This document shows, piece by piece, positions 1 through 64,000 of a stretch of DNA of 64,000 nucleotides. The notes below the pieces were generated by a model that was given only the letters and a program-made list of their open reading frames with translations, did no database searches and had not been told where the DNA came from. The position numbers and the translations under genes were made by a program. The DNA is from Octopus sinensis. Lineage: Eukaryota. The stretch spans positions 1,984,001 to 2,048,000 of the forward strand of contig NC_043001.1 of the NCBI RefSeq assembly GCF_006345805.1, given 5' to 3'. Numbering within the stretch: position 1 is the first letter of the stretch; each line of letters starts with the position of its first letter.

Positions 1-8
1 TATTAACC

Positions 9-185
9 AGGCATAGCTGTGTAGTTAAAAAGATTGCTTCTCAACCGTAAGATTTCAGGTTCATTCACACTTTGAAGCACCTTGGGCAAGTGTCTTCTAC
101 CACAACCCTGGACCAACAAAAACCTTATGAATTGATTTGCTAGACCAGAAACTGAAAGAGACCTGTTTTGTGTGTGTGTGTATGT
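9..185 (+). mobile_element. tRNA-headed SINE family B, degenerate 5' half
   Basis: Matches the head and body of the family B copies at 34780 and 42190 (GCACCTTGGGCAAGTGTCTTCTAC...GAAACTGAAAGA). Confidence 0.75.
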
Positions 186-199
186 TTATTTAATATGCA

Positions 200-507
200 C
201 ATATCACCGTGATTGACCAAACTATGAGATGTTGCTATACACATTGCTGGTCACAATGCGCTTCGCATTGTTTTAGCCTTCAAATGATGCCACCCCACTG
301 GCTAAGCAGGCAGGTCAACAGAAGAAAGAGTGAGAGAAAGTTGTGGTGAACGAATACAGCAGGGATCGCCACCCTCCCCCTGCCGGAGCTTCATGGAGCT
401 TTAGGTGTTTTCACTCAATAAACACTCACAATGCCCAGTCTGGGAATCGAAACTGCGACCTACAACCGTGAGTCCGCTGCCCTAACCACTAGGCCATTGC
501 ACCTCCA
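200..507 (-). mobile_element. tRNA-headed SINE family D with alternative 3' tail
   Basis: Minus strand GGAGGTGCAATGGCCTAGTGGTTAGGGCAG (A box) ... GTTTCGATTCCC (B box). The body matches 39988-40297, but the 3' ~130 nt differ. Confidence 0.8.
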
Positions 508-1199
508 CAATATGCAAATATATATTGCAAAAATATTCGCATAGAAATTGCCAAAACTGTTTTAATATTTGGTTAAAGAAGTAAAATTGTCTTCTTTCTG
601 TGAAATATGTACAATCAGTTTCTAATGACTTATAACTCATCCTCGTCTACTTCTCTTCCTCTTTCTCCTCTTTCTTCTTCATCTTTTCTTTTATCTTGCT
701 TTTCTTCTTGTTTTCCTTCTGTTTCTTCTAATGACTTTGAATACTATTTTGAATATTCATAGAGCACCACAGCTTTGTAATTCCGCAGAAACCTCTTCCT
801 CTTCATAATTCCTCTCTGTCCTCATCTCCTCATCACACTCTCTAACTTCCAAAAAGGAATCTGAATTCCATTTCATTTCAGCAAAGGGAAACTTCTAGCC
901 ATTATCAAATTGCCTCATTTTGCTTTTATTTGGGATTTCATTTATTTGAATATAAGGTATGCTTAATTAATTTTATATGTCAAAACAGGAAAATAACTTA
1001 ATAAACTTGTTCACTTTCTTATTGAGGCAAACTATTCTGACTAAATTATAAAATTGCTTAATTAATAAAATGTCAGGATTAATTCTCTGATGACTTTTAA
1101 ATTATTTCATTTCAGTTTCATTTGCATATTCATCTTAACACAGATAATAACGAGTGAGAAGAATATTTGTATCCTTATATATCCGCGTGTGTATCACTC

Positions 1200-1335
1200 T
1201 CCCTATTTATGTATGTATATATATATGTGTGTGTGTGTACGTGTGTCAAAATGGATGAATGTATGTGTGAGTCTATATACATATACATAAATATATACAT
1301 ATATATACATATATATATGCATATATATACATATG

Positions 1336-1380
<45 letters not shown>

Positions 1381-1491
1381 ATAAATATATATATGCATGT
1401 GTATGTATGTACATATATATATATATATACATGTATGTATGTATATATGTATCTATACACATATGCATGTATATATGTGATTATTTCTGTG

Positions 1492-1525
<34 letters not shown>

Positions 1526-1640
1526 TTTATTCGTATATATGCAGTGAATGCTTATGTCTCTCTTTCTCTCTTGCTCTCTCCCTCTCTCTCTCTCGCTCTC
1601 GCTCGCTCTCTCTCTCCCTCTCCCCCCCTCTCTCTCTCTG
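1200..1640. repeat. Compound (TA)n/(TG)n/(TC)n microsatellite
   Basis: Directly visible dinucleotide tracts. Confidence 0.95.
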
Positions 1641-1794
1641 TAAATGTGTATGTATGTGTGCATGTTTTTGTATTTATGTATGTAAATCAATGCCTTCTAC
1701 TTAGAAGCTGACAGAGTTTGTCAAGTGTGAGAGATCAGAGAACTCCAGATGCCACTGTCTAGAATGAATAGCCTTATATATTTAGTTAATGACA

Positions 1795-2390
1795 CTGCAT
1801 CATCATCATAACCATCACCACCAACATCACCACTATCATCATCATCATGAACAATATCATCACTGTCGTCATCTATATCCTCATCATCATCATGGTCATG
1901 TTCATCATCATCAACATCATCATAAGCATCGTCATCATTATCATCGTGTCACCATCATCATCATCATCATCATCATTATCAACATCACCATCATTGTCAT
2001 TGTTATCATCATCATTATCATCAACATAATCATCATAAGCATTGTCATTGTCAACATCATCATCCTGATCGTCATCATGATCATCGTCAGCATCATAATT
2101 ATCGCAATCATCATCACACTCATCATCTTCATCATCATCATCATTACCATCACTCCCAACAAAACTCATTGTCATCGTCCTCATCATCATCATTATTGTT
2201 GTCATCCTTCTCCTCCTCCTTCTCCTCCACTTTATCATCATTGTCATCCTCATTGTCGTTGACGTCCCCTTCGTCCTCCTCTTCCCCTTCTTGATCATTA
2301 TAATTGTTGTTGTTGTCACCATTATTCTTGCCATCATCTCCGTCATCACCAGCATCGTCAAGACCAGCAACAACAGCATGGAGTCCAAGA
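1795..2390. repeat. Degenerate (CAT)n/(CCT)n trinucleotide tract
   Basis: Directly visible; gives poly-His/Ile/Asp pseudo-ORFs. Confidence 0.9.
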
Positions 2391-2904
2391 GTGACCAACC
2401 TCCTTTTGTAATTGTCCATCTCTGCCCGAAACACCATCGTCAAATCTGCCTCAGATCAAGCCTCACCATTGCTCTTTTAACCTCCATCTCTCTATATATT
2501 AGGAATTTGAGAGACCTGAAGTGTTGCAAAGGACTATACCAATCCATATCATCTCATCAATGACATCTAATGATACATCTTCCTCAATTCTTCATCTTCT
2601 TCAGATACATCATTCACATTTCTCCCCTCTAATGCAAAATTACTCTTGGTCATAAATCTTCAGCACTGTTTCTGGACATAAGCCTTATATCTGGCAGTTG
2701 CCATTGTATTCGATGCTTATTGAGGGAGAAACACACTTTCACCATTGTTCTTTTATCTTTAGAGAAAAATGTTGTATTTTTCTGTGTAGCAATTGTGTCA
2801 TTTTTACATCTTTTATTCATGTGTGTCTGTAAATGTTTCTCAATATAAGTTTCAACATATATCTGTATGTGTGTGTGTAGATATATGTCTATTTATTATA
2901 CACA

Positions 2905-3716
2905 TCTATATATATAAAACTCAACTTGTGTGTCTGTGTGTTTAACTTCCTGGCACATTTTCTCCTAGCCAACAAATTGTAGAACCACCAAAAATGGGTC
3001 ACTTAAAGTTTAGGCGAATGAAAATTGAACTGCGCTATTTCTGTTCTGAAATTCATCTCACAAGTGCAAAAATTGATAATGTGTTTATTTGGGCCTTATC
3101 CCATGCATTGAATAGTGAACTTTACTCAGTCAGCTGTTTGATGTGAACTGTGTTCACCACGCGTGCAAGCATACATAAATTGCATGAAAAATGAAAAATC
3201 AAGATATAAAAACGAATCGCCGTAAACATTGTAGAAATTCGGCAAAGAAATGAATTTTCGGGATGTAGCCTGGAGGGTTTTTTCATATTAATTGCTTGGA
3301 CTTTGTGAACACATACCAATTGTTTTCATAACATTTTTAATGCTTTGAATTAAATGTGACCATTTTGCATTGAGTCTGCAGTTTGAATCACTTTAACCAA
3401 GTTTTAGCAGGCCGGATTTTTGATCATCACGATAATTCGCCAGCAACTCCCTGAAACTCTCCCCTGAAATCCCCGTTGAGGAATACTGATCTAAAAGAAT
3501 AATTCAACAATGCAATTATTTGATCAACAAAAATTTATGAAGCGCTTCTATGTACTTCCTATTGAGGAAATGGAACACATAAGCGCAAAAATAGAGGGCA
3601 TTAAATGCTTGATTTTAAAACCAAAATAATTGAATTTTGATTGAACTTCATCCAAGTTTAGCTTAATTCGCGCATGCATCGAACGCACGAGCGCACAAGC
3701 CGGGCAATACTGCTAG
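2905..3716 (+). mobile_element. Non-autonomous Helitron-like element (~812 bp)
   Basis: Starts TC (TCTATATATATAAAACTCAA) after A2904 and ends CTAG (3713-3716) before T3717. An imperfect GC-rich hairpin (GCACGAGCGCACAAGCCGGGC) lies 7 nt upstream of CTAG. A|T insertion with no TSD is the Helitron signature. Confidence 0.7.
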
Positions 3717-3792
3717 TATGTGAATAAATATAATTTTATGTAAATCAACTTATTTCTGGGCGTGGTTTCTCACCCACAAATTGATCACATTA

Positions 3793-3830
<38 letters not shown>

Positions 3831-3832
<2 letters not shown>

Positions 3833-4152
3833 GTCTGGCCCCGTGTCGGTGGCACGTAAAAGCACCATCCGTTCATGTCCGTTGCCAGCATCGCCTGGCC
3901 CCGTGCCGGTGACACGTAAAAGCACCATCCGTTCGTGGCCGTTCGCCAGCTATGTCTGGCACCTGTGCAGGTGGCATGTAAAAAACACCCACTACACTCG
4001 CGGAGTGGTTGGCGTTAGGAAGGGCATCCAGCCGTAGAAACACTGCCAGATCTGACTGGGCCTGACGAAGCCTTCCAGCTTCACAGACCCCAGTTGACCC
4101 GTCCAACCCATGCTAGCATGGAAAGCGGACGCTAAATGATGATGATGATGAT
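3831..4152 (+). mobile_element. RTE LINE 3' UTR fragment with (ATG)n tail
   Basis: Near-identical to the 3' end of the LINE at 31482-33020 (CCAACCCATGCTAGCATGGAAAGCGGACGCTAAATGATGATG). Confidence 0.9.
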
Positions 4153-4721
4153 ATATTTTTGAATGTAGCCAATTCTATGTATTTAAATACTGTCCAAAAT
4201 ATGCATACGGCTCAATTTATTGGTCCCGGCAAAGCCATAGAATGTTGCATAATTACCCAGCTCTAATTGCACTGCTCCTTAGAGTAGAAACAGCTGTAAA
4301 GTAATGAGTAATTAATACCGAGAAGTCTGAAAGTTCTTTTCAGTAGAATAAAACTTTGTTACCCTTTTGGAACACAAAACTTTCATGCTGATGGAAATCC
4401 GTATCTCATTTTTATTCAGCTTGCCAACTAAACACCACATTGATGACTTTTCGCTTTTTATCATTATCAGGAAGCAACCTATGTTTGATGCAACGAGATG
4501 TGCATCGTGGCTGCTGATAAAGTTAACAAGCACAGTTCTAGATCCAACGCTGGTTGACCTCCACCTGCTCTTTTGATGTTTTTAACATCCCACATCTGCA
4601 AGGGACGAAGACTGTGGTTTAGGAAGCTTCAACATTTATTCACTTGAAGTATGCATACAGATCCCTAATTATGAATGGATCTTATTTTCATCACTAACAA
4701 TCCTTTCTCCTAAAGGGATAA

Positions 4722-4891
4722 GGCCTGAAATTTGGTGGAGGGGGAGAGTTGATTACATCGACCCTTGCATTTAATTTATAGGCCCTCAAAGAATAAAAGT
4801 CAAAGTTGACTGTGACGGAATTTGAACTCAGAATGTAGTGATGGGTGAAATACTGCTAAGCATTTCGTCCAGCATACTAACGGTTCTGCAA
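4722..4891 (-). mobile_element. tRNA-headed SINE family A, degenerate
   Basis: Reverse complement of the family A motif TTCTGAGTTCAAATTCC...GTCAACTTTG. Confidence 0.8.
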
Positions 4892-4936
4892 GCTTACTGC
4901 CCTACTTCTGTCACTAATGAATATACATGTGTGTGT

Positions 4937-4973
<37 letters not shown>

Positions 4974-5411
4974 AAGCGTGCATGTGTGTGTGCAAGCATG
5001 TATGTATGTGTGCACTCATTTGTGTGTATGTATATATACACAGGCACACATACACACACATATATACTTATATATATATATATATATATATACATATATA
5101 ATTAGTGTACATTTAAACACAAAAGAGGTGAGCCTTAATAGGTAGCATTACATGCTAGAAAGAGCAGTCAAAATGACCAAAACCACATTTAAAAGAAATT
5201 TCGAAGGGAATGAAAATTAAAAAATTTACTTTGTTTTTTTTACAGTCATACCTAGGTTTCAAACTCTAATTAGCAATTAAAATAATTAAATAATTTGCTA
5301 CCTCATTAATGTCTGGTTAAGATATTTCACAATAACATTGTTCAATTAAATGGAGTTGCATGAACCAATCGTACTGCATTACCTCTGGATTTTCTTGTTG
5401 CTTATTTTGAT

Positions 5412-5506
<95 letters not shown>

Positions 5507-5837
5507 TTAGGGAGTAAAACTCCAAACTTACAGGGAAAAATTCAATTTAGTATAAATTTATTTAACTATTATCATTAACCTGAAGATTGACTATAATTTT
5601 TAATCGAATTTATTTCAATTGAATTTAAACTTAATTGTAATTCAAATTTAATTGTAGCCATGAAACATACGTAGTGTCTACACATATATTATATTTTTAT
5701 CACATTCATTTTATACTTTTTGAGATCTAGTTATAAAAAAAAAATTATTTATATATATATATATTGGTTATTTATGTATTGGTTTATGCCTATCACTGTT
5801 TGAGTTGCATAATAGTGGTTTTATCTCTAATTTATAT

Positions 5838-5872
<35 letters not shown>

Positions 5873-6399
5873 ATATGTATATATGTATATACATATATAC
5901 TTGAATATACCTGCACACACATACCTATACACACACACACATCAAGATATTTTGTCAGGATAATCAGTGCTGTGTGGTTAAGGAGATCAGAAAGACAACA
6001 GATTAAGAAAAGAGATCCTTAACATACAACAGTTCAAACATCTTTTCATACATGCTATGCTGAACTTTAGTTACGTGGTATTTTCTATCCACGTATTCAA
6101 TCTTTGTTGAACTTTGGTCATTGTGAATTATTCATATCCTAACACTGGCAACACCAACAAGATTTAAAACGATACTTACTGAGCCTGACCTCATTAATGT
6201 CTGCTTAAGATATTTCACAATAACATCTAAGACGAAGAAATTATAAAACAGTGATGGTCATGGTGATGCGAAGGTGATAAGTGTTATTTCAATCAAAGGC
6301 TAAGAGTGAAGATATGATGCTGATGTTATTAGTAATAGATCAGAAGTAGATGAAAGACTATTTTTCACTAAAATGTGTGGCCAATAATGAATGAAATGA

Positions 6400-9300
6400 A
6401 AGGAATTGATCAGATTTATATCAAAATTCCTCTGGGCTTTTTAAAAAATGTTGTTGCATCATCTTTGTGATGGGTCTCCCTGTTTTGTAAGTTTGAATAA
6501 GCATAGTCAAAGTGACCAAAATATTGGAGATGATTTAATTCTAGCCTGGCTCATTGAGGACACACATCATCCATTCTATATATCAAAAATGTTGGAACAA
6601 TTGCAGTTAAGGAATATCTCACTTGAAGCATGTGTGAACTTCCTTCTACACAACACAATGTCACCTTTTAACAGTTGATATTCCTTTCTAAGTAGTGCCA
6701 AGTATTGCTGATGTGTATCACCTGCTCAAATAAGAAAATTTTGTAAAAGCAAATTCTATATTTACAATTACGCATTTATTACTAGATAGAAATGTTTTTT
6801 ATTTAGAAAAATATGCAAATTGTGCAGCAAAAGCAATCAATTTTCATGTTTGTGGCATTAAAAATAAAAACGTGGAATGAATTGGACAAATTAATAATGA
6901 AACCTGATGCAAAGAGAAAAGTATTTTCACTGGAGAGCAAAATGGAAACGCCCTTCCTTCCACCAAATTTATCTGAGTAATGTCACTGTGGATATGAAAG
7001 TGAATTGTAGTAAAGACATGATCTTAATTCCCAGAAACTTCCAGGTAATCACTGCTAAACTCTTACTCAAAAGTCATCAACAATTTCACAAGTTTGAAGG
7101 ATTGATGGTAAAAGCCTTGGACTTTTTTGGGGAGACACACAAAGTGAAATTGTATTTGTAGTAGTCCAAGTAATGGTCAGTCCTATTGAAACTAATAAAC
7201 TGTAAAGTGACCGTACAAGATCAATCGATAATATTGTGCCTGATGTTGAAGGCATGATGACATTCGTCATATTTAGAACATCGAAACCTAACAATTCATA
7301 TTGGTGAACCTCTTGTAGTTGAAAACATTAAAAAAAGAACAGAAATTTATGTATTTATGATGATTATTAGGCAGGCAATAATCAAATAATTTATTTGAGC
7401 TCAAGACCAACCCCTAATAATTAGTCTGCTGTTCACTCCTTAACTGGAATGAGATCTTATGTAAATTTCTTTCTCTGAACTTTTTACCAAATCTCAACAG
7501 GTTCCATCTTCAAGAAACCATTACCATTAATGCCCTGATTAATTTGGTTGTGAATTTGTGAAGGACACAAACGTCTGATGACATGAAAAACTGAACATGC
7601 CATTTTCAATGTGTGATAGCAACTAGCTTGAAAGGAGATATAAAAAGTCTATCAGAATTACATATATCTGGATGCAACCAGCCAGGGAAGATTAAACTTG
7701 AAGAATAAGGTTATATTGATCGAGATGTAAGCTTGATTATTCAATAGAGAAGAAATATAAATAAAAAGATTTCAATGGAAGTTGATTTTTCCAGATCAAG
7801 GTTTGGTCCAGAAAATATTTGACATTTCTCTGCATTCTAATGAGAAAGAATTGGAATTTCCTTTAGCAGTTGTAAATGTTTGAGGCTGATATTTGACAAA
7901 CTCTTTGTAAAATTGTATGAGAAAAATGTGAAGTATGCTTCGAGCAATGTTCAGCCAGAAGCAATGTCTTGAATTAAAAAAAGTGCCACTTGCGAAAACA
8001 TCGGATGTCAACAAAAAGCACCGTTGATAACTGAGGTTGGGGAACAAAGTATTGTCAGCAATTTTATTGCATAACTCATCCATCATTATGAAGATGGTTA
8101 ACCATGCTGTACATTCAGACACTGAAAGGGGCTTTACCAATTGTATGAACAACAAACTGTGCATGTCATTATTTATTTGATACAAAATTCCAGCTTAGAT
8201 CCTCTCGAAGTCATCTTTAATCCACATACAGGATTTCCAAGAATTAACATCTTTGATGATATTGAAATGGGCTGTCAATTTCACGGTATTTGATTTTCAC
8301 ATCACATATATCAAAAGAAATGTTATTCTTCTCTTCGATGCCACCTCACAGCTACATTTTAGTGACTGCAAACTAAGCACTGTCTTTAGATAATGTTGAT
8401 GATCAATTCATACATTGGTGTCTTACATCACCATAATTTATTTTCTGAAACACTGCTTGATCGAGTACTAAGTAAAACCATTCCTAAAATGGCAAAAGAA
8501 TGCCCAGAGTTGCTGTTCTGCCAATGCTGAATGACACAATCATGTCTGGCCTGAATTAATACTGGAAAACTGTGTCCTTGTTTCGTTCGATTATCTCAGA
8601 AATAATAATTAAAATGGTTCATGGGGCATCACTGACTTGGTAATGACTTGGTGATTTACACAAAAGATTATTGCCAGGAATGTCCTAAATACATAGAGAA
8701 GAAAAATTTCAAATGAGGAACAAAATATGTCCATTGATAATTCCTTAAGCATTTCGAAAACGATTTTTGCTGCAATGCTCCTACATTTCAATACAAAGTT
8801 CTGTCTGTTGGAGACTAAAAAAAAAAAAAATTACCTAAATTAAAATGAGCAGGTAACTTTAAAAAATGCTTTTTCCTTTTTTGAAAAAAATCTTTAACCA
8901 TATGATGCATTTTATGTAGATATGGATTCCTAGTTTGTGGGGATCGCTTACTTTGGTGTCATTTGGGTTTCATCATAGGTAACCAATTAAGGCTTAGTTA
9001 TTACCTTTTGGAAAGTTTTCGAAGGTTCTGTGGCATAATGTCTTCTGGGATATGTGACATGTTACCAAGAGGCTTGTACATGGTAGAAATCTTCCAGTCT
9101 CCTCTCCTATACCCAACGTTGTTTCTCAACAACTATGATAACTCCATATTGTCATGTGTGCAGAATCCAAACTACTGTATTGAAACAAATGAATAGAGAA
9201 AACGTAACTGGTATTTTATGCTTTATAAAATATACACATCTTTCAAAAGGTTGACCGCTGGTTTACATAACTCGGTTGACCCAATTACGCAACAGAATGA

Positions 9301-9400
9301 AGTTGACTCATTTCCTCAGCATTATCTGAACTGCACCAACTATTTGGTATTGCACAATAAGACCAACAGGTTTATGTAATAATGGCAGTCACCTTGCTGA
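6400..9400 (+). pseudogene. Decayed, apparently intronless coding relic of unknown family
   Basis: Stop-interrupted but protein-like plus-strand frames, e.g. ...KGLYQLYEQQTVHVIIYLIQNSSLDPLEVIFNPHTGFPRINIFDDIEMGCQFHG (~8125-8290). About 3 kb free of microsatellites and SINEs. Family not recognised. Confidence 0.35.
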
Positions 9401-9700
9401 AATATGTGTATAGTGTATAAAGCATAAAATTCTGGTTATGTTTTCTGTATTCATTTGAGGCTATATTTAATTATATGTCTGTATATATATCATTATTGAT
9501 ACTACTGTTTAGCTGCAGGTCAACTCTGATTGGGTAGATCTATGACCAAAGCACTCCAGACATGATCATCCCATCTTATTTTCAATCATTACATCAAAAA
9601 TTATTAATCATATTTTACCTCAGTTTAACATCTGAGAAAGAAAATGTTATTTTTGATTGATTTCAATTTTCAGTCATTATTTTATGAAACATAAGGGGGG

Positions 9701-9908
9701 GGAGCAAGCTGGCAGAATCGTTGGCACACCGAGTGAAATGCTTAGCGGTATTTTGTCAGTTGCTACATTCTGAGTTCAAATTCCACCGAGGTTGACTTTG
9801 CCTTTCATCCTTTCGGGTTGATAAATTAAGTACCAGTAAAACACTGGGGTTGATGTAATTGACTAGTCCCCGTCCCCCCAAATTTCAGGCCATGTAGAAG
9901 GGATTATT
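9701..9908 (+). mobile_element. SINE family A
   Basis: AGCTGGCAGAATCGTT...TTCTGAGTTCAAATTCCACCGAGGTTGACTTTGCCTTTCATCC. Confidence 0.9.
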
Positions 9909-10329
9909 ACATGACACATAAAAGTTGGTTGTTTGGACTTTCAGACTTCATGAGTTTTCATAAGGTTTGTATTTCGGAATCCCTAAGAGGAATTTCCTTT
10001 TTGGATATTATATGTGATTCCACTCATTGTTAGAAATATCAAAGGATCAAAATGACCAGCCAATGTCTATGCCTGTCTGGAGACATCTACAAAATTTGGT
10101 AACATAATATAGCTGGTAATATATTTCCAGGAGTCTGAGAAAATAAGCCATGACATATAATGTCTCTTCTTTCAATGCTTTCCAAGAATTTTTGGGAAAA
10201 TATCTTATCTTGCTCATTCCTTTGACAGTTTTTGTGAATTAGAAAAGCGTCATAAGTTGTCTGTTTTTGCCCTGATTTCTTTTACACCTTCCATTGTCAA
10301 AGACAACGTCAAAGGCGTAAGTAAAATTT

Positions 10330-10673
10330 CTTTTCTCATATATATGGGGTCCATTTGTGCTGGGTTCACTACATGCTGAACTGTGTTGTTTATTCTTTTT
10401 AAAACCTGGTACTGCTTTTATCAGTCTCTTTTGCTGAACTGCTAAGTTACAAATAAACACCAGTTATCAAGCAGTGCTGGGGGACAAAAACAGACACAAA
10501 GACACACACACACAAACATGTATATATATATATATATGCGCTGGGCTTCTTTAAGTCTCCTCTATCAAATCCACTCAAAATAATTTGGTTGGCCCAAGAA
10601 GTTACATTGTAGGACTGAACCCGGAACCATGGGTTTAAGCAGCAAGCTTCTAACCACACAGCCACACTTGTGC
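10330..10673 (-). mobile_element. SINE family B, degenerate
   Basis: Reverse complement of the family B head (GTGGCTGTGTGGTTAGAAGCTTGC) and body. Confidence 0.8.
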
Positions 10674-10901
10674 CTATTAATTAAGAAATGAAATAAAAGC
10701 AGGTAACATAAAGTTAGCGAGGATGGCCTGTAATCTTAGAGATGGATGGCAGTTAGCTTGTGGTGTTTGGGAAGACACTGTGATTATTTGATTGGCATCA
10801 ATATTCTTCCATGAATTTTTACTTTTATCAATGATCTATTTCTTGTTTTTGACACTTTTGAATTTTCATTTTATTTACATCAATCAATGGGAAATCGTTT
10901 T

Positions 10902-10985
10902 TCACCGCTCACCCCACTCCCTCACCGCTCACCCCACTCCCTCACCGCTCACCCCACTCCCTCACCGCTCACCCCACTCCCTCAC
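10902..10985. repeat. 20-bp minisatellite (TCACCGCTCACCCCACTCCC) x4.2
   Basis: Perfect tandem copies. Confidence 0.95.
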
Positions 10986-11279
10986 TTGCCAAATTATTGA
11001 AGCTCTCCATCGTGTTTAAGATAATTAAGTCTACAACAGTGAGTGATTTCAACATTTCAGACATTCGTTATAAAAGAGCAACGTAACTCATCAATGTTAT
11101 GCAAACAACATCATAAAACCGTTTCTAATATCAAAGTGAAAGTCACCTGAAGCGGTTCTAAGCATGGCAAAGTATGCCAAATACATGCAGTGGCACCGTC
11201 ACAACATTAAAATAACAATCTGGGCAGAGACCGAATACATACATATAGTGTGAAGATGTTGTTAACCAGTGACAGAATC

Positions 11280-11510
11280 ATCATCACTATCATCGTTGTC
11301 ATCGTCGTCATCATCATCATCATGCCATCATCATTATCTTCATTATTTCTTATGCCATTCTTCCATGCTGGCGTGAGTTGGATGGTTTTACAAGTTCTGG
11401 TGGGCTAAAGGATTGCGTTGTCTTCCAATGTCTGCAGGATGCTCTTCGCCATGCCAACCTCTTTACAGACTGTATAATGTGGTTTTTTTGTGGCACCAGT
11501 ACTAGTGGGA
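11280..11510 (-). mobile_element. RTE 3' end fragment
   Basis: (CAT)n followed by TTCCATGCTGGCGTGAGTTGGATGG, the reverse complement of the RTE tail. Confidence 0.7.
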
Positions 11511-11831
11511 TTGCCATTTAGCTTGCAAGATTAAGATCCCTGACGACTGAGTGAGATTACAGTAGAGAGAAAACCAGCAGTTTCAAGCTTGGTTATGAGA
11601 CGTATGAAAGAAGGAGTCAGAGCAGAACCGGTTTCTGCAGAAAAGATACATGACGACTCACATTATGCAAGAATCAATATCGAAATAGAGATAGAAAAGA
11701 TGCAACTGGCAGTGATAAGGTGTTTGGGTCATCTTGAGGAAAGATGGGTGGATATGGGTTCCAGAATGTATGGGAAGAGTAAGTGGTGTTTGAGATATGG
11801 TAGGGGTGATAGAAGGGGACTGATATATAAC

Positions 11832-12036
11832 TATTTCTTTACTATCCCCACAGAGAGGACAAACAGATTAAGTCGATTATATCGACCCCAGTGCATAAAT
11901 GGTACTTATTTAATCGACCCCGAAATGATGAAAGGCAAAGTCGACCTTGGTGGAATTTGAACTCAGAACATAATGGCAGATGAAATACTGCGAAGCATTT
12001 CACCTGGCATGCTAACGTTTCTGCCAGCTCGCCGCC
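11832..12036 (-). mobile_element. SINE family A; 3' moiety of the U6-SINE chimera
   Basis: Minus strand GGCGGCGAGCTGGCAGAAACGTTAGC...TTCTGAGTTCAAATTCC...AGTAAAGAAATA. Complete head, short deletions in the tail relative to 55061-55291. Confidence 0.92.
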
Positions 12037-12088
12037 AAATAAATATGGAGCGCTTCACGAATTTGCGTGTCATCTTTGCGCAGGGGCC

Positions 12089-12121
<33 letters not shown>

Positions 12122-12145
12122 AATATGTACCGCCGTAGCTAGTAC
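12037..12145 (-). pseudogene. U6: Full-length U6 snRNA retrocopy; 5' moiety of the chimera
   Basis: Minus strand GTACTAGCTACGGCGGTACATATTCTAAAATTGGAACGATACAGAGAAGATTAGCATGGCCCCTGCGCAAAGATGACACGCAAATTCGTGAAGCGCTCCATATTTATTT. Eight differences from human U6 (as recalled) over the first 105 nt; ACAGAGA box and AGC triad intact. Confidence 0.97.
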
Positions 12146-13545
12146 TGATATATAACCTCAAATCCAAAGCGTAAACCTTTGTTAGTTCTTGTATCACCAG
12201 GCTTGTTGAATTCTCTTTGCAGTTCTATCTCACCTGACTAGTGATGTTGTACTTCTCATTAAGCTATTCGTGTGTTATCGGTATGATTTAGTAATATTGC
12301 TGACAGTACGGCAGGTGTTGGAAATTGAATATTAGTATACTTTTAGTACACATACTTGTAAGAAGTGACTGATTTAAGAGGGAATATTTGCTAGTATCAA
12401 AGCTTAGTTGTATTATCGTTGTCATTCTGACGGTACCATTAGTGCAACACACATCAGATACTGAGAATCTTTACTTTTGATGAAGCCCAATCAATTCATT
12501 TAATAATAATAAAAAAAAGTGTAATTTAATAAAAATGTATCTCTGGGTTATCTTTAAATGCAGAAAATTTTCATAAAGAAGCAGGTACGCAGATCCTTTG
12601 CAGGAAATCCTTAGCTGTTTTTTTCTTTTTTTGTTTCTGTCCTGAGATAGTAATATCTTTTTTCAGGTTTCAATCATTCTTTTGTAACAGCATTCTTCAA
12701 ATTTCAGTCAAAACTACCAGTGAATAATACTACTATAACTGATAATATTTGATAGAGATAATTGCCATGATGTTATTGTTTGGTAAATTCACCAGAGCTA
12801 TGGCTGTATCCTTGAACAGTATTATAACACCTTTTGACATTTTTCAATCCAATCAAAGTTGATGTCAGCTTTAGATGTGGACAGACCAAAAGAATGTGTA
12901 ATTTTCATATGAAAAGGCCTCATGGATTATTGCAGAACCTTTTGGCAAGGTTATAAAAACCCTTGCATTTAGCTCTCAATAGGATATCTTCTTGCAGCAG
13001 CTGTAATCTCTCTTTAGACCCACGTTAAATATAATCTTGATCCCTACAGTTTCTTTCTAATAGATTATTCCTGTTGTAACTGGAGATTATGTCCTGCATT
13101 CGTACGAGATATTTCAGCACTCATCTTTGGAGAATTCCATTGTTTCCTAATTCCCTCACGTAACACCCACATACACACTTGCACATATTTATAGTAATAA
13201 CAATAATAATCCTTGGTTGGAATTTATAAATATCTTAATGTTTCGCTATGCACGTTTCCATAAACTACATGTTTCTTATGATCATAGTCCATATCCTTGG
13301 AACGACTACAGAGCATTCCAAAGTATCGATGAACATGATGTACATGATGTCCATGGATACTACGGAATGCAATGTAATCGTTCCAGGAATATAGACTATG
13401 ATCTTAAGAAACATGTAATTTGTGGAAATGCACATAGCGATACATCACGATATATATATATTCTATCCAAGGATATTATTGTTATTACTATATATATATA
13501 TGTGTGTTAGTGTGTGTGTGTGTGTGTGTGTGCATGTGTGTGTGT

Positions 13546-13585
<40 letters not shown>

Positions 13586-13826
13586 CCCTCTAAGTATCCA
13601 TAAGTCAGAAAAAATATGCATTTGTATATTTGTGAAACAAGTGCATATATTACAAGAAGTGTACAGTATTATATACTCATTATGACCGATCTCACCAATT
13701 GGTTTCAACTGAGGTTTCATTCGATGTTAGACATCAACCGGATTATGGAACTCTGCACTCATCAGCCTCGATAGTTAAGGAAGAAAATATGGCAACACAC
13801 ACACACACACACGCACACACAGATAT

Positions 13827-13827
<1 letters not shown>

Positions 13828-13919
<92 letters not shown>
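13828..13919. repeat. (GATA)n microsatellite
   Basis: Perfect tetranucleotide run. Confidence 0.97.
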
Positions 13920-14313
13920 ATAATAGATAATTAGGATAAAGTCATTAATTAATGACTTATCAGTGGCCACTGTACAGCCTTGTGATAAATGGAGTGTTAA
14001 GTGGTTTGAAGTGGTTTGATACAAAAATTAGATTTATTTTATAAATAAAGGCTTTTATAAATAATAAAATGATCAGGTAGGGCAGAACACCATAGAAAAG
14101 GAATAAGATAGCTTAATCACTAAAAACTCAGTACTCCTTTATTAAATACCAGTAAATACTAATGACAAAACTCCTTTAATTCTATGTCTTTATGCAGCTG
14201 AGGAATGCTCTGCATTCAAATTGATGTAATGATTGCATTGTTCAATTAAATGGAGTTGCTTGCAACGATCATACTGCATTACCTTTGGATATCCTTGTTG
14301 CTTATTTTGATGA

Positions 14314-14367
<54 letters not shown>

Positions 14368-14441
14368 GATAGGTAGACTGATATATAGATAGATTGATAG
14401 ATAGATACATACATACAAATACATACATAATATTAGCATAT

Positions 14442-14488
<47 letters not shown>

Positions 14489-14889
14489 TGTATATATGTA
14501 TGTATGCATATAGCATGTCTTTCAGTGAGTATGTACAGTCAAGAAGCCAGTGTCTTCATATTTCAGAATTCCTACAATGAAACCATCCTATAATAAAATC
14601 TAATCAATGAGATCCTTGCAGTGAAATGGGGCCCAACTCTCAAATGAATTCTATGGAAATAAACAAAAGGAATACATTATTCAGAGAAATAATCTCCCAG
14701 AACACAGAGCCATTTGAAAACCCTGATTTGAATAAACATGTCAAAAATAATGGCAGTATACAATATTCTTGTTATTGGATTCTGTTAGCCCTAAATACTT
14801 AGAGGATTTGATTTTTTATCCACGTTATCTGCGTGTAACATTAGTTGGAAATATATCAAAGAAAGGTCATTAATTTGCGGTGGAAAGCC

Positions 14890-15150
14890 ATGCTGATAGA
14901 GTTGTTCATTTAAGAGGGAACACTTTAATTCCTATTGACTGTCACCGATTCTTTTAAATGGTCTTTTAATCCTTTGGCAGAAAGCGTCCCCATTGTTAGT
15001 CCATGCGTCATCCGTAAGTGGATCAATAAAATTATGAAAATGATTGAGTGTGTGATGTGGCTAAGTGCAACAGGGATACCATTGTATTGGCTGTATACCA
15101 GCTTGTAAGGGTAATACCTGAAAGTATTCAATGACGGAAAATATTGTTTT
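14890..15150 (-). mobile_element. Merlin (IS1016/ISXO2-like) transposase relic
   Basis: Frameshifted minus-strand peptides IFRH*ILSGITLTSW and HTLNHFHNFIDPLTDDAWTNNGDAFCQRIKRPFKR resemble the Merlin C-terminal motif H.TVNH..NFVDP.TGAHTN.IE..W...KR. Confidence 0.55.
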
Positions 15151-15496
15151 GTCATGGCCATTCTTTATGTCCTTGTGTCTGCCCAAGAGAGGCTTTCAAT
15201 GAATGCAGCATTTAAAGACAACATGACATAACACCTGCAAAGCATGTGAGGAAGAGAAATCTCTTTGAGATTGGATCATGTTTTATTCTCTTCTGAACAG
15301 AAGCTGAAGAAAACCATATCTGTGCATGGCACTTATTTAGATTGTGGTCGTTATGTTTAGCATCGTAACTAAACTGTTAGATTTGACTTGAAGTTTTGTG
15401 GAATATGTAAAAGCAATAATTTAGAAAACCATAGCAATGCAATCGGGGAACAATTAACTATAAAAGCAGGAATAAATATTGGACACTTACTTGAAT

Positions 15497-15680
15497 ATCA
15501 TCGCTTGACAACTGATGTTGGTGTGTTTATGTCCCCCATAACTTAGCAGTTCAGTAAAAGTGCCTGTTAGAATAAGCACTAGGCTTACAAAGAATAAGTC
15601 CTGGGGTCAATTTGTTTCTCTAAAGGTGGTAATCTAGCATGGCTGCAGTCAATGACTGAAACAAGTAAAAGAATAAAAGA
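15497..15680 (+). mobile_element. SINE family B 3' half
   Basis: TCGCTTGACAAC...GCATGGCTGCAGTCAATGACTGAAACAAGTAAAAGAATAAAAGA. Confidence 0.85.
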
Positions 15681-16619
15681 ATATATATATATATATATTA
15701 TATTTTATATATTATTTATTGTATATTATTTATTGTATATTTTTGAAATTTGATGGTAGTATTGATTTCAGTAATACACTGTATGACCTTTTGTTTTGCT
15801 AATTAACACTGAGATAGATAACCAAAATAAAGTGTTTTCTTTTTTCTTCTTTTTGTCTTTGTTGGAAACTGCATAAATTAAGAAATGTGTTTTGAAGCAC
15901 TTTCACAACAAGCTCACCATCTTCTTTGTACAATTTGGTAAAATAATTGATGTCATGTCATATCTAGACTATGTAAAAAATAATTCTTCTTGTAATTATT
16001 GTACAAAATTATTTTTGTTTTGTTTGCTTTTATTGAATTTTAAATATCATTTCATGTTTCAAAAATATGTCATGTGTTGCTTAAGAAATATTCATCATTC
16101 TTCTTGGAAACAAGAAAAGAAATAAATATTTTACCAAAAACTTCTTTAAATGTTCACCTCAGAGGCAGCTTTGACAAAAACATTTTAGAAAAAAGAATGT
16201 AGTATGACACAAATTGTCACAAACGAAATTGTAAAACAAATTACAGGAATGGTTAATCAACTTTCTTTAAACTTAAAATTGGTTTTCAATTACTTTCTGT
16301 TAGAGAATAATTTCCTGCAATTAGGATTTTAATTCTTTGGGGTATAAAGATAAGATATATCCTTTATCCCTGAAGACATTCAGAGTGATTGTTTACTTCA
16401 GTCGAAAGACAAGAGCCAAGTGCAATCCTACCATTCTTAATCTGTTAGAGGCAAGCAGATAAGAATGTCTGCAGGATGCACCTTCCATTCACTGTTCTAT
16501 TGGGCCATGGTGGGGGGTGAGGGTAGGGTTAGGGGATTTGTAATTAGTTCTAATTTATGTGAGAACTGAATGAGAGATATATCACTCCTGTTCTAGTACG
16601 ATATCTATCTTAGTTGACA

Positions 16620-17183
16620 TTCTTTGATGGTTTGGTGAATATTTGGGATCCATTCCTGACAAATACGTAAAGTCAGGTAATGAAGATGAAAGAAGTCTGT
16701 TTACTGAGGAAATGGAATCTAATGAGTTGATTTGAGTTCCTGATCTAAGATCTGGAACTGGAATAGTTTTATCTTTTTGGGTGTTTCTCTTCTATAGAAG
16801 AAGAAACACAAGTGATGTAGATTTTGCAAGTTGCAGCGAAGGCAACCCAACGAGGAGAGCAGAAACTTTGAGAGAATAAACAAAGAAGACTTTTTAGTGA
16901 TGACTCTGGACACAATGACTCTAGAGCCAATGACTCTAGAGCCAATGACTCTAGAGATAACGACTCTGTAGATGATGACTCTGGAGACGATGACTGTTGA
17001 GGGTGGCTCAGTAGATAGTGACTCTGTAGAAGAGGATGATGATGATGACGATGATGACTGTAAATAATGACTCTGCACACAATGACTCTGTAGACATTTA
17101 ACTCTGAAGACAGTGACTCTAGAGAGGACGACTCTGCAGATGATGACCTGGTAGACAATAACTCTGCAGACAGCGCTATATGA
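16620..17183 (+). pseudogene. Degenerate coding-like relic ending in a 15-bp (NDSRA/DDSVD-type) acidic repeat
   Basis: ATGACTCT-based 15-bp units translate as DDSGHNDSRANDSRANDSRDNDSVDDDSGDDD; frameshifts and stops interrupt the frame. Confidence 0.4.
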
Positions 17184-17697
17184 AAAATATATTTCCTAAG
17201 TGGTGTTCAATTGATTGTATTTTAAGTCAAGTTGGCATTCATGTCTCATGAAATCAAACATTGAATTCACTTTGTCTGATTAGTTTTATTTTCTGCTGAT
17301 AAATACATTGATATTAGAAATAAATAAACAAGAGAGCATAAAATCTAAAATCTAAAACAACTATTTCCAGTAAATGGGCCATAAAATCATACTCGTAGAC
17401 AATCAGATCATTTACCAATATTCTTCAGCGTATTATTTCAAGAGGATTATTTTTCTCCCAACTACAAAGTGTATATTTTCTAAACCTACAGAGAAAGGTT
17501 ACGAGACAGACACAGTTTTATTAATGAGTATCCGAACAGACAGAAATGCAGCCGTGCCATACCATACACACATACAAACACGAAACTCTGTTCTGTATAT
17601 ACATATCAATAATTCTTATGTGCTATGTTTGTGCACATATGTGTATATGCTATATAGACATATGTGTGTGTGTATGTATACACACATACATACATAC

Positions 17698-17756
<59 letters not shown>

Positions 17757-17803
17757 TCATGCTAGCATGGAAAACGTACGTTAAACGATGATGATGATGA
17801 TGA

Positions 17804-17848
<45 letters not shown>

Positions 17849-17919
17849 ATGTGTGTGAGTGTGTGTGCATACATGCATATGTGTGTCTGTGAGTGTGTGC
17901 GTGTGTATATATATATTTA

Positions 17920-18090
17920 TATCATCATTGGCTGTTTGCTTTCCATACTGTCATGGATTGGATGGTTTGACAAGATCCAGCCAGCTGCAAGGATGTATTG
18001 AGCTCCAATATCATCCTTAGCATGGTTCCTACAGATGGATACACCTCCTGATGCCAACCACCTTCCTCGATGTAAGTTGGGATTTTTGTC
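17920..18090 (-). mobile_element. RTE 3' end fragment
   Basis: TTTCCATACTGTCATGGATTGGATGG...CCTCCTGATGCCAACCAC is a reverse-complement RTE tail; faces a short plus-strand tail at 17757-17807. Confidence 0.7.
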
Positions 18091-18099
18091 TAGCCACTG

Positions 18100-18635
18100 G
18101 CATACATACATACATGCATACATACGTACATGCATGCATACATACATACATACATGCATACATACATACACATACATACATACATACATACATACATACA
18201 TACATACACACACACATACATACATACATACATACATACATACATACATACATACATACATACACACACACACATACATACATACATACATACATACATA
18301 CATACATACATACATACACATACATACGTACATGCATACATACATACATACATACATACATACTTACATACATACATACATACACACATACATGCACACA
18401 TACATACATACATAATACATACATACATACATACATACATACATACATACACATACATACATACATGCATACATACACATACATGCATACATGCATACCT
18501 ACATATATACACACACACATACATACATACATACATACATACATACATACATACATACACACATACATACATACATGCATACATACATACATACATTCAC
18601 ACATACGTACATACATTCATACATACATACATACA
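18100..18635. repeat. Long (TACA)n microsatellite
   Basis: Directly visible, ~535 bp. Confidence 0.97.
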
Positions 18636-18639
18636 GTGA

Positions 18640-20120
18640 GAATAGTCAAAGCCATAGCTGACCTGAATTCATCATGGGCCACCATCTTGAAATTAAACAC
18701 AAAGGGTGACTGTATTATCCCCGATAGAAAGAATACAATATTGCCAGGGTATATTCCAAGGAGACAACCGCCCTGTGATGTTGTTTATTCTTTCTATAAA
18801 CCCCTTGTCATTCATTTTAAGGAAGTTTGAGGGATTTCTCACTGGTTCACAAAGAAACAGAAATACCAAGCAATATGCATGAGATGGAAAGGAGCCTTGA
18901 CCTAGTTACATCCTCAAAGGATGTAGGGTTGAAGTCTGGTCAGAATAAATGTCGTTATATGGTTGTTAAAGGTGGAAGACTATAAACCAGACTAGTAACA
19001 TCTCCATCAATATTTTGACCATTTCACCTGTATCTGACGAGGAATGTTACAGGTATCTAGGGGTGGATGAAAATATATCTTACAATGGCACCTGTAACAA
19101 AACACATGTCACTAAGAATATTACAGCCATATAAAGAAAATATGGTCCTCAGATCTCTCTGCATTCAATAAAACAGTGGCCCACAATGTGTTTGCAGTAC
19201 CAGTACTCATACCAACATTTGGGCTGCTTGACTGGATGCTTGATGAGATCCAAGCCACTGGTGTGAAAACCCGAAAAATACCAACAAGCACACAGAATTT
19301 TCACATAAACAGAGATGTAGACCAACCCTACCTAAAAAGAAAACAAGGTAGCAAAGGCTTATCATCGATCCAAAATGCCTTTGAGTGTCGCATCATATCC
19401 CTTCAGCAACATCTTCTAACCACCAAGTATCAAAGTGCATCCCTTGACTAAGTTTGCATACATGGGGCTGATAACATCATAAGACTTGGAAGGCAGCTCT
19501 TTGAGCAACATTCTTTGTCTGATAACCTAGAATACATGCCCAAAGAAATTGCATGAATCTACCACAACATATCAATAGATGAAAGGATGAGCTTATATGA
19601 GCAGAAGACTATGCATGGATATGTTACTAGAAAGCTCCGAGATGATAGTAACATCGATCATCAAAGCAATCTATCATGGACCAATAGCCAGATTGCTACC
19701 TCTCACTTTGAATTGGTTTATGTTTACAATCCAGGAACAGGAAATATCAGCCAAATACCTGATGCACAAAAAGGATAGAGATGCAAGAACGGCAATAAAA
19801 TGCGACAAGGGATGCAGACTTTGTGGAGTTCACACTGAAGATATCAGCCACATCATAAGCAGTTGTCTGAAAATGTCATCACAGTATTATCTAATGATGA
19901 GACATGATGTTGTAGCTAGGAGACTCTATAATGAAATCCCTCAGAAAGATAACCCAGAGGACAAAGAAATAAGGACCCACAGTATGGTAGAAGCTATAGT
20001 CACTCATAATGAAAAGGAATACTGGTGGAATCTCCTTGTGAAAACCTCAATAAAATGTAAGCACAACAGACCTGATATAAAGATTTGGGACAGAGAAGAG
20101 AAACTGTGCACAATCAATGT
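18640..20120 (+). mobile_element. R4/Dong-like non-LTR retrotransposon (restriction-like endonuclease type), 5'-truncated and decayed
   Basis: YRYLGVDENISY; HNVFAVPVLIPTFG...DVDQPYLKRKQGSKGL; IQEQEISAKYL; CCHC knuckle CRLCGVHTEDISHIISSC (19813-19866); RHDVVA; HNRPDIKIWDREEKLCTI (PD motif ~20070). Confidence 0.85.
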
Positions 20121-20300
20121 TAGTGTGTTTATGTCCCTGTAATTTAGCTGTTCGGCAAAAAAGACCAATAGAATAAGTACTAGGCTTTCAAAAATAAGTC
20201 CTAGGTTTGATTTCTTTGATGACTAAAACTTTATAAGGAAGTGCTCCAGCATGGCTGCAGTCAAATGACTGAAAGAATAAAAGAGAGAATAAAAGAATAT
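20121..20300 (+). mobile_element. SINE family B 3' half
   Basis: Family B tail abutting the truncated R4-like element. Confidence 0.85.
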
Positions 20301-20364
20301 GTATATATGTATGTATTTATGAATGTAATAAATGTATATTATATATATATATTATATATATATA

Positions 20365-20756
20365 TATACTCTTTTTTACTCTCTTTTACTCTTTTACTTG
20401 TTTCAGTCATTTGACTGCGGCCATGCTGGAGCACCGCCTTTAATCGAGCAACTCGAACCCGGGACTTATTCTTTTGTAAGGCCAGTACTTATTCTATCGG
20501 TCTCTTTTGCCGAACTGCTAAGTAACGGGGACATTGTCAAGCAATACTAGGGGGACAAACACAGACACACAAACACACACACGCATATATACATATACAT
20601 ATATACGACGGGCTTCTTTCAGTTTCCGTCTACCAAATCCACTCACAAGGCTTTGGTCAGCCCGAGGCTATAGCAGAAAACACTTGCCCAAGGTGCCACA
20701 CAGTGGGACTGAACTCGGAACCATGTGGTTAGTAGACAAGCTACTTACCACACAGC

Positions 20757-20760
<4 letters not shown>
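20365..20760 (-). mobile_element. SINE family B, near full length
   Basis: Reverse complement of head through the (GAGTAAAA) tail. Confidence 0.92.
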
Positions 20761-20828
<68 letters not shown>

Positions 20829-20832
20829 TATA

Positions 20833-20875
<43 letters not shown>

Positions 20876-21265
20876 TACATACAAGATGTCATATGTGTAT
20901 CTGTGAATGCATGTTTGTGTGATTTAGTTGTTTTTTTATAGAAAACTGCCAGCTTATTATTTCGATATCCTGAGAGCATTATTGAAACATACTTTTGTTT
21001 TATTTCTATTAAGATAAATTGATAAATCATGAATAAGCAAGTTCGATGGCAGCTTTCAAGGAAAGAAAAGTAAAAAGGTAGAGTAAGATTTTGTCGATGC
21101 GAAATGAGGTTAGTCCAGATCAAAAATCTGATTTTATTTATCTCTGAAATAAATCTGATATTTTATCATGCAGTAAAAGATAATGAAGATCATTTTAATA
21201 ACAACACAAGAAATGTCTTTGCAAATCTTTTGGCACTTTTTCAACTTCATAATAATAGTTTACAG

Positions 21266-21341
<76 letters not shown>

Positions 21342-22784
21342 CTACATTTTTTATACTGACTCATGAAAAGAAATAGATACGAGGAAGGTGTTAAATCTAA
21401 AACAATTAAAATTGCCTTCCTAATGTTTAATTAATTACTTTTTGAGAAAAATAATGTTTCTGATTTACAAAGGCACCAGAGGGATGAGTTAAGTTTATGC
21501 AGAGATAATTTGTGATTGTTATTTAGCTCCAGGAATCCTTAATGACGGCATTAAAAGTATGACTGGCATGGGTTTCTCTTATTTTCAGAAGAGAGAGTAA
21601 CAAAGTTAATTCAATGTTTTTCTTTATTGCTAAAGACTGGTGTGGGTTGAAGGAAATAGACATTTGGCTGATATTTCTAGCAGAATGTGCCACTACATAA
21701 GAGATCCTCACCAGCTCCTGATGGAAATAAGCAGAATTTCAAGATTTAGTCAATGAGGCCCTTGTCAAGGACTGGTACATACCCTTGTTTCCCACTGAAG
21801 ATCCATTGAGATCAGTTATTTCCTGTAGAAGATAGGCCTGGAACCCGGACAACTGAAGAATGCCATCAAGGAGACAGGCATGGCAGCTGGAACTAGCTTC
21901 AGATGGCTGCAAGTGGAACCCTTCTGTAAGTGAAGATTAGATTGGTCCTCACTGCCCCACTCAGGTGAAGTGTACAGGCTAAGGGCCGAAATGCTTGGAC
22001 CCTGAAATACCTGCTTCTGAAATACAGAAGGGTTTTCAGCATTGCAATGAGTTTACAAGAGCTTGCAACATTTCTGAGTAGCAAAATGTTTGGAGCAAAT
22101 CATCTCTGATGTCTATTTCACTTATTTTTAGAGTTTAGTTCAGCAATTCAAAATCTGGAACTTTCTCATTGACTTGTTTTGCCCAACGGAAGAAGCTTTA
22201 AATTAAAATCATCAACTGCATCCCATTCTAAATACATTATTAAGATGCCCTGGAATTGTGTGCAGATATAAAATAGAATTTTATTGAAAACACAATATAT
22301 TTTGGATTGCGAGGAACATTGCCAGTGCAGTGACTGACAACAATGCCAGACATACTGTTGTGTATGGCATTGTCAAGCCTCCACAAATACAAAAATTGTC
22401 TGTCATTCTTGAGAGTCTTGCTCCAATGTATATTGTGCTTGTAACATAGGTCTATGACGAGATTTCCATCTCAGGCAATCTTACAACTTTGTATGGTTGT
22501 ATACATTTACTTTGATGCCAAGGTGGCAAATTTCCTCATCAGTTTCCCAGTGTTGTCATTGTATTCACCTCTTGGTATCTATTCTGTCACTGTGTATAGT
22601 TGTGAATTACCACAAGAGTGTTACCACCCTATGATGGGAAACTTTGGCACTACACTTTTGCTACCATGGGTAATACCAGGAAATATGGCATTCTTGGTAT
22701 TTAAACAAAATGAGAAAATGTATGCTAAGTTTTAGAAGGAAAATAGTTGTTAATTTAAAATAAAATTAAGCAAAACAAATACAT

Positions 22785-22942
22785 AAAAAGCACCCATGCT
22801 AGTGCCACATGCAAAGCACCCAGCACATTCTGTTTAGAGGTTGGCATTAAGAAGGGCATCTCACCGCAGGAACCTTGCCAAAGCAGACAATTGGAGTCTG
22901 GTTCAGCTCTCTGTCTTGCCAGAATGGAAAATGGATGTTAAG

Positions 22943-22991
<49 letters not shown>

Positions 22992-23045
22992 GGTGGTAGT
23001 GGTGGTGGTGGTGGTGGTGATGGTGATGATGATGATGATGATGAT
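22785..23045 (+). mobile_element. RTE 3' end fragment with expanded (GAT/GGT)n tail
   Basis: AAAGCACCC...GGTTGGCATTAAGAAGGGCATC...ATGGAAAATGGATGTTAA then (GAT)n. Confidence 0.7.
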
Positions 23046-23647
23046 GATGTCTGTAATGTCTGTAATAAGTAAATGTTGCTGTTTGTGAATTTTATCAACA
23101 TAATCACAGTCTAACCCATCTCTATAAAATTTCATTACGAAAATACGAAATATGCTGTTTTCAGAAAGTTACAAGGCACTCATTCCATACCTCTTATATC
23201 AAATCCCCCACCCCCACAGAATCATTTTATTATCTCCCCACCCCCACTCTCTCCATGTGTTATAAAGTGTGACTGAAGATTTCAACCAACCAACCAACAT
23301 TTGTTTAGGCTATTATAAGAGGTGCCATTGATAGAGCTGTATGATCTATTTTTAGAATACTGTGGACAATATGAGCTGTGGCATCGATTTGCTAGAGATA
23401 GCAGTGATTCCTCTCCCTGCCAGCAATATACAAAATAACAGTCCCCGAACAGGTATTGGTGTTACAATTAACCAGTGAGCTGGTTAAAAATATATATTTT
23501 ATATTTTTAAATAAATATATTCATTGTATGAAACTATTAATAACCCATAACTATATTCAGTTTGCATTAAACAATATTTAGTTCTCATCAGATGGATTAC
23601 AGTTTTTGTTGAGCTTACCTGAATGCAAAAATTTAAAAAATATATTT

Positions 23648-24045
23648 ACTGGCACTTGTGCCCGTGCTAGTAGGGTGCCAAGAGCACCATCCAAGCATGA
23701 TCGTTGCCAGAGCAGCCAACTGGCTTCCGTGCCGGTGCTACATAAAAAGGCACCATTCGAGCATGATCGTTACCAACGTCGCCTTACTGGCACCTGTGTC
23801 GGTGGCATGTGTAAAAAGATTCGAGTGAGGTCATTGCCAGTACCGCCTGACTGGCCCTGTGCCGGTGGCATGTAAAAAGCACCCACTACACTCTCGGAGT
23901 GGTTGGCGTTAGGAAGGGCATCCAGCTGTAGAAACTTTTCCAGATCAAGATTGGAGCCTAGTGTGGCCGTCTGATTCGCCAGTCCTCAGTCAAAATCGTC
24001 CAACCCATGCTAGCATGGAAAGCAGACATTACACGATGATGATGA
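23648..24045 (+). mobile_element. RTE 3' UTR fragment
   Basis: Repeated GTGCCGGTGGCATGTAAAAAGCACC modules and CCAACCCATGCTAGCATGGAAAGC tail. A second degenerate copy follows at ~24160-24400. Confidence 0.85.
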
Positions 24046-25112
24046 ATCTTTTGTCAGGTGTACAACCACTTCTCCCGCTTGCTTTCCTTCTCTTAGCTGA
24101 GAAGTCTTTGACTTGCAAGCTATGAGGTGACCCTGCTGGCACCATGGAAAATACATTTCTTCTGGTGCCAGGTGAAAGGTACTTGTGCTGGTGCCAGGTA
24201 AAAAGCACCCTGTGCACATTATAAAGAGGTTGGTGTTAAGAAGGGCATCCAGCCATAGAAACCAGGACAAAGCATATAAATGGAGTCGGGTGCAACTCTC
24301 CAGCCTTGCCAGCTCCTGTCCAACCGCCCAACTCATGCCAGCATGGAAGATGGATATTAAATAATGATGATGATGGATATGATGACGACGATGACGATGA
24401 TGAGAAAAACAACCACACACGCAGACAACCTATTTGTGAGAAAGGTTTAAAAGGCTTAATTCATCACCTTGTTTGATGCTGCCGCCTGGTCGTTGGCTGT
24501 CTTTAATAGATTTTGCTCTGTCGGAAGAATTCTGCCCTTCTGTTTCCTCACTAAATGGTAAATAAACCTTTTTGCTTTATTATTATTTGGGGAAAAATAA
24601 TAATATACCATTAGGAATGGAATACTTTTGGCTTCTATCTATATCCTGGTCACTGGTAATCTAAGAACGACTTTGATATTTAATAACATGTATTAAGTCA
24701 GCAAAATAATGATGGAAAAAAAGCACACAAGCGAAGAAGTGTGTGTGTGTGTGTGTGTTGTGTGTGTGTGTGTGTGTGGTGTGTGTGTGCTAATGATGAC
24801 ACTATTATTATAGTAGAGAGCAATTGTTCTATCCTTAACACCAGCCTCACATCGACTCATTTTCCAAAGTACAACTGAAAAATATTGCTGAAAAATATGC
24901 GAAAAGTAAAAATATTTTTCATACATTAAAAATATATAAGGAAAGGAAAAAAGAAAAAGAAAAAGTGGAAAAGAAATGAAGAGACATCTACACCACAGGC
25001 ATACACACACACATACATATGTGTGTGTGTATATATGTATGTAGGCATATATATATATGTACGTATGTATATATGTATGTACACACGTATGCATAAATAT
25101 ATACATATATAC

Positions 25113-25157
<45 letters not shown>

Positions 25158-25765
25158 TCTATATATATATGTATGTATGCACATATTGCATGTATGCATA
25201 TATATACACATATATGTATGTACATATGTATGTACGCACGTATGCATACATATATATATATTTATATATATATATATATATATATTTATTTATCTATGTA
25301 TATATGTATGTATGTATATAATGTACACACGCATATGCACATGTAGACATACACACCATACATGTATACACAGACATACACAGATGTATTTCTTTCTCAG
25401 AATCCATCCATGATTTGGTGACATCTTATTTGTAATTATAGATATTTCAACTTAGACTTACTGACAAAGCATTTTTTCCAACGAATGCTGTGTGTATGTG
25501 TGTGGGGGGGTGTATACATCTATGTGTGAATGAGTATAAGCTTATGAGTGTATGTGTCTGTATAAGTGTATATGTGTGTGAGTGTATGTAAGTGTGTGTG
25601 TGTGCATGCATGTGTATGTGTGTGTGCGTGTGTGTGTGTGTGTGTGTGCATGTGTTTGTTCATATAGTTTTGTAAGGATTTACTAAGTTCCCTGTAGGAT
25701 TGTAAAGCATGTATATATACACGACTGTATGTATGTGTATGGATATATATAGAAATGTGCATATG

Positions 25766-25796
<31 letters not shown>

Positions 25797-25800
25797 GTAG

Positions 25801-25849
<49 letters not shown>

Positions 25850-26029
25850 TTATATATGCATGTATGTGTATATATATGTACGTATGCATGTATGAATGTA
25901 TGTACGTGTATGTATGTATGCTTGTTGTCTTATGTTGTTAATTCTCAAATTTATATATTGAAATTCTTTCTCTAAAGAAGGATTTGGTTTCTAACAAAGA
26001 GACAACATTCAATCATTGACAGAGTGGAT

Positions 26030-26425
26030 TAGAGGCACAGGTGTTGCCATGTGCTAAGAACTTTGCTTCCAACCACTTGGTTCTGGGTTCAATCCCACAG
26101 TATGGTATCTTGGACAAGTGTCTTCTACTATAGCCTCAGACCAGCTAAAACCTTGTGAATGGATTTGGTAGATGGAAACTAAAAGAAATCCATTGCATAC
26201 ATATATACATATATATACATATAGATATGTGTGTGTTTGTCCTTCACCACTCTTTGGCAACCGGTGTTGGTGTGTTTATATCCCCATAATTTATCAGTTT
26301 GACAAAATAACCAATGGAATAAGTCTCAGGCTTTAAAAGAAATAACTCCTGGGAACGATTCATTTGACTAAAAGACTTCAATGTGGTACTCCAGTGTGGC
26401 CACAGTCTAATGACTGAAAGAAGTA
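26030..26425 (+). mobile_element. SINE family B, degenerate full length
   Basis: Head GGTTCTGGGTTCAATCCCA through tail ATGACTGAAAGAAGTAAAA. Confidence 0.85.
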
Positions 26426-26744
26426 AAATATAAAAGATTAGAAAAGCCTGATTGGGACAAGGTTTCAAATCCAGTGTCTGGCATCTTGCGTAAATGTCCT
26501 TCACAACAAACACAGATAAATCACAGCATTGTGAAAGAAAATGGTGTCAAAGCCTGTCAAACGAACTGTACCTGTTATAGAAAAGGCCAACTTCATCCTA
26601 CTCTGTTTCACACTGATTGTGCTGGAGAATAATGTTAAGGGGACAGGATTCCGAGGGATACTCAGCCACATTGACACATTCGTTCAAGGAATTGAGTTGA
26701 TTGACTGCTGCTCAATGTAAAGGCTTTAAGACATGACATGGACA

Positions 26745-26939
26745 TAGGTGGCGAGCTGGCAGAATCATTAGCACACCGTTCTGAGTTGAAATTCCGCCGA
26801 GGTTGACTTTGCCTTTCATCCTTTCGGGGTCGATAAATTAAGTACTAGTTATGCACTGGGGTTGATATAATTGAGTTAATCCGTTTGTCTGTCCTTGTTT
26901 GTCCCCTCTATGTTTAGCCCCTTGAGGGCAATAGAGAAA
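26745..26939 (+). mobile_element. SINE family A with 18-bp TSD and internal deletion
   Basis: TSD TAAGACATGACATGGACA at 26727-26744 and 26940-26957; segment between the A and B boxes missing. Confidence 0.93.
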
Positions 26940-27159
26940 TAAGACATGACATGGACAGAGGCAATGGAGACTATGTAGCTGTAGCCAGCAGGAAAGGAAA
27001 TACCAGTCATTCCTACGACATCTACAATTTTGGAATGCATCTGACAACTGCAGGACAAGGTAATGGAAGATCCGAGCAAGTTCTTCTATGATGTGTAGCC
27101 ATATCTGTGCATGCATTTGCAGCTGTATCTGTGTGTGTGTGTATGTGTGTGTTCATCAG

Positions 27160-27375
27160 CATTGTCTCGTGGGGGGGTGGGTGCTCTGGCTACTATGATG
27201 AGATCATCCATGTAGTGGGAGTACTTGTTTAGGTTTATGGAGTTCTCTGCTACTCTCTCCTTGAGTCTCCTATCCCACAATACCATAAATAGTTTAGCCA
27301 CATCACCAGGGATACTGACACCAATGGCTGCACCTCCCCCCTTCGCTGTATATTTGTTATCAAACATAAACATGT
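27160..27375 (-). mobile_element. Penelope-like element reverse transcriptase fragment
   Basis: FMFDNKYTAKGGGAAIGVSIPGDVAKLFMVLWDRRLK...YSHYMDDLIIVA matches the PLE RT pattern F.F..K.Y.Q..G..(M/I)G....A.LFM...Y.RYVDD. Confidence 0.7.
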
Positions 27376-27382
27376 GGCTCTT

Positions 27383-27412
27383 GAATGTGGCTCTTGAATG
27401 TGGCTCTTGAAT
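27383..27412. repeat. 13-bp tandem repeat ATGTGGCTCTTGA x3 (array begins ~27371)
   Basis: Directly visible. Confidence 0.85.
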
Positions 27413-27479
27413 GCGACTCCAGTGCGTGCACCCATTGCATGTGCGACAATTTCTTTAACCTGGGATGGACTTGGATCAG

Positions 27480-27815
27480 TGCTTTCTGCTATAACCTCAG
27501 GCCAACCAAGGCTTTACAAGTAGATTTGGTAGATGGAAACTGAAAGAAGCCTGTCAAATGTGTGTATATGCATGTGGTGTGCATCTGTGTGCAGCGTGCA
27601 TGTATCTGTATCTATGTTTGTCCCCCACCACCACCTGGAAACCGGTGTTGGTGTGTTTATGTTCCTGTAACATAGCAGGTTTGCAAAAGAGACCGAGGGA
27701 ATGAGTAACGAGCTTAAAAACATAAATGCTGGTTAAATTTTTCAAGATGGTGCCCCACCCCATCACCATGGCTGCAATCTGATGACTGAAGAATGTAAAA
27801 GACCAAAGATAAAAG
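27480..27815 (+). mobile_element. SINE family B lacking most of the head
   Basis: GATTTGGTAGATGGAAACTGAAAGAAGCC...GCAAAAGAGACC...ATGACTGAAGAATGTAAAAGA. Confidence 0.75.
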
Positions 27816-27817
27816 AT

Positions 27818-27845
27818 ATCTACCTATCTACCTACCTATCTATTC

Positions 27846-27879
<34 letters not shown>

Positions 27880-27985
27880 TCATCTATCTATCTATCTATC
27901 TATCTATCTACCTACCTATCTATCTATCTATCTATCTATTCATCTATCTATTCATCTATCTATCTATTTATCTATCTATTCATCT
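27818..27985. repeat. (TATC)n microsatellite
   Basis: Directly visible. Confidence 0.95.
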
Positions 27986-27993
27986 ATATATAT

Positions 27994-27999
<6 letters not shown>

Positions 28000-28036
<37 letters not shown>

Positions 28037-28361
28037 GTGTATGTGTGTGTATATATGTTCAGATGGTGCTTTTTATGTGCCACCGGCACAAGAGCCAGTC
28101 AGATGTATACATACACACACACACATATAGAAACACTGAACACATACAAGCATTCATTCACAAGCATACATGCAAATATATATAAGTAGATATATATATA
28201 CGTGTGTGTGTGTGTGTGTGTAATAAAGTATTCTGTTTCTGTCTAAAACAATGCATATCTACAGAAAGCAAAAAACATCATATGTATGTTATTCATATAT
28301 TATGAATCCTGTATATAGTCTTTGAGCCTAGGTGTGTGTGTGTGTGTGTGTGTGTGTTTGC

Positions 28362-28393
<32 letters not shown>

Positions 28394-28790
28394 GTGTGTG
28401 TAAGTTAATGAAGCAAACAAGTTATATATGCAAAAGGTGATTAGCGAAGGAAAAGATTTATTATTTCACAAGATGTCTAATTTGTCCTTTTAAGGCCAAC
28501 AAGTTACTGACAAATCTGACAGTTGATATAAATTATGGATAGGTATGCCCTCAAAAACTGCACCACCGGCACCACCGGCATCACCGGCACCACCGGCATC
28601 ACCGGCACCAGCAACACCACCAACGTCACCTACCCCGCCCCCTCCCCTCCCCCTCCACCACCATCATCATTTAGAATTTTGTTGTGATGAAAGAGAGAGA
28701 ATAAAGAAGGGAGAAAATAGCATCAAACACTTGATTTCATTATTATATTTTCAGTTTTAGCCAACTTACTTCTTCTGTAGTAGTAGTAGT

Positions 28791-28847
<57 letters not shown>

Positions 28848-28967
28848 TTCTTTTTAAATGGTTCTGTAATTGGGGAAAATTCTCTCCTTATCAGTATTCG
28901 TCATATATCTATCTCTACACCTAATTGTCATTCTCTTCATCTATTATCTCTCTATCCATCGGTTTAA

Positions 28968-29013
<46 letters not shown>

Positions 29014-29121
29014 CCGTTTGTTTAACTCTCTCTATCCCTCTCTCTCTATCTCTCTGCCTATCAGTTTATATAGCTAGCTATTAGCTTTTCTACATGCACA
29101 TGGATATATGTATGTGTGTGC

Positions 29122-29209
<88 letters not shown>

Positions 29210-29281
29210 TTAGCAGGAGAGAGAAAGAGAGAGAGAGTGAAAGACAGAAAGAAAGTACATCACTCAAGTGTGTATGTATAT

Positions 29282-29324
<43 letters not shown>

Positions 29325-29616
29325 GTGTATGTGTGTGTATATATGTTCAGATGGTGCTTTTTATGTGCCACCGGCACAAGAGCCAGTCAGATGTATACAT
29401 ACACACACACACATATAGAAACACTGAACACATACAAGCATTCATTCACAAGCATACATGCAAATATATATAAGTAGATATATATATACGTGTGTGGTGT
29501 GTGTGTGTGTAATAAAGTATTCTGTTTCTGTCTAAAACAATGCATATCTACAGAAAGCAAAAAACATCATATGTATGTTATTCATATATTATGAATCCTG
29601 TATATAGTCTTTGAGC

Positions 29617-29651
<35 letters not shown>

Positions 29652-30060
29652 GTGTGTGTGTGTGTGTGTGTGTGCGTGTGTGTGTGTGTAAGTTAATGAA
29701 GCAAACAAGTTATATATGCAAAAGGTGATTAGCGAAGGAAAAGATTTATTATTTCACAAGATGTCTAATTTGTCCTTTTAAGGCCAACAAGTTACTGACA
29801 AATCTGACAGTTGATATAAATTATGGATAGGTATGCCCTCAAAAACTGCACCACCGGCACCACCGGCATCACCGGCACCAGCAACACCACCAACGTCACC
29901 TACCCCGCCCCCTCCCCTCCCCCTCCACCACCATCATCATTTAGAATTTTGTTGTGATGAAAGAGAGAGAATAAAGAAGGGAGAAAATAGCATCAAACAC
30001 TTGATTTCATTATTATATTTTCAGTTTTAGCCAACTTACTTCTTCTGTAGTAGTAGTAGT

Positions 30061-30114
<54 letters not shown>

Positions 30115-30232
30115 TTCTTTTTAAATGGTTCTGTAATTGGGGAAAATTCTCTCCTTATCAGTATTCGTCATATATCTATCTCTACACCTAATTGTCATTC
30201 TCTTCATCTATTATCTCTCTATCCATCGGTTT

Positions 30233-30298
<66 letters not shown>

Positions 30299-30399
30299 CC
30301 GTTTGTTTAACTCTCTCTATCCCTCTCTCTCTATCTCTCTGCCTATCAGTTTATATAGCTAGCTATTAGCTTTTCTACATGCACATGGATATATGTATG

Positions 30400-30455
<56 letters not shown>

Positions 30456-30560
30456 GTGTGTATGTGTGTATGTGTGTGTGTGTGTGTGTGTATATATTTA
30501 GCAGGAGAGAGAAAGAGAGAGAGAGTGAAAGACAGAAAGAAAGTACATCACTCAAGTGTG

Positions 30561-30600
<40 letters not shown>
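28000..30600. repeat. Direct tandem duplication, unit ~1288 bp, x2
   Basis: TTCAGATGGTGC at 28058 and 29346; unique segments identical in both copies; boundaries lie in (TA)n tracts. Confidence 0.95.
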
Positions 30601-30603
<3 letters not shown>

Positions 30604-31481
30604 TCACACATCGATGCATATATATTACATATTAATAAAAACATCAACATTTCTTTTGTGTCAAGAGAACTTATTTCACCATTATTTCTCTTCTCATTGT
30701 TTTTCCTCACACCCTCCCACCCATCCACGCACTCTTCCCCACCCTTTTTTGCTTGTTCTTTTTTTATTGTTGATATTATTTACATTGCTCTTATTATTAC
30801 TATCGTTTCTATTATTGTGATCGCTGCCATTATTATTATTATTATTATTATTATTATCATTATCGCCACCATCATCATCACCATCATTGTCATCGTCGTA
30901 ATCATTATCCTCATGTGATTAGTGTTGTTGTTGTTGTTGTTGTTGTTGCTGTTGTTAGGCTTTCTGTAGCTATAAATCTTTTTGATTGTTTCATTGCTGT
31001 TTGATTGAGAAAGCAAAGTAAGATTTGTGCCCAATGAAAATGTAACTCATACAGAAACCATTGATTATACACTTCTTTCAAAAGATATTCTCCTTTTTTT
31101 CTTTCTTTTTCTTTTCCCCTTTTCTTTTAATTATTTTCTTTTCCTTTTGCTATTCTTTCTTCGCTCACTCACAACTTTTTATTGCATAAAAGGCAAAATT
31201 GATTTTAAGAAAATTCACCTCCACAGTCTTTTCAACTACAAACTAACAGTAATTTTAACTAAACTGCACAGAATCTATGGCATATTTTATTCTTAAAACT
31301 CTAAATAACCAGAAATTAATAGGAGGCTTAAACATAGGAATATCTTTAATCAAGTTTACGATTCCTCCACAGCCTGGACCATTCCCAACTTTCCCGACAC
31401 AAATCACGCTTGCAACACAGAACCACATTTCAAGGCAAATACTTTTCTTCGTCGGGCCTTGTTCCATTAAACATTATCAAA

Positions 31482-33020
31482 AGAGCTGTGCGAGCCATGT
31501 ACAGAGACGCTGCTAGTAAGGTGAGGGTTGGCATCGAGTACAGTGAAGAATTCAGGGTAGAGGTTGGGGTCCACCAAGGTTCAGTCCTCAGTCCCCTCCT
31601 ATTTGTCATAGTCCTCTAGGCAATAACGGAGGAATTCAAGACAGGAAGCCCCTGGGAGCTCCTCTATGCTGATGACTTTGCTCTAATTGCTGAGTCACTA
31701 TCAGAACTAGAGGAGAAGTTTCAGGTGTGGAAGCAAGGTCTAGAATCGAAGGGCCTCAGAATCAATCTAGCCAAAACCAAAGTCCTAATAAGTAGGAAAG
31801 TAAACAAGTCACAAACGCCTTCAGGTAGATGGCCCTGCTCAATCTGTAAAAAAGGTGTAGGTAGAAACTCTATAAGGTGCACCAAGTGTAAGCTATGGAC
31901 ACATAAGAGGTGTAGCAATGTCAAAGGAAGGCTAACTAGGAAAATAGTTTTTGTCTGTGGCAGATGCTCAGGAGCAATAAACACTGAAAATGTGCAGAGA
32001 CCAACGTCTACCATGTTCCAGGGAGAAAAACTAGAAGTAGTTGATAGCTTCCGCTACCTAGGTGACCAAGTCAGTAGCGGGGGTGGATGTGCTGAAAGTG
32101 TAACTGCTAGAGTAAGAATAGCCTGGGCAAAGTTTAGAGAGCTCTTACCCCTGCTGGTGACAAAAGGCCTCTCACTCAGAGTAAAAGGCAGACTGTATGA
32201 TGCATGCGTACGTACAGCCATGCTACATGGTAGTAAAACATGGGCTGTGACTGCTGAGGATATGCGTAAGCTCGCAAGAAATGAAGCCAGTATGCTCCGA
32301 TGGATGTGTAATGTCAGTGTTCATAATTGACAGAGTGTAAGTACCTTGAGAAAAAAGTTGGACCTAAGAAGCATCAGTTGTGGTGTGCAAGAGAGACGTC
32401 TGCGCTGGTAGTGAGAATAGGTGAAGATAGTTGTGTGCAAAAGTGCCACACTCTAGCAGTTGAGGGAACCTGTGGAAGAGGCAGACCAAGGAAAACCTGG
32501 AACGAGGTGGTGAAGCACGACCTTCGAACTTTAGGTCTCACCAAGGAAATGACTAGAGACCGAGACCTATGGAAGTATGCTGTGCATGAGAAGACCCGGC
32601 AAGACCAGTGAGAACAGTCAAAATCAAACCAAATCAACATCAGTGGAAATTGCTGCTGTGGTTAAGCGAACCATCCAATCGTTTGTCCGTTGCCAGTCTC
32701 GCCTGGCCCCCGTGCCGTTGGCACGTAAAAGCACCATCCGCTCGTGTCCGTTGCCAGCCTTGCCTGGCCCCCGTGCCGGTAGCATGTAAAAACACCATCC
32801 GTTCGTGGCCGTTTGCCAGCTCTGTCTGGCACTTGTGCAGGTGGCATGTAAAAAGCACCCACTACACTTTAGGAGTGGTTGGCGTTAGGAAGGGAATCCA
32901 GCCGTAGAAACACTGCCAAATCTGACTGGGCCTGATGAAGCCTTCCGGCTTCCCAGACCCCAGTTAAACCATCCAACCCATGCTAGCATGGAGAACGGAC
33001 GCTAAATGATGATGATGATG
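31482..33020 (+). mobile_element. 5'-truncated RTE-clade LINE (RT, PHD-like insert, 3' UTR, (ATG)n tail)
   Basis: GVHQGSVLSPLLF; stop at 31617-31619; LLYADD (31665-31676); LRINLAKTK; WPCSICKKGVGRNSIRCTKCKLWTHKRC...CGRC; FRYLG; GRGRPRKTW; stop at 32328-32330; modular 3' UTR. Confidence 0.95.
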
Positions 33021-33149
33021 AAGTAAAAGAAGAGAAAGACCCCATCCCCTTCAAACTATATCCAGATCTCTTTTTTCTTTTTCAATGGGTTCCAGGTAAG
33101 TCACCTCTGTGTGAATACATCTCACTCAACAATTTCCAACCTGACTTGT

Positions 33150-33387
33150 GTGCATGCATCAATGATTGATGCACCTGGACACATCTTCAGTGATGTACCT
33201 GGTACCATCAGGTGTTTCGGGTCTTTCAACATCATACACCCTCCTCTAGGTGATCCAGCTGGGGCTGATCAGACTCCAGCTTGTGTCCAGATGGTCAACT
33301 AGCTACCCCATGGCTCTCCTCTTTTGATCCACAGCCATCTTGAGGCCATCTCTGCTGCATCAGTGGTACTATGGATGGCCTCCCACC
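33150..33387 (-). mobile_element. Hero-like RLE non-LTR element 3' end
   Basis: Minus strand WEAIHSTTDAAEMASRWLWIKRGEPWGS* followed by a UTR containing TGATGTTGAAAGACCCGAAACACC, as recalled for Hero-type elements. Confidence 0.6.
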
Positions 33388-33534
33388 TTCTCACTCCCTT
33401 GAAAGTTTATGTTATTGCAAAACTGGACATAAAAATGATTCCATTAAGTGATGCTCTAAACTCTTCAACATTTAAACTGGCTCAAATATTCTACTTGTTT
33501 TCTGTCAAAACTGGCCACATCCAGCCTCTCACAC

Positions 33535-34032
33535 TTACCCTACAAGATCATTCTAAAGTTAAACAATCACATCATTGAAGTCTCAAAGTTATGATATAAT
33601 GCATGATTTATTCAAAATGATGGGAATAAATCTTACATTTGACAGAGAAATTTGAATGCTAAAGGGTAAAGTTAGGATGCCTTGGGAAAATTCTGACAAA
33701 AGCATATCAAAGTTTATCTAGGTTTATTTTTAGTCTTAATTTAATTTAATATTTTCCTTTCTTATGACACTGGTGCCATTTTTAATGATAATTATGACAC
33801 CCTTAACCCACCCTAACACTTAGATTTCTCTGTCAAATGTAATGCTTATTTCTTTACATCGTTTTGAATTAATCGTGCATTGTCTTGTAACTTTTGAGAT
33901 GCTAATGATGTAATAGTTTATGTTTAGAATGACCTTGTATGGTTCGTGTGAGAAGCTAGATCTGGCTTTTTTGAATATAAAACAAGTAGAAAATTCAGAC
34001 TGAACATAGCTGGTTTAAATTCGATAAGGTTG
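33535..34032. mobile_element. Inverted pair of MITE-like copies (piggyBac-like TTAACCC ends, degenerate)
   Basis: CATTTGACAGAGAAAT (~33638) is the exact reverse complement of ATTTCTCTGTCAAATG (~33824); AATGCTAAAGGG and TTAACCC termini. Confidence 0.5.
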
Positions 34033-34779
34033 AATAATCATTTCCCGTTAAATTATTAATTGGACAACTGAAAAATGAACAAACAATGAAGCCTCTATGT
34101 GGTCTTTCAATTTACTAGAAATGGCTGCCAAACCTTCCTCATATCGCATCTTAAGATTTTCAAAATAATGAAAGAATACTTTAAATTATATAATCCAGCC
34201 TGATTTTAAATAGTCAGGATGGTAATGGCTGGAATGCATTTGATCATAGGTCTACTTAATTGAAGTTGACCTGGGCTAAACAACAATAAGAATGGACTAA
34301 CTCAAAGTGGCCTCTCAAATTTCAAGTTATAGCAGCCAAAATTTTATTCAAATTATACTGTTTTGATAGCAGCCAACCTGAAACCGTCATTTGTTCCATG
34401 GAAAAAAAATTCTTGTTTGGAAGTGATTTAAAGTAAAAGCTTCCACCAAAATTTCAAGTTATGTTCCAAGTACTAGCTTGATATTGACAAAGTTATTTTA
34501 CTAAATTCTTTATTTCCAAAATTAATTAAAATAACGGCAGTATATTCCAGCAGAAATATGGTAGCAAAAGAATTAAAAACCAATTTACTCCAGTCTACAC
34601 TGTTTGCAATGTCTCAAAATTTGAATCAACTGATCTCACTGAAGTTATCTCCCCTTTTGTTTTTAGCATCGGACTTTATGCCATCATATTTCCATTGAAA
34701 AACAGTGCATTTATATCAATAGATTTTAAAGCAAATGAAGAATTAAAAGAAATATCTTTGTCATTAATAAAATATTATA

Positions 34780-35163
34780 GGCATAGGAGTGGCTGTGGAG
34801 TAAGTAGCTTGCTTACCAGCCACATGGTTCCTGGTTCAGTCCCACTGCATTGCACCTTGAGCAAATGTTGTCTACTATAGCCTCGGGCCGACCAAAGCCT
34901 TGTGAGTGGATTTGGTAGATGGAAACTGAAAGAAGCCCATCATATATATATATGTATGTGTGTTTGTGTTTGTCCCCCCAACATCGCTTGGCAACTGATG
35001 GTGCGTTTGCATCCCCTTAACTTAGCAGTTTGGCAAAAGAGACCGATAAAATAAGTACTGGGATTACAAAGAAGAAGTCCTGGGGTCGATTTGCTTGACT
35101 AAAAGGCAGTGCTCCAGCATGGCCACAGTCAAATGACTGAAACAGGTAAAAGAGTAAAAGAGT
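34780..35163 (+). mobile_element. SINE family B, full length
   Basis: GGCATAGGAGTGGCTGTGGAGTAAG (A box region), GGTTCAGTCCC (B box), tail AAAAGAGTAAAAGAGT. Confidence 0.92.
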
Positions 35164-35689
35164 ATTGTTTAAAATATTAACATAAAATTTTGTCAGTTTA
35201 ATCTAGACCTCTTTAGAACAAGAAATTTGTATCATGAAATGAGGAGTGTTCTTGGGCCGGTTGATTTCACAAGGGTTAGATAACCTTGAAGGGCATTTTA
35301 TCTACTATTTGATTAAAAATCTGTTAACAGTAGTTTAGCAACCATGTTTTAATTGTGAAACCGGGGCCCTTTTTGTATTTAGTATGCAGAACACACTCCA
35401 GGGATACTTTTACCTACTGCTGGGTAATTTAGTCTGAAGCACTATGCCTGGAAAGAAGAATGGGATTGGCATGGCTGAAGCTCCTTGGATTATTTGTCTG
35501 CTTCATCAGAGATGGGGGTTAAACAGTGTAAAAATATATACAGTTGGAAGTCACAGTAAGGTAGATTATAGAAGTAACACGCAGAAGGACAAACTATAAC
35601 AACATTACATATATCTTAATTGATATGGTTCAAAGTTGATCCAGGGCTAAACAACAGTAGCACCTAGCTTAAATTGCTGGTGACATATA

Positions 35690-35968
35690 GAACATAGCGC
35701 CGCCTTGACTGGCTTCTGTGCCGGTGGCACGTAAAAAGTACCAACCGATCGTGGCTGCTGCCAGCCTCCCCTGGCACCTGTGCCGGTGGCACGTAAAAGG
35801 CACCCACTACACTCACAGAGTGGTTGGTGTTAGGAAGGGCATCCAGCTGTAGAAACACTGCCAGATCAGACTGAAGCCTGGTGCAGCCTCTTGTGATCCC
35901 GGTCGAACCGTCCATGCTAGCATGGAAAATGGATGTTAAACGATGATGATGATGATAATGATGATGAT
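35690..35968 (+). mobile_element. RTE 3' UTR fragment
   Basis: GTGCCGGTGGCACGTAAAA modules, ATGCTAGCATGGAAAATGGATGTTAAACGATGATG. Confidence 0.85.
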
Positions 35969-36960
35969 GACAACGAAATTATAAACAATATGTTCTGTTG
36001 ATGAACCAGATTATCTACAAATAAAAGCCTAATCTCCATCACATCATATCTTACAATCCTAAAAACGTAAGGGTCACATAAGTGAATGTAGTCCAAGGTA
36101 CACTACATCTAGAATCAATATAAAAATTAGATGGGTATGGCTGGAATGGCTCGATATTACATTAGCCTAATCAAGGTCAACTTAAAGAAAAACAAATCAA
36201 CCACCACAATAACAACAATCACAACAATAACAAAATGTTCCGTTAATTTAAGTATCAGAACTCTGCAACTTATGTGAAAATTGTTTTGTTGAGTGGAGAA
36301 ACTTGACGAGGGAGAAAATTATAAAATAAAGACAGACAATCAGATTTAATGTGTTCATTCAAAATAACAATTAAGGTTAATGAGTGTTATTTCCAAACCT
36401 ATTTGATTAATCTTGACTTTCATGCAAACAAAACAAGAAGAAAAATAATTAAAAAAAGCAAACAACAGCAAATATATGCTAATTAAAAAATTAAAGAGAG
36501 CAGTGAAAAGTTAGGTTTTTATTAGTAATGTCACATCACTGGAATAAACCTTCGGATCTGTAGCAGAGAAGCTAAAGTTAATCTGTGTTGACATAAAGGC
36601 AATGGCATCTATTAATTAACAACTATTAAATCTTTTGACTTTCGTTTATATGCTGTTATGCCTTGTAGGGTAAAAAAGATAAACAAAACAAATTTAAGAT
36701 GAAGTTTACCATGTAGCATCACCATCGTCGTCGTCATCATCATCACCATCATCATCTTCGCCGTCGTCGTCGTCATCATCATCATCATCATAAATTATTT
36801 CTCCCTTTTTTTACCTGGCATGGGTTGGACAGATATTTAACAATCTGTAGTGGCCATTGGTCAACAGTGTCTGGAGATGAATAAAATGTTTACATTCTGA
36901 ATGGTTATGGTTCACTACTTAGACCAATTTAGTGGTTACTCAAAATATAACGTGTGTGTG

Positions 36961-37011
<51 letters not shown>

Positions 37012-37017
37012 TTGTGT

Positions 37018-37051
<34 letters not shown>

Positions 37052-37189
37052 GGCTTATGCTGGATGAATAAAAGAATAGTGATTAATACATATTGTAGAA
37101 GATATTGCTTTTTTTGATAGAAACCGAAAGTTTCTCTTGCGACACAAGTTACATGGCAATGTGATCTTCAATTTATTTTATAGCTTTGA

Positions 37190-38155
37190 TAACGTGTGGA
37201 GTGAAAACAGCAATTAGAATCATTTTATGCTACCTGGGGAAAAAACGGGCTGAGTGCGAAGGCAGTGGCAAAAGAAATGAATGTTGTGGAAGGCCCAGGA
37301 AGTGTCAACAAACATGTGGCACAAAATTGGTTCAGACGTTTCAAGGAAGGTGACACCATCTTCAAAGACAGACTAAAGTCAGGTAAACATCCTGCTGTGG
37401 AAGGTGATGCCTTGATTGAAATGGTTGAGTATCAACCAAGCACAAGCACTCCTACATTTTTGGCAGAACTTGGTCCTTCACAAAGCACTATCAATAAGTT
37501 AACACCTCCTTAAACTCAGTGTTGTGAAGTGACATGGTTGAGAAGCACCTCATGAACTGAACAATGACCAGGCTGAAGGATGTGTGAACATCTGCCAGCA
37601 GCTGCTGACAAATCCTGAGATAGCTTTTTTGGTATCAAACTTTAACTTGAGATGAAAAAAGGATCTATTTTCATAATCTCAAGAAAAATCAACGGCTTTA
37701 TTCTGACCAGGAATCAGAACCTGTAGTCAAACAAGGACAGTTTGAATAGACAGTCATGTTGTATGCTCGGCAGAATTTCGAGGGGTTGTTGTACTTTGGG
37801 ATTGACCTAAATTGTCATGTTGTAAATGCCATGCTCAAGTGTACAATACATTGCAAGCGTGCAGCCTGACAATAGTCAATTGAAGCTGTGCACACCTACA
37901 GATGGACAATGCCCCAGCAAACACTGCCAATCTGACCAATTACAGACTTGAGATACTTGAGAGGCTGGAAGGGCTACCTCACACTCCAGTGTTACCTACG
38001 GTGTAGACGTTGTACCATTTGATTACCATATTTTCTGAGTCATGGCTCATATCTTGTACAGATGGAGGTTCAACAATGTGGATGAGGTTGAAAACAGGTG
38101 CAGGAAACTTTTCACCTCTAAACAAACCAAATGGTTTAAGCGTGGAATTCATCAG
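37190..38155 (+). mobile_element. Mariner transposase pseudogene
   Basis: AQNWFRRFKEGD...SGKHP (HTH), PHEL, T*DEK, DNAP (37905), FDYHIF (38021), MAHILYRWRFNNVDEVENRCRKLF...WFKRGI; multiple stops and frameshifts. Confidence 0.88.
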
Positions 38156-38400
38156 TATTTGATGCTTATTTACCATGCTGGCATGGGTTGGACAGTTTAC
38201 AGAAGCTGGAAAACCAGAAGGCTGCACCAGGCTTCAGTTGTCTATTTGGCATGGTTTCTATGACTGGATGCCCTTCCTAATGACAACCACTTTGCAGATT
38301 GCACTGGGTGCTTTTTACCTTGTACCAGCTCTGGGCACCTTTTATGTGGAACCTATGAGGGTACTTTACATGTAATGCCAGCACGAGTGCTGTTTACTAG
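38156..38400 (-). mobile_element. RTE 3' end fragment
   Basis: CCATGCTGGCATGGGTTGGACAG...GGATGCCCTTCCTAA. Confidence 0.8.
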
Positions 38401-39344
38401 TCACCAGCTCCTGCAGGGTCACCAAGTAGCTTGCATGGCAAAGACCTCTCCGCTAATAAAGGGAGAGGAAGTGAAAGAAGTGGCCCTGAACCAGACAAAA
38501 TATTGTGGAGTATTATAGAGGGACAGGGTCAACGGTTTTACTACTGTGGAGCTACATGGCTACTTTAGTAGGACACAGAAAGAGAGGGAGGTGGGAGAGA
38601 GTTAGAGAGACAGATAGATACAATTCAGCATGAGAGAGAAAGAGAGAGAGAGAGATGGGGGGGGGCTACCCACAGCAAACAGTGAGGAAGTATATGTAGA
38701 GGGGGAAAGAAGGAGATGTTGTATAATATTGTGAGAGAAGATAATTAGAGATAGCAAATTATGGTGAGAGGAATTGGAGTGGATGAAAGGTGGGTAGATA
38801 TGTAAAGACCTGATGAGTCTGTGGATTGGCAGGTGAAGGAGATTGGAGAGGCTTGCAGTGGGTGGTGGGGAGATGTGTTGTGGGGGAGTTTTGTCAAAGA
38901 ACAGAATTGTGTATGTGTGTGTGTGTGTGTGTGATGGGACGGCAGGTATGGCCGTAAATGGCATACCTGTATGTTTGACTGGCTGTAGTTTTTATTTAGC
39001 TTAACCTGTCTTCTAAAACACAGCAAATTGCCAGAAGTCTCAGTCTCTTGTCATCTTCTTTGTAAGGGTCAACGTCTGAAGATCATTTCTCACCACTTCA
39101 TCCCATGTCTTCCAGGGTCTACATCTTCCACTGGTTCCTCTCTCAGGTCAAGGGGCCTTATCTTACAAGTTACTTGATGACCTTGCCATTGCTGGGAACA
39201 TGTAAAAAGCATCTTGTACTCTCTGTAAGTGGCTGGCATTAGGAGGGGCACCCAGCACTAGAAACCATTTCAAAGCTGGTAGTAGAACTTGGTGTCGTGC
39301 TCTGGTTCACCAGCTTCTATCAAACCAAAGAGCATGTTTTAAAG

Positions 39345-39650
39345 AGCTAAGAGAAACCATGTGGAGAGCAGCTGATTTGCGATTGAAGGATCATGGGTTC
39401 GAATCTCAGACCAGGCAATGTTTGTGCTTATGAGCAAACCACCAAAGCTCTACGTGGCTGTGGCTGAAGGTAATGGGAAACTTCTGCTGACTCTTTCACC
39501 ACAACTTACTCTCACTCTTTCTTCCTGCATGCTGCAGCCCACCTGCAATGGGCTGGTGTCCCATCCAGGTGGAGAACCTCTACACCAATGAAACTGGCAA
39601 ACTGGCCCTTATGAGCCAGGCATGGCTCGCAAAGTAACAAACAACAACAA
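39345..39650 (+). mobile_element. SINE family D, degenerate
   Basis: GGGTTCGAATCTCAGACC (B box); body and tail match 39988-40297. Confidence 0.75.
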
Positions 39651-39987
39651 GATCATGTAATATGTGCACAATTGAGAGCTTTGCTATTTTGTTCGGAAAG
39701 AAAATGTTTCTTTTTGTTAAAAGTGTGCGAAACTAATACTTTTACAAAGCAAGACAACACCAACATAGATAAATATTATTTGCTCAATTGAATATCTAAC
39801 CAATACTTTTGGCCTGAAATCTACCTTTTAACTTCAATCTTTTAAAGACATAGTTAAAGATATACTCCAACTATATCTAGTAATTTAAGCTTTAAACTAT
39901 TTTAGCCAATCGTTAATTATTTAACTTTTACTTCATGTCATCCATCAGTGTCAGTGCCCTCTCAAATCTATCATGCCCCCACTCACT

Positions 39988-40297
39988 TTTTTTTTTGCGC
40001 CCTTTTCAAGCCTAGCCAGGCTCATGGGCCCGGTTTCCTGTTTTCTATGGCGTATGTGTTCCCCCCAGCTGGACAGGATGCCAGTCCATCACAGCGTTAC
40101 TCAAGAAACAGGAAGAAAGAGTGAGAGAAAGTTGTGGAAAAAGAGTACAACAGGGGTCGCCACCCCGCCTGCCGGAGCCTCGTGGAGCTTTAGGTGTTTT
40201 CGCTCAATAAACATACACAACACCCGGTCTGGGAATCGAAACTGCAATCCTCCGACTGCCAGTCCACTGCCCTAACCACTGGGCTATTGCGCCTCCA
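39988..40297 (-). mobile_element. SINE family D, full length with poly(A) tail and 12-bp TSD
   Basis: TSD CCCCCACTCACT at 39976-39987 and 40298-40309; A box TAGCCCAGTGG, B box GTTTCGATTCC; T-run on plus = poly(A) tail. Confidence 0.95.
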
Positions 40298-42189
40298 CCC
40301 CCACTCACTATAGCCATCCTTATATACTCATTCTCCCTACTTTCTCATCTATCTTCCTTCCCAAATCACTTCTATCTCTCTCACCTGACATTTCTGGCAT
40401 TTCCCATCACTCTCTACATTCATCTCTACTACCTTATGTCTAACCCCTATCACACTCTTCTGGAAATACACCCTTTCCTTCTTCCCCAACACACCCTGTA
40501 CCAGCATGGAAAACAGCAGTTAAATGCTGCTGTTGCTGATGATGATGACTTCCTGTAAACGTGGGCTTCAGATACAAGTACCCTCTTGTTTCATATGACC
40601 CCTCATTAAACCATTTCAACGATATCCTGTATTTACTGAGTAAGAAAATGTTTTGATCTGAAGTCTACCCTTTTATTTCGTCCATAATGACATTCACTAA
40701 TTTATTCCTACAATGTTTCCAGTTACTAATTGTAACCCACTTTTGGCGAACATTAATTAATTTCATTTGATTTCCCAGAACATCCTCCTTTTCTTTTAAT
40801 GAGACATTTCAACATGGCTTTCGAATACACCTGAAATTTATCTTGTAAAATCTTTCATGTTTTGTAACTTTTTACTCTTTTCAATCATTAATCTCTCTCT
40901 CAAATCATTAATCTCTCATCTAAAATTTCTACTTCATACTTTTCTAATTTATACTTTAACCCCTTAAACCTTTTACCTATTACTTCTCTCCTAAACTCTT
41001 AATTTACATACACATCAATTAGAACTGGAATGCAATTATCTTACTTTTGCCTTTCACTATTTTCAGAATCTTTGCTCTGAAATTACTCTCTGATTCATTC
41101 TGATAACCTTGGAAACATTTTTAAAAAAAAGATCATCCTTCAAATGGGAATGTAATTCGCTTCTTCTATTTTCCCCCCCTCTTTTCTGGACCCCACTCCC
41201 ACATATTTAACAATAATTTGACTTCTCAATCTCATTATTGTCTTTTCGTTTATTTTACCAATTTTGTTATTTTTATTGTTTAAGATTTCTATGGTCACTT
41301 AATTACTCTGTCAGTCTTTTTTCCAACCTAAGCATAAATTTATTTTAAAAATTTATATTTATTTCCACAACGTTCCTCTCAGCCACATTTAAATGTTTAT
41401 CTCATATTTTTACACAGTATTAATTTCTTCTCTTTATCAAACTAATCTAACTATAAATATTCATAAATCTAAATATGTTTTATCTTAGTTGACCTTCTTA
41501 ACTATTCCACATTAGTTTACCATATCATCTTAAATACTCCAATACTTTTATTTTGATTTATAAGATATTAATTCACCTTTAACTATAACTAAAAATAGTC
41601 TTGAAATATTAAAACCTTATTCTTCTTTTACACATAACTGTAACATCCACAACAGATTTAGAAAAAATTCCTGTGCTGCATAAAGTGCTTTTTACTGTTT
41701 TCAGACTTTTCAGACACAGGTTATAAGATAATCCATAAAGAAGTAGTTGTTTTTAGTAGTAATAATGATTATTTCAGGATTAATTTCACATTTAGAGTTC
41801 TTATAAAGTATTCACTTTTTGTCATCTAATAAACATCTAGACATTTGTGCAAATGGAAGACTCAAAATATTCCAATATTTAAAAATAAACAAAATGGTCA
41901 GCTATGAAAAGTTGACCATTTTCTGTATTTTTAAAACTTGGAATATTTCCAGTTTTCCGTTTGCACGAACGTCTAGATGTTTATTAGATGACACATATCT
42001 AAGAGGTAAATCTTTAATTTGGAGCTTATGTACCCTAACCCAATCAATCTATTAAATTCGATCCTCTTTGTCCAATATAATTATTATTGCAGTATGGACT
42101 TGTGATAAAATAACTGAAATTTTTTGTCTTGCAATCCGCATGTGTATCACCCACCAATTCTGAGCCATTCTTGAATGTTTTAGTTTTGC

Positions 42190-42585
42190 CCTCTTTTACT
42201 CTTTTACTTGTTTCAGTCATTTGACTGCGGCCATGCTGGAGCACCGCCTTTAGTCGAGCATATCGACCCCAGGACTTATTCTTTGTAAGCCCAGTACTTA
42301 TTCTATCGGTCTCTTTTGCCAAACCGCTAAGTGACGGGGACGTAAACACACCAGCATCGGTTGTCAAGCAATGCTAGGGGGACAAACACAGACACACAAA
42401 CACATACATATATATATACATACATACGACAGGCTTCTTTCAGTTTCCGTCTACCAAATCCACTCACAAGGCATTGGTCGGCCCGGGGCTATAGCAGAAG
42501 ACACTTGCCCAAGATTCCACGCAGTGGGACTGAACCCGGAAACATGTGGCTGGTTAGCAAGCTACTTACCACACAGCCACTCCTA
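42190..42585 (-). mobile_element. SINE family B, full length and little diverged
   Basis: Reverse complement from AGGAGTGGCTGTGTGGTAAG to AAAAGAGTAAAAGAG. Confidence 0.95.
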
Positions 42586-43172
42586 TTCACATATCCCATA
42601 ATGAAAGTCTCTACATTTTATTAATCATGGTATTTTCTTTCTGGCATTGTGGATTTTGCTTTTGTTAAGAGACTTTTATGATTAGGTGACAGTTTTTAGC
42701 TGTTAATAATTTGTGGTTCTTTAATTGTTTTTGAGATTTGATAATTGGTGCAGAATTGGAAAGTATCACTTGTTTGAACGGAAGATGGTTTACGACTTTA
42801 CGGGTGACTATAAGCGGAATGTTTTGGTTTATGTCCTCATCCTCAATGGAATGGTTTCTTTGCAAGTACACACACACACACACACACACACACGTATGAC
42901 TGGATTCAACACAGTTTCCATTTACCTAAGTCTATGGTAGAAAATGCTTGTCCAAGGTGCCCCACAGTGGGATTAATACAAGAAACCACGTTTGACATGT
43001 GAAACCATTGGAATAAAATATTGTACTTGTAAAGAAGTAGGGGTGGGCATTAGGAAGAGCATCCGGCCATAGAATACTTTCTCCAGAAGTTTCATTCAAT
43101 AAATGCAAGCATGGAGAAATGCTCTTGTTGAGGGATAAATGATACTTGTGCAAAAATATATAACATATATGC

Positions 43173-43226
<54 letters not shown>

Positions 43227-44184
43227 TATACATATGTGTGTGTGTGTGTGTGCACATACATACATATTTATAGGTACATAGGTACATGTAAATTTATAAT
43301 TAATATGTATGTGTGTGTGTGTGTCTATAACAGCTATCACTAAATTTATGGTCATATTTCCTGTTGTAAGCTTGTTTTATACTCATGTAAAATAAAATAA
43401 AATGACTGTAATTCACCTTCTTTGTTTTCCTTCCTCTACCCATCCCTCACATATACACCCTCTCTTTCTCACATTCATACTACATGCAATTTCTGTAACA
43501 CACACACACATAGACATATACACATGCTCTCTCTCTCTCTCTCTCTCTCTAACAAGTTATCTCTATTTGGCAATGAAGAAAGAGAAAAAACCCTCAACTG
43601 CAAACTATTAGCATATAATATTATAATATTGCCATAAATTCTGTTGTAAGAGAACATGGAATGGAGGAGAGAAAAAAATAGAAAAAAAGAAAAGAAGAAA
43701 ATGTAAAAAAAAAGCAAAAAAGAAATTATCAAGTCAGACAAGGAACAAAACAATAAAAAGAAAAGAAAATGAAAGAAAAAATAAGAATAAAAAGCAAACA
43801 AGAAACCCGAGTGTAGTGGTCTATATTCATTTGACTGCGATATGCTTATTGATATTCATGGAAGATATACATGAATGAGGTTACGTTGTGTATGATGGAT
43901 GGCAACAACTTGTCACATTCAACATATTAGAAACGATCTGCTATTTTCAGAATTTGCCAACAAACCGAAAAAAAATAAATAAATAAAATTAAAAATTAAT
44001 ACATCCAACAAGTAAAAATAAAAATTTGAAAGCACTCCCCTGCCACCTTCTGTCATCTTTATCCTTTGGAAGACATAGCCAGGGAAACTGATACTATTTT
44101 ATTTATTTATTGGATTTTACTCCTGGTTGAAAAAAATATCTACACACACATACATGCACACGTGCTTGTGTGTTCATAATACAA

Positions 44185-44390
44185 TCATCATCATCATCAT
44201 CATCAACATTCAACATTTAACAACTGTTCTCCATGCTGCATCGGTTGGAGAGTTTGACAAAAGCTGGCAAGGCCAGGGGCCACACCATGTTCCATGGTCT
44301 ATTTTGGCTGGGTTTCTACAACTGGATGCCCTTCCTAATGTCAACTACTTCACAGAGTGCACTGGGTGCTTTTCATGCAGCACCAACATC
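44185..44390 (-). mobile_element. RTE 3' end fragment
   Basis: (CAT)n then CCATGCTGCATCGGTTGG...GGATGCCCTTCCTAATG. Confidence 0.7.
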
Positions 44391-44461
44391 AGCAATCAAT
44401 TCTGCTATGGTGGCCAGGTGTTCTTGAGCACAGCAAGGTACCAAATATTTTGATCCATGAA

Positions 44462-44660
44462 AGGTGAGCTGGCAGAATCGTTAGCATGGCAGGAAAAACG
44501 TTTAGCAGCATTTTCTTTGTCTTTGTGTTCAAATTCCACTGAGGGCAACTTTGCCTTTCTTTCTTTTAGGGCTGATAAAATAAGTATCATTTGAGCAGTG
44601 GGGTCATGGGGTCAATATAAGTGACTTTCCCTCTCCCTTGTGCCAAAATTTGAAACCTCT
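44462..44660 (+). mobile_element. SINE family A, degenerate
   Basis: GGTGAGCTGGCAGAATCGTTAGC...GTTCAAATTCC. Confidence 0.8.
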
Positions 44661-45633
44661 GTACACACACACACGTACACACACACACACACAATATGCA
44701 GTACTGTAACATGGCCTTAGTTATGATGGGTAAAACAAATGGTTTAGGTGTTCAGCTCATGATCCTAAGGTTGTTGGTTCAATTCTGGGACCGAGCAGCA
44801 CATTGTGACCCTGAGTAAAACATTTCATTTAATGTTACTTCAGCCTACTCAGCTGTTACTGAGAACCAGCCAAGTGCTGGTTGTTCCCCTCCCCTTCCAG
44901 CTCTCACATCCTTCATATCTCACCCTCTTCTCCAAATCTCATGCAGGTGTATCAAGAGACTATTCAAGTCTGCTTGCACCTGAAACAACTACCAAATGCA
45001 TCGTACATACTGCTTTGTCGTACCCAGAGGCATTGGAAATAATGTGTCATATTTATGAGCTTTGTTTTACCAAAATAGTAGCCATTCTAACAAGACTGGC
45101 ATCAACATAGAAGTTGTTTGATGCTAAAGCACGATGACATTGTTTTACATTGTTTTAAGTCCTGCAAAAAATTCCACTTATTTACCATTCCTATGAAATC
45201 CCACCCCCTTTTATTCTTTTTTGTTTTATCTCTCAGTTTCCCTTGTATATCAATCTTTGTGTTTAAGTGTCACGTGAAATGATCAAGAACATTAAACAAA
45301 AGCTTCCTAATTCACTTGGTGCTATCAGACATATTATGCGAAGGACATAACTTTTCCAATCGGCCCCCAACTGTGATGCATTTCATACTTCTATGCTAGG
45401 AATGCTTGTCTGCTGTTAACTTTGGTAGGACCTTAATTTTTTGTTGTTTCTTTGCCAATGACATTAACGTAGATAAGTGGCTTCCACATCTAAACAGGAT
45501 GTGAAAGACTCCAGCATATTACATGCAACACAGTGTAGTATTCAGGACAAGGGCAGAAGCCAGCAAAGAGTTCTCTTACTTTCTCTATCAGTTTAACTCC
45601 CTGATTTGGAACCCAGGAACCAAAACATCATGT

Positions 45634-46463
45634 CTAGCTTCTACCTTGAATACATTTCTTGTGATTCAAAGCAAGGCCAATATTGCATAATATTGCTAAG
45701 CATTGATTTAATATCATGTCATGCTCTTCTTCTGACCTGCTGTACACTAAAACATTATTTGCAATATTACTAAAATTAAATTCAAATCTGAAAAAAATCT
45801 GCCAACATATTCCTGACATTTTGAATCTTTTTCTTTTTTGTTACCAGATTTCTATTGAAATACACTTCTTTCGGTTCATTTTGAAAGAAATAAAGAATTT
45901 AGTAAAATCACTTTGTCGTTATTAATCTGGTGTTTGGAACAGAAATTAGCAGGAACTTTTGACAAGCTTTTGATTTAGATCCCTTTTAAAATAGTACCTT
46001 TGCATCATAACCCAAAGGTTGTCTGGGGAAGATTAGGGTTGACAGGGTTAGATGCTGAGGATATTCCAAGAACCAAATAGTTGAGTTGATATCATTTGCT
46101 GGAAGAACCAAGTGTTACAGAATCTGATGTTGGATCGAAATGGTGGCAGGTTATATTAAAATGCAGTTTTGAAATCTATTTCTATTAAGTTGTCAAGAAT
46201 AGATTTTCATTATTAACTACTTTGGCTAACAGTAGTTGCATTTTTCCTTCATAAGACCACACACAAACCACCCAACCACCGTTCTTTGGTGCAGTAAGCC
46301 ATGGTGAAACCCATACAATGGGTCCACCAAGTTGCTCCCTTCAGCAAGAGATAAATGTCGCCTCCTCCTTCCCCCTTCTTCTTCTTCTTCTTCTTCTTCT
46401 TCTTCTTCTTCTTCTTCTTCTTCTTCTTCTTCTTCTTCTTCTTCTTCTTCTTCTTCTTCTTCT

Positions 46464-46495
<32 letters not shown>

Positions 46496-46975
46496 TCCTT
46501 CTTTACACTCAGACAATATTCACTTCATTGGTTCTGCTACCAGTTTTATATATATTACGGTTGATTTTAAGTCTTTCACCTTACCAATATCTTTGAATAC
46601 TTCAGGGAATAGTTTAGCAATGGAACCATCTCCTGCCATTCTGAGATTATTAATGTAGTTTATTTTAATCAAGATGAGCGAAGAAGCTGTCTCCCGATCC
46701 AATAAACAACTGCCAGTTATAGATTCAGTAAGAAATATCTCATCAATATGGGGAATCGAACCAATTTTAAGTATGACCTTAGTGGCCCCTTAGTAAAGAA
46801 AGGGCTGTAGGTCAGCCATAGATAAATATCTTTGGTTCTGCTTCATTGACTAATTGTCTCAGGCCATAATAATACCTACCTTGATTTTATTAAATGTTGC
46901 TTTATCAATTAAATTACATGATGTTCTAGGATCAATAAGGAATTGTGGGGTGACTCCATCAATCTTTGTTCATTG
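45634..46975 (-). mobile_element. Ty3/Gypsy pol relic (protease and RT), interrupted by a (TTC)n/(TTTC)n tract at 46375-46500 and a MITE-like piece
   Basis: Minus strand KIDGVTPQFLIDPRTSCNLIDK (protease, ~46900-46965), FPEVFKDIGKVKD, GPIVWVSPW...PK, NIANNVLVYSRSEEEHDMILNQCLAIL..IGLALNHKKC (RT). Confidence 0.75.
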
Positions 46976-49900
46976 TTGTTGTTGTTTTAGATGATCACCA
47001 CTTCCCCACTCCCCAGTCTAAGATAAAAATTTGTTGTCCATGACTGATATTGTTTTATTCTTTCCTTGTAATTTACAAAAGTAATTACTCTCCCTGTTGG
47101 TGTGGGCAGGAAAGTTACTCAGATTAAAAAATAAACTGTCGTTTACCATATGTATATCATCCACTTCCTCCTCCTCCTCCTCATCATCATCATCATCATC
47201 ACCACCACCACCACCACCACCATCATCATCATCATTATCATCATCATCGTCATCCATGCACTTTTCTGTGCTTAGAACAATTCAAATAGATTTTGTTGAG
47301 GTGGTTTGTCCCAGGCTGGATGCCCTTCCTGTTGCCAACTCTCTGTCTGTTTCCAAGTAGGGGAATATTTCCCCATGGCCAGATATATTTTCATGGCAGC
47401 TCAGAAGAACTGACACTGCTTGTATGAATGTGACATTCATTTTCTACTATCAGGTGATGCCAAAACAAGAACGCACGCACTCACTCACACACACACACAC
47501 ACATGTACACACCACACACACAATGAGCTTCTTTTGGTTATTGTCTTCTAAATCCATTCACAAGGCTTTGGTTGGCAGAAGTTCTTGCAGAAGACATGCT
47601 CAAGGTGCCATGCAGTGGGACCAAACATGAAGCATTGTGGTCTGGAAGCAAGCTTTTTAATCCCACAACCAGGCTGGTACCATTCATTGTACTGCTTTAT
47701 CTACAGGTGCAATTAAACAAAGAATTCTTTGCAACAGTGTTGCAGTAAATGTGAACTTGATGTTAGACAAGATGATAAAAACAATTTTAAATGCCAACAA
47801 ACTGTTTCCATCTCTTTTCATTCTTTGAAAAGTTTTGAAAATATTTTGATGATTTGGAACCTATTAAATGATAAAATTTTGAACTGGTTTGTTGAATTGT
47901 TAACTTAGAAAACAAGGTTATTTTATTAAATGAAACAGGGCCTTTGGTTGCTGTTTGTGATGCACCCCCAAGTGGAATGGTGCAGTTCTCAGACATGGAT
48001 TGTGAAATCAATATGAAGAACCAATCAGAATAATGCAAATCTTTTGGCAATTGATAATCAATTACTCCTAATTTCTCCTTTTTGTATTCGTATTTAGTTC
48101 CACAGTTATCTCTGGTTTGAGACAATGGAATTCTGTCAATTCCAAAGTTACTAATCTAATCCATAAATGGTAAACGATCTCAGTTTGAGTTATGTTGAAA
48201 TCATTTTTATCCATGAGCAAAAAAACAAATTTTGATAAATTTCTGCTCAGGCTTACCTATATTTTCTGGTTCTATCAACAGACACACCTCTTCCAATATT
48301 GCATTCAAAATCTGTTGTTTATTGACTTTCAAAGAAATTTTAATGGATATTCTTCCTTATATTTATTGAAATTAATGTAATATTTCTCAAAACCAGATAT
48401 TTGCCCAGTTTCTCTCTCTTTTAGAATTTTTTGTGAGTTTCCTAATATAATTTGCCCTTATTTTCTTTTAATGGGAATTTGCAATACTTGCAAAAGGGAC
48501 CTTTTTTATGGCCCAAAATTGCATTCTTGATATTTTTTACCTTAGATAATTCTTACAAGCATAATTTTTGGTTTTGCTTTTGCATTAAATTTTGTTTTTA
48601 ATTCCTGTTTAGTTTCTTATTCTTTCTTTACAAAATTTCAAAACACTAAATTCTTCTGTCCTTGATTTTTCTCCCACTAAATACCAAAAATTTCAATGAC
48701 CCTATCTCGACTGCCATAATAATTTCCATTGTTTTTTCTAAAACTGATTCTCTTTTGTTTAGAATTACACGTTGCTCATTTTCCAACCCTGTACTCATGA
48801 TCAATCTTTCTCTAATCTGTCGCTAATCTGCCGCTAATCTTATAATCTATATTCTTCTAAAGTCACAGTCAACCAATTTTTCTTTCTACCACAAAACTAG
48901 CATTACTTATTCCATTCTTTTGAATTAACTATAAAAATTTTATCTCAATATCACAGCATTCCTACCCCAATCAAAATGTGTCATCAATTTTCCCATGAAT
49001 TGAAAAAATATATTCACCTTTAGGCATCATCAAAGAACTGGAAAATTCAAACATTTTGTCATCAGTTCTATTAATAAAAAATAAAATAATTTTATCTTTT
49101 CATTGGAAATTGTGTTTAGATTAGAATAAGCTTCCATTGAAATCACAAAAATCTTCCTGACAATCCTTCCAGGGCAAAATATATAAAACTTACCTTTCTT
49201 CATAAAGTAACCTAAACATATTTGACCAGACATTTCTTCCATCATTGGAATATCACAATAAAATTCTTTGAAGATATTTAAAAATAATTTTATCATTACT
49301 TTTTTGAAGACAAATCTCATCTGCTTCACCATTTTTGTTGTTGTCACAGAATACAAATGCAAGAAAAACCAAAAATATATTCTACAATAACTGTCGGAAG
49401 GAAGAAATGATGATGAGAATGAAGGAATAAGCTCACTCATTTGATGACATCACTTTCAATGAGTTTATGAAAATAAAAATACTGCTCGTGTGCGCGCATG
49501 TGTGTGTGTGTGTGTGTGGTGTGTGTGTGTGTGTGTGTGATCATCAGGTGCACAAACAGTAAAAATGATGCAGTATGCAAATGATCTTCTTCCACTGATG
49601 GACATTTGGTGCAATCACTTAGCACCGTTGCAACTAGTGCTCATTAGAGTAACAATTATTCCATTATATTCAGGTAAGACGGTCTTGATTGCTTTCTCTT
49701 TGTCCTGGCTAAAACTGATCAAAAACCTCTTTTATACTCAATCTTTTGTGCAGAGCAGCAGTTGTTTGGTCATCAGAAATATTGTTTTCCTTTGTTTCAA
49801 GTTCGTTATATTTTTGATTGAATCAATAATCACCAAATATAATTGGTCATTAAAAAAAGATGCCAATATGGCACTTTTCTAGGAGATTTTCTTGAATTTT

Positions 49901-50753
49901 TGTTTGCAATCCAGCAATGACATCATTCATAGCATTTACACAACTCTCGGAATTATTGTAGAAAGTCTTATACTAAGTGTTATTAATTCTTTGGTTTTTT
50001 TCTTTTTTGTTGGATATGTGGCATACAACTGATCCTATAAAACATGCGGAATCTCACTGGACATATGGAAACTGTGACACATCAGGTATGAAACTAAATG
50101 CAGAGCCATCTTTTACATAATCGATAGTAATGGAAATGTTCTCAGTCTTTCTTTTGTCTCTGGTTCCATTTTAAGCTGTGCAAAATACCAAAAACTTGCT
50201 CATTTTGCATCTGTTGCTACACAATCTTTAACCATTGTTCTTAACCATTGTCAGTCATCAAAATTTCAGATTCCTGGAGAACAGTATGAAGTTTTATCAA
50301 AATGTTTTGTTCCTTTTTTCCTGTGGAAAGAGACCCTGCTCTTTTCTCACAATACCATCATAATTTCCTTAAAAGGACAATTCATTTGATACACAATTGT
50401 TGTAAAATAGTATCCTTCTTTTTCAAGACTGGTTTTTACTAAGAATGAGGATATCTGCAGATAAGAAGAACTCTGATTCACATTTTCTCTTCACATACAT
50501 ATGGCTACTGTATGGCTTCAATTTATTTCATGCGGTGAAAAGTGTTGATTGTAATATGACTACAACTTGGTTCATATTGTGGGGAAAATGTCTACAATAT
50601 ATCTAGATCTTGGTTCAGTCTGTAGAGATGTCAGACTTCGTTTCATCATCTGGAACGATATGGAAGTAATATGTTTCGAGATTCATTCATGCTGTCAGAA
50701 AACACATCTAAAATATAAAGATTAGAAGCACTAAACTGTGATTTATATAACTA

Positions 50754-51495
50754 CAGGGTGGGGCAGAGAGGACTGACGTTTTTGAAATGGCCATTACTCA
50801 GTGGCAGAGAGAGGGACATATGTCTGACAGGTACCATTTGGTCACTGGTGTCTTATTATTTTTTTTCTTTCCAGGTGAAGCCATGGCAATGTGGATGATA
50901 GAGCATTGCATGTTTGCCTACAACAGTTATGTGAAGAATAACGAGTCTGTTACAGCAGTTCAAGATGAGTTTCAGTGCCACTTCAATATTCACCAAAATC
51001 AGACTGCTCCCACCCATAACACAATCTTACATTGGGGGAATACACTTCATACACGAGGTACACTAAGGAATAGGAAACTGGTGGGGCATCATGAATGGTA
51101 CGGACCCCAGAAAATGGGGAATGCATCAGACAAGCTTTGATATGGAGTCCGAATTGCTCTGCTAGGAGACATTCCACTGAACTCGGCATCAGTAATTGAT
51201 CAGTAAGGTGTATTTTGCATGAAGACCTGTATTTCCACCTGTACAAGTTGGTCATTAGACAACAGTTGAAACCATGGGACCATGCACAGTGGCTTAACTT
51301 TGCATGTTAGATGGAAACAATTTTTTAGGCAAATGACAACCTCATTTTGTAAATGAGTGAGGAAGCTCATCTTCATCTCAATGGCTTGGTGAATCAACAG
51401 AACTGTCATTATTGGGCTCTTGAAAATCCAAGAGAATTGCGTGAAAGGCCACTGCGCAGCCCCAAAGTGATGGTCTGGTGTGCTGCCAGAAAAAC
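50754..51495 (+). mobile_element. Tc1/mariner DD41D (rosa/Visitor)-like transposon, 3'-truncated
   Basis: TA followed by TIR-like CAGGGTGG; DUF4817-type HTH (YVKNNESVTAVQDEFQCHF...PTHNTILHW); SEEAHLHLNGLVNQQNCHYWALENP...PKVMVWCA. Confidence 0.75.
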
Positions 51496-51683
51496 TGCCA
51501 TCATTAGTCATTTTGCATACATCTCAAACTTTTCTGAAATGGTAATAAGCACAATAACCTGGAGACTAATTCACCCTGTAGAAAAACATGGCTATCATAT
51601 GCTTGCATTTGCTTTATGCTTTATGGCCATATCTTCAGCTTGCTTCAGGTCATGGCAAAACATGCTTCCAATAAGACTAGTGC

Positions 51684-51823
51684 TTGCTTCATGTTGTAGG
51701 CAGGTATGGCTATAATCTACCTGAGTTTGCTTCATGTTGTAGGCAGGTATGGCTATAATCTACCTGAGTTTGCTTCATGTTGTAGGCAGGTATGGCTATA
51801 ATCTACCTGAGTTTACTTCATGT
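51684..51823. repeat. 43-bp tandem repeat x3.25
   Basis: TTGCTTCATGTTGTAGGCAGGTATGGCTATAATCTACCTGAGT starts at 51684, 51727 and 51770. Confidence 0.95.
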
Positions 51824-53063
51824 GGTGGGACATCTCTATTTAATGAATCTTTTGCATGATTCCAATCAAGGTAACCAATTAATTGCATAAACACTTTCGT
51901 TTGAACATTCACAATTAAAATCTCTTCAAAGAAACAGAAAGTGGCATCTCTAATAATTGAATATTCTAACCATTTTTTGAATGATTATCCAGTTTTTATT
52001 TTTCAGATTGAAAATTGGATAACTAGGTAACTTGTTAATTTTAGATGAAGCAGTGATCCTGAAGCAGTGGTAGAGTCTTTCTTGGAGTATAATTCTGACA
52101 AGAACATTTGTTTAAGTTCGATGGTATTTAATATTACTACAGCAGTAATGGACTTTTAATTTTCTTTTATATTTTGTTACAAATTTATCCATAATCTAAA
52201 TGAATTTAAAGAAATTATTAGTATAAACAGAACAATATTGTTGTTGGTTTTTGTTAAATGATTATAAATTTATATAAATTGGTTGATTTTTGTACAATAA
52301 ATTAAAATTTATGTAAATAAATATTCTTCAATTGAAATGATTTTCATTGTTTTACAAACTTCATTATTTGATCAAAAGAAAGAATAATATTGGTAAATAT
52401 AAGAAGAAAATATGTGCATCCACAAAGATGTCCGTTTCTTTTCTTGAGAGAAATAAATTCAATTATTGATGTTTACTCGTTTATTTTTTCTCTCGTAAAT
52501 TAACAAGTTCATCTTACAAGAAAGATATCTGTATTGTTTTTTTTAAATTGGTTTTTAATGTTAAATGGGAATTACTCCCCCACCCCACCCACACACGTTA
52601 TGAAGTACATTATCACTATTTGAATGTAACAGTGATGTAATTATGAAGACCATTGTTCCTGTTAGTATCAGTGTAATAAGGGTATTACACTAATTTACTA
52701 TTTATATGACATGAATAAGCTGGCAATATTTATTACTGAGACATAGAAAGTCTACGGATTATTATCTTTAATTGAAATTTAAAACAATAGAAATATTAAC
52801 TTCATTAATTTAGCATCAAATTTTTTCCTAGTATCCGGGGGGGGGTGTATGTATGTAGGTGTGTGGTGGGGCTTAATCCCAGTTTGTCCAAATCCAGTCA
52901 TTGAGATCATTAAAAATTAAAAACCATTTTTGTGTCCCAAAGCAAGGCAAGTGTTTTCTTACAAAAGACCACAAGAAATGAGAAACATCGCCTGTATGGT
53001 TTTGATGTTTATTTACAACCATCTTACAATGCCCCATGATGAAGGCACACACACACATGCACA

Positions 53064-53106
<43 letters not shown>

Positions 53107-53412
53107 TGCACATATGTATTTTATAAATGGATGCAGGCATGTCCAAATGGTTAAAGAATTTCCTTTGCAGACATGAGATCTCAAGTTCAATCCAACTGGG
53201 TAACAGCATGAAAAAAGGGTCTTTTATTATAGTCTTGGGTCCCTAAAGCCTTGCAGAGATTGCATTGGAGTAAACTGTGTGGAAGAACCTTAAATAGATT
53301 TTACTGAAAAGGACCAGCCTCATATGATGCTGTGTCGTGAGGATTCTGTCTGAAAATCGCATTAAAGGTAAAAGTGTGTCTGGAATACTCTGCCATTTCC
53401 ACATTAATATAT

Positions 53413-53654
53413 TAATTAGGTACCTCATGTGATTAAACAAATCAATTAGGTGTCACACGTGATTAAAGAAATCAATTAGGTGCCACATGGGATTAAACAA
53501 ATCAATTAAGTGCCACATGTGATTTAAAAAAAATCAATTAGGTGCCACATGGGATTAAACAAATCAATTGGGTGCCACATGTGATTAGAAAAACCAATTA
53601 GGTGCCACATGGGATTAAACAAATCAATTAGGTGCCACATGTGATTAAACAAAT
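53413..53654. repeat. 30-bp minisatellite x8 with 60-bp higher-order alternation
   Basis: Unit CAATTAGGTGCCACATG(T/G)GATTAAACAAAT; T and G alternate in units 2-8. Confidence 0.92.
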
Positions 53655-53724
53655 GGGAAATCATTGAAAGCTCATGATGGACAATGATTTTCCAGCAGAA
53701 GAAAATCAATATTGGTTTCAAATT

Positions 53725-53920
53725 TTGGCTCAAGGCCAGAAATATTGGGGGGGGGGGAAGTCGAATGCATCAACCCCAGTACATGACTGGTAGTTATTTT
53801 ATTGACCCTAAAAAGATGAAAGGCAAAGTCAACTGCTGGGAAAGTGAACCCAGAACTTGAAGATGAACAAAATGCTGATAACCATTTTGCCCAGCATCCT
53901 GATGAGTCTGCCATCCTAAT
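53725..53920 (-). mobile_element. SINE family A, degenerate
   Basis: GATGAAAGGCAAAGTCAAC is the reverse complement of the family A core. Confidence 0.7.
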
Positions 53921-54004
53921 GAGCCTTAACGAGACATTGATTATAATAATATACAGTCATGTATCTCTATGCATATATTTATGCATATATTTACATATTA
54001 CATT

Positions 54005-54160
54005 CTCTCTCTTTACTCTTTTACTTGTTTCCGTCATTTGGCTGCGGCCATGCTGGAGCACCGCCTTTAGTCAAGCAAATCAACCCTGGGACTTATTCTT
54101 TGTAAGCCCAGTACTTATTCTATCGGTCTCTTTTGCCGAACCGCTAAGTGACGGGGAGGT
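54005..54160 (-). mobile_element. SINE family B 3' half
   Basis: TTACTCTTTTACTTG...GCGGCCATGCTGGAGCACCGCC...CTCTTTTGCCGAACCGCTAAG. Confidence 0.88.
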
Positions 54161-55060
54161 ATATATAATAAGTAGAAAATAGAGAACAATTTTGACCAAC
54201 ATCAGTTAATTATTTTTTAATACAAAACATAACGTAACGTTTCTTTTGGCTGTTTCGGCTTCCAATGTCAGTCGGTGCCTACAAAGAAAATCCCGAAAAT
54301 AATATTCATCATCTTTATAGCACATTCAATCTAGTACATGGGGCTTCATCAGAGTGAATGCAAATACACAGAATCAAAGAAGGGAAGCGGGAAGACGACT
54401 GAACAGGGCCTCAAGATGAGGCCAGAAGGCTCACTATATTAGAATCATAACCATTTGGCCGTGTGAAGCTTAAAGTCAATAGGTAAAAGAGTAAACTAGC
54501 AAATAAAGTAGAGAAATAATTTGTGCATTATCTCTTTGTATAGGGGTGCCAGGGTGTTTGAATGATAGTGAAATTAAAACTAGTGCTGAAGTAAACAGTA
54601 ATCACCAATACGTCTAGAAAAAAATATAGTGCTAATGATTTCGTGAACAGAGCTAATTGATATCTATCCAAAAACAAGCCCGTAAAGTTTCTGATGGTGT
54701 ACTTACTGAAATATTCTAGAGACCAATCTCCTGTTGTCTGTAATGGAATTGACCAAAGTCCAGCCAACTCAACAATTGGTCAGTTATATTTAAAACCAAG
54801 GGCAAGCTAAGACCGTTACAGGGGTAGACGTAAAATGAAAGAAAAAATAAACCAGTAAATAAAAGGTGTTGTGGGAGAAGACTACGTCATAAGTGGGATG
54901 ACACTGCATATTGCCTTCTACACCATTTCAACATAAATAACAAAAATAGAAATAAGATAAATTCTAGCAACCATACGGCAATAACTTTTTGACAGTTAAG
55001 AGGAGACGACTGATAGGAGAGGTGAATACTAGTGGAATTACCTTGTGTGTGTGTATATAT

Positions 55061-55291
55061 CTGTTTCTTTATTACCCACAAGGGGCTAAACACAGAGAGG
55101 ACAAACAAGGACAGACAAACAGATTAAGTCGATTACATCGGCCCCAGTGCGTAACTGGTACTTAGTTTATTGACCCCGAAACAATGAAAGGCAAAGTCGA
55201 CCTCGGTGGAATTTGAACTCAGAATGTAACGGCAGACGACATACTGCTAAGCATTTCGCCCGGTGTGCTAACGATTCTGCCAGCTCGCCGC
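55061..55291 (-). mobile_element. SINE family A, full length
   Basis: Complete head to TAATAAAGAAA tail; used as the local reference copy. Confidence 0.93.
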
Positions 55292-55565
55292 ATCACCACC
55301 ATCTTCGTTTGACGTCTGCTTTCCATGCTGGCATGGGTTGGATGGTTTGACCAAGGACTTGCAAGCCAGGAAGCTGCAACAGGCTCCAGTCTGACTTGGC
55401 AAGATTTCTACAACTGGATGCCCTTCCTAATGCTGGCCATTCTGAGAGTGTAGTTGGTGCTCTTTACGTTTCATCAGTGTGGGAACCAGTTAAGCAGCAC
55501 TGGCATTGGCCATGCTCAAATGGTGCTTTTTACAAGCCACCAGCATGGGTGCCAGTCAAGCAGCA
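55292..55565 (-). mobile_element. RTE 3' end fragment abutting the SINE A head
   Basis: TTCCATGCTGGCATGGGTTGGATGG...GGATGCCCTTCCTAATGC. Confidence 0.85.
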
Positions 55566-55581
55566 CGGGCATATATATATA

Positions 55582-55690
<109 letters not shown>

Positions 55691-55743
55691 AAATAAATAT
55701 ATATATATATGTATATCTATATGTATATATGTGTATATATGTG

Positions 55744-55779
<36 letters not shown>

Positions 55780-56111
55780 AATGTTAGATAAGGCTAGTTT
55801 AAGGGCCTCATCTAACTTTAATATATACTGCTCTACAACCTACAGTATGCTTCTTTTTTCAGATTTATGTTTACAGACCACACACACACACATGTATATA
55901 AATATAGACAACTGCTCACACACAAAAGCAGGTAAATGAGAAAGGTAAATGAGGGGGGAATATGTTGAATAAAATCATAATTAACCGATCTTCCTGTATT
56001 TTCTTTCACCCGCAGACAAGAACTTTTCAGCACCCTGTCGTATTTGTATCTGACTGTGTTTGTATATATGTATGTATGTATAATATATCTGTATATGTAT
56101 AAATGTATCTA

Positions 56112-56325
56112 AGGTGGTGAGCTGGCAGAAACGTTAGCATGCCAGGCAAAATGCTTTGCCATATTTCGTCTGTCTTTATGTACTGAGTTCAAATTCCGCC
56201 GAGGTCGACTCTGCCTTTTCATCCTTTCAGGGTCAAAAAATTAAGTACCAGTTGCGTACTGGAGTCAATCAACTGATTTCCTCCTCCAAAATTTCGTGCC
56301 TTGTGCCTAGAGTAGAAAAGGAAAT
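56112..56325 (+). mobile_element. SINE family A
   Basis: GGTGGTGAGCTGGCAGAAACGTTAGC...GAGTTCAAATTCCGCCGAGGTCGAC. Confidence 0.88.
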
Positions 56326-57139
56326 ACATGCATATGTATAAATGCATCTGTATGTGTATATACACGTATAAATTTAGATGAAATGAAATAAGTTTCTGGC
56401 AGGTCATCCCAAACTTTAGTAGAGGGTTAATTGGGGCTAAAACATATCCAGCTGATGGCAGTTTGTTTTCCATTGAATAATTTGTTGAGATACTGTTTGT
56501 AAGTTATGAGCTTATTTTGTTTCTACGTTTGGTTTCGGATATTTTGAAATAGGGCAGGGCCAAGTGAGGCACGAATTTGTATCATTATTGTGCTGCTGCG
56601 AGACATGTAAAGTATGGTATCCTAGCTTTGAAAGGTTTCTTAAACTTGATTCTAATATCGTTTTTGCAACACTGGTTGCATATTTCCTGCAAAATACAAA
56701 ATGGATAATGTTCCTGGCAGCTTTGGGGAAAACAATTTTCAAGTATTTACAATACTGTTTTCCCCAGAAATGTAGCGTTCAATAAAGTACCATTGGATGG
56801 TGCCGATGTAGCAAATAGAAAGGCAATGGCATTTGGAAACCGAGGATTCCAAGAATTAATTCTGTGAGCTGTATCGACTTTGTTGTTGGTTTGACTCCCT
56901 CAGCAGAAGCTTCTCTCAACGAATAGCTCGAATATGAGTAAGTATATGCATACACACACATACAAATACAAGCATACGTACATACATGTGTACATACATA
57001 TACGTGCACATACATGCACATGTACACATATACATAAATAGATCTCAAATTCTTTCAAACTAATTGCATTCACAAGGTTCGAATCGAACTGAACCTACAG
57101 ACCAAACTCTTGATCAAAAAGTGTCACAAAAACGATTGA

Positions 57140-57200
57140 ATGCTGAACCTCAGGATTAAAAAGCAAACGTCTTTTACCCATTTCGCCACACGGCCTCCAC
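57140..57200 (-). pseudogene. Degenerate tRNA-Lys(TTT)-like head (SINE remnant or tRNA pseudogene)
   Basis: GGCCGTGTGGCGAAATGGGTAA...CTTTTTAATCCTGAGGTTCAGCATTCAATC resembles tRNA-Lys ACTTTTAATCTGAGGGTCCAGGGTTCAAGTC; acceptor and T stems do not close. Confidence 0.4.
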
Positions 57201-57289
57201 TTTCTCACTCTTTTCCTCTCTTTCTCTCTGCTACACATACATGTTTACATATACATGCACACAAACAAATATATACATATGCACATATA

Positions 57290-57334
<45 letters not shown>

Positions 57335-57364
57335 TTAGGGAGTATAACTTCAAACTTACATTAT

Positions 57365-57395
<31 letters not shown>

Positions 57396-58749
57396 AAGTA
57401 TATGTATGAGTATGCTTATATATGGAAGTGCATGTGTATGTTTAAAGTCTATATATTCATTCTTGTATGCGTGTGTTCATGGATGTGTGTATATATGGGA
57501 CACATACACACACACACACGCATATATATATTTCAGCGTGATCACAACTATCCTGATTCTGTTATTAAATTATTATTGCATTTGTTTTATTTATTTGCTT
57601 GTTTTTCGCCTTGCTTTATTGTGTCCATATAAATTTAGTGTTTGCCAGAACTCAACCACTTCATCAAAAGAATATTTCACAATATTATCTCATACTAATG
57701 GCTACTTTATCTTTCTCTCTCTCTCTCAACCTCTTTTTTCCCCTCCCCCCCCTCTCTCTTTTTTCCTACTCTCCCCTTCTCTCTCACCCTCTTTTGTCCC
57801 CCCATCCCCCTCTCTCTCTCTGCCTCACATCATCACCCCCAATCTTACTCTTTGCAATTTCCTCATTCCACTGAGCCCGTTCCGTGTTCTGTTTTTTCTT
57901 CTCTTTCTGACGAACACAAATCTAGTTTGATTTTAAATATTATTGAAAGAAATAATTTGTAATCGATAATTTCAGATGTTTCTGTGTTTACAATTTATAT
58001 GTGGACCATGTGAATGTGGTGTTTGTGTATGTGTGTTTACTCCTATCTTTTCATGAGTGACTGAAATTTTATGTCAAGCTCCGCGTGTCTCTCTCTCTCT
58101 CTCTATTGGCACACTTTCATAACTATGGCCATGTTTGTTGGTTTTTTGCAAATTCTGTGACGAAATGCAAAAGAAAATGTGAATGCACGCATGAACTTGT
58201 GTGTGTGCCAACCGTGTGTGTTTTTATCGATGCGTGTCTGTTTGAAAATGTGTATTCGTGTTTGTACGAATAAATTTGTGTAAATTGATGGAAACGGTTG
58301 TCTTTATTTATGCATGCTGATGTGCATTTGTTTGTTTCAATTCTGTCAAAGTATCTTTATACATTCATGACATCATCATCATCATCATCATCGTCATCAT
58401 CATCATCACAATCATCATCATCATCATCGTCATCATGGCCATGATCATCGCCATCGCCATTGTTATCATCATTATTATCACATTCGTTACCATCACTTTC
58501 TATGCCATCTTGAGTTGGGTTTCATATCAATCCACCACTCACCATGGTACACATCATCTCACACACATACATCAACAGAGAAAATGTACCAAGCATTCTT
58601 CCCATAATGCAAAACACACACATGCACACGCACTCACACATGCACATACACACACCCACACATGTACATACACACACCTACACATGCACACACGCCCACA
58701 CATGCACATACACACACGCCCACACATGCACATATATTAGTGATGCATT

Positions 58750-59016
58750 TTCAGAGATTTTATAGAAGCCTTCCCAAGATAGCAACTGCAATTGCTTGAG
58801 GACATTTGCGCTTTGCAGGGCATTGCTGGAGAAGTAAGCAGGAAGAGATGCACAAACCACGAGTGCGAGAAGCAAGTGACAGAAGAAGATGCAGTAAGGG
58901 GAAGACCGGCTCAAACATTCATTAATCAACTCTCAGAAGATACAAACATCAGGAAGGAACGTTTGCCAGGAGCAATGGAGAATCATCGACATTTGTGGAT
59001 TGTCATGAAAGTTTGA
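58750..59016 (+). mobile_element. Second RTE-clade LINE family, ORF C-terminal fragment
   Basis: YRSLPKIATAIA*GHLRFAGHCWRSKQE then, after a frameshift, RGRPAQTFINQLSEDT...AMENHRHLW. Confidence 0.75.
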
Positions 59017-59159
59017 CTGTGTTTGCAATGATGTGTGTGTGTGTGTGCGTGTGTGTGTGTGTATGTGTGTGTGTGTGTGTGTGTGCGTGTACAGTTAAAA
59101 TTCTTGCAGCCTAAATCTTTTCCCCTTCTGATGATTGGATTAGGCTGTCCATATAATTT

Positions 59160-59520
59160 ACTCCTATGCTGATAGAAGTATCTGAGACCCCCTTCAGTCA
59201 TGACTGACCATGGGATTGCACCTAGAAAGTTACCCTTCCAGGTGTAAGTCCGGGCAAGGTTGTTTATCGAAGGCCAGCAGTCGCCCATGCATACCAGTGT
59301 TCCTTCTCCACGCCACCGGTGTTATCCAAGGGAAAGGCAAAGGGGCCAATACAGCTTGGCACCTGTGATGTTGCAACTCATTTCTACAGCTGAGTGAACT
59401 GGAACAATGTGAAATAAAATGTATTGCTCAAGAACACAACATGCATCCCGGTCCGGGATTCGAACTCACAACCTCAAGATCGTAAGCTCGATGCTCTAAC
59501 CACTGAGCCATGCACCTTCA
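59160..59520 (-). mobile_element. tRNA-headed SINE family E, full length
   Basis: Minus strand GAAGGTGCATGGCTCAGTGGTTAGAGC (A box), GAGTTCGAATCCC (B box), body TGTTCTTGAGCAA...CAGTTCACTCAGCTGTAGAAATGAG. A partial copy lies at ~44730-44870 (+). Confidence 0.85.
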
Positions 59521-61743
59521 CATAGAAGCATACCATGATTTTAGATCGAGTTGTTACTTTTATATTGCTGTAATATGCATTAATACATAAAAATGGGGAA
59601 TTGTTATCCTTTGCTGAAATCCAAGACTCTCAGAGCATTAGTGTAAATGACTCCAAGATGGACCAATCTACACGTGGTTCATTTGATACTTCTGGATACA
59701 AGCCTCCCAAAAGGTCTCAACCTCTACAGTTCGTGGCCCACATCTGATGACTGTTTCAAATGTGTCTCTGAATGTTAAAAATGAAATCTATCCGCAATTA
59801 GTGATGCTTAGAGTTTGTGACTTTGCATTAAATTTCTGTTTTTATTTTGCATCACATTAACACTAGTGACACAAGATCGTGATTTTAGATAAAGTTGTTA
59901 TTTGTACATTTCTGTGATTTTTTAGATTAGAGATGGAGAATACATAGCTTTCTGAAGAGAAAAAAAAAAACCAAAAATACTTTGAGGAGGAAATCATATG
60001 AAAGCGGAATATATTTTTGTTGGTTTAATTTGGTTTAAAGACTACATTTTTGACAAATATTGAATTTTAGAAACAACCATTTATATTTTTAATCTATATT
60101 TGTAATTGCTTTCAGAAAATGCCTAATTGGACCATAAACTATCATACTCCTTCATGTGTCCTATATCCCTTTAGGGGCAACTGCGGGACTTGCCTTTTCA
60201 AGTACATTTTTCAAAAGTTAAGCATGCCTGTTAAAATAGTTTTACTTTAGAAAATTACATCTAAAAATATTTTATTAATAATTATATTTAAAAAATAAAG
60301 AGTGTTTTCAATATAAAAATATTTTGAATAAGGCTTTTTCAGTCTCTAGATTAGTTCAATATTGTCATCCGGCATAAAAGTTTCCCTTCGTCTGTTTTAT
60401 ATAATAATGATATTAATGCATTGATACCACGATTTTATATCAAGCTGTAATGTTTGAAATTTTGTAATTTTTGATAATGACGATCCTAGAGCCAATAAAA
60501 CTGTGGTTTTAGTTGAAAGTGTTACATTTATTTGCAGTGAGTTTAGATCAGAAGTGAGGAACAAACAGCTTTTTCAACGAAATACAATTTTGTTGATTTC
60601 GTTTATTTAAAATTTCCTTTTTTCAATTACTCTTAGAAACATACCCTAAAATTTTGATTAAATTTTGCTAAATGTATTTCAGTTACGATTAGTGATTATA
60701 AGGCTGTGTTCTGTGGTGACACAATATTGTTATTAAAAGTTTTTCTGTTTGTTATCAATGAATATGAATTCACAAACATTCAGAACTGGAGTGAATATTA
60801 TAGAGATATAGAGAGGATTATGAGTGTGATTAAAAGTTTAAGAAATGTTTAAATTTGTAAATCCTACTTTGCCAAGTAAGATAGGTGCTATCTATTATAT
60901 CGTACTCGTTATATCTTTGTCTTGGATATATCTTAATTACAAGTAGATAAGCCTGAGATCAATAATTACAATGGAATCAATGGAGACTGCAACTAAGGTT
61001 TTGTTTTAGTCATATCTGGATTGTCTTTATACTTACAAGAATCGAATTATATTTGTTATATTTACAAAACAAACTGTTTATATCTAAATATACTCAGTAA
61101 ATGATGTTGTATGATTGTTTTATGTAAGCCTAATGTAATTTCTCACTTAAAAAAACGGAAATTATGAATTAATTATTAAATTTAGCCAGATGTCTGCAAT
61201 CAAATTCAACATTTGATTGAAATCATTAATGATGAGTAATTGATCAGTGATGTCTTGTTATTAGTGAGTATATTACTAAGGACTAAATGAATGTGTCTAA
61301 ATATCCATTTTGTGTGGCCTCAAAATGCCTCTAAAATTTGAAAAAGTTGTAGCAGGTGTCCTGAAATATCCCCAGTATAGTTTTCTACACACACACACAT
61401 ACACACGCACACACATGCACACGCACACATGCACACATGCACACACACAGACTCACACACACATGCACATACTTATATGTGCAGAATATATACATGTACA
61501 ATATATGCCCGTATTTATATACTCACATAGGTGCCTATGTGTAAATGTGTGTGTGTGTGTGTGTGTGTGTGATGTGTGTGTGTGTGTGTTGTGTGTGTGT
61601 GTGTGTGTGTTGTGTGTGTGTTGTGTGTGTGCTTGTATGTATACATATTTATTTACTCATAAACAGATATATATACATATACAGACATATATATATATAT
61701 ATATATATAAAGTTAATATGCATTCATAAGCATATTTTATTAG

Positions 61744-61774
<31 letters not shown>

Positions 61775-62169
61775 TGTGTGTGTGTGATTCTAAATATACG
61801 TTCGCATTAGAACCCATTCAAGTGGAAATTTAAAAATTTGCTTTGCTTTTTGTTTCGCATCGTTTTTACTTTTTTGATTTATCTGATGTTGGTGTCAGAT
61901 GAAAACTGGAAGAGATTTGAAACGTAATTGAGTAGCAAAGAAGAGATAACGAGGAAGAAGATGAGGATAAATAAGGGTGGCTTTCATGGAGAGAAAGCTG
62001 GAGGAGATGATTTTGAGAGATGAGGGAGAGGAAAGTGAGAAAAAGAAATGAAAGGAAAATCTGAGTGCTAATACATGAAATATTGCATAGAAGTGATGTG
62101 TGTGTGTGTGTGTGTGTGTGTACAGGTATATATGCACACATATATATTTATTTGTATGACATATATATA

Positions 62170-62490
62170 GGTGTGGCACGTAAAAAACACCATTCGAGTG
62201 GGATCGTTACAAGCGTCACCTTACTGGCACTTGTGCCGGTGTGCAGGTGACATGTAAAGAGAAAAGAAAAGAAAGAAAACACGATTTTTTCGTGGCTGTT
62301 GCCAGTACTGCCTGACTGGACATAGTGCTGGTGGCACATAAAAGCACCCACTACACTCTCAGAGTGGTTGGCATGAGGAAGGGCAGATCAAGATTGGAGC
62401 CCAGTGCAGCCATCTGGTTTGTCAGTCCTCAGTCAAATCATCCAACCCATGCTAGCGTGGAAAGCGGACGTTAAACGACGATGATGATAT
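62170..62490 (+). mobile_element. RTE 3' UTR fragment
   Basis: CCAACCCATGCTAGCGTGGAAAGCGGACGTTAAACGACGATG. Confidence 0.85.
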
Positions 62491-62632
62491 ATATACATAT
62501 ACACATGCATACATATATATATATATACATATACGTATACATAAGTGTGTGCATGCATGTGTATATATATACATATACACACACATACATACATACACAC
62601 ACATATATATATGTATATGTTTACATATGTAA

Positions 62633-62785
62633 GCATCATCATCATCATCATCATCGTTTAGCGTCCGTTTTCCATGCTAGCATGGGTTGGACGGTTCTAC
62701 TGGGGTCTGTGAAGCCAGAAGGCTTCATCAGGCCCAGTCAAATCTGGCAGTGTTTCTACGGCTGGATGCCCTTCCTAACGCCAAG
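62633..62785 (-). mobile_element. RTE 3' end fragment, inverted relative to 62170-62490
   Basis: CATCATCGTTTAGCGTCCGTTTTCCATGCTAGCATGGGTTGGACGG. Confidence 0.9.
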
Positions 62786-62841
<56 letters not shown>

Positions 62842-63053
62842 CATCCAATAATACTATACTTGTTCCACGTCCTCATGTTGTTGTGTTTTCTCTTTCTGTT
62901 TTCATGTTTGGATTAACTATATATATACCTCGAACACACAAGTGCAAACAAGGGAGTCAGAGAAAGGCAGAATGCCACTTAAATCTGAACACTACTATAG
63001 AAATATTCTTTTAAGAAAACTTTTCTTCTAATTTTTCTAAATTTAATTATTTA

Positions 63054-63100
63054 ATCGTTACAGTTGAAAAGGTCTCAAAATGACCGAAACCGGTACTGAA
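63054..63100 (+). ncRNA. Candidate minimal type I hammerhead ribozyme, U3:A8 core variant
   Basis: CAG-UUGAAAA-GGUC-UCAAAAU-GACC-GAAAC-CG-GUA-CUG: stem I CAG/CUG, 4-bp stem II, GAAA, palindromic stem III ACCGGU, GUA cleavage triplet. Confidence 0.5.
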
Positions 63101-63154
63101 ATGTTCACTATAAAATTATTTTAGCATTTTCTATTTTTTACTTGTTTTTTCATA

Positions 63155-63225
<71 letters not shown>

Positions 63226-63264
63226 ATATGTGTGTGTATATATGTTCGTAATTATTGGTCTCAA

Positions 63265-63465
63265 ATTTTGGCCCAAAGCCAGCAAGTTTAGGGAAATGGT
63301 TAGTTGATTATAGCAACCCCAATACTCAACTGGTATACATTTTATCGAACCTGAAAGGAAGAAAGGCAAAGTCAACCTTGACAGAATTTGAACTCAGAAC
63401 ATAAAGATGGACGAAATACCACTAAGCATTTACCTCAGCATGCCAACGATTCTGCCAGCTTACCA
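63265..63465 (-). mobile_element. SINE family A
   Basis: GGCAAAGTCAACCTTGACAGAATTTGAACTCAGAA...CGATTCTGCCAGCTTACC. Confidence 0.85.
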
Positions 63466-63634
63466 TTTTCACAGTTCATAATATTGAGAACAAAAACAAA
63501 AAAAACTCCAGAAGAATGCAAATACCTTATGGCAAAGCTGACTGATGCAGCTTCAACTGTGAACTCAAATCATTTTAGGTAGAACAAAGTGGGCATATGG
63601 TGTAGTGGTTAAAAGTGACCTGAATAATAATAAT

Positions 63635-63638
63635 AATA

Positions 63639-63703
<65 letters not shown>

Positions 63704-63740
63704 GTAATAATAATAACAATAATAATAATAACAACAACAT
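63635..63740. repeat. (AAT)n microsatellite
   Basis: Directly visible. Confidence 0.95.
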
Positions 63741-63744
63741 CAAA

Positions 63745-63885
63745 AAATACTTTAAGAATGAGAACCCAGGTTCGAAATTTTCCTAAGACACTTGATGAAG
63801 GCTGGAGGGTATATCAGCTGAAACGTGTTAACAACAGACAAGATGAGGACAAATATTCGTCAGATGTAAATATAATGTAGATATG
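63745..63885 (+). mobile_element. Penelope-type terminal sequence with decayed hammerhead-like core
   Basis: GACAC-TTGATGA-A-GGCTG-GAGGGTATAT-CAGCT-GAAAC-GTGTT directly downstream of (AAT)n. Confidence 0.45.
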
Positions 63886-64000
63886 TAGATAGAATACCTT
63901 TCAATATAATAAACATACCGATTTTAATTTTATAAAGACAATGTTAACAGTTACTTTGAAGTTTTGGTTATGTGGCTTTCATCAGACAGTTTTATGAAAG

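What the first reader, a model, noticed from the sequence alone, without database searches (positions are those of the whole stretch)
11819..12156. U6 snRNA-SINE chimera inserted as one unit (shared target-site duplication)
Seen: on the minus strand a complete U6 (12145-12037) runs with no intervening genomic DNA into the first base of a family A tRNA-SINE (GGCGGCGAGCTGG, 12036-11832). One TSD, TGATATATAAC (11821-11831 and 12146-12156), brackets both parts; it extends to 13 bp through a 2-nt microhomology with the U6 5' end. So the 314-bp cassette was inserted in one target-primed event. Known: U6-L1 chimeras in mammals arise by RNA ligation (RtcB acting on the U6 2',3'-cyclic phosphate) or by template switching, usually onto LINE fragments. 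Inference: a U6 joined to a SINE with a complete 5' head in a cephalopod-like genome is, to my knowledge, not a described class. It is either a one-off chimera or a member of a U6-headed composite SINE family.
Basis: partly seen in the sequence, partly recalled or inferred. Interest (0 to 1): 0.9.

Follow-up and report, generated by a model that had tools for sequence, protein, structure and literature searches.

The report
U6–SINE chimeric retrocopy in octopus
A dead copy of the U6 spliceosomal RNA is fused head-to-tail to a complete SINE and was pasted into an octopus genome in one retrotransposition event; such chimeras are known in human, platypus and lizard but, as far as I could find, not in a mollusc.

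Summary
A full-length U6 (Rfam 106.7 bits, model 1-105) lies at 12145-12039 on the minus strand. After two more T's it abuts the first base of a 205-bp SINE (12036-11832). An exact 13-nt direct repeat (11819-11831 and 12144-12156) brackets the pair. At that spacing, other exact 11-mer repeats in the window occur only inside microsatellites. SINE copies of this family have 13-18-nt target-site duplications. An Octopus vulgaris copy starts GGCGGCGAGCTGGCAG directly after its duplication, so the SINE head in the chimera is complete. No duplication flanks the SINE alone.

The U6 is a pseudogene. It has no TATA box near -30 and no T4 terminator, and a conserved G is mutated. The host is an Octopus, judged from LINE protein hits.

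The single-event reading is supported. The claim that this is an undescribed class is not: Doucet et al. 2015 report U6/Alu, U6-Mon-1 and six U6-AnolisSINE2 chimeras.

The idea of a composite family has no support. None of the other 12 SINE copies examined carries U6. It could not be tested genome-wide, because no available collection holds raw cephalopod DNA.

The most likely mechanism is an end-to-end template jump by a LINE reverse transcriptase from the SINE RNA 5' end onto U6. This is a new member of a known kind, of modest interest.

The parts
12146..12156 (.). 5' copy (in element orientation) of the target-site duplication. It is TGATATATAAC on the plus strand and extends to 12144-12156 (13 nt) by overlapping U6 nt 1-2 (GT).
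   Evidence: Exact identity with 11819-11831; sequence read.
12037..12145 (-). Full-length U6 snRNA retro-pseudogene. The 5' stem-loop is intact and the ACAGAGA and AGC elements are present. It carries G->A in the conserved CAAGGAUG and has the tail UUUAUUU.
   Evidence: Rfam RF00026, 106.7 bits, model 1-105/105 at 12145..12039. It is the only U6 in the window.
12036..12037 (-). U6/SINE junction. The last T of the U tail abuts the first G of the SINE, with no intervening genomic DNA.
   Evidence: Sequence. The SINE 5' end is defined by an O. vulgaris copy whose duplication abuts GGCGGCGAGCTGG and by c26747 and c56113.
11832..12036 (-). Complete SINE copy of 205 bp: head GGCGGCGAGCTGGCAG, box-B-like GAGTTCAAATTCC, and a non-poly(A) tail ...GTAAAGAAATAG. 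It is about 26 nt shorter than its nearest relatives in the 3' third.
   Evidence: BLASTN and MAFFT against 8 other window copies and one O. vulgaris copy.
11819..11831 (.). 3' copy of the target-site duplication (plus strand ACTGATATATAAC, 13 nt).
   Evidence: The flanks beyond it are unrelated to each other and are unique in the window.

Best explanation
This is a bipartite chimeric retrocopy made in a single target-primed reverse transcription event in an Octopus genome.

Proposed sequence of events: a LINE reverse transcriptase nicked the target at ...ATATAAC/CTCAAA (plus strand) and primed on the non-poly(A) 3' tail of a SINE RNA. The tail type suggests a 'stringent' LINE; the partner was not identified. 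The enzyme copied the SINE RNA to its very 5' end, then continued onto the 3' U tail of a U6 snRNA and copied that to its first nucleotide. The cDNA end was joined to the upstream target through a 2-nt microhomology (GT). Staggered second-strand cleavage left a 13-nt duplication.

The product is inert. U6 lost its external promoter, and both parts have since decayed.

Shown: the anatomy, the single shared duplication, the completeness of both parts, and the pseudogene status.
Inferred: the enzyme, the order of copying, and template jump rather than prior RNA ligation.
For: - Full-length U6 and a full-length SINE are directly abutted in the same orientation.
- One exact 13-nt direct repeat brackets both parts. 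At that spacing, other exact 11-mer repeats in the window occur only inside microsatellites.
- The repeat length fits the family. Other copies have duplications of 13-18 nt: c26747 and c56113, and the O. vulgaris copy at L003:19803.
- No repeat of >=8 nt flanks the SINE alone. By inspection, at best 2 nt (TT) could be shared.
- The SINE head begins at exactly the base that follows the duplication in an independent O. vulgaris copy. The switch therefore happened at the end of the SINE template, as in end-to-end jumping (Bibillo & Eickbush 2004, cited in PMC4494074).
- The U6 is not a gene. TTATATAT lies at -10..-3 and belongs to the duplicated target, there is no TATA near -30, and no run of >=4 T separates U6 from the SINE. 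A conserved G is changed to A.
- Precedent: U6-SINE chimeras made by L2-type LINEs in platypus and Anolis, and U6/Alu in human (PMC4476161).
- RtcB ligation needs a 5'-OH and is strongly reduced with a 5'-triphosphate (PMC6789731). A complete Pol III SINE transcript would carry a 5'-triphosphate, which favours a template jump over ligation.
Against: - No empty site or intermediate state could be examined, because no collection available here holds the orthologous locus.
- The duplication is AT-rich and partly low-complexity (TATATA).
- The U tail (UUUAUUU, 7 nt against the usual 5 U) cannot be attributed with certainty to U6, to untemplated addition or to later mutation.
- The partner LINE sharing the SINE tail was not found in the window.
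- Template jump and prior RNA ligation cannot be separated from one genomic copy.
Confidence: 0.8

Rival explanations
1. The same single-event chimera, but the two RNAs were ligated before reverse transcription. RtcB or a similar ligase would join the U6 2',3'-cyclic phosphate to a 5'-OH SINE RNA, and the chimeric RNA was then retrotransposed through the SINE tail.
For: Shown for human U6/L1 (PMC6789731). It explains why U6 in particular is the recurrent 5' partner, and the U6 is complete with its U tail.
Against: - The SINE is complete to its first base. A primary Pol III transcript has a 5'-triphosphate, which was a poor RtcB substrate.
- The tail has 7 nt rather than the mature 5 U, which fits an untrimmed 3'-OH form at least as well.
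Confidence: 0.2
2. Two independent insertions. Either a U6 processed pseudogene was inserted first and a SINE later landed exactly at its 3' end, or the reverse order.
For: Nested insertions at element tails are common. Doucet et al. treat one U6atac/Alu case without a duplication this way.
Against: - The only duplication brackets both parts.
- The SINE would have had to insert precisely between the last U6 T and the 3' duplication copy while making <=2 nt of its own duplication. The family norm is 13-18 nt.
- U6 pseudogenes standing alone are rare where stringent LINEs operate.
Confidence: 0.07
3. The cassette is one copy, or the founder, of a propagating U6-headed composite SINE family.
For: - snRNA-headed SINEs exist (U1/U2-derived SINEU, PMC4494074).
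- The U6-SINE boundary lacks a T4 terminator (TTTATTT), so Pol III would not stop there.
Against: - Only one U6 is in the window.
- None of the other 8 window copies or the 4 SINE copies read in L003 (3 by motif; a fourth seen on reading 8360-8570) has U6 sequence upstream.
- The animal U6 promoter is external and is not carried along, as recalled in PMC4494074. The SINE's internal promoter would start transcription at the SINE, not at U6.
- The cassette is old and decayed.
Confidence: 0.04
4. A genuine U6 gene with an unrelated SINE downstream, the flanking repeat being chance.
For: The U6 is full length, with an intact 5' stem and catalytic motifs.
Against: - No TATA at -30.
- No terminator.
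- A conserved G is mutated.
- An exact 13-nt repeat sits at both independently defined boundaries.
Confidence: 0.01

Closest known systems
U6-SINE chimeras of vertebrates: U6-Mon-1 (platypus), U6-AnolisSINE2 (Anolis, six copies), and U6/Alu and U6atac/Alu (human). Source: Doucet et al. 2015, PMC4476161.
   Same: - U6 at the 5' end fused directly, in the same orientation, to a SINE.
- The pair is flanked by one target-site duplication.
- In platypus and Anolis the SINE has a LINE-specific, non-poly(A) tail and is attributed to stringent L2-type LINEs, as is likely here.
   Different: - The host is a cephalopod mollusc.
- Here U6 is full length, whereas most platypus U6-L2 chimeras are 5'-truncated and have 1-9-bp duplications.
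- The duplication here is 13 nt.
- The SINE is complete to its first base. The paper's text as read does not say whether that holds for the vertebrate cases.
U6/L1 chimeric pseudogenes of mammals (Buzdin 2002/2003; Garcia-Perez 2007; Moldovan 2019, PMC6789731)
   Same: A full-length U6 with its U tail forms the 5' part, joined in sense to a retroelement, with one duplication around both.
   Different: - The 3' part there is a variably 5'-truncated L1 with poly(A) and a TT/AAAA target.
- Here it is a complete SINE without poly(A).
- The RtcB route shown for U6/L1 needs a 5'-OH, which an intact SINE transcript should lack.
Fungal bipartite and tripartite chimeras (WEIRD-MgSINE, WEIRD-MgSINE-MGL; PMC2104539)
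   Same: A cellular non-coding RNA is fused to a SINE, flanked by 12-14-bp direct repeats, outside vertebrates. The chimeras are attributed to template switching by a LINE reverse transcriptase.
   Different: The 5' partner is WEIRD, not U6, and the Mg-SINE part is 5'-truncated.
snRNA-headed SINEs (SINEU, from U1/U2; Kojima 2015, PMC4494074)
   Same: An snRNA sequence sits at the 5' end of a SINE body, and template jumping is invoked for its acquisition.
   Different: SINEU are multi-copy families with master copies. Here a single copy is seen, and the snRNA is U6, which has an external Pol III promoter.

Membership tests
U6 spliceosomal RNA (Rfam RF00026) | Covariance-model score above the gathering threshold over the full model, with the 5' stem-loop and the ACAGAGA/AGC elements | tested here: met
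   106.7 bits against 44, model 1-105/105, no non-standard pair flagged. GATACAGAGAAGATTAGC is read in the sequence.
Functional U6 gene (Pol III type 3) | Upstream TATA box near -30 with a PSE, a run of >=4 T as terminator, and unmutated conserved core | tested here: not met
   -31..-24 reads GTTTACGC. The only TATA-like run is at -10..-3, inside the duplicated target. The tail is TTTATTT. CAAGGAUG has become CAAAGAUG. The octopus PSE consensus is unknown to me, so the PSE was not tested.
Bipartite chimeric retrogene (criteria listed in PMC2104539) | The 5' part is a full-length copy of a cellular RNA | tested here: met
   U6 model positions 1-105 are all matched.
Bipartite chimeric retrogene | Both parts directly joined in the same transcriptional orientation | tested here: met
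   Both parts are on the minus strand and the junction is at 12037|12036 with no spacer.
Bipartite chimeric retrogene | The chimera as a whole is flanked by short direct repeats | tested here: met
   Exact 13-nt repeat at 11819-11831 and 12144-12156. No repeat of >=8 nt flanks the SINE alone.
Bipartite chimeric retrogene | The 3' part is a 5'-truncated copy, truncated at a random site | tested here: not met
   The SINE starts at its first base, the same base that abuts the duplication in L003:19803. This is a variation on the type (an end-of-template switch), not an exclusion of the mechanism.
U6-SINE chimera (Doucet 2015 sense) | U6 followed by a SINE, flanked by a duplication, formed in one event | tested here: met
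   The one-event status is inferred from the duplication. No empty site was seen.
Composite snRNA-headed SINE family (SINEU-like) | Several copies sharing the same U6-SINE junction with different duplications | tested here: inconclusive
   0 of 8 other window copies and 0 of 4 O. vulgaris copies read in L003 have U6 upstream. A genome-wide count was impossible, because no cephalopod DNA is in the searchable collections.
tRNA-derived SINE | A recognisable tRNA-like head (cloverleaf, box A and box B) | tested here: inconclusive
   ARAGORN finds none and Rfam gives no tRNA hit at E<=10. A box-B-like GAGTTCAAATTCC is conserved in all copies. Octopus SINEs are reported to be tRNA-derived (Ohshima & Okada 1994, cited in PMC4758252).
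CORE-SINE (as octopus OR2, MIR, Mon-1) | The shared CORE central domain | tested here: not met
This is a crude test and OR2 itself was not available.

The most novel reading that the evidence does not exclude
The cassette is a copy or progenitor of a U6-headed composite SINE lineage in octopods. The degenerate terminator (TTTATTT) would let Pol III read from U6 into the SINE. This would be the first SINE with a U6-derived head.
Probability: 0.04. Interest if true: 0.6.

Novelty: new member of a known kind. Interest (0 to 1): 0.3.

Why it matters
If confirmed in octopus assemblies, this extends U6 capture by LINE machinery from vertebrates (and an analogous case in a fungus) to a lophotrochozoan. 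That would suggest the propensity of U6 to be co-retrotransposed is ancient and independent of LINE clade.

The junction lies at the very first base of an intact SINE. That is the signature expected of end-to-end template jumping, and it is awkward for the RtcB ligation route. A genome-wide census of such junctions in octopus could therefore help weigh the two models outside mammals. On its own, one decayed copy is an anecdote.

Tried and rejected
1. Looking for other junction copies through proteins. The 61-aa ORF spanning flank, U6 and junction was searched against 5.8 billion proteins. It gave 431 U6-derived ORFs from many eukaryotes. None of the 120 listed continued into this SINE or had the octopus-type 5' stem.
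   - A control search with the SINE-encoded ORF found nothing at all.
   - Eleven window ORFs are absent from the collection.
   - The database therefore holds no raw cephalopod DNA, and this negative says nothing about copy number.
2. Metagenome scan with a degenerate junction pattern. The single hit, L001, is a chance match in a coding region with no U6.
3. SINE core pattern in genome contigs and viral contigs: no hits.
4. Paralogous empty site. The joined flanks match nothing else in the window.
5. Partner LINE. The SINE tail matches only SINE copies in the window.
6. Further snRNA or tRNA fragments. Rfam at E<=1 returned only microsatellite-driven miRNA noise.
7. CORE-SINE affinity: not supported by a crude alignment.
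8. Dating the two halves against each other. The SINE shows 16 differences in 161 well-supported columns, but several are shared with another subfamily, so its own source sequence is unknown. The U6 shows about 3-4 differences in 109 nt. There is no conflict, but also no discriminating power.

Full report
**What is there.** Read on the minus strand, the region is:

...TTTGAG | GTTATATATCA | GTACTAGC...U6...CCATATTTATTT | GGCGGCGAGCTGGCAG...SINE...GTAAAGAAATAG | TTATATATCAGT | CCCC...

cmscan places a complete U6 (RF00026, 106.7 bits, gathering score 44, model 1-105 of 105, E = 8.5e-27) at 12145..12039. All five pairs of the 5' stem are standard, including an A-U where the consensus has C-G, so the source was a lineage-specific functional U6. 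Two more T's (12038-12037) extend its U tail. It is the only U6 in the window at the gathering threshold, by BLASTN and at E<=1.

**The SINE.** The 205 bp from 12036 to 11832 belong to a repeat with eight other copies in the window at 72-88% identity. These align from a head GG(C/T)GG(C/T)GAGCTGGCAG through a conserved GAGTTCAAATTCC. Three copies (this one, 55291-55061 and 26747-26939) share a non-poly(A) tail ending AAAGAAA(C/T)A(G/A). The chimera's copy is about 26 nt shorter in the 3' third.
- ARAGORN and Rfam at E<=10 do not recognise a tRNA in the head. The tRNA origin rests on the literature on octopus SINEs (Ohshima & Okada 1994, cited in PMC4758252), not on a test made here.

**Is the SINE head complete?** Yes.
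- A LINE ORF in the window (31725-32330) has its best named relatives in Octopus vulgaris (90% identity) and O. bimaculoides. This identifies the host as an Octopus.
- It also gave access to 21 kb of an O. vulgaris chromosome (L003). A SINE copy there begins GGCGGCGAGCTGGCAG immediately after its duplication ATTAAAAG(G)CAGTTT.
- In the window, c26747 (15-18-nt duplication) and c56113 (13-18 nt) carry at most two extra bases before GG.
- The chimera's junction is therefore at the first base of the SINE.

**The duplication.** The plus-strand 13-mer ACTGATATATAAC is exact at 11819-11831 and 12144-12156. Eleven of these nt lie outside the insert and two coincide with U6 nt 1-2. That overlap is the microhomology commonly seen at 5' junctions of target-primed insertions (my knowledge of L1 5' junctions).
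- At this spacing, the only other exact 11-mer repeats in 64 kb are inside microsatellites.
- The boundaries were fixed independently by the U6 model and the SINE alignment. A chance 11-mer there has a probability of about 1e-6 to 1e-5 (my arithmetic from base composition).
- The length matches the family's own duplications.
- No repeat of >=8 nt flanks the SINE alone. At most TT could be shared.
- The flanks are otherwise unrelated and unique.

**Gene or pseudogene?** The TATA-like TTATATAT lies at -10..-3 and is part of the duplicated target. Positions -31..-24 read GTTTACGC. No run of four T's terminates the U6, and the conserved CAAGGAUG reads CAAAGAUG. This is a retro-pseudogene.

**Mechanism.** The anatomy is that of the bipartite chimeric retrogenes defined by Buzdin and colleagues (criteria in PMC2104539): a full-length cellular RNA at the 5' end, direct sense fusion, and one pair of direct repeats. 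The one difference is that the 3' partner is not truncated.

I think the most likely route is target-primed reverse transcription of the SINE RNA by its partner LINE, followed by an end-to-end template jump onto the 3' end of U6 (Bibillo & Eickbush 2004, cited). The alternative is RtcB ligation of the U6 2',3'-cyclic phosphate to a 5'-OH RNA before retrotransposition, which is established for human U6/L1 (PMC6789731). In that study a 5'-triphosphate acceptor worked poorly, and an intact Pol III SINE transcript should carry one. This argument is an inference. One genomic copy cannot decide between the two routes.

**Rivals.**
- Two independent insertions would need a SINE to land exactly between the U tail and the 3' duplication copy while making almost no duplication of its own.
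- A composite U6-headed family has no support. None of the other 12 SINE copies I could read has U6 upstream, and the animal U6 promoter is external.
- A real U6 gene is excluded by the points in the pseudogene paragraph.

**Comparison with what is known.** Doucet et al. 2015 (PMC4476161) report or cite all of the following, and conclude that template switching to U6 is general to non-LTR retrotransposons:
- U6/Alu chimeras (Buzdin 2003; Garcia-Perez 2007);
- a U6atac/Alu with a 14-bp duplication;
- U6 chimeras with the SINE Mon-1 in platypus;
- six U6-AnolisSINE2 chimeras in Anolis.

My own protein search also surfaced a human contig in which a complete U6 is followed, after one A, by a full Alu head (L002). 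That contig ends inside the Alu, so its duplication could not be checked.

I found no report of U6 chimeras in cephalopods, molluscs or other invertebrate animals. The library is incomplete, so this is absence of evidence only.

**Limits.** Neither the empty site nor the genome-wide copy number could be examined. The protein collections hold no raw ORFs from this genome. The one metagenome scan gave a chance hit. The SINE is absent from the prokaryotic and viral collections.

**Verdict.** The kind is already known in vertebrates, and a mollusc would be a new host lineage. Interest is modest.

Noticed in passing
window 55061-55292(-), 56113-56330(+), 9700-9910(+), 26747-26939(+), 63256-63467(-), 44460-44657(+), 4720-4901(-), 53713-53923(-): Eight more copies of the same SINE superfamily with at least two different 3' tails: tail A ...GGGTAATAAAGAAACAG and tail B ...CAAATTTCAGGCCTTGTGCCAAAATTTGAAACCA. 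The copy at 26747 has a 36-nt internal deletion and a clean 15-18-nt duplication.
   Followed up: partly
window 31725-32330 (+): A LINE fragment ORF (reverse-transcriptase C-terminal region with a PHD-type zinc finger). It is 90% identical to an Octopus vulgaris predicted protein and 70-85% to O. bimaculoides proteins, which identifies the host lineage.
   Followed up: partly
window 19597-20142 (+); 50787-51715 (+): Other transposon remnants: an ORF with a weak zf-RVT match (LINE C-terminus) and ORFs with a weak DUF4817 helix-turn-helix match, which look like a mariner/Tc1-type transposase fragment. All are below Pfam cut-offs.
   Followed up: no
window, many sites (e.g. 1167-2400, 17600-18830, 24700-25400, 62480-62850): Dense (CATA)n, (TA)n and (TG)n microsatellites. 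They produce long spurious ORFs and about 190 sub-threshold Rfam hits to mir-297, mir-466 and mir-3149. None reaches a gathering score.
   Followed up: yes
window 12072-12090 (+): The strand opposite U6 gives a weak match to the 5' end of U4 (AUCUUUGCGCAGGGGC, 11.6 bits). This is simply the complement of the U6 segment that pairs with U4 and is not a gene.
   Followed up: yes
This is probably a human U6/Alu chimera or a nested insertion. The contig ends inside the Alu, so no duplication could be checked.
   Followed up: partly
L003 8160-8760 (O. vulgaris OX597814.1, about 48.567 Mb): Three SINE copies in a row in the same orientation, separated by (ATT)n runs. This could be a tandem or nested SINE cluster.
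   Followed up: no
window 13423-13601 (+): A weak SCARNA7 match (32.6 bits against a gathering score of 65, E = 7e-4) in a microsatellite-rich stretch, probably spurious.
   Followed up: no
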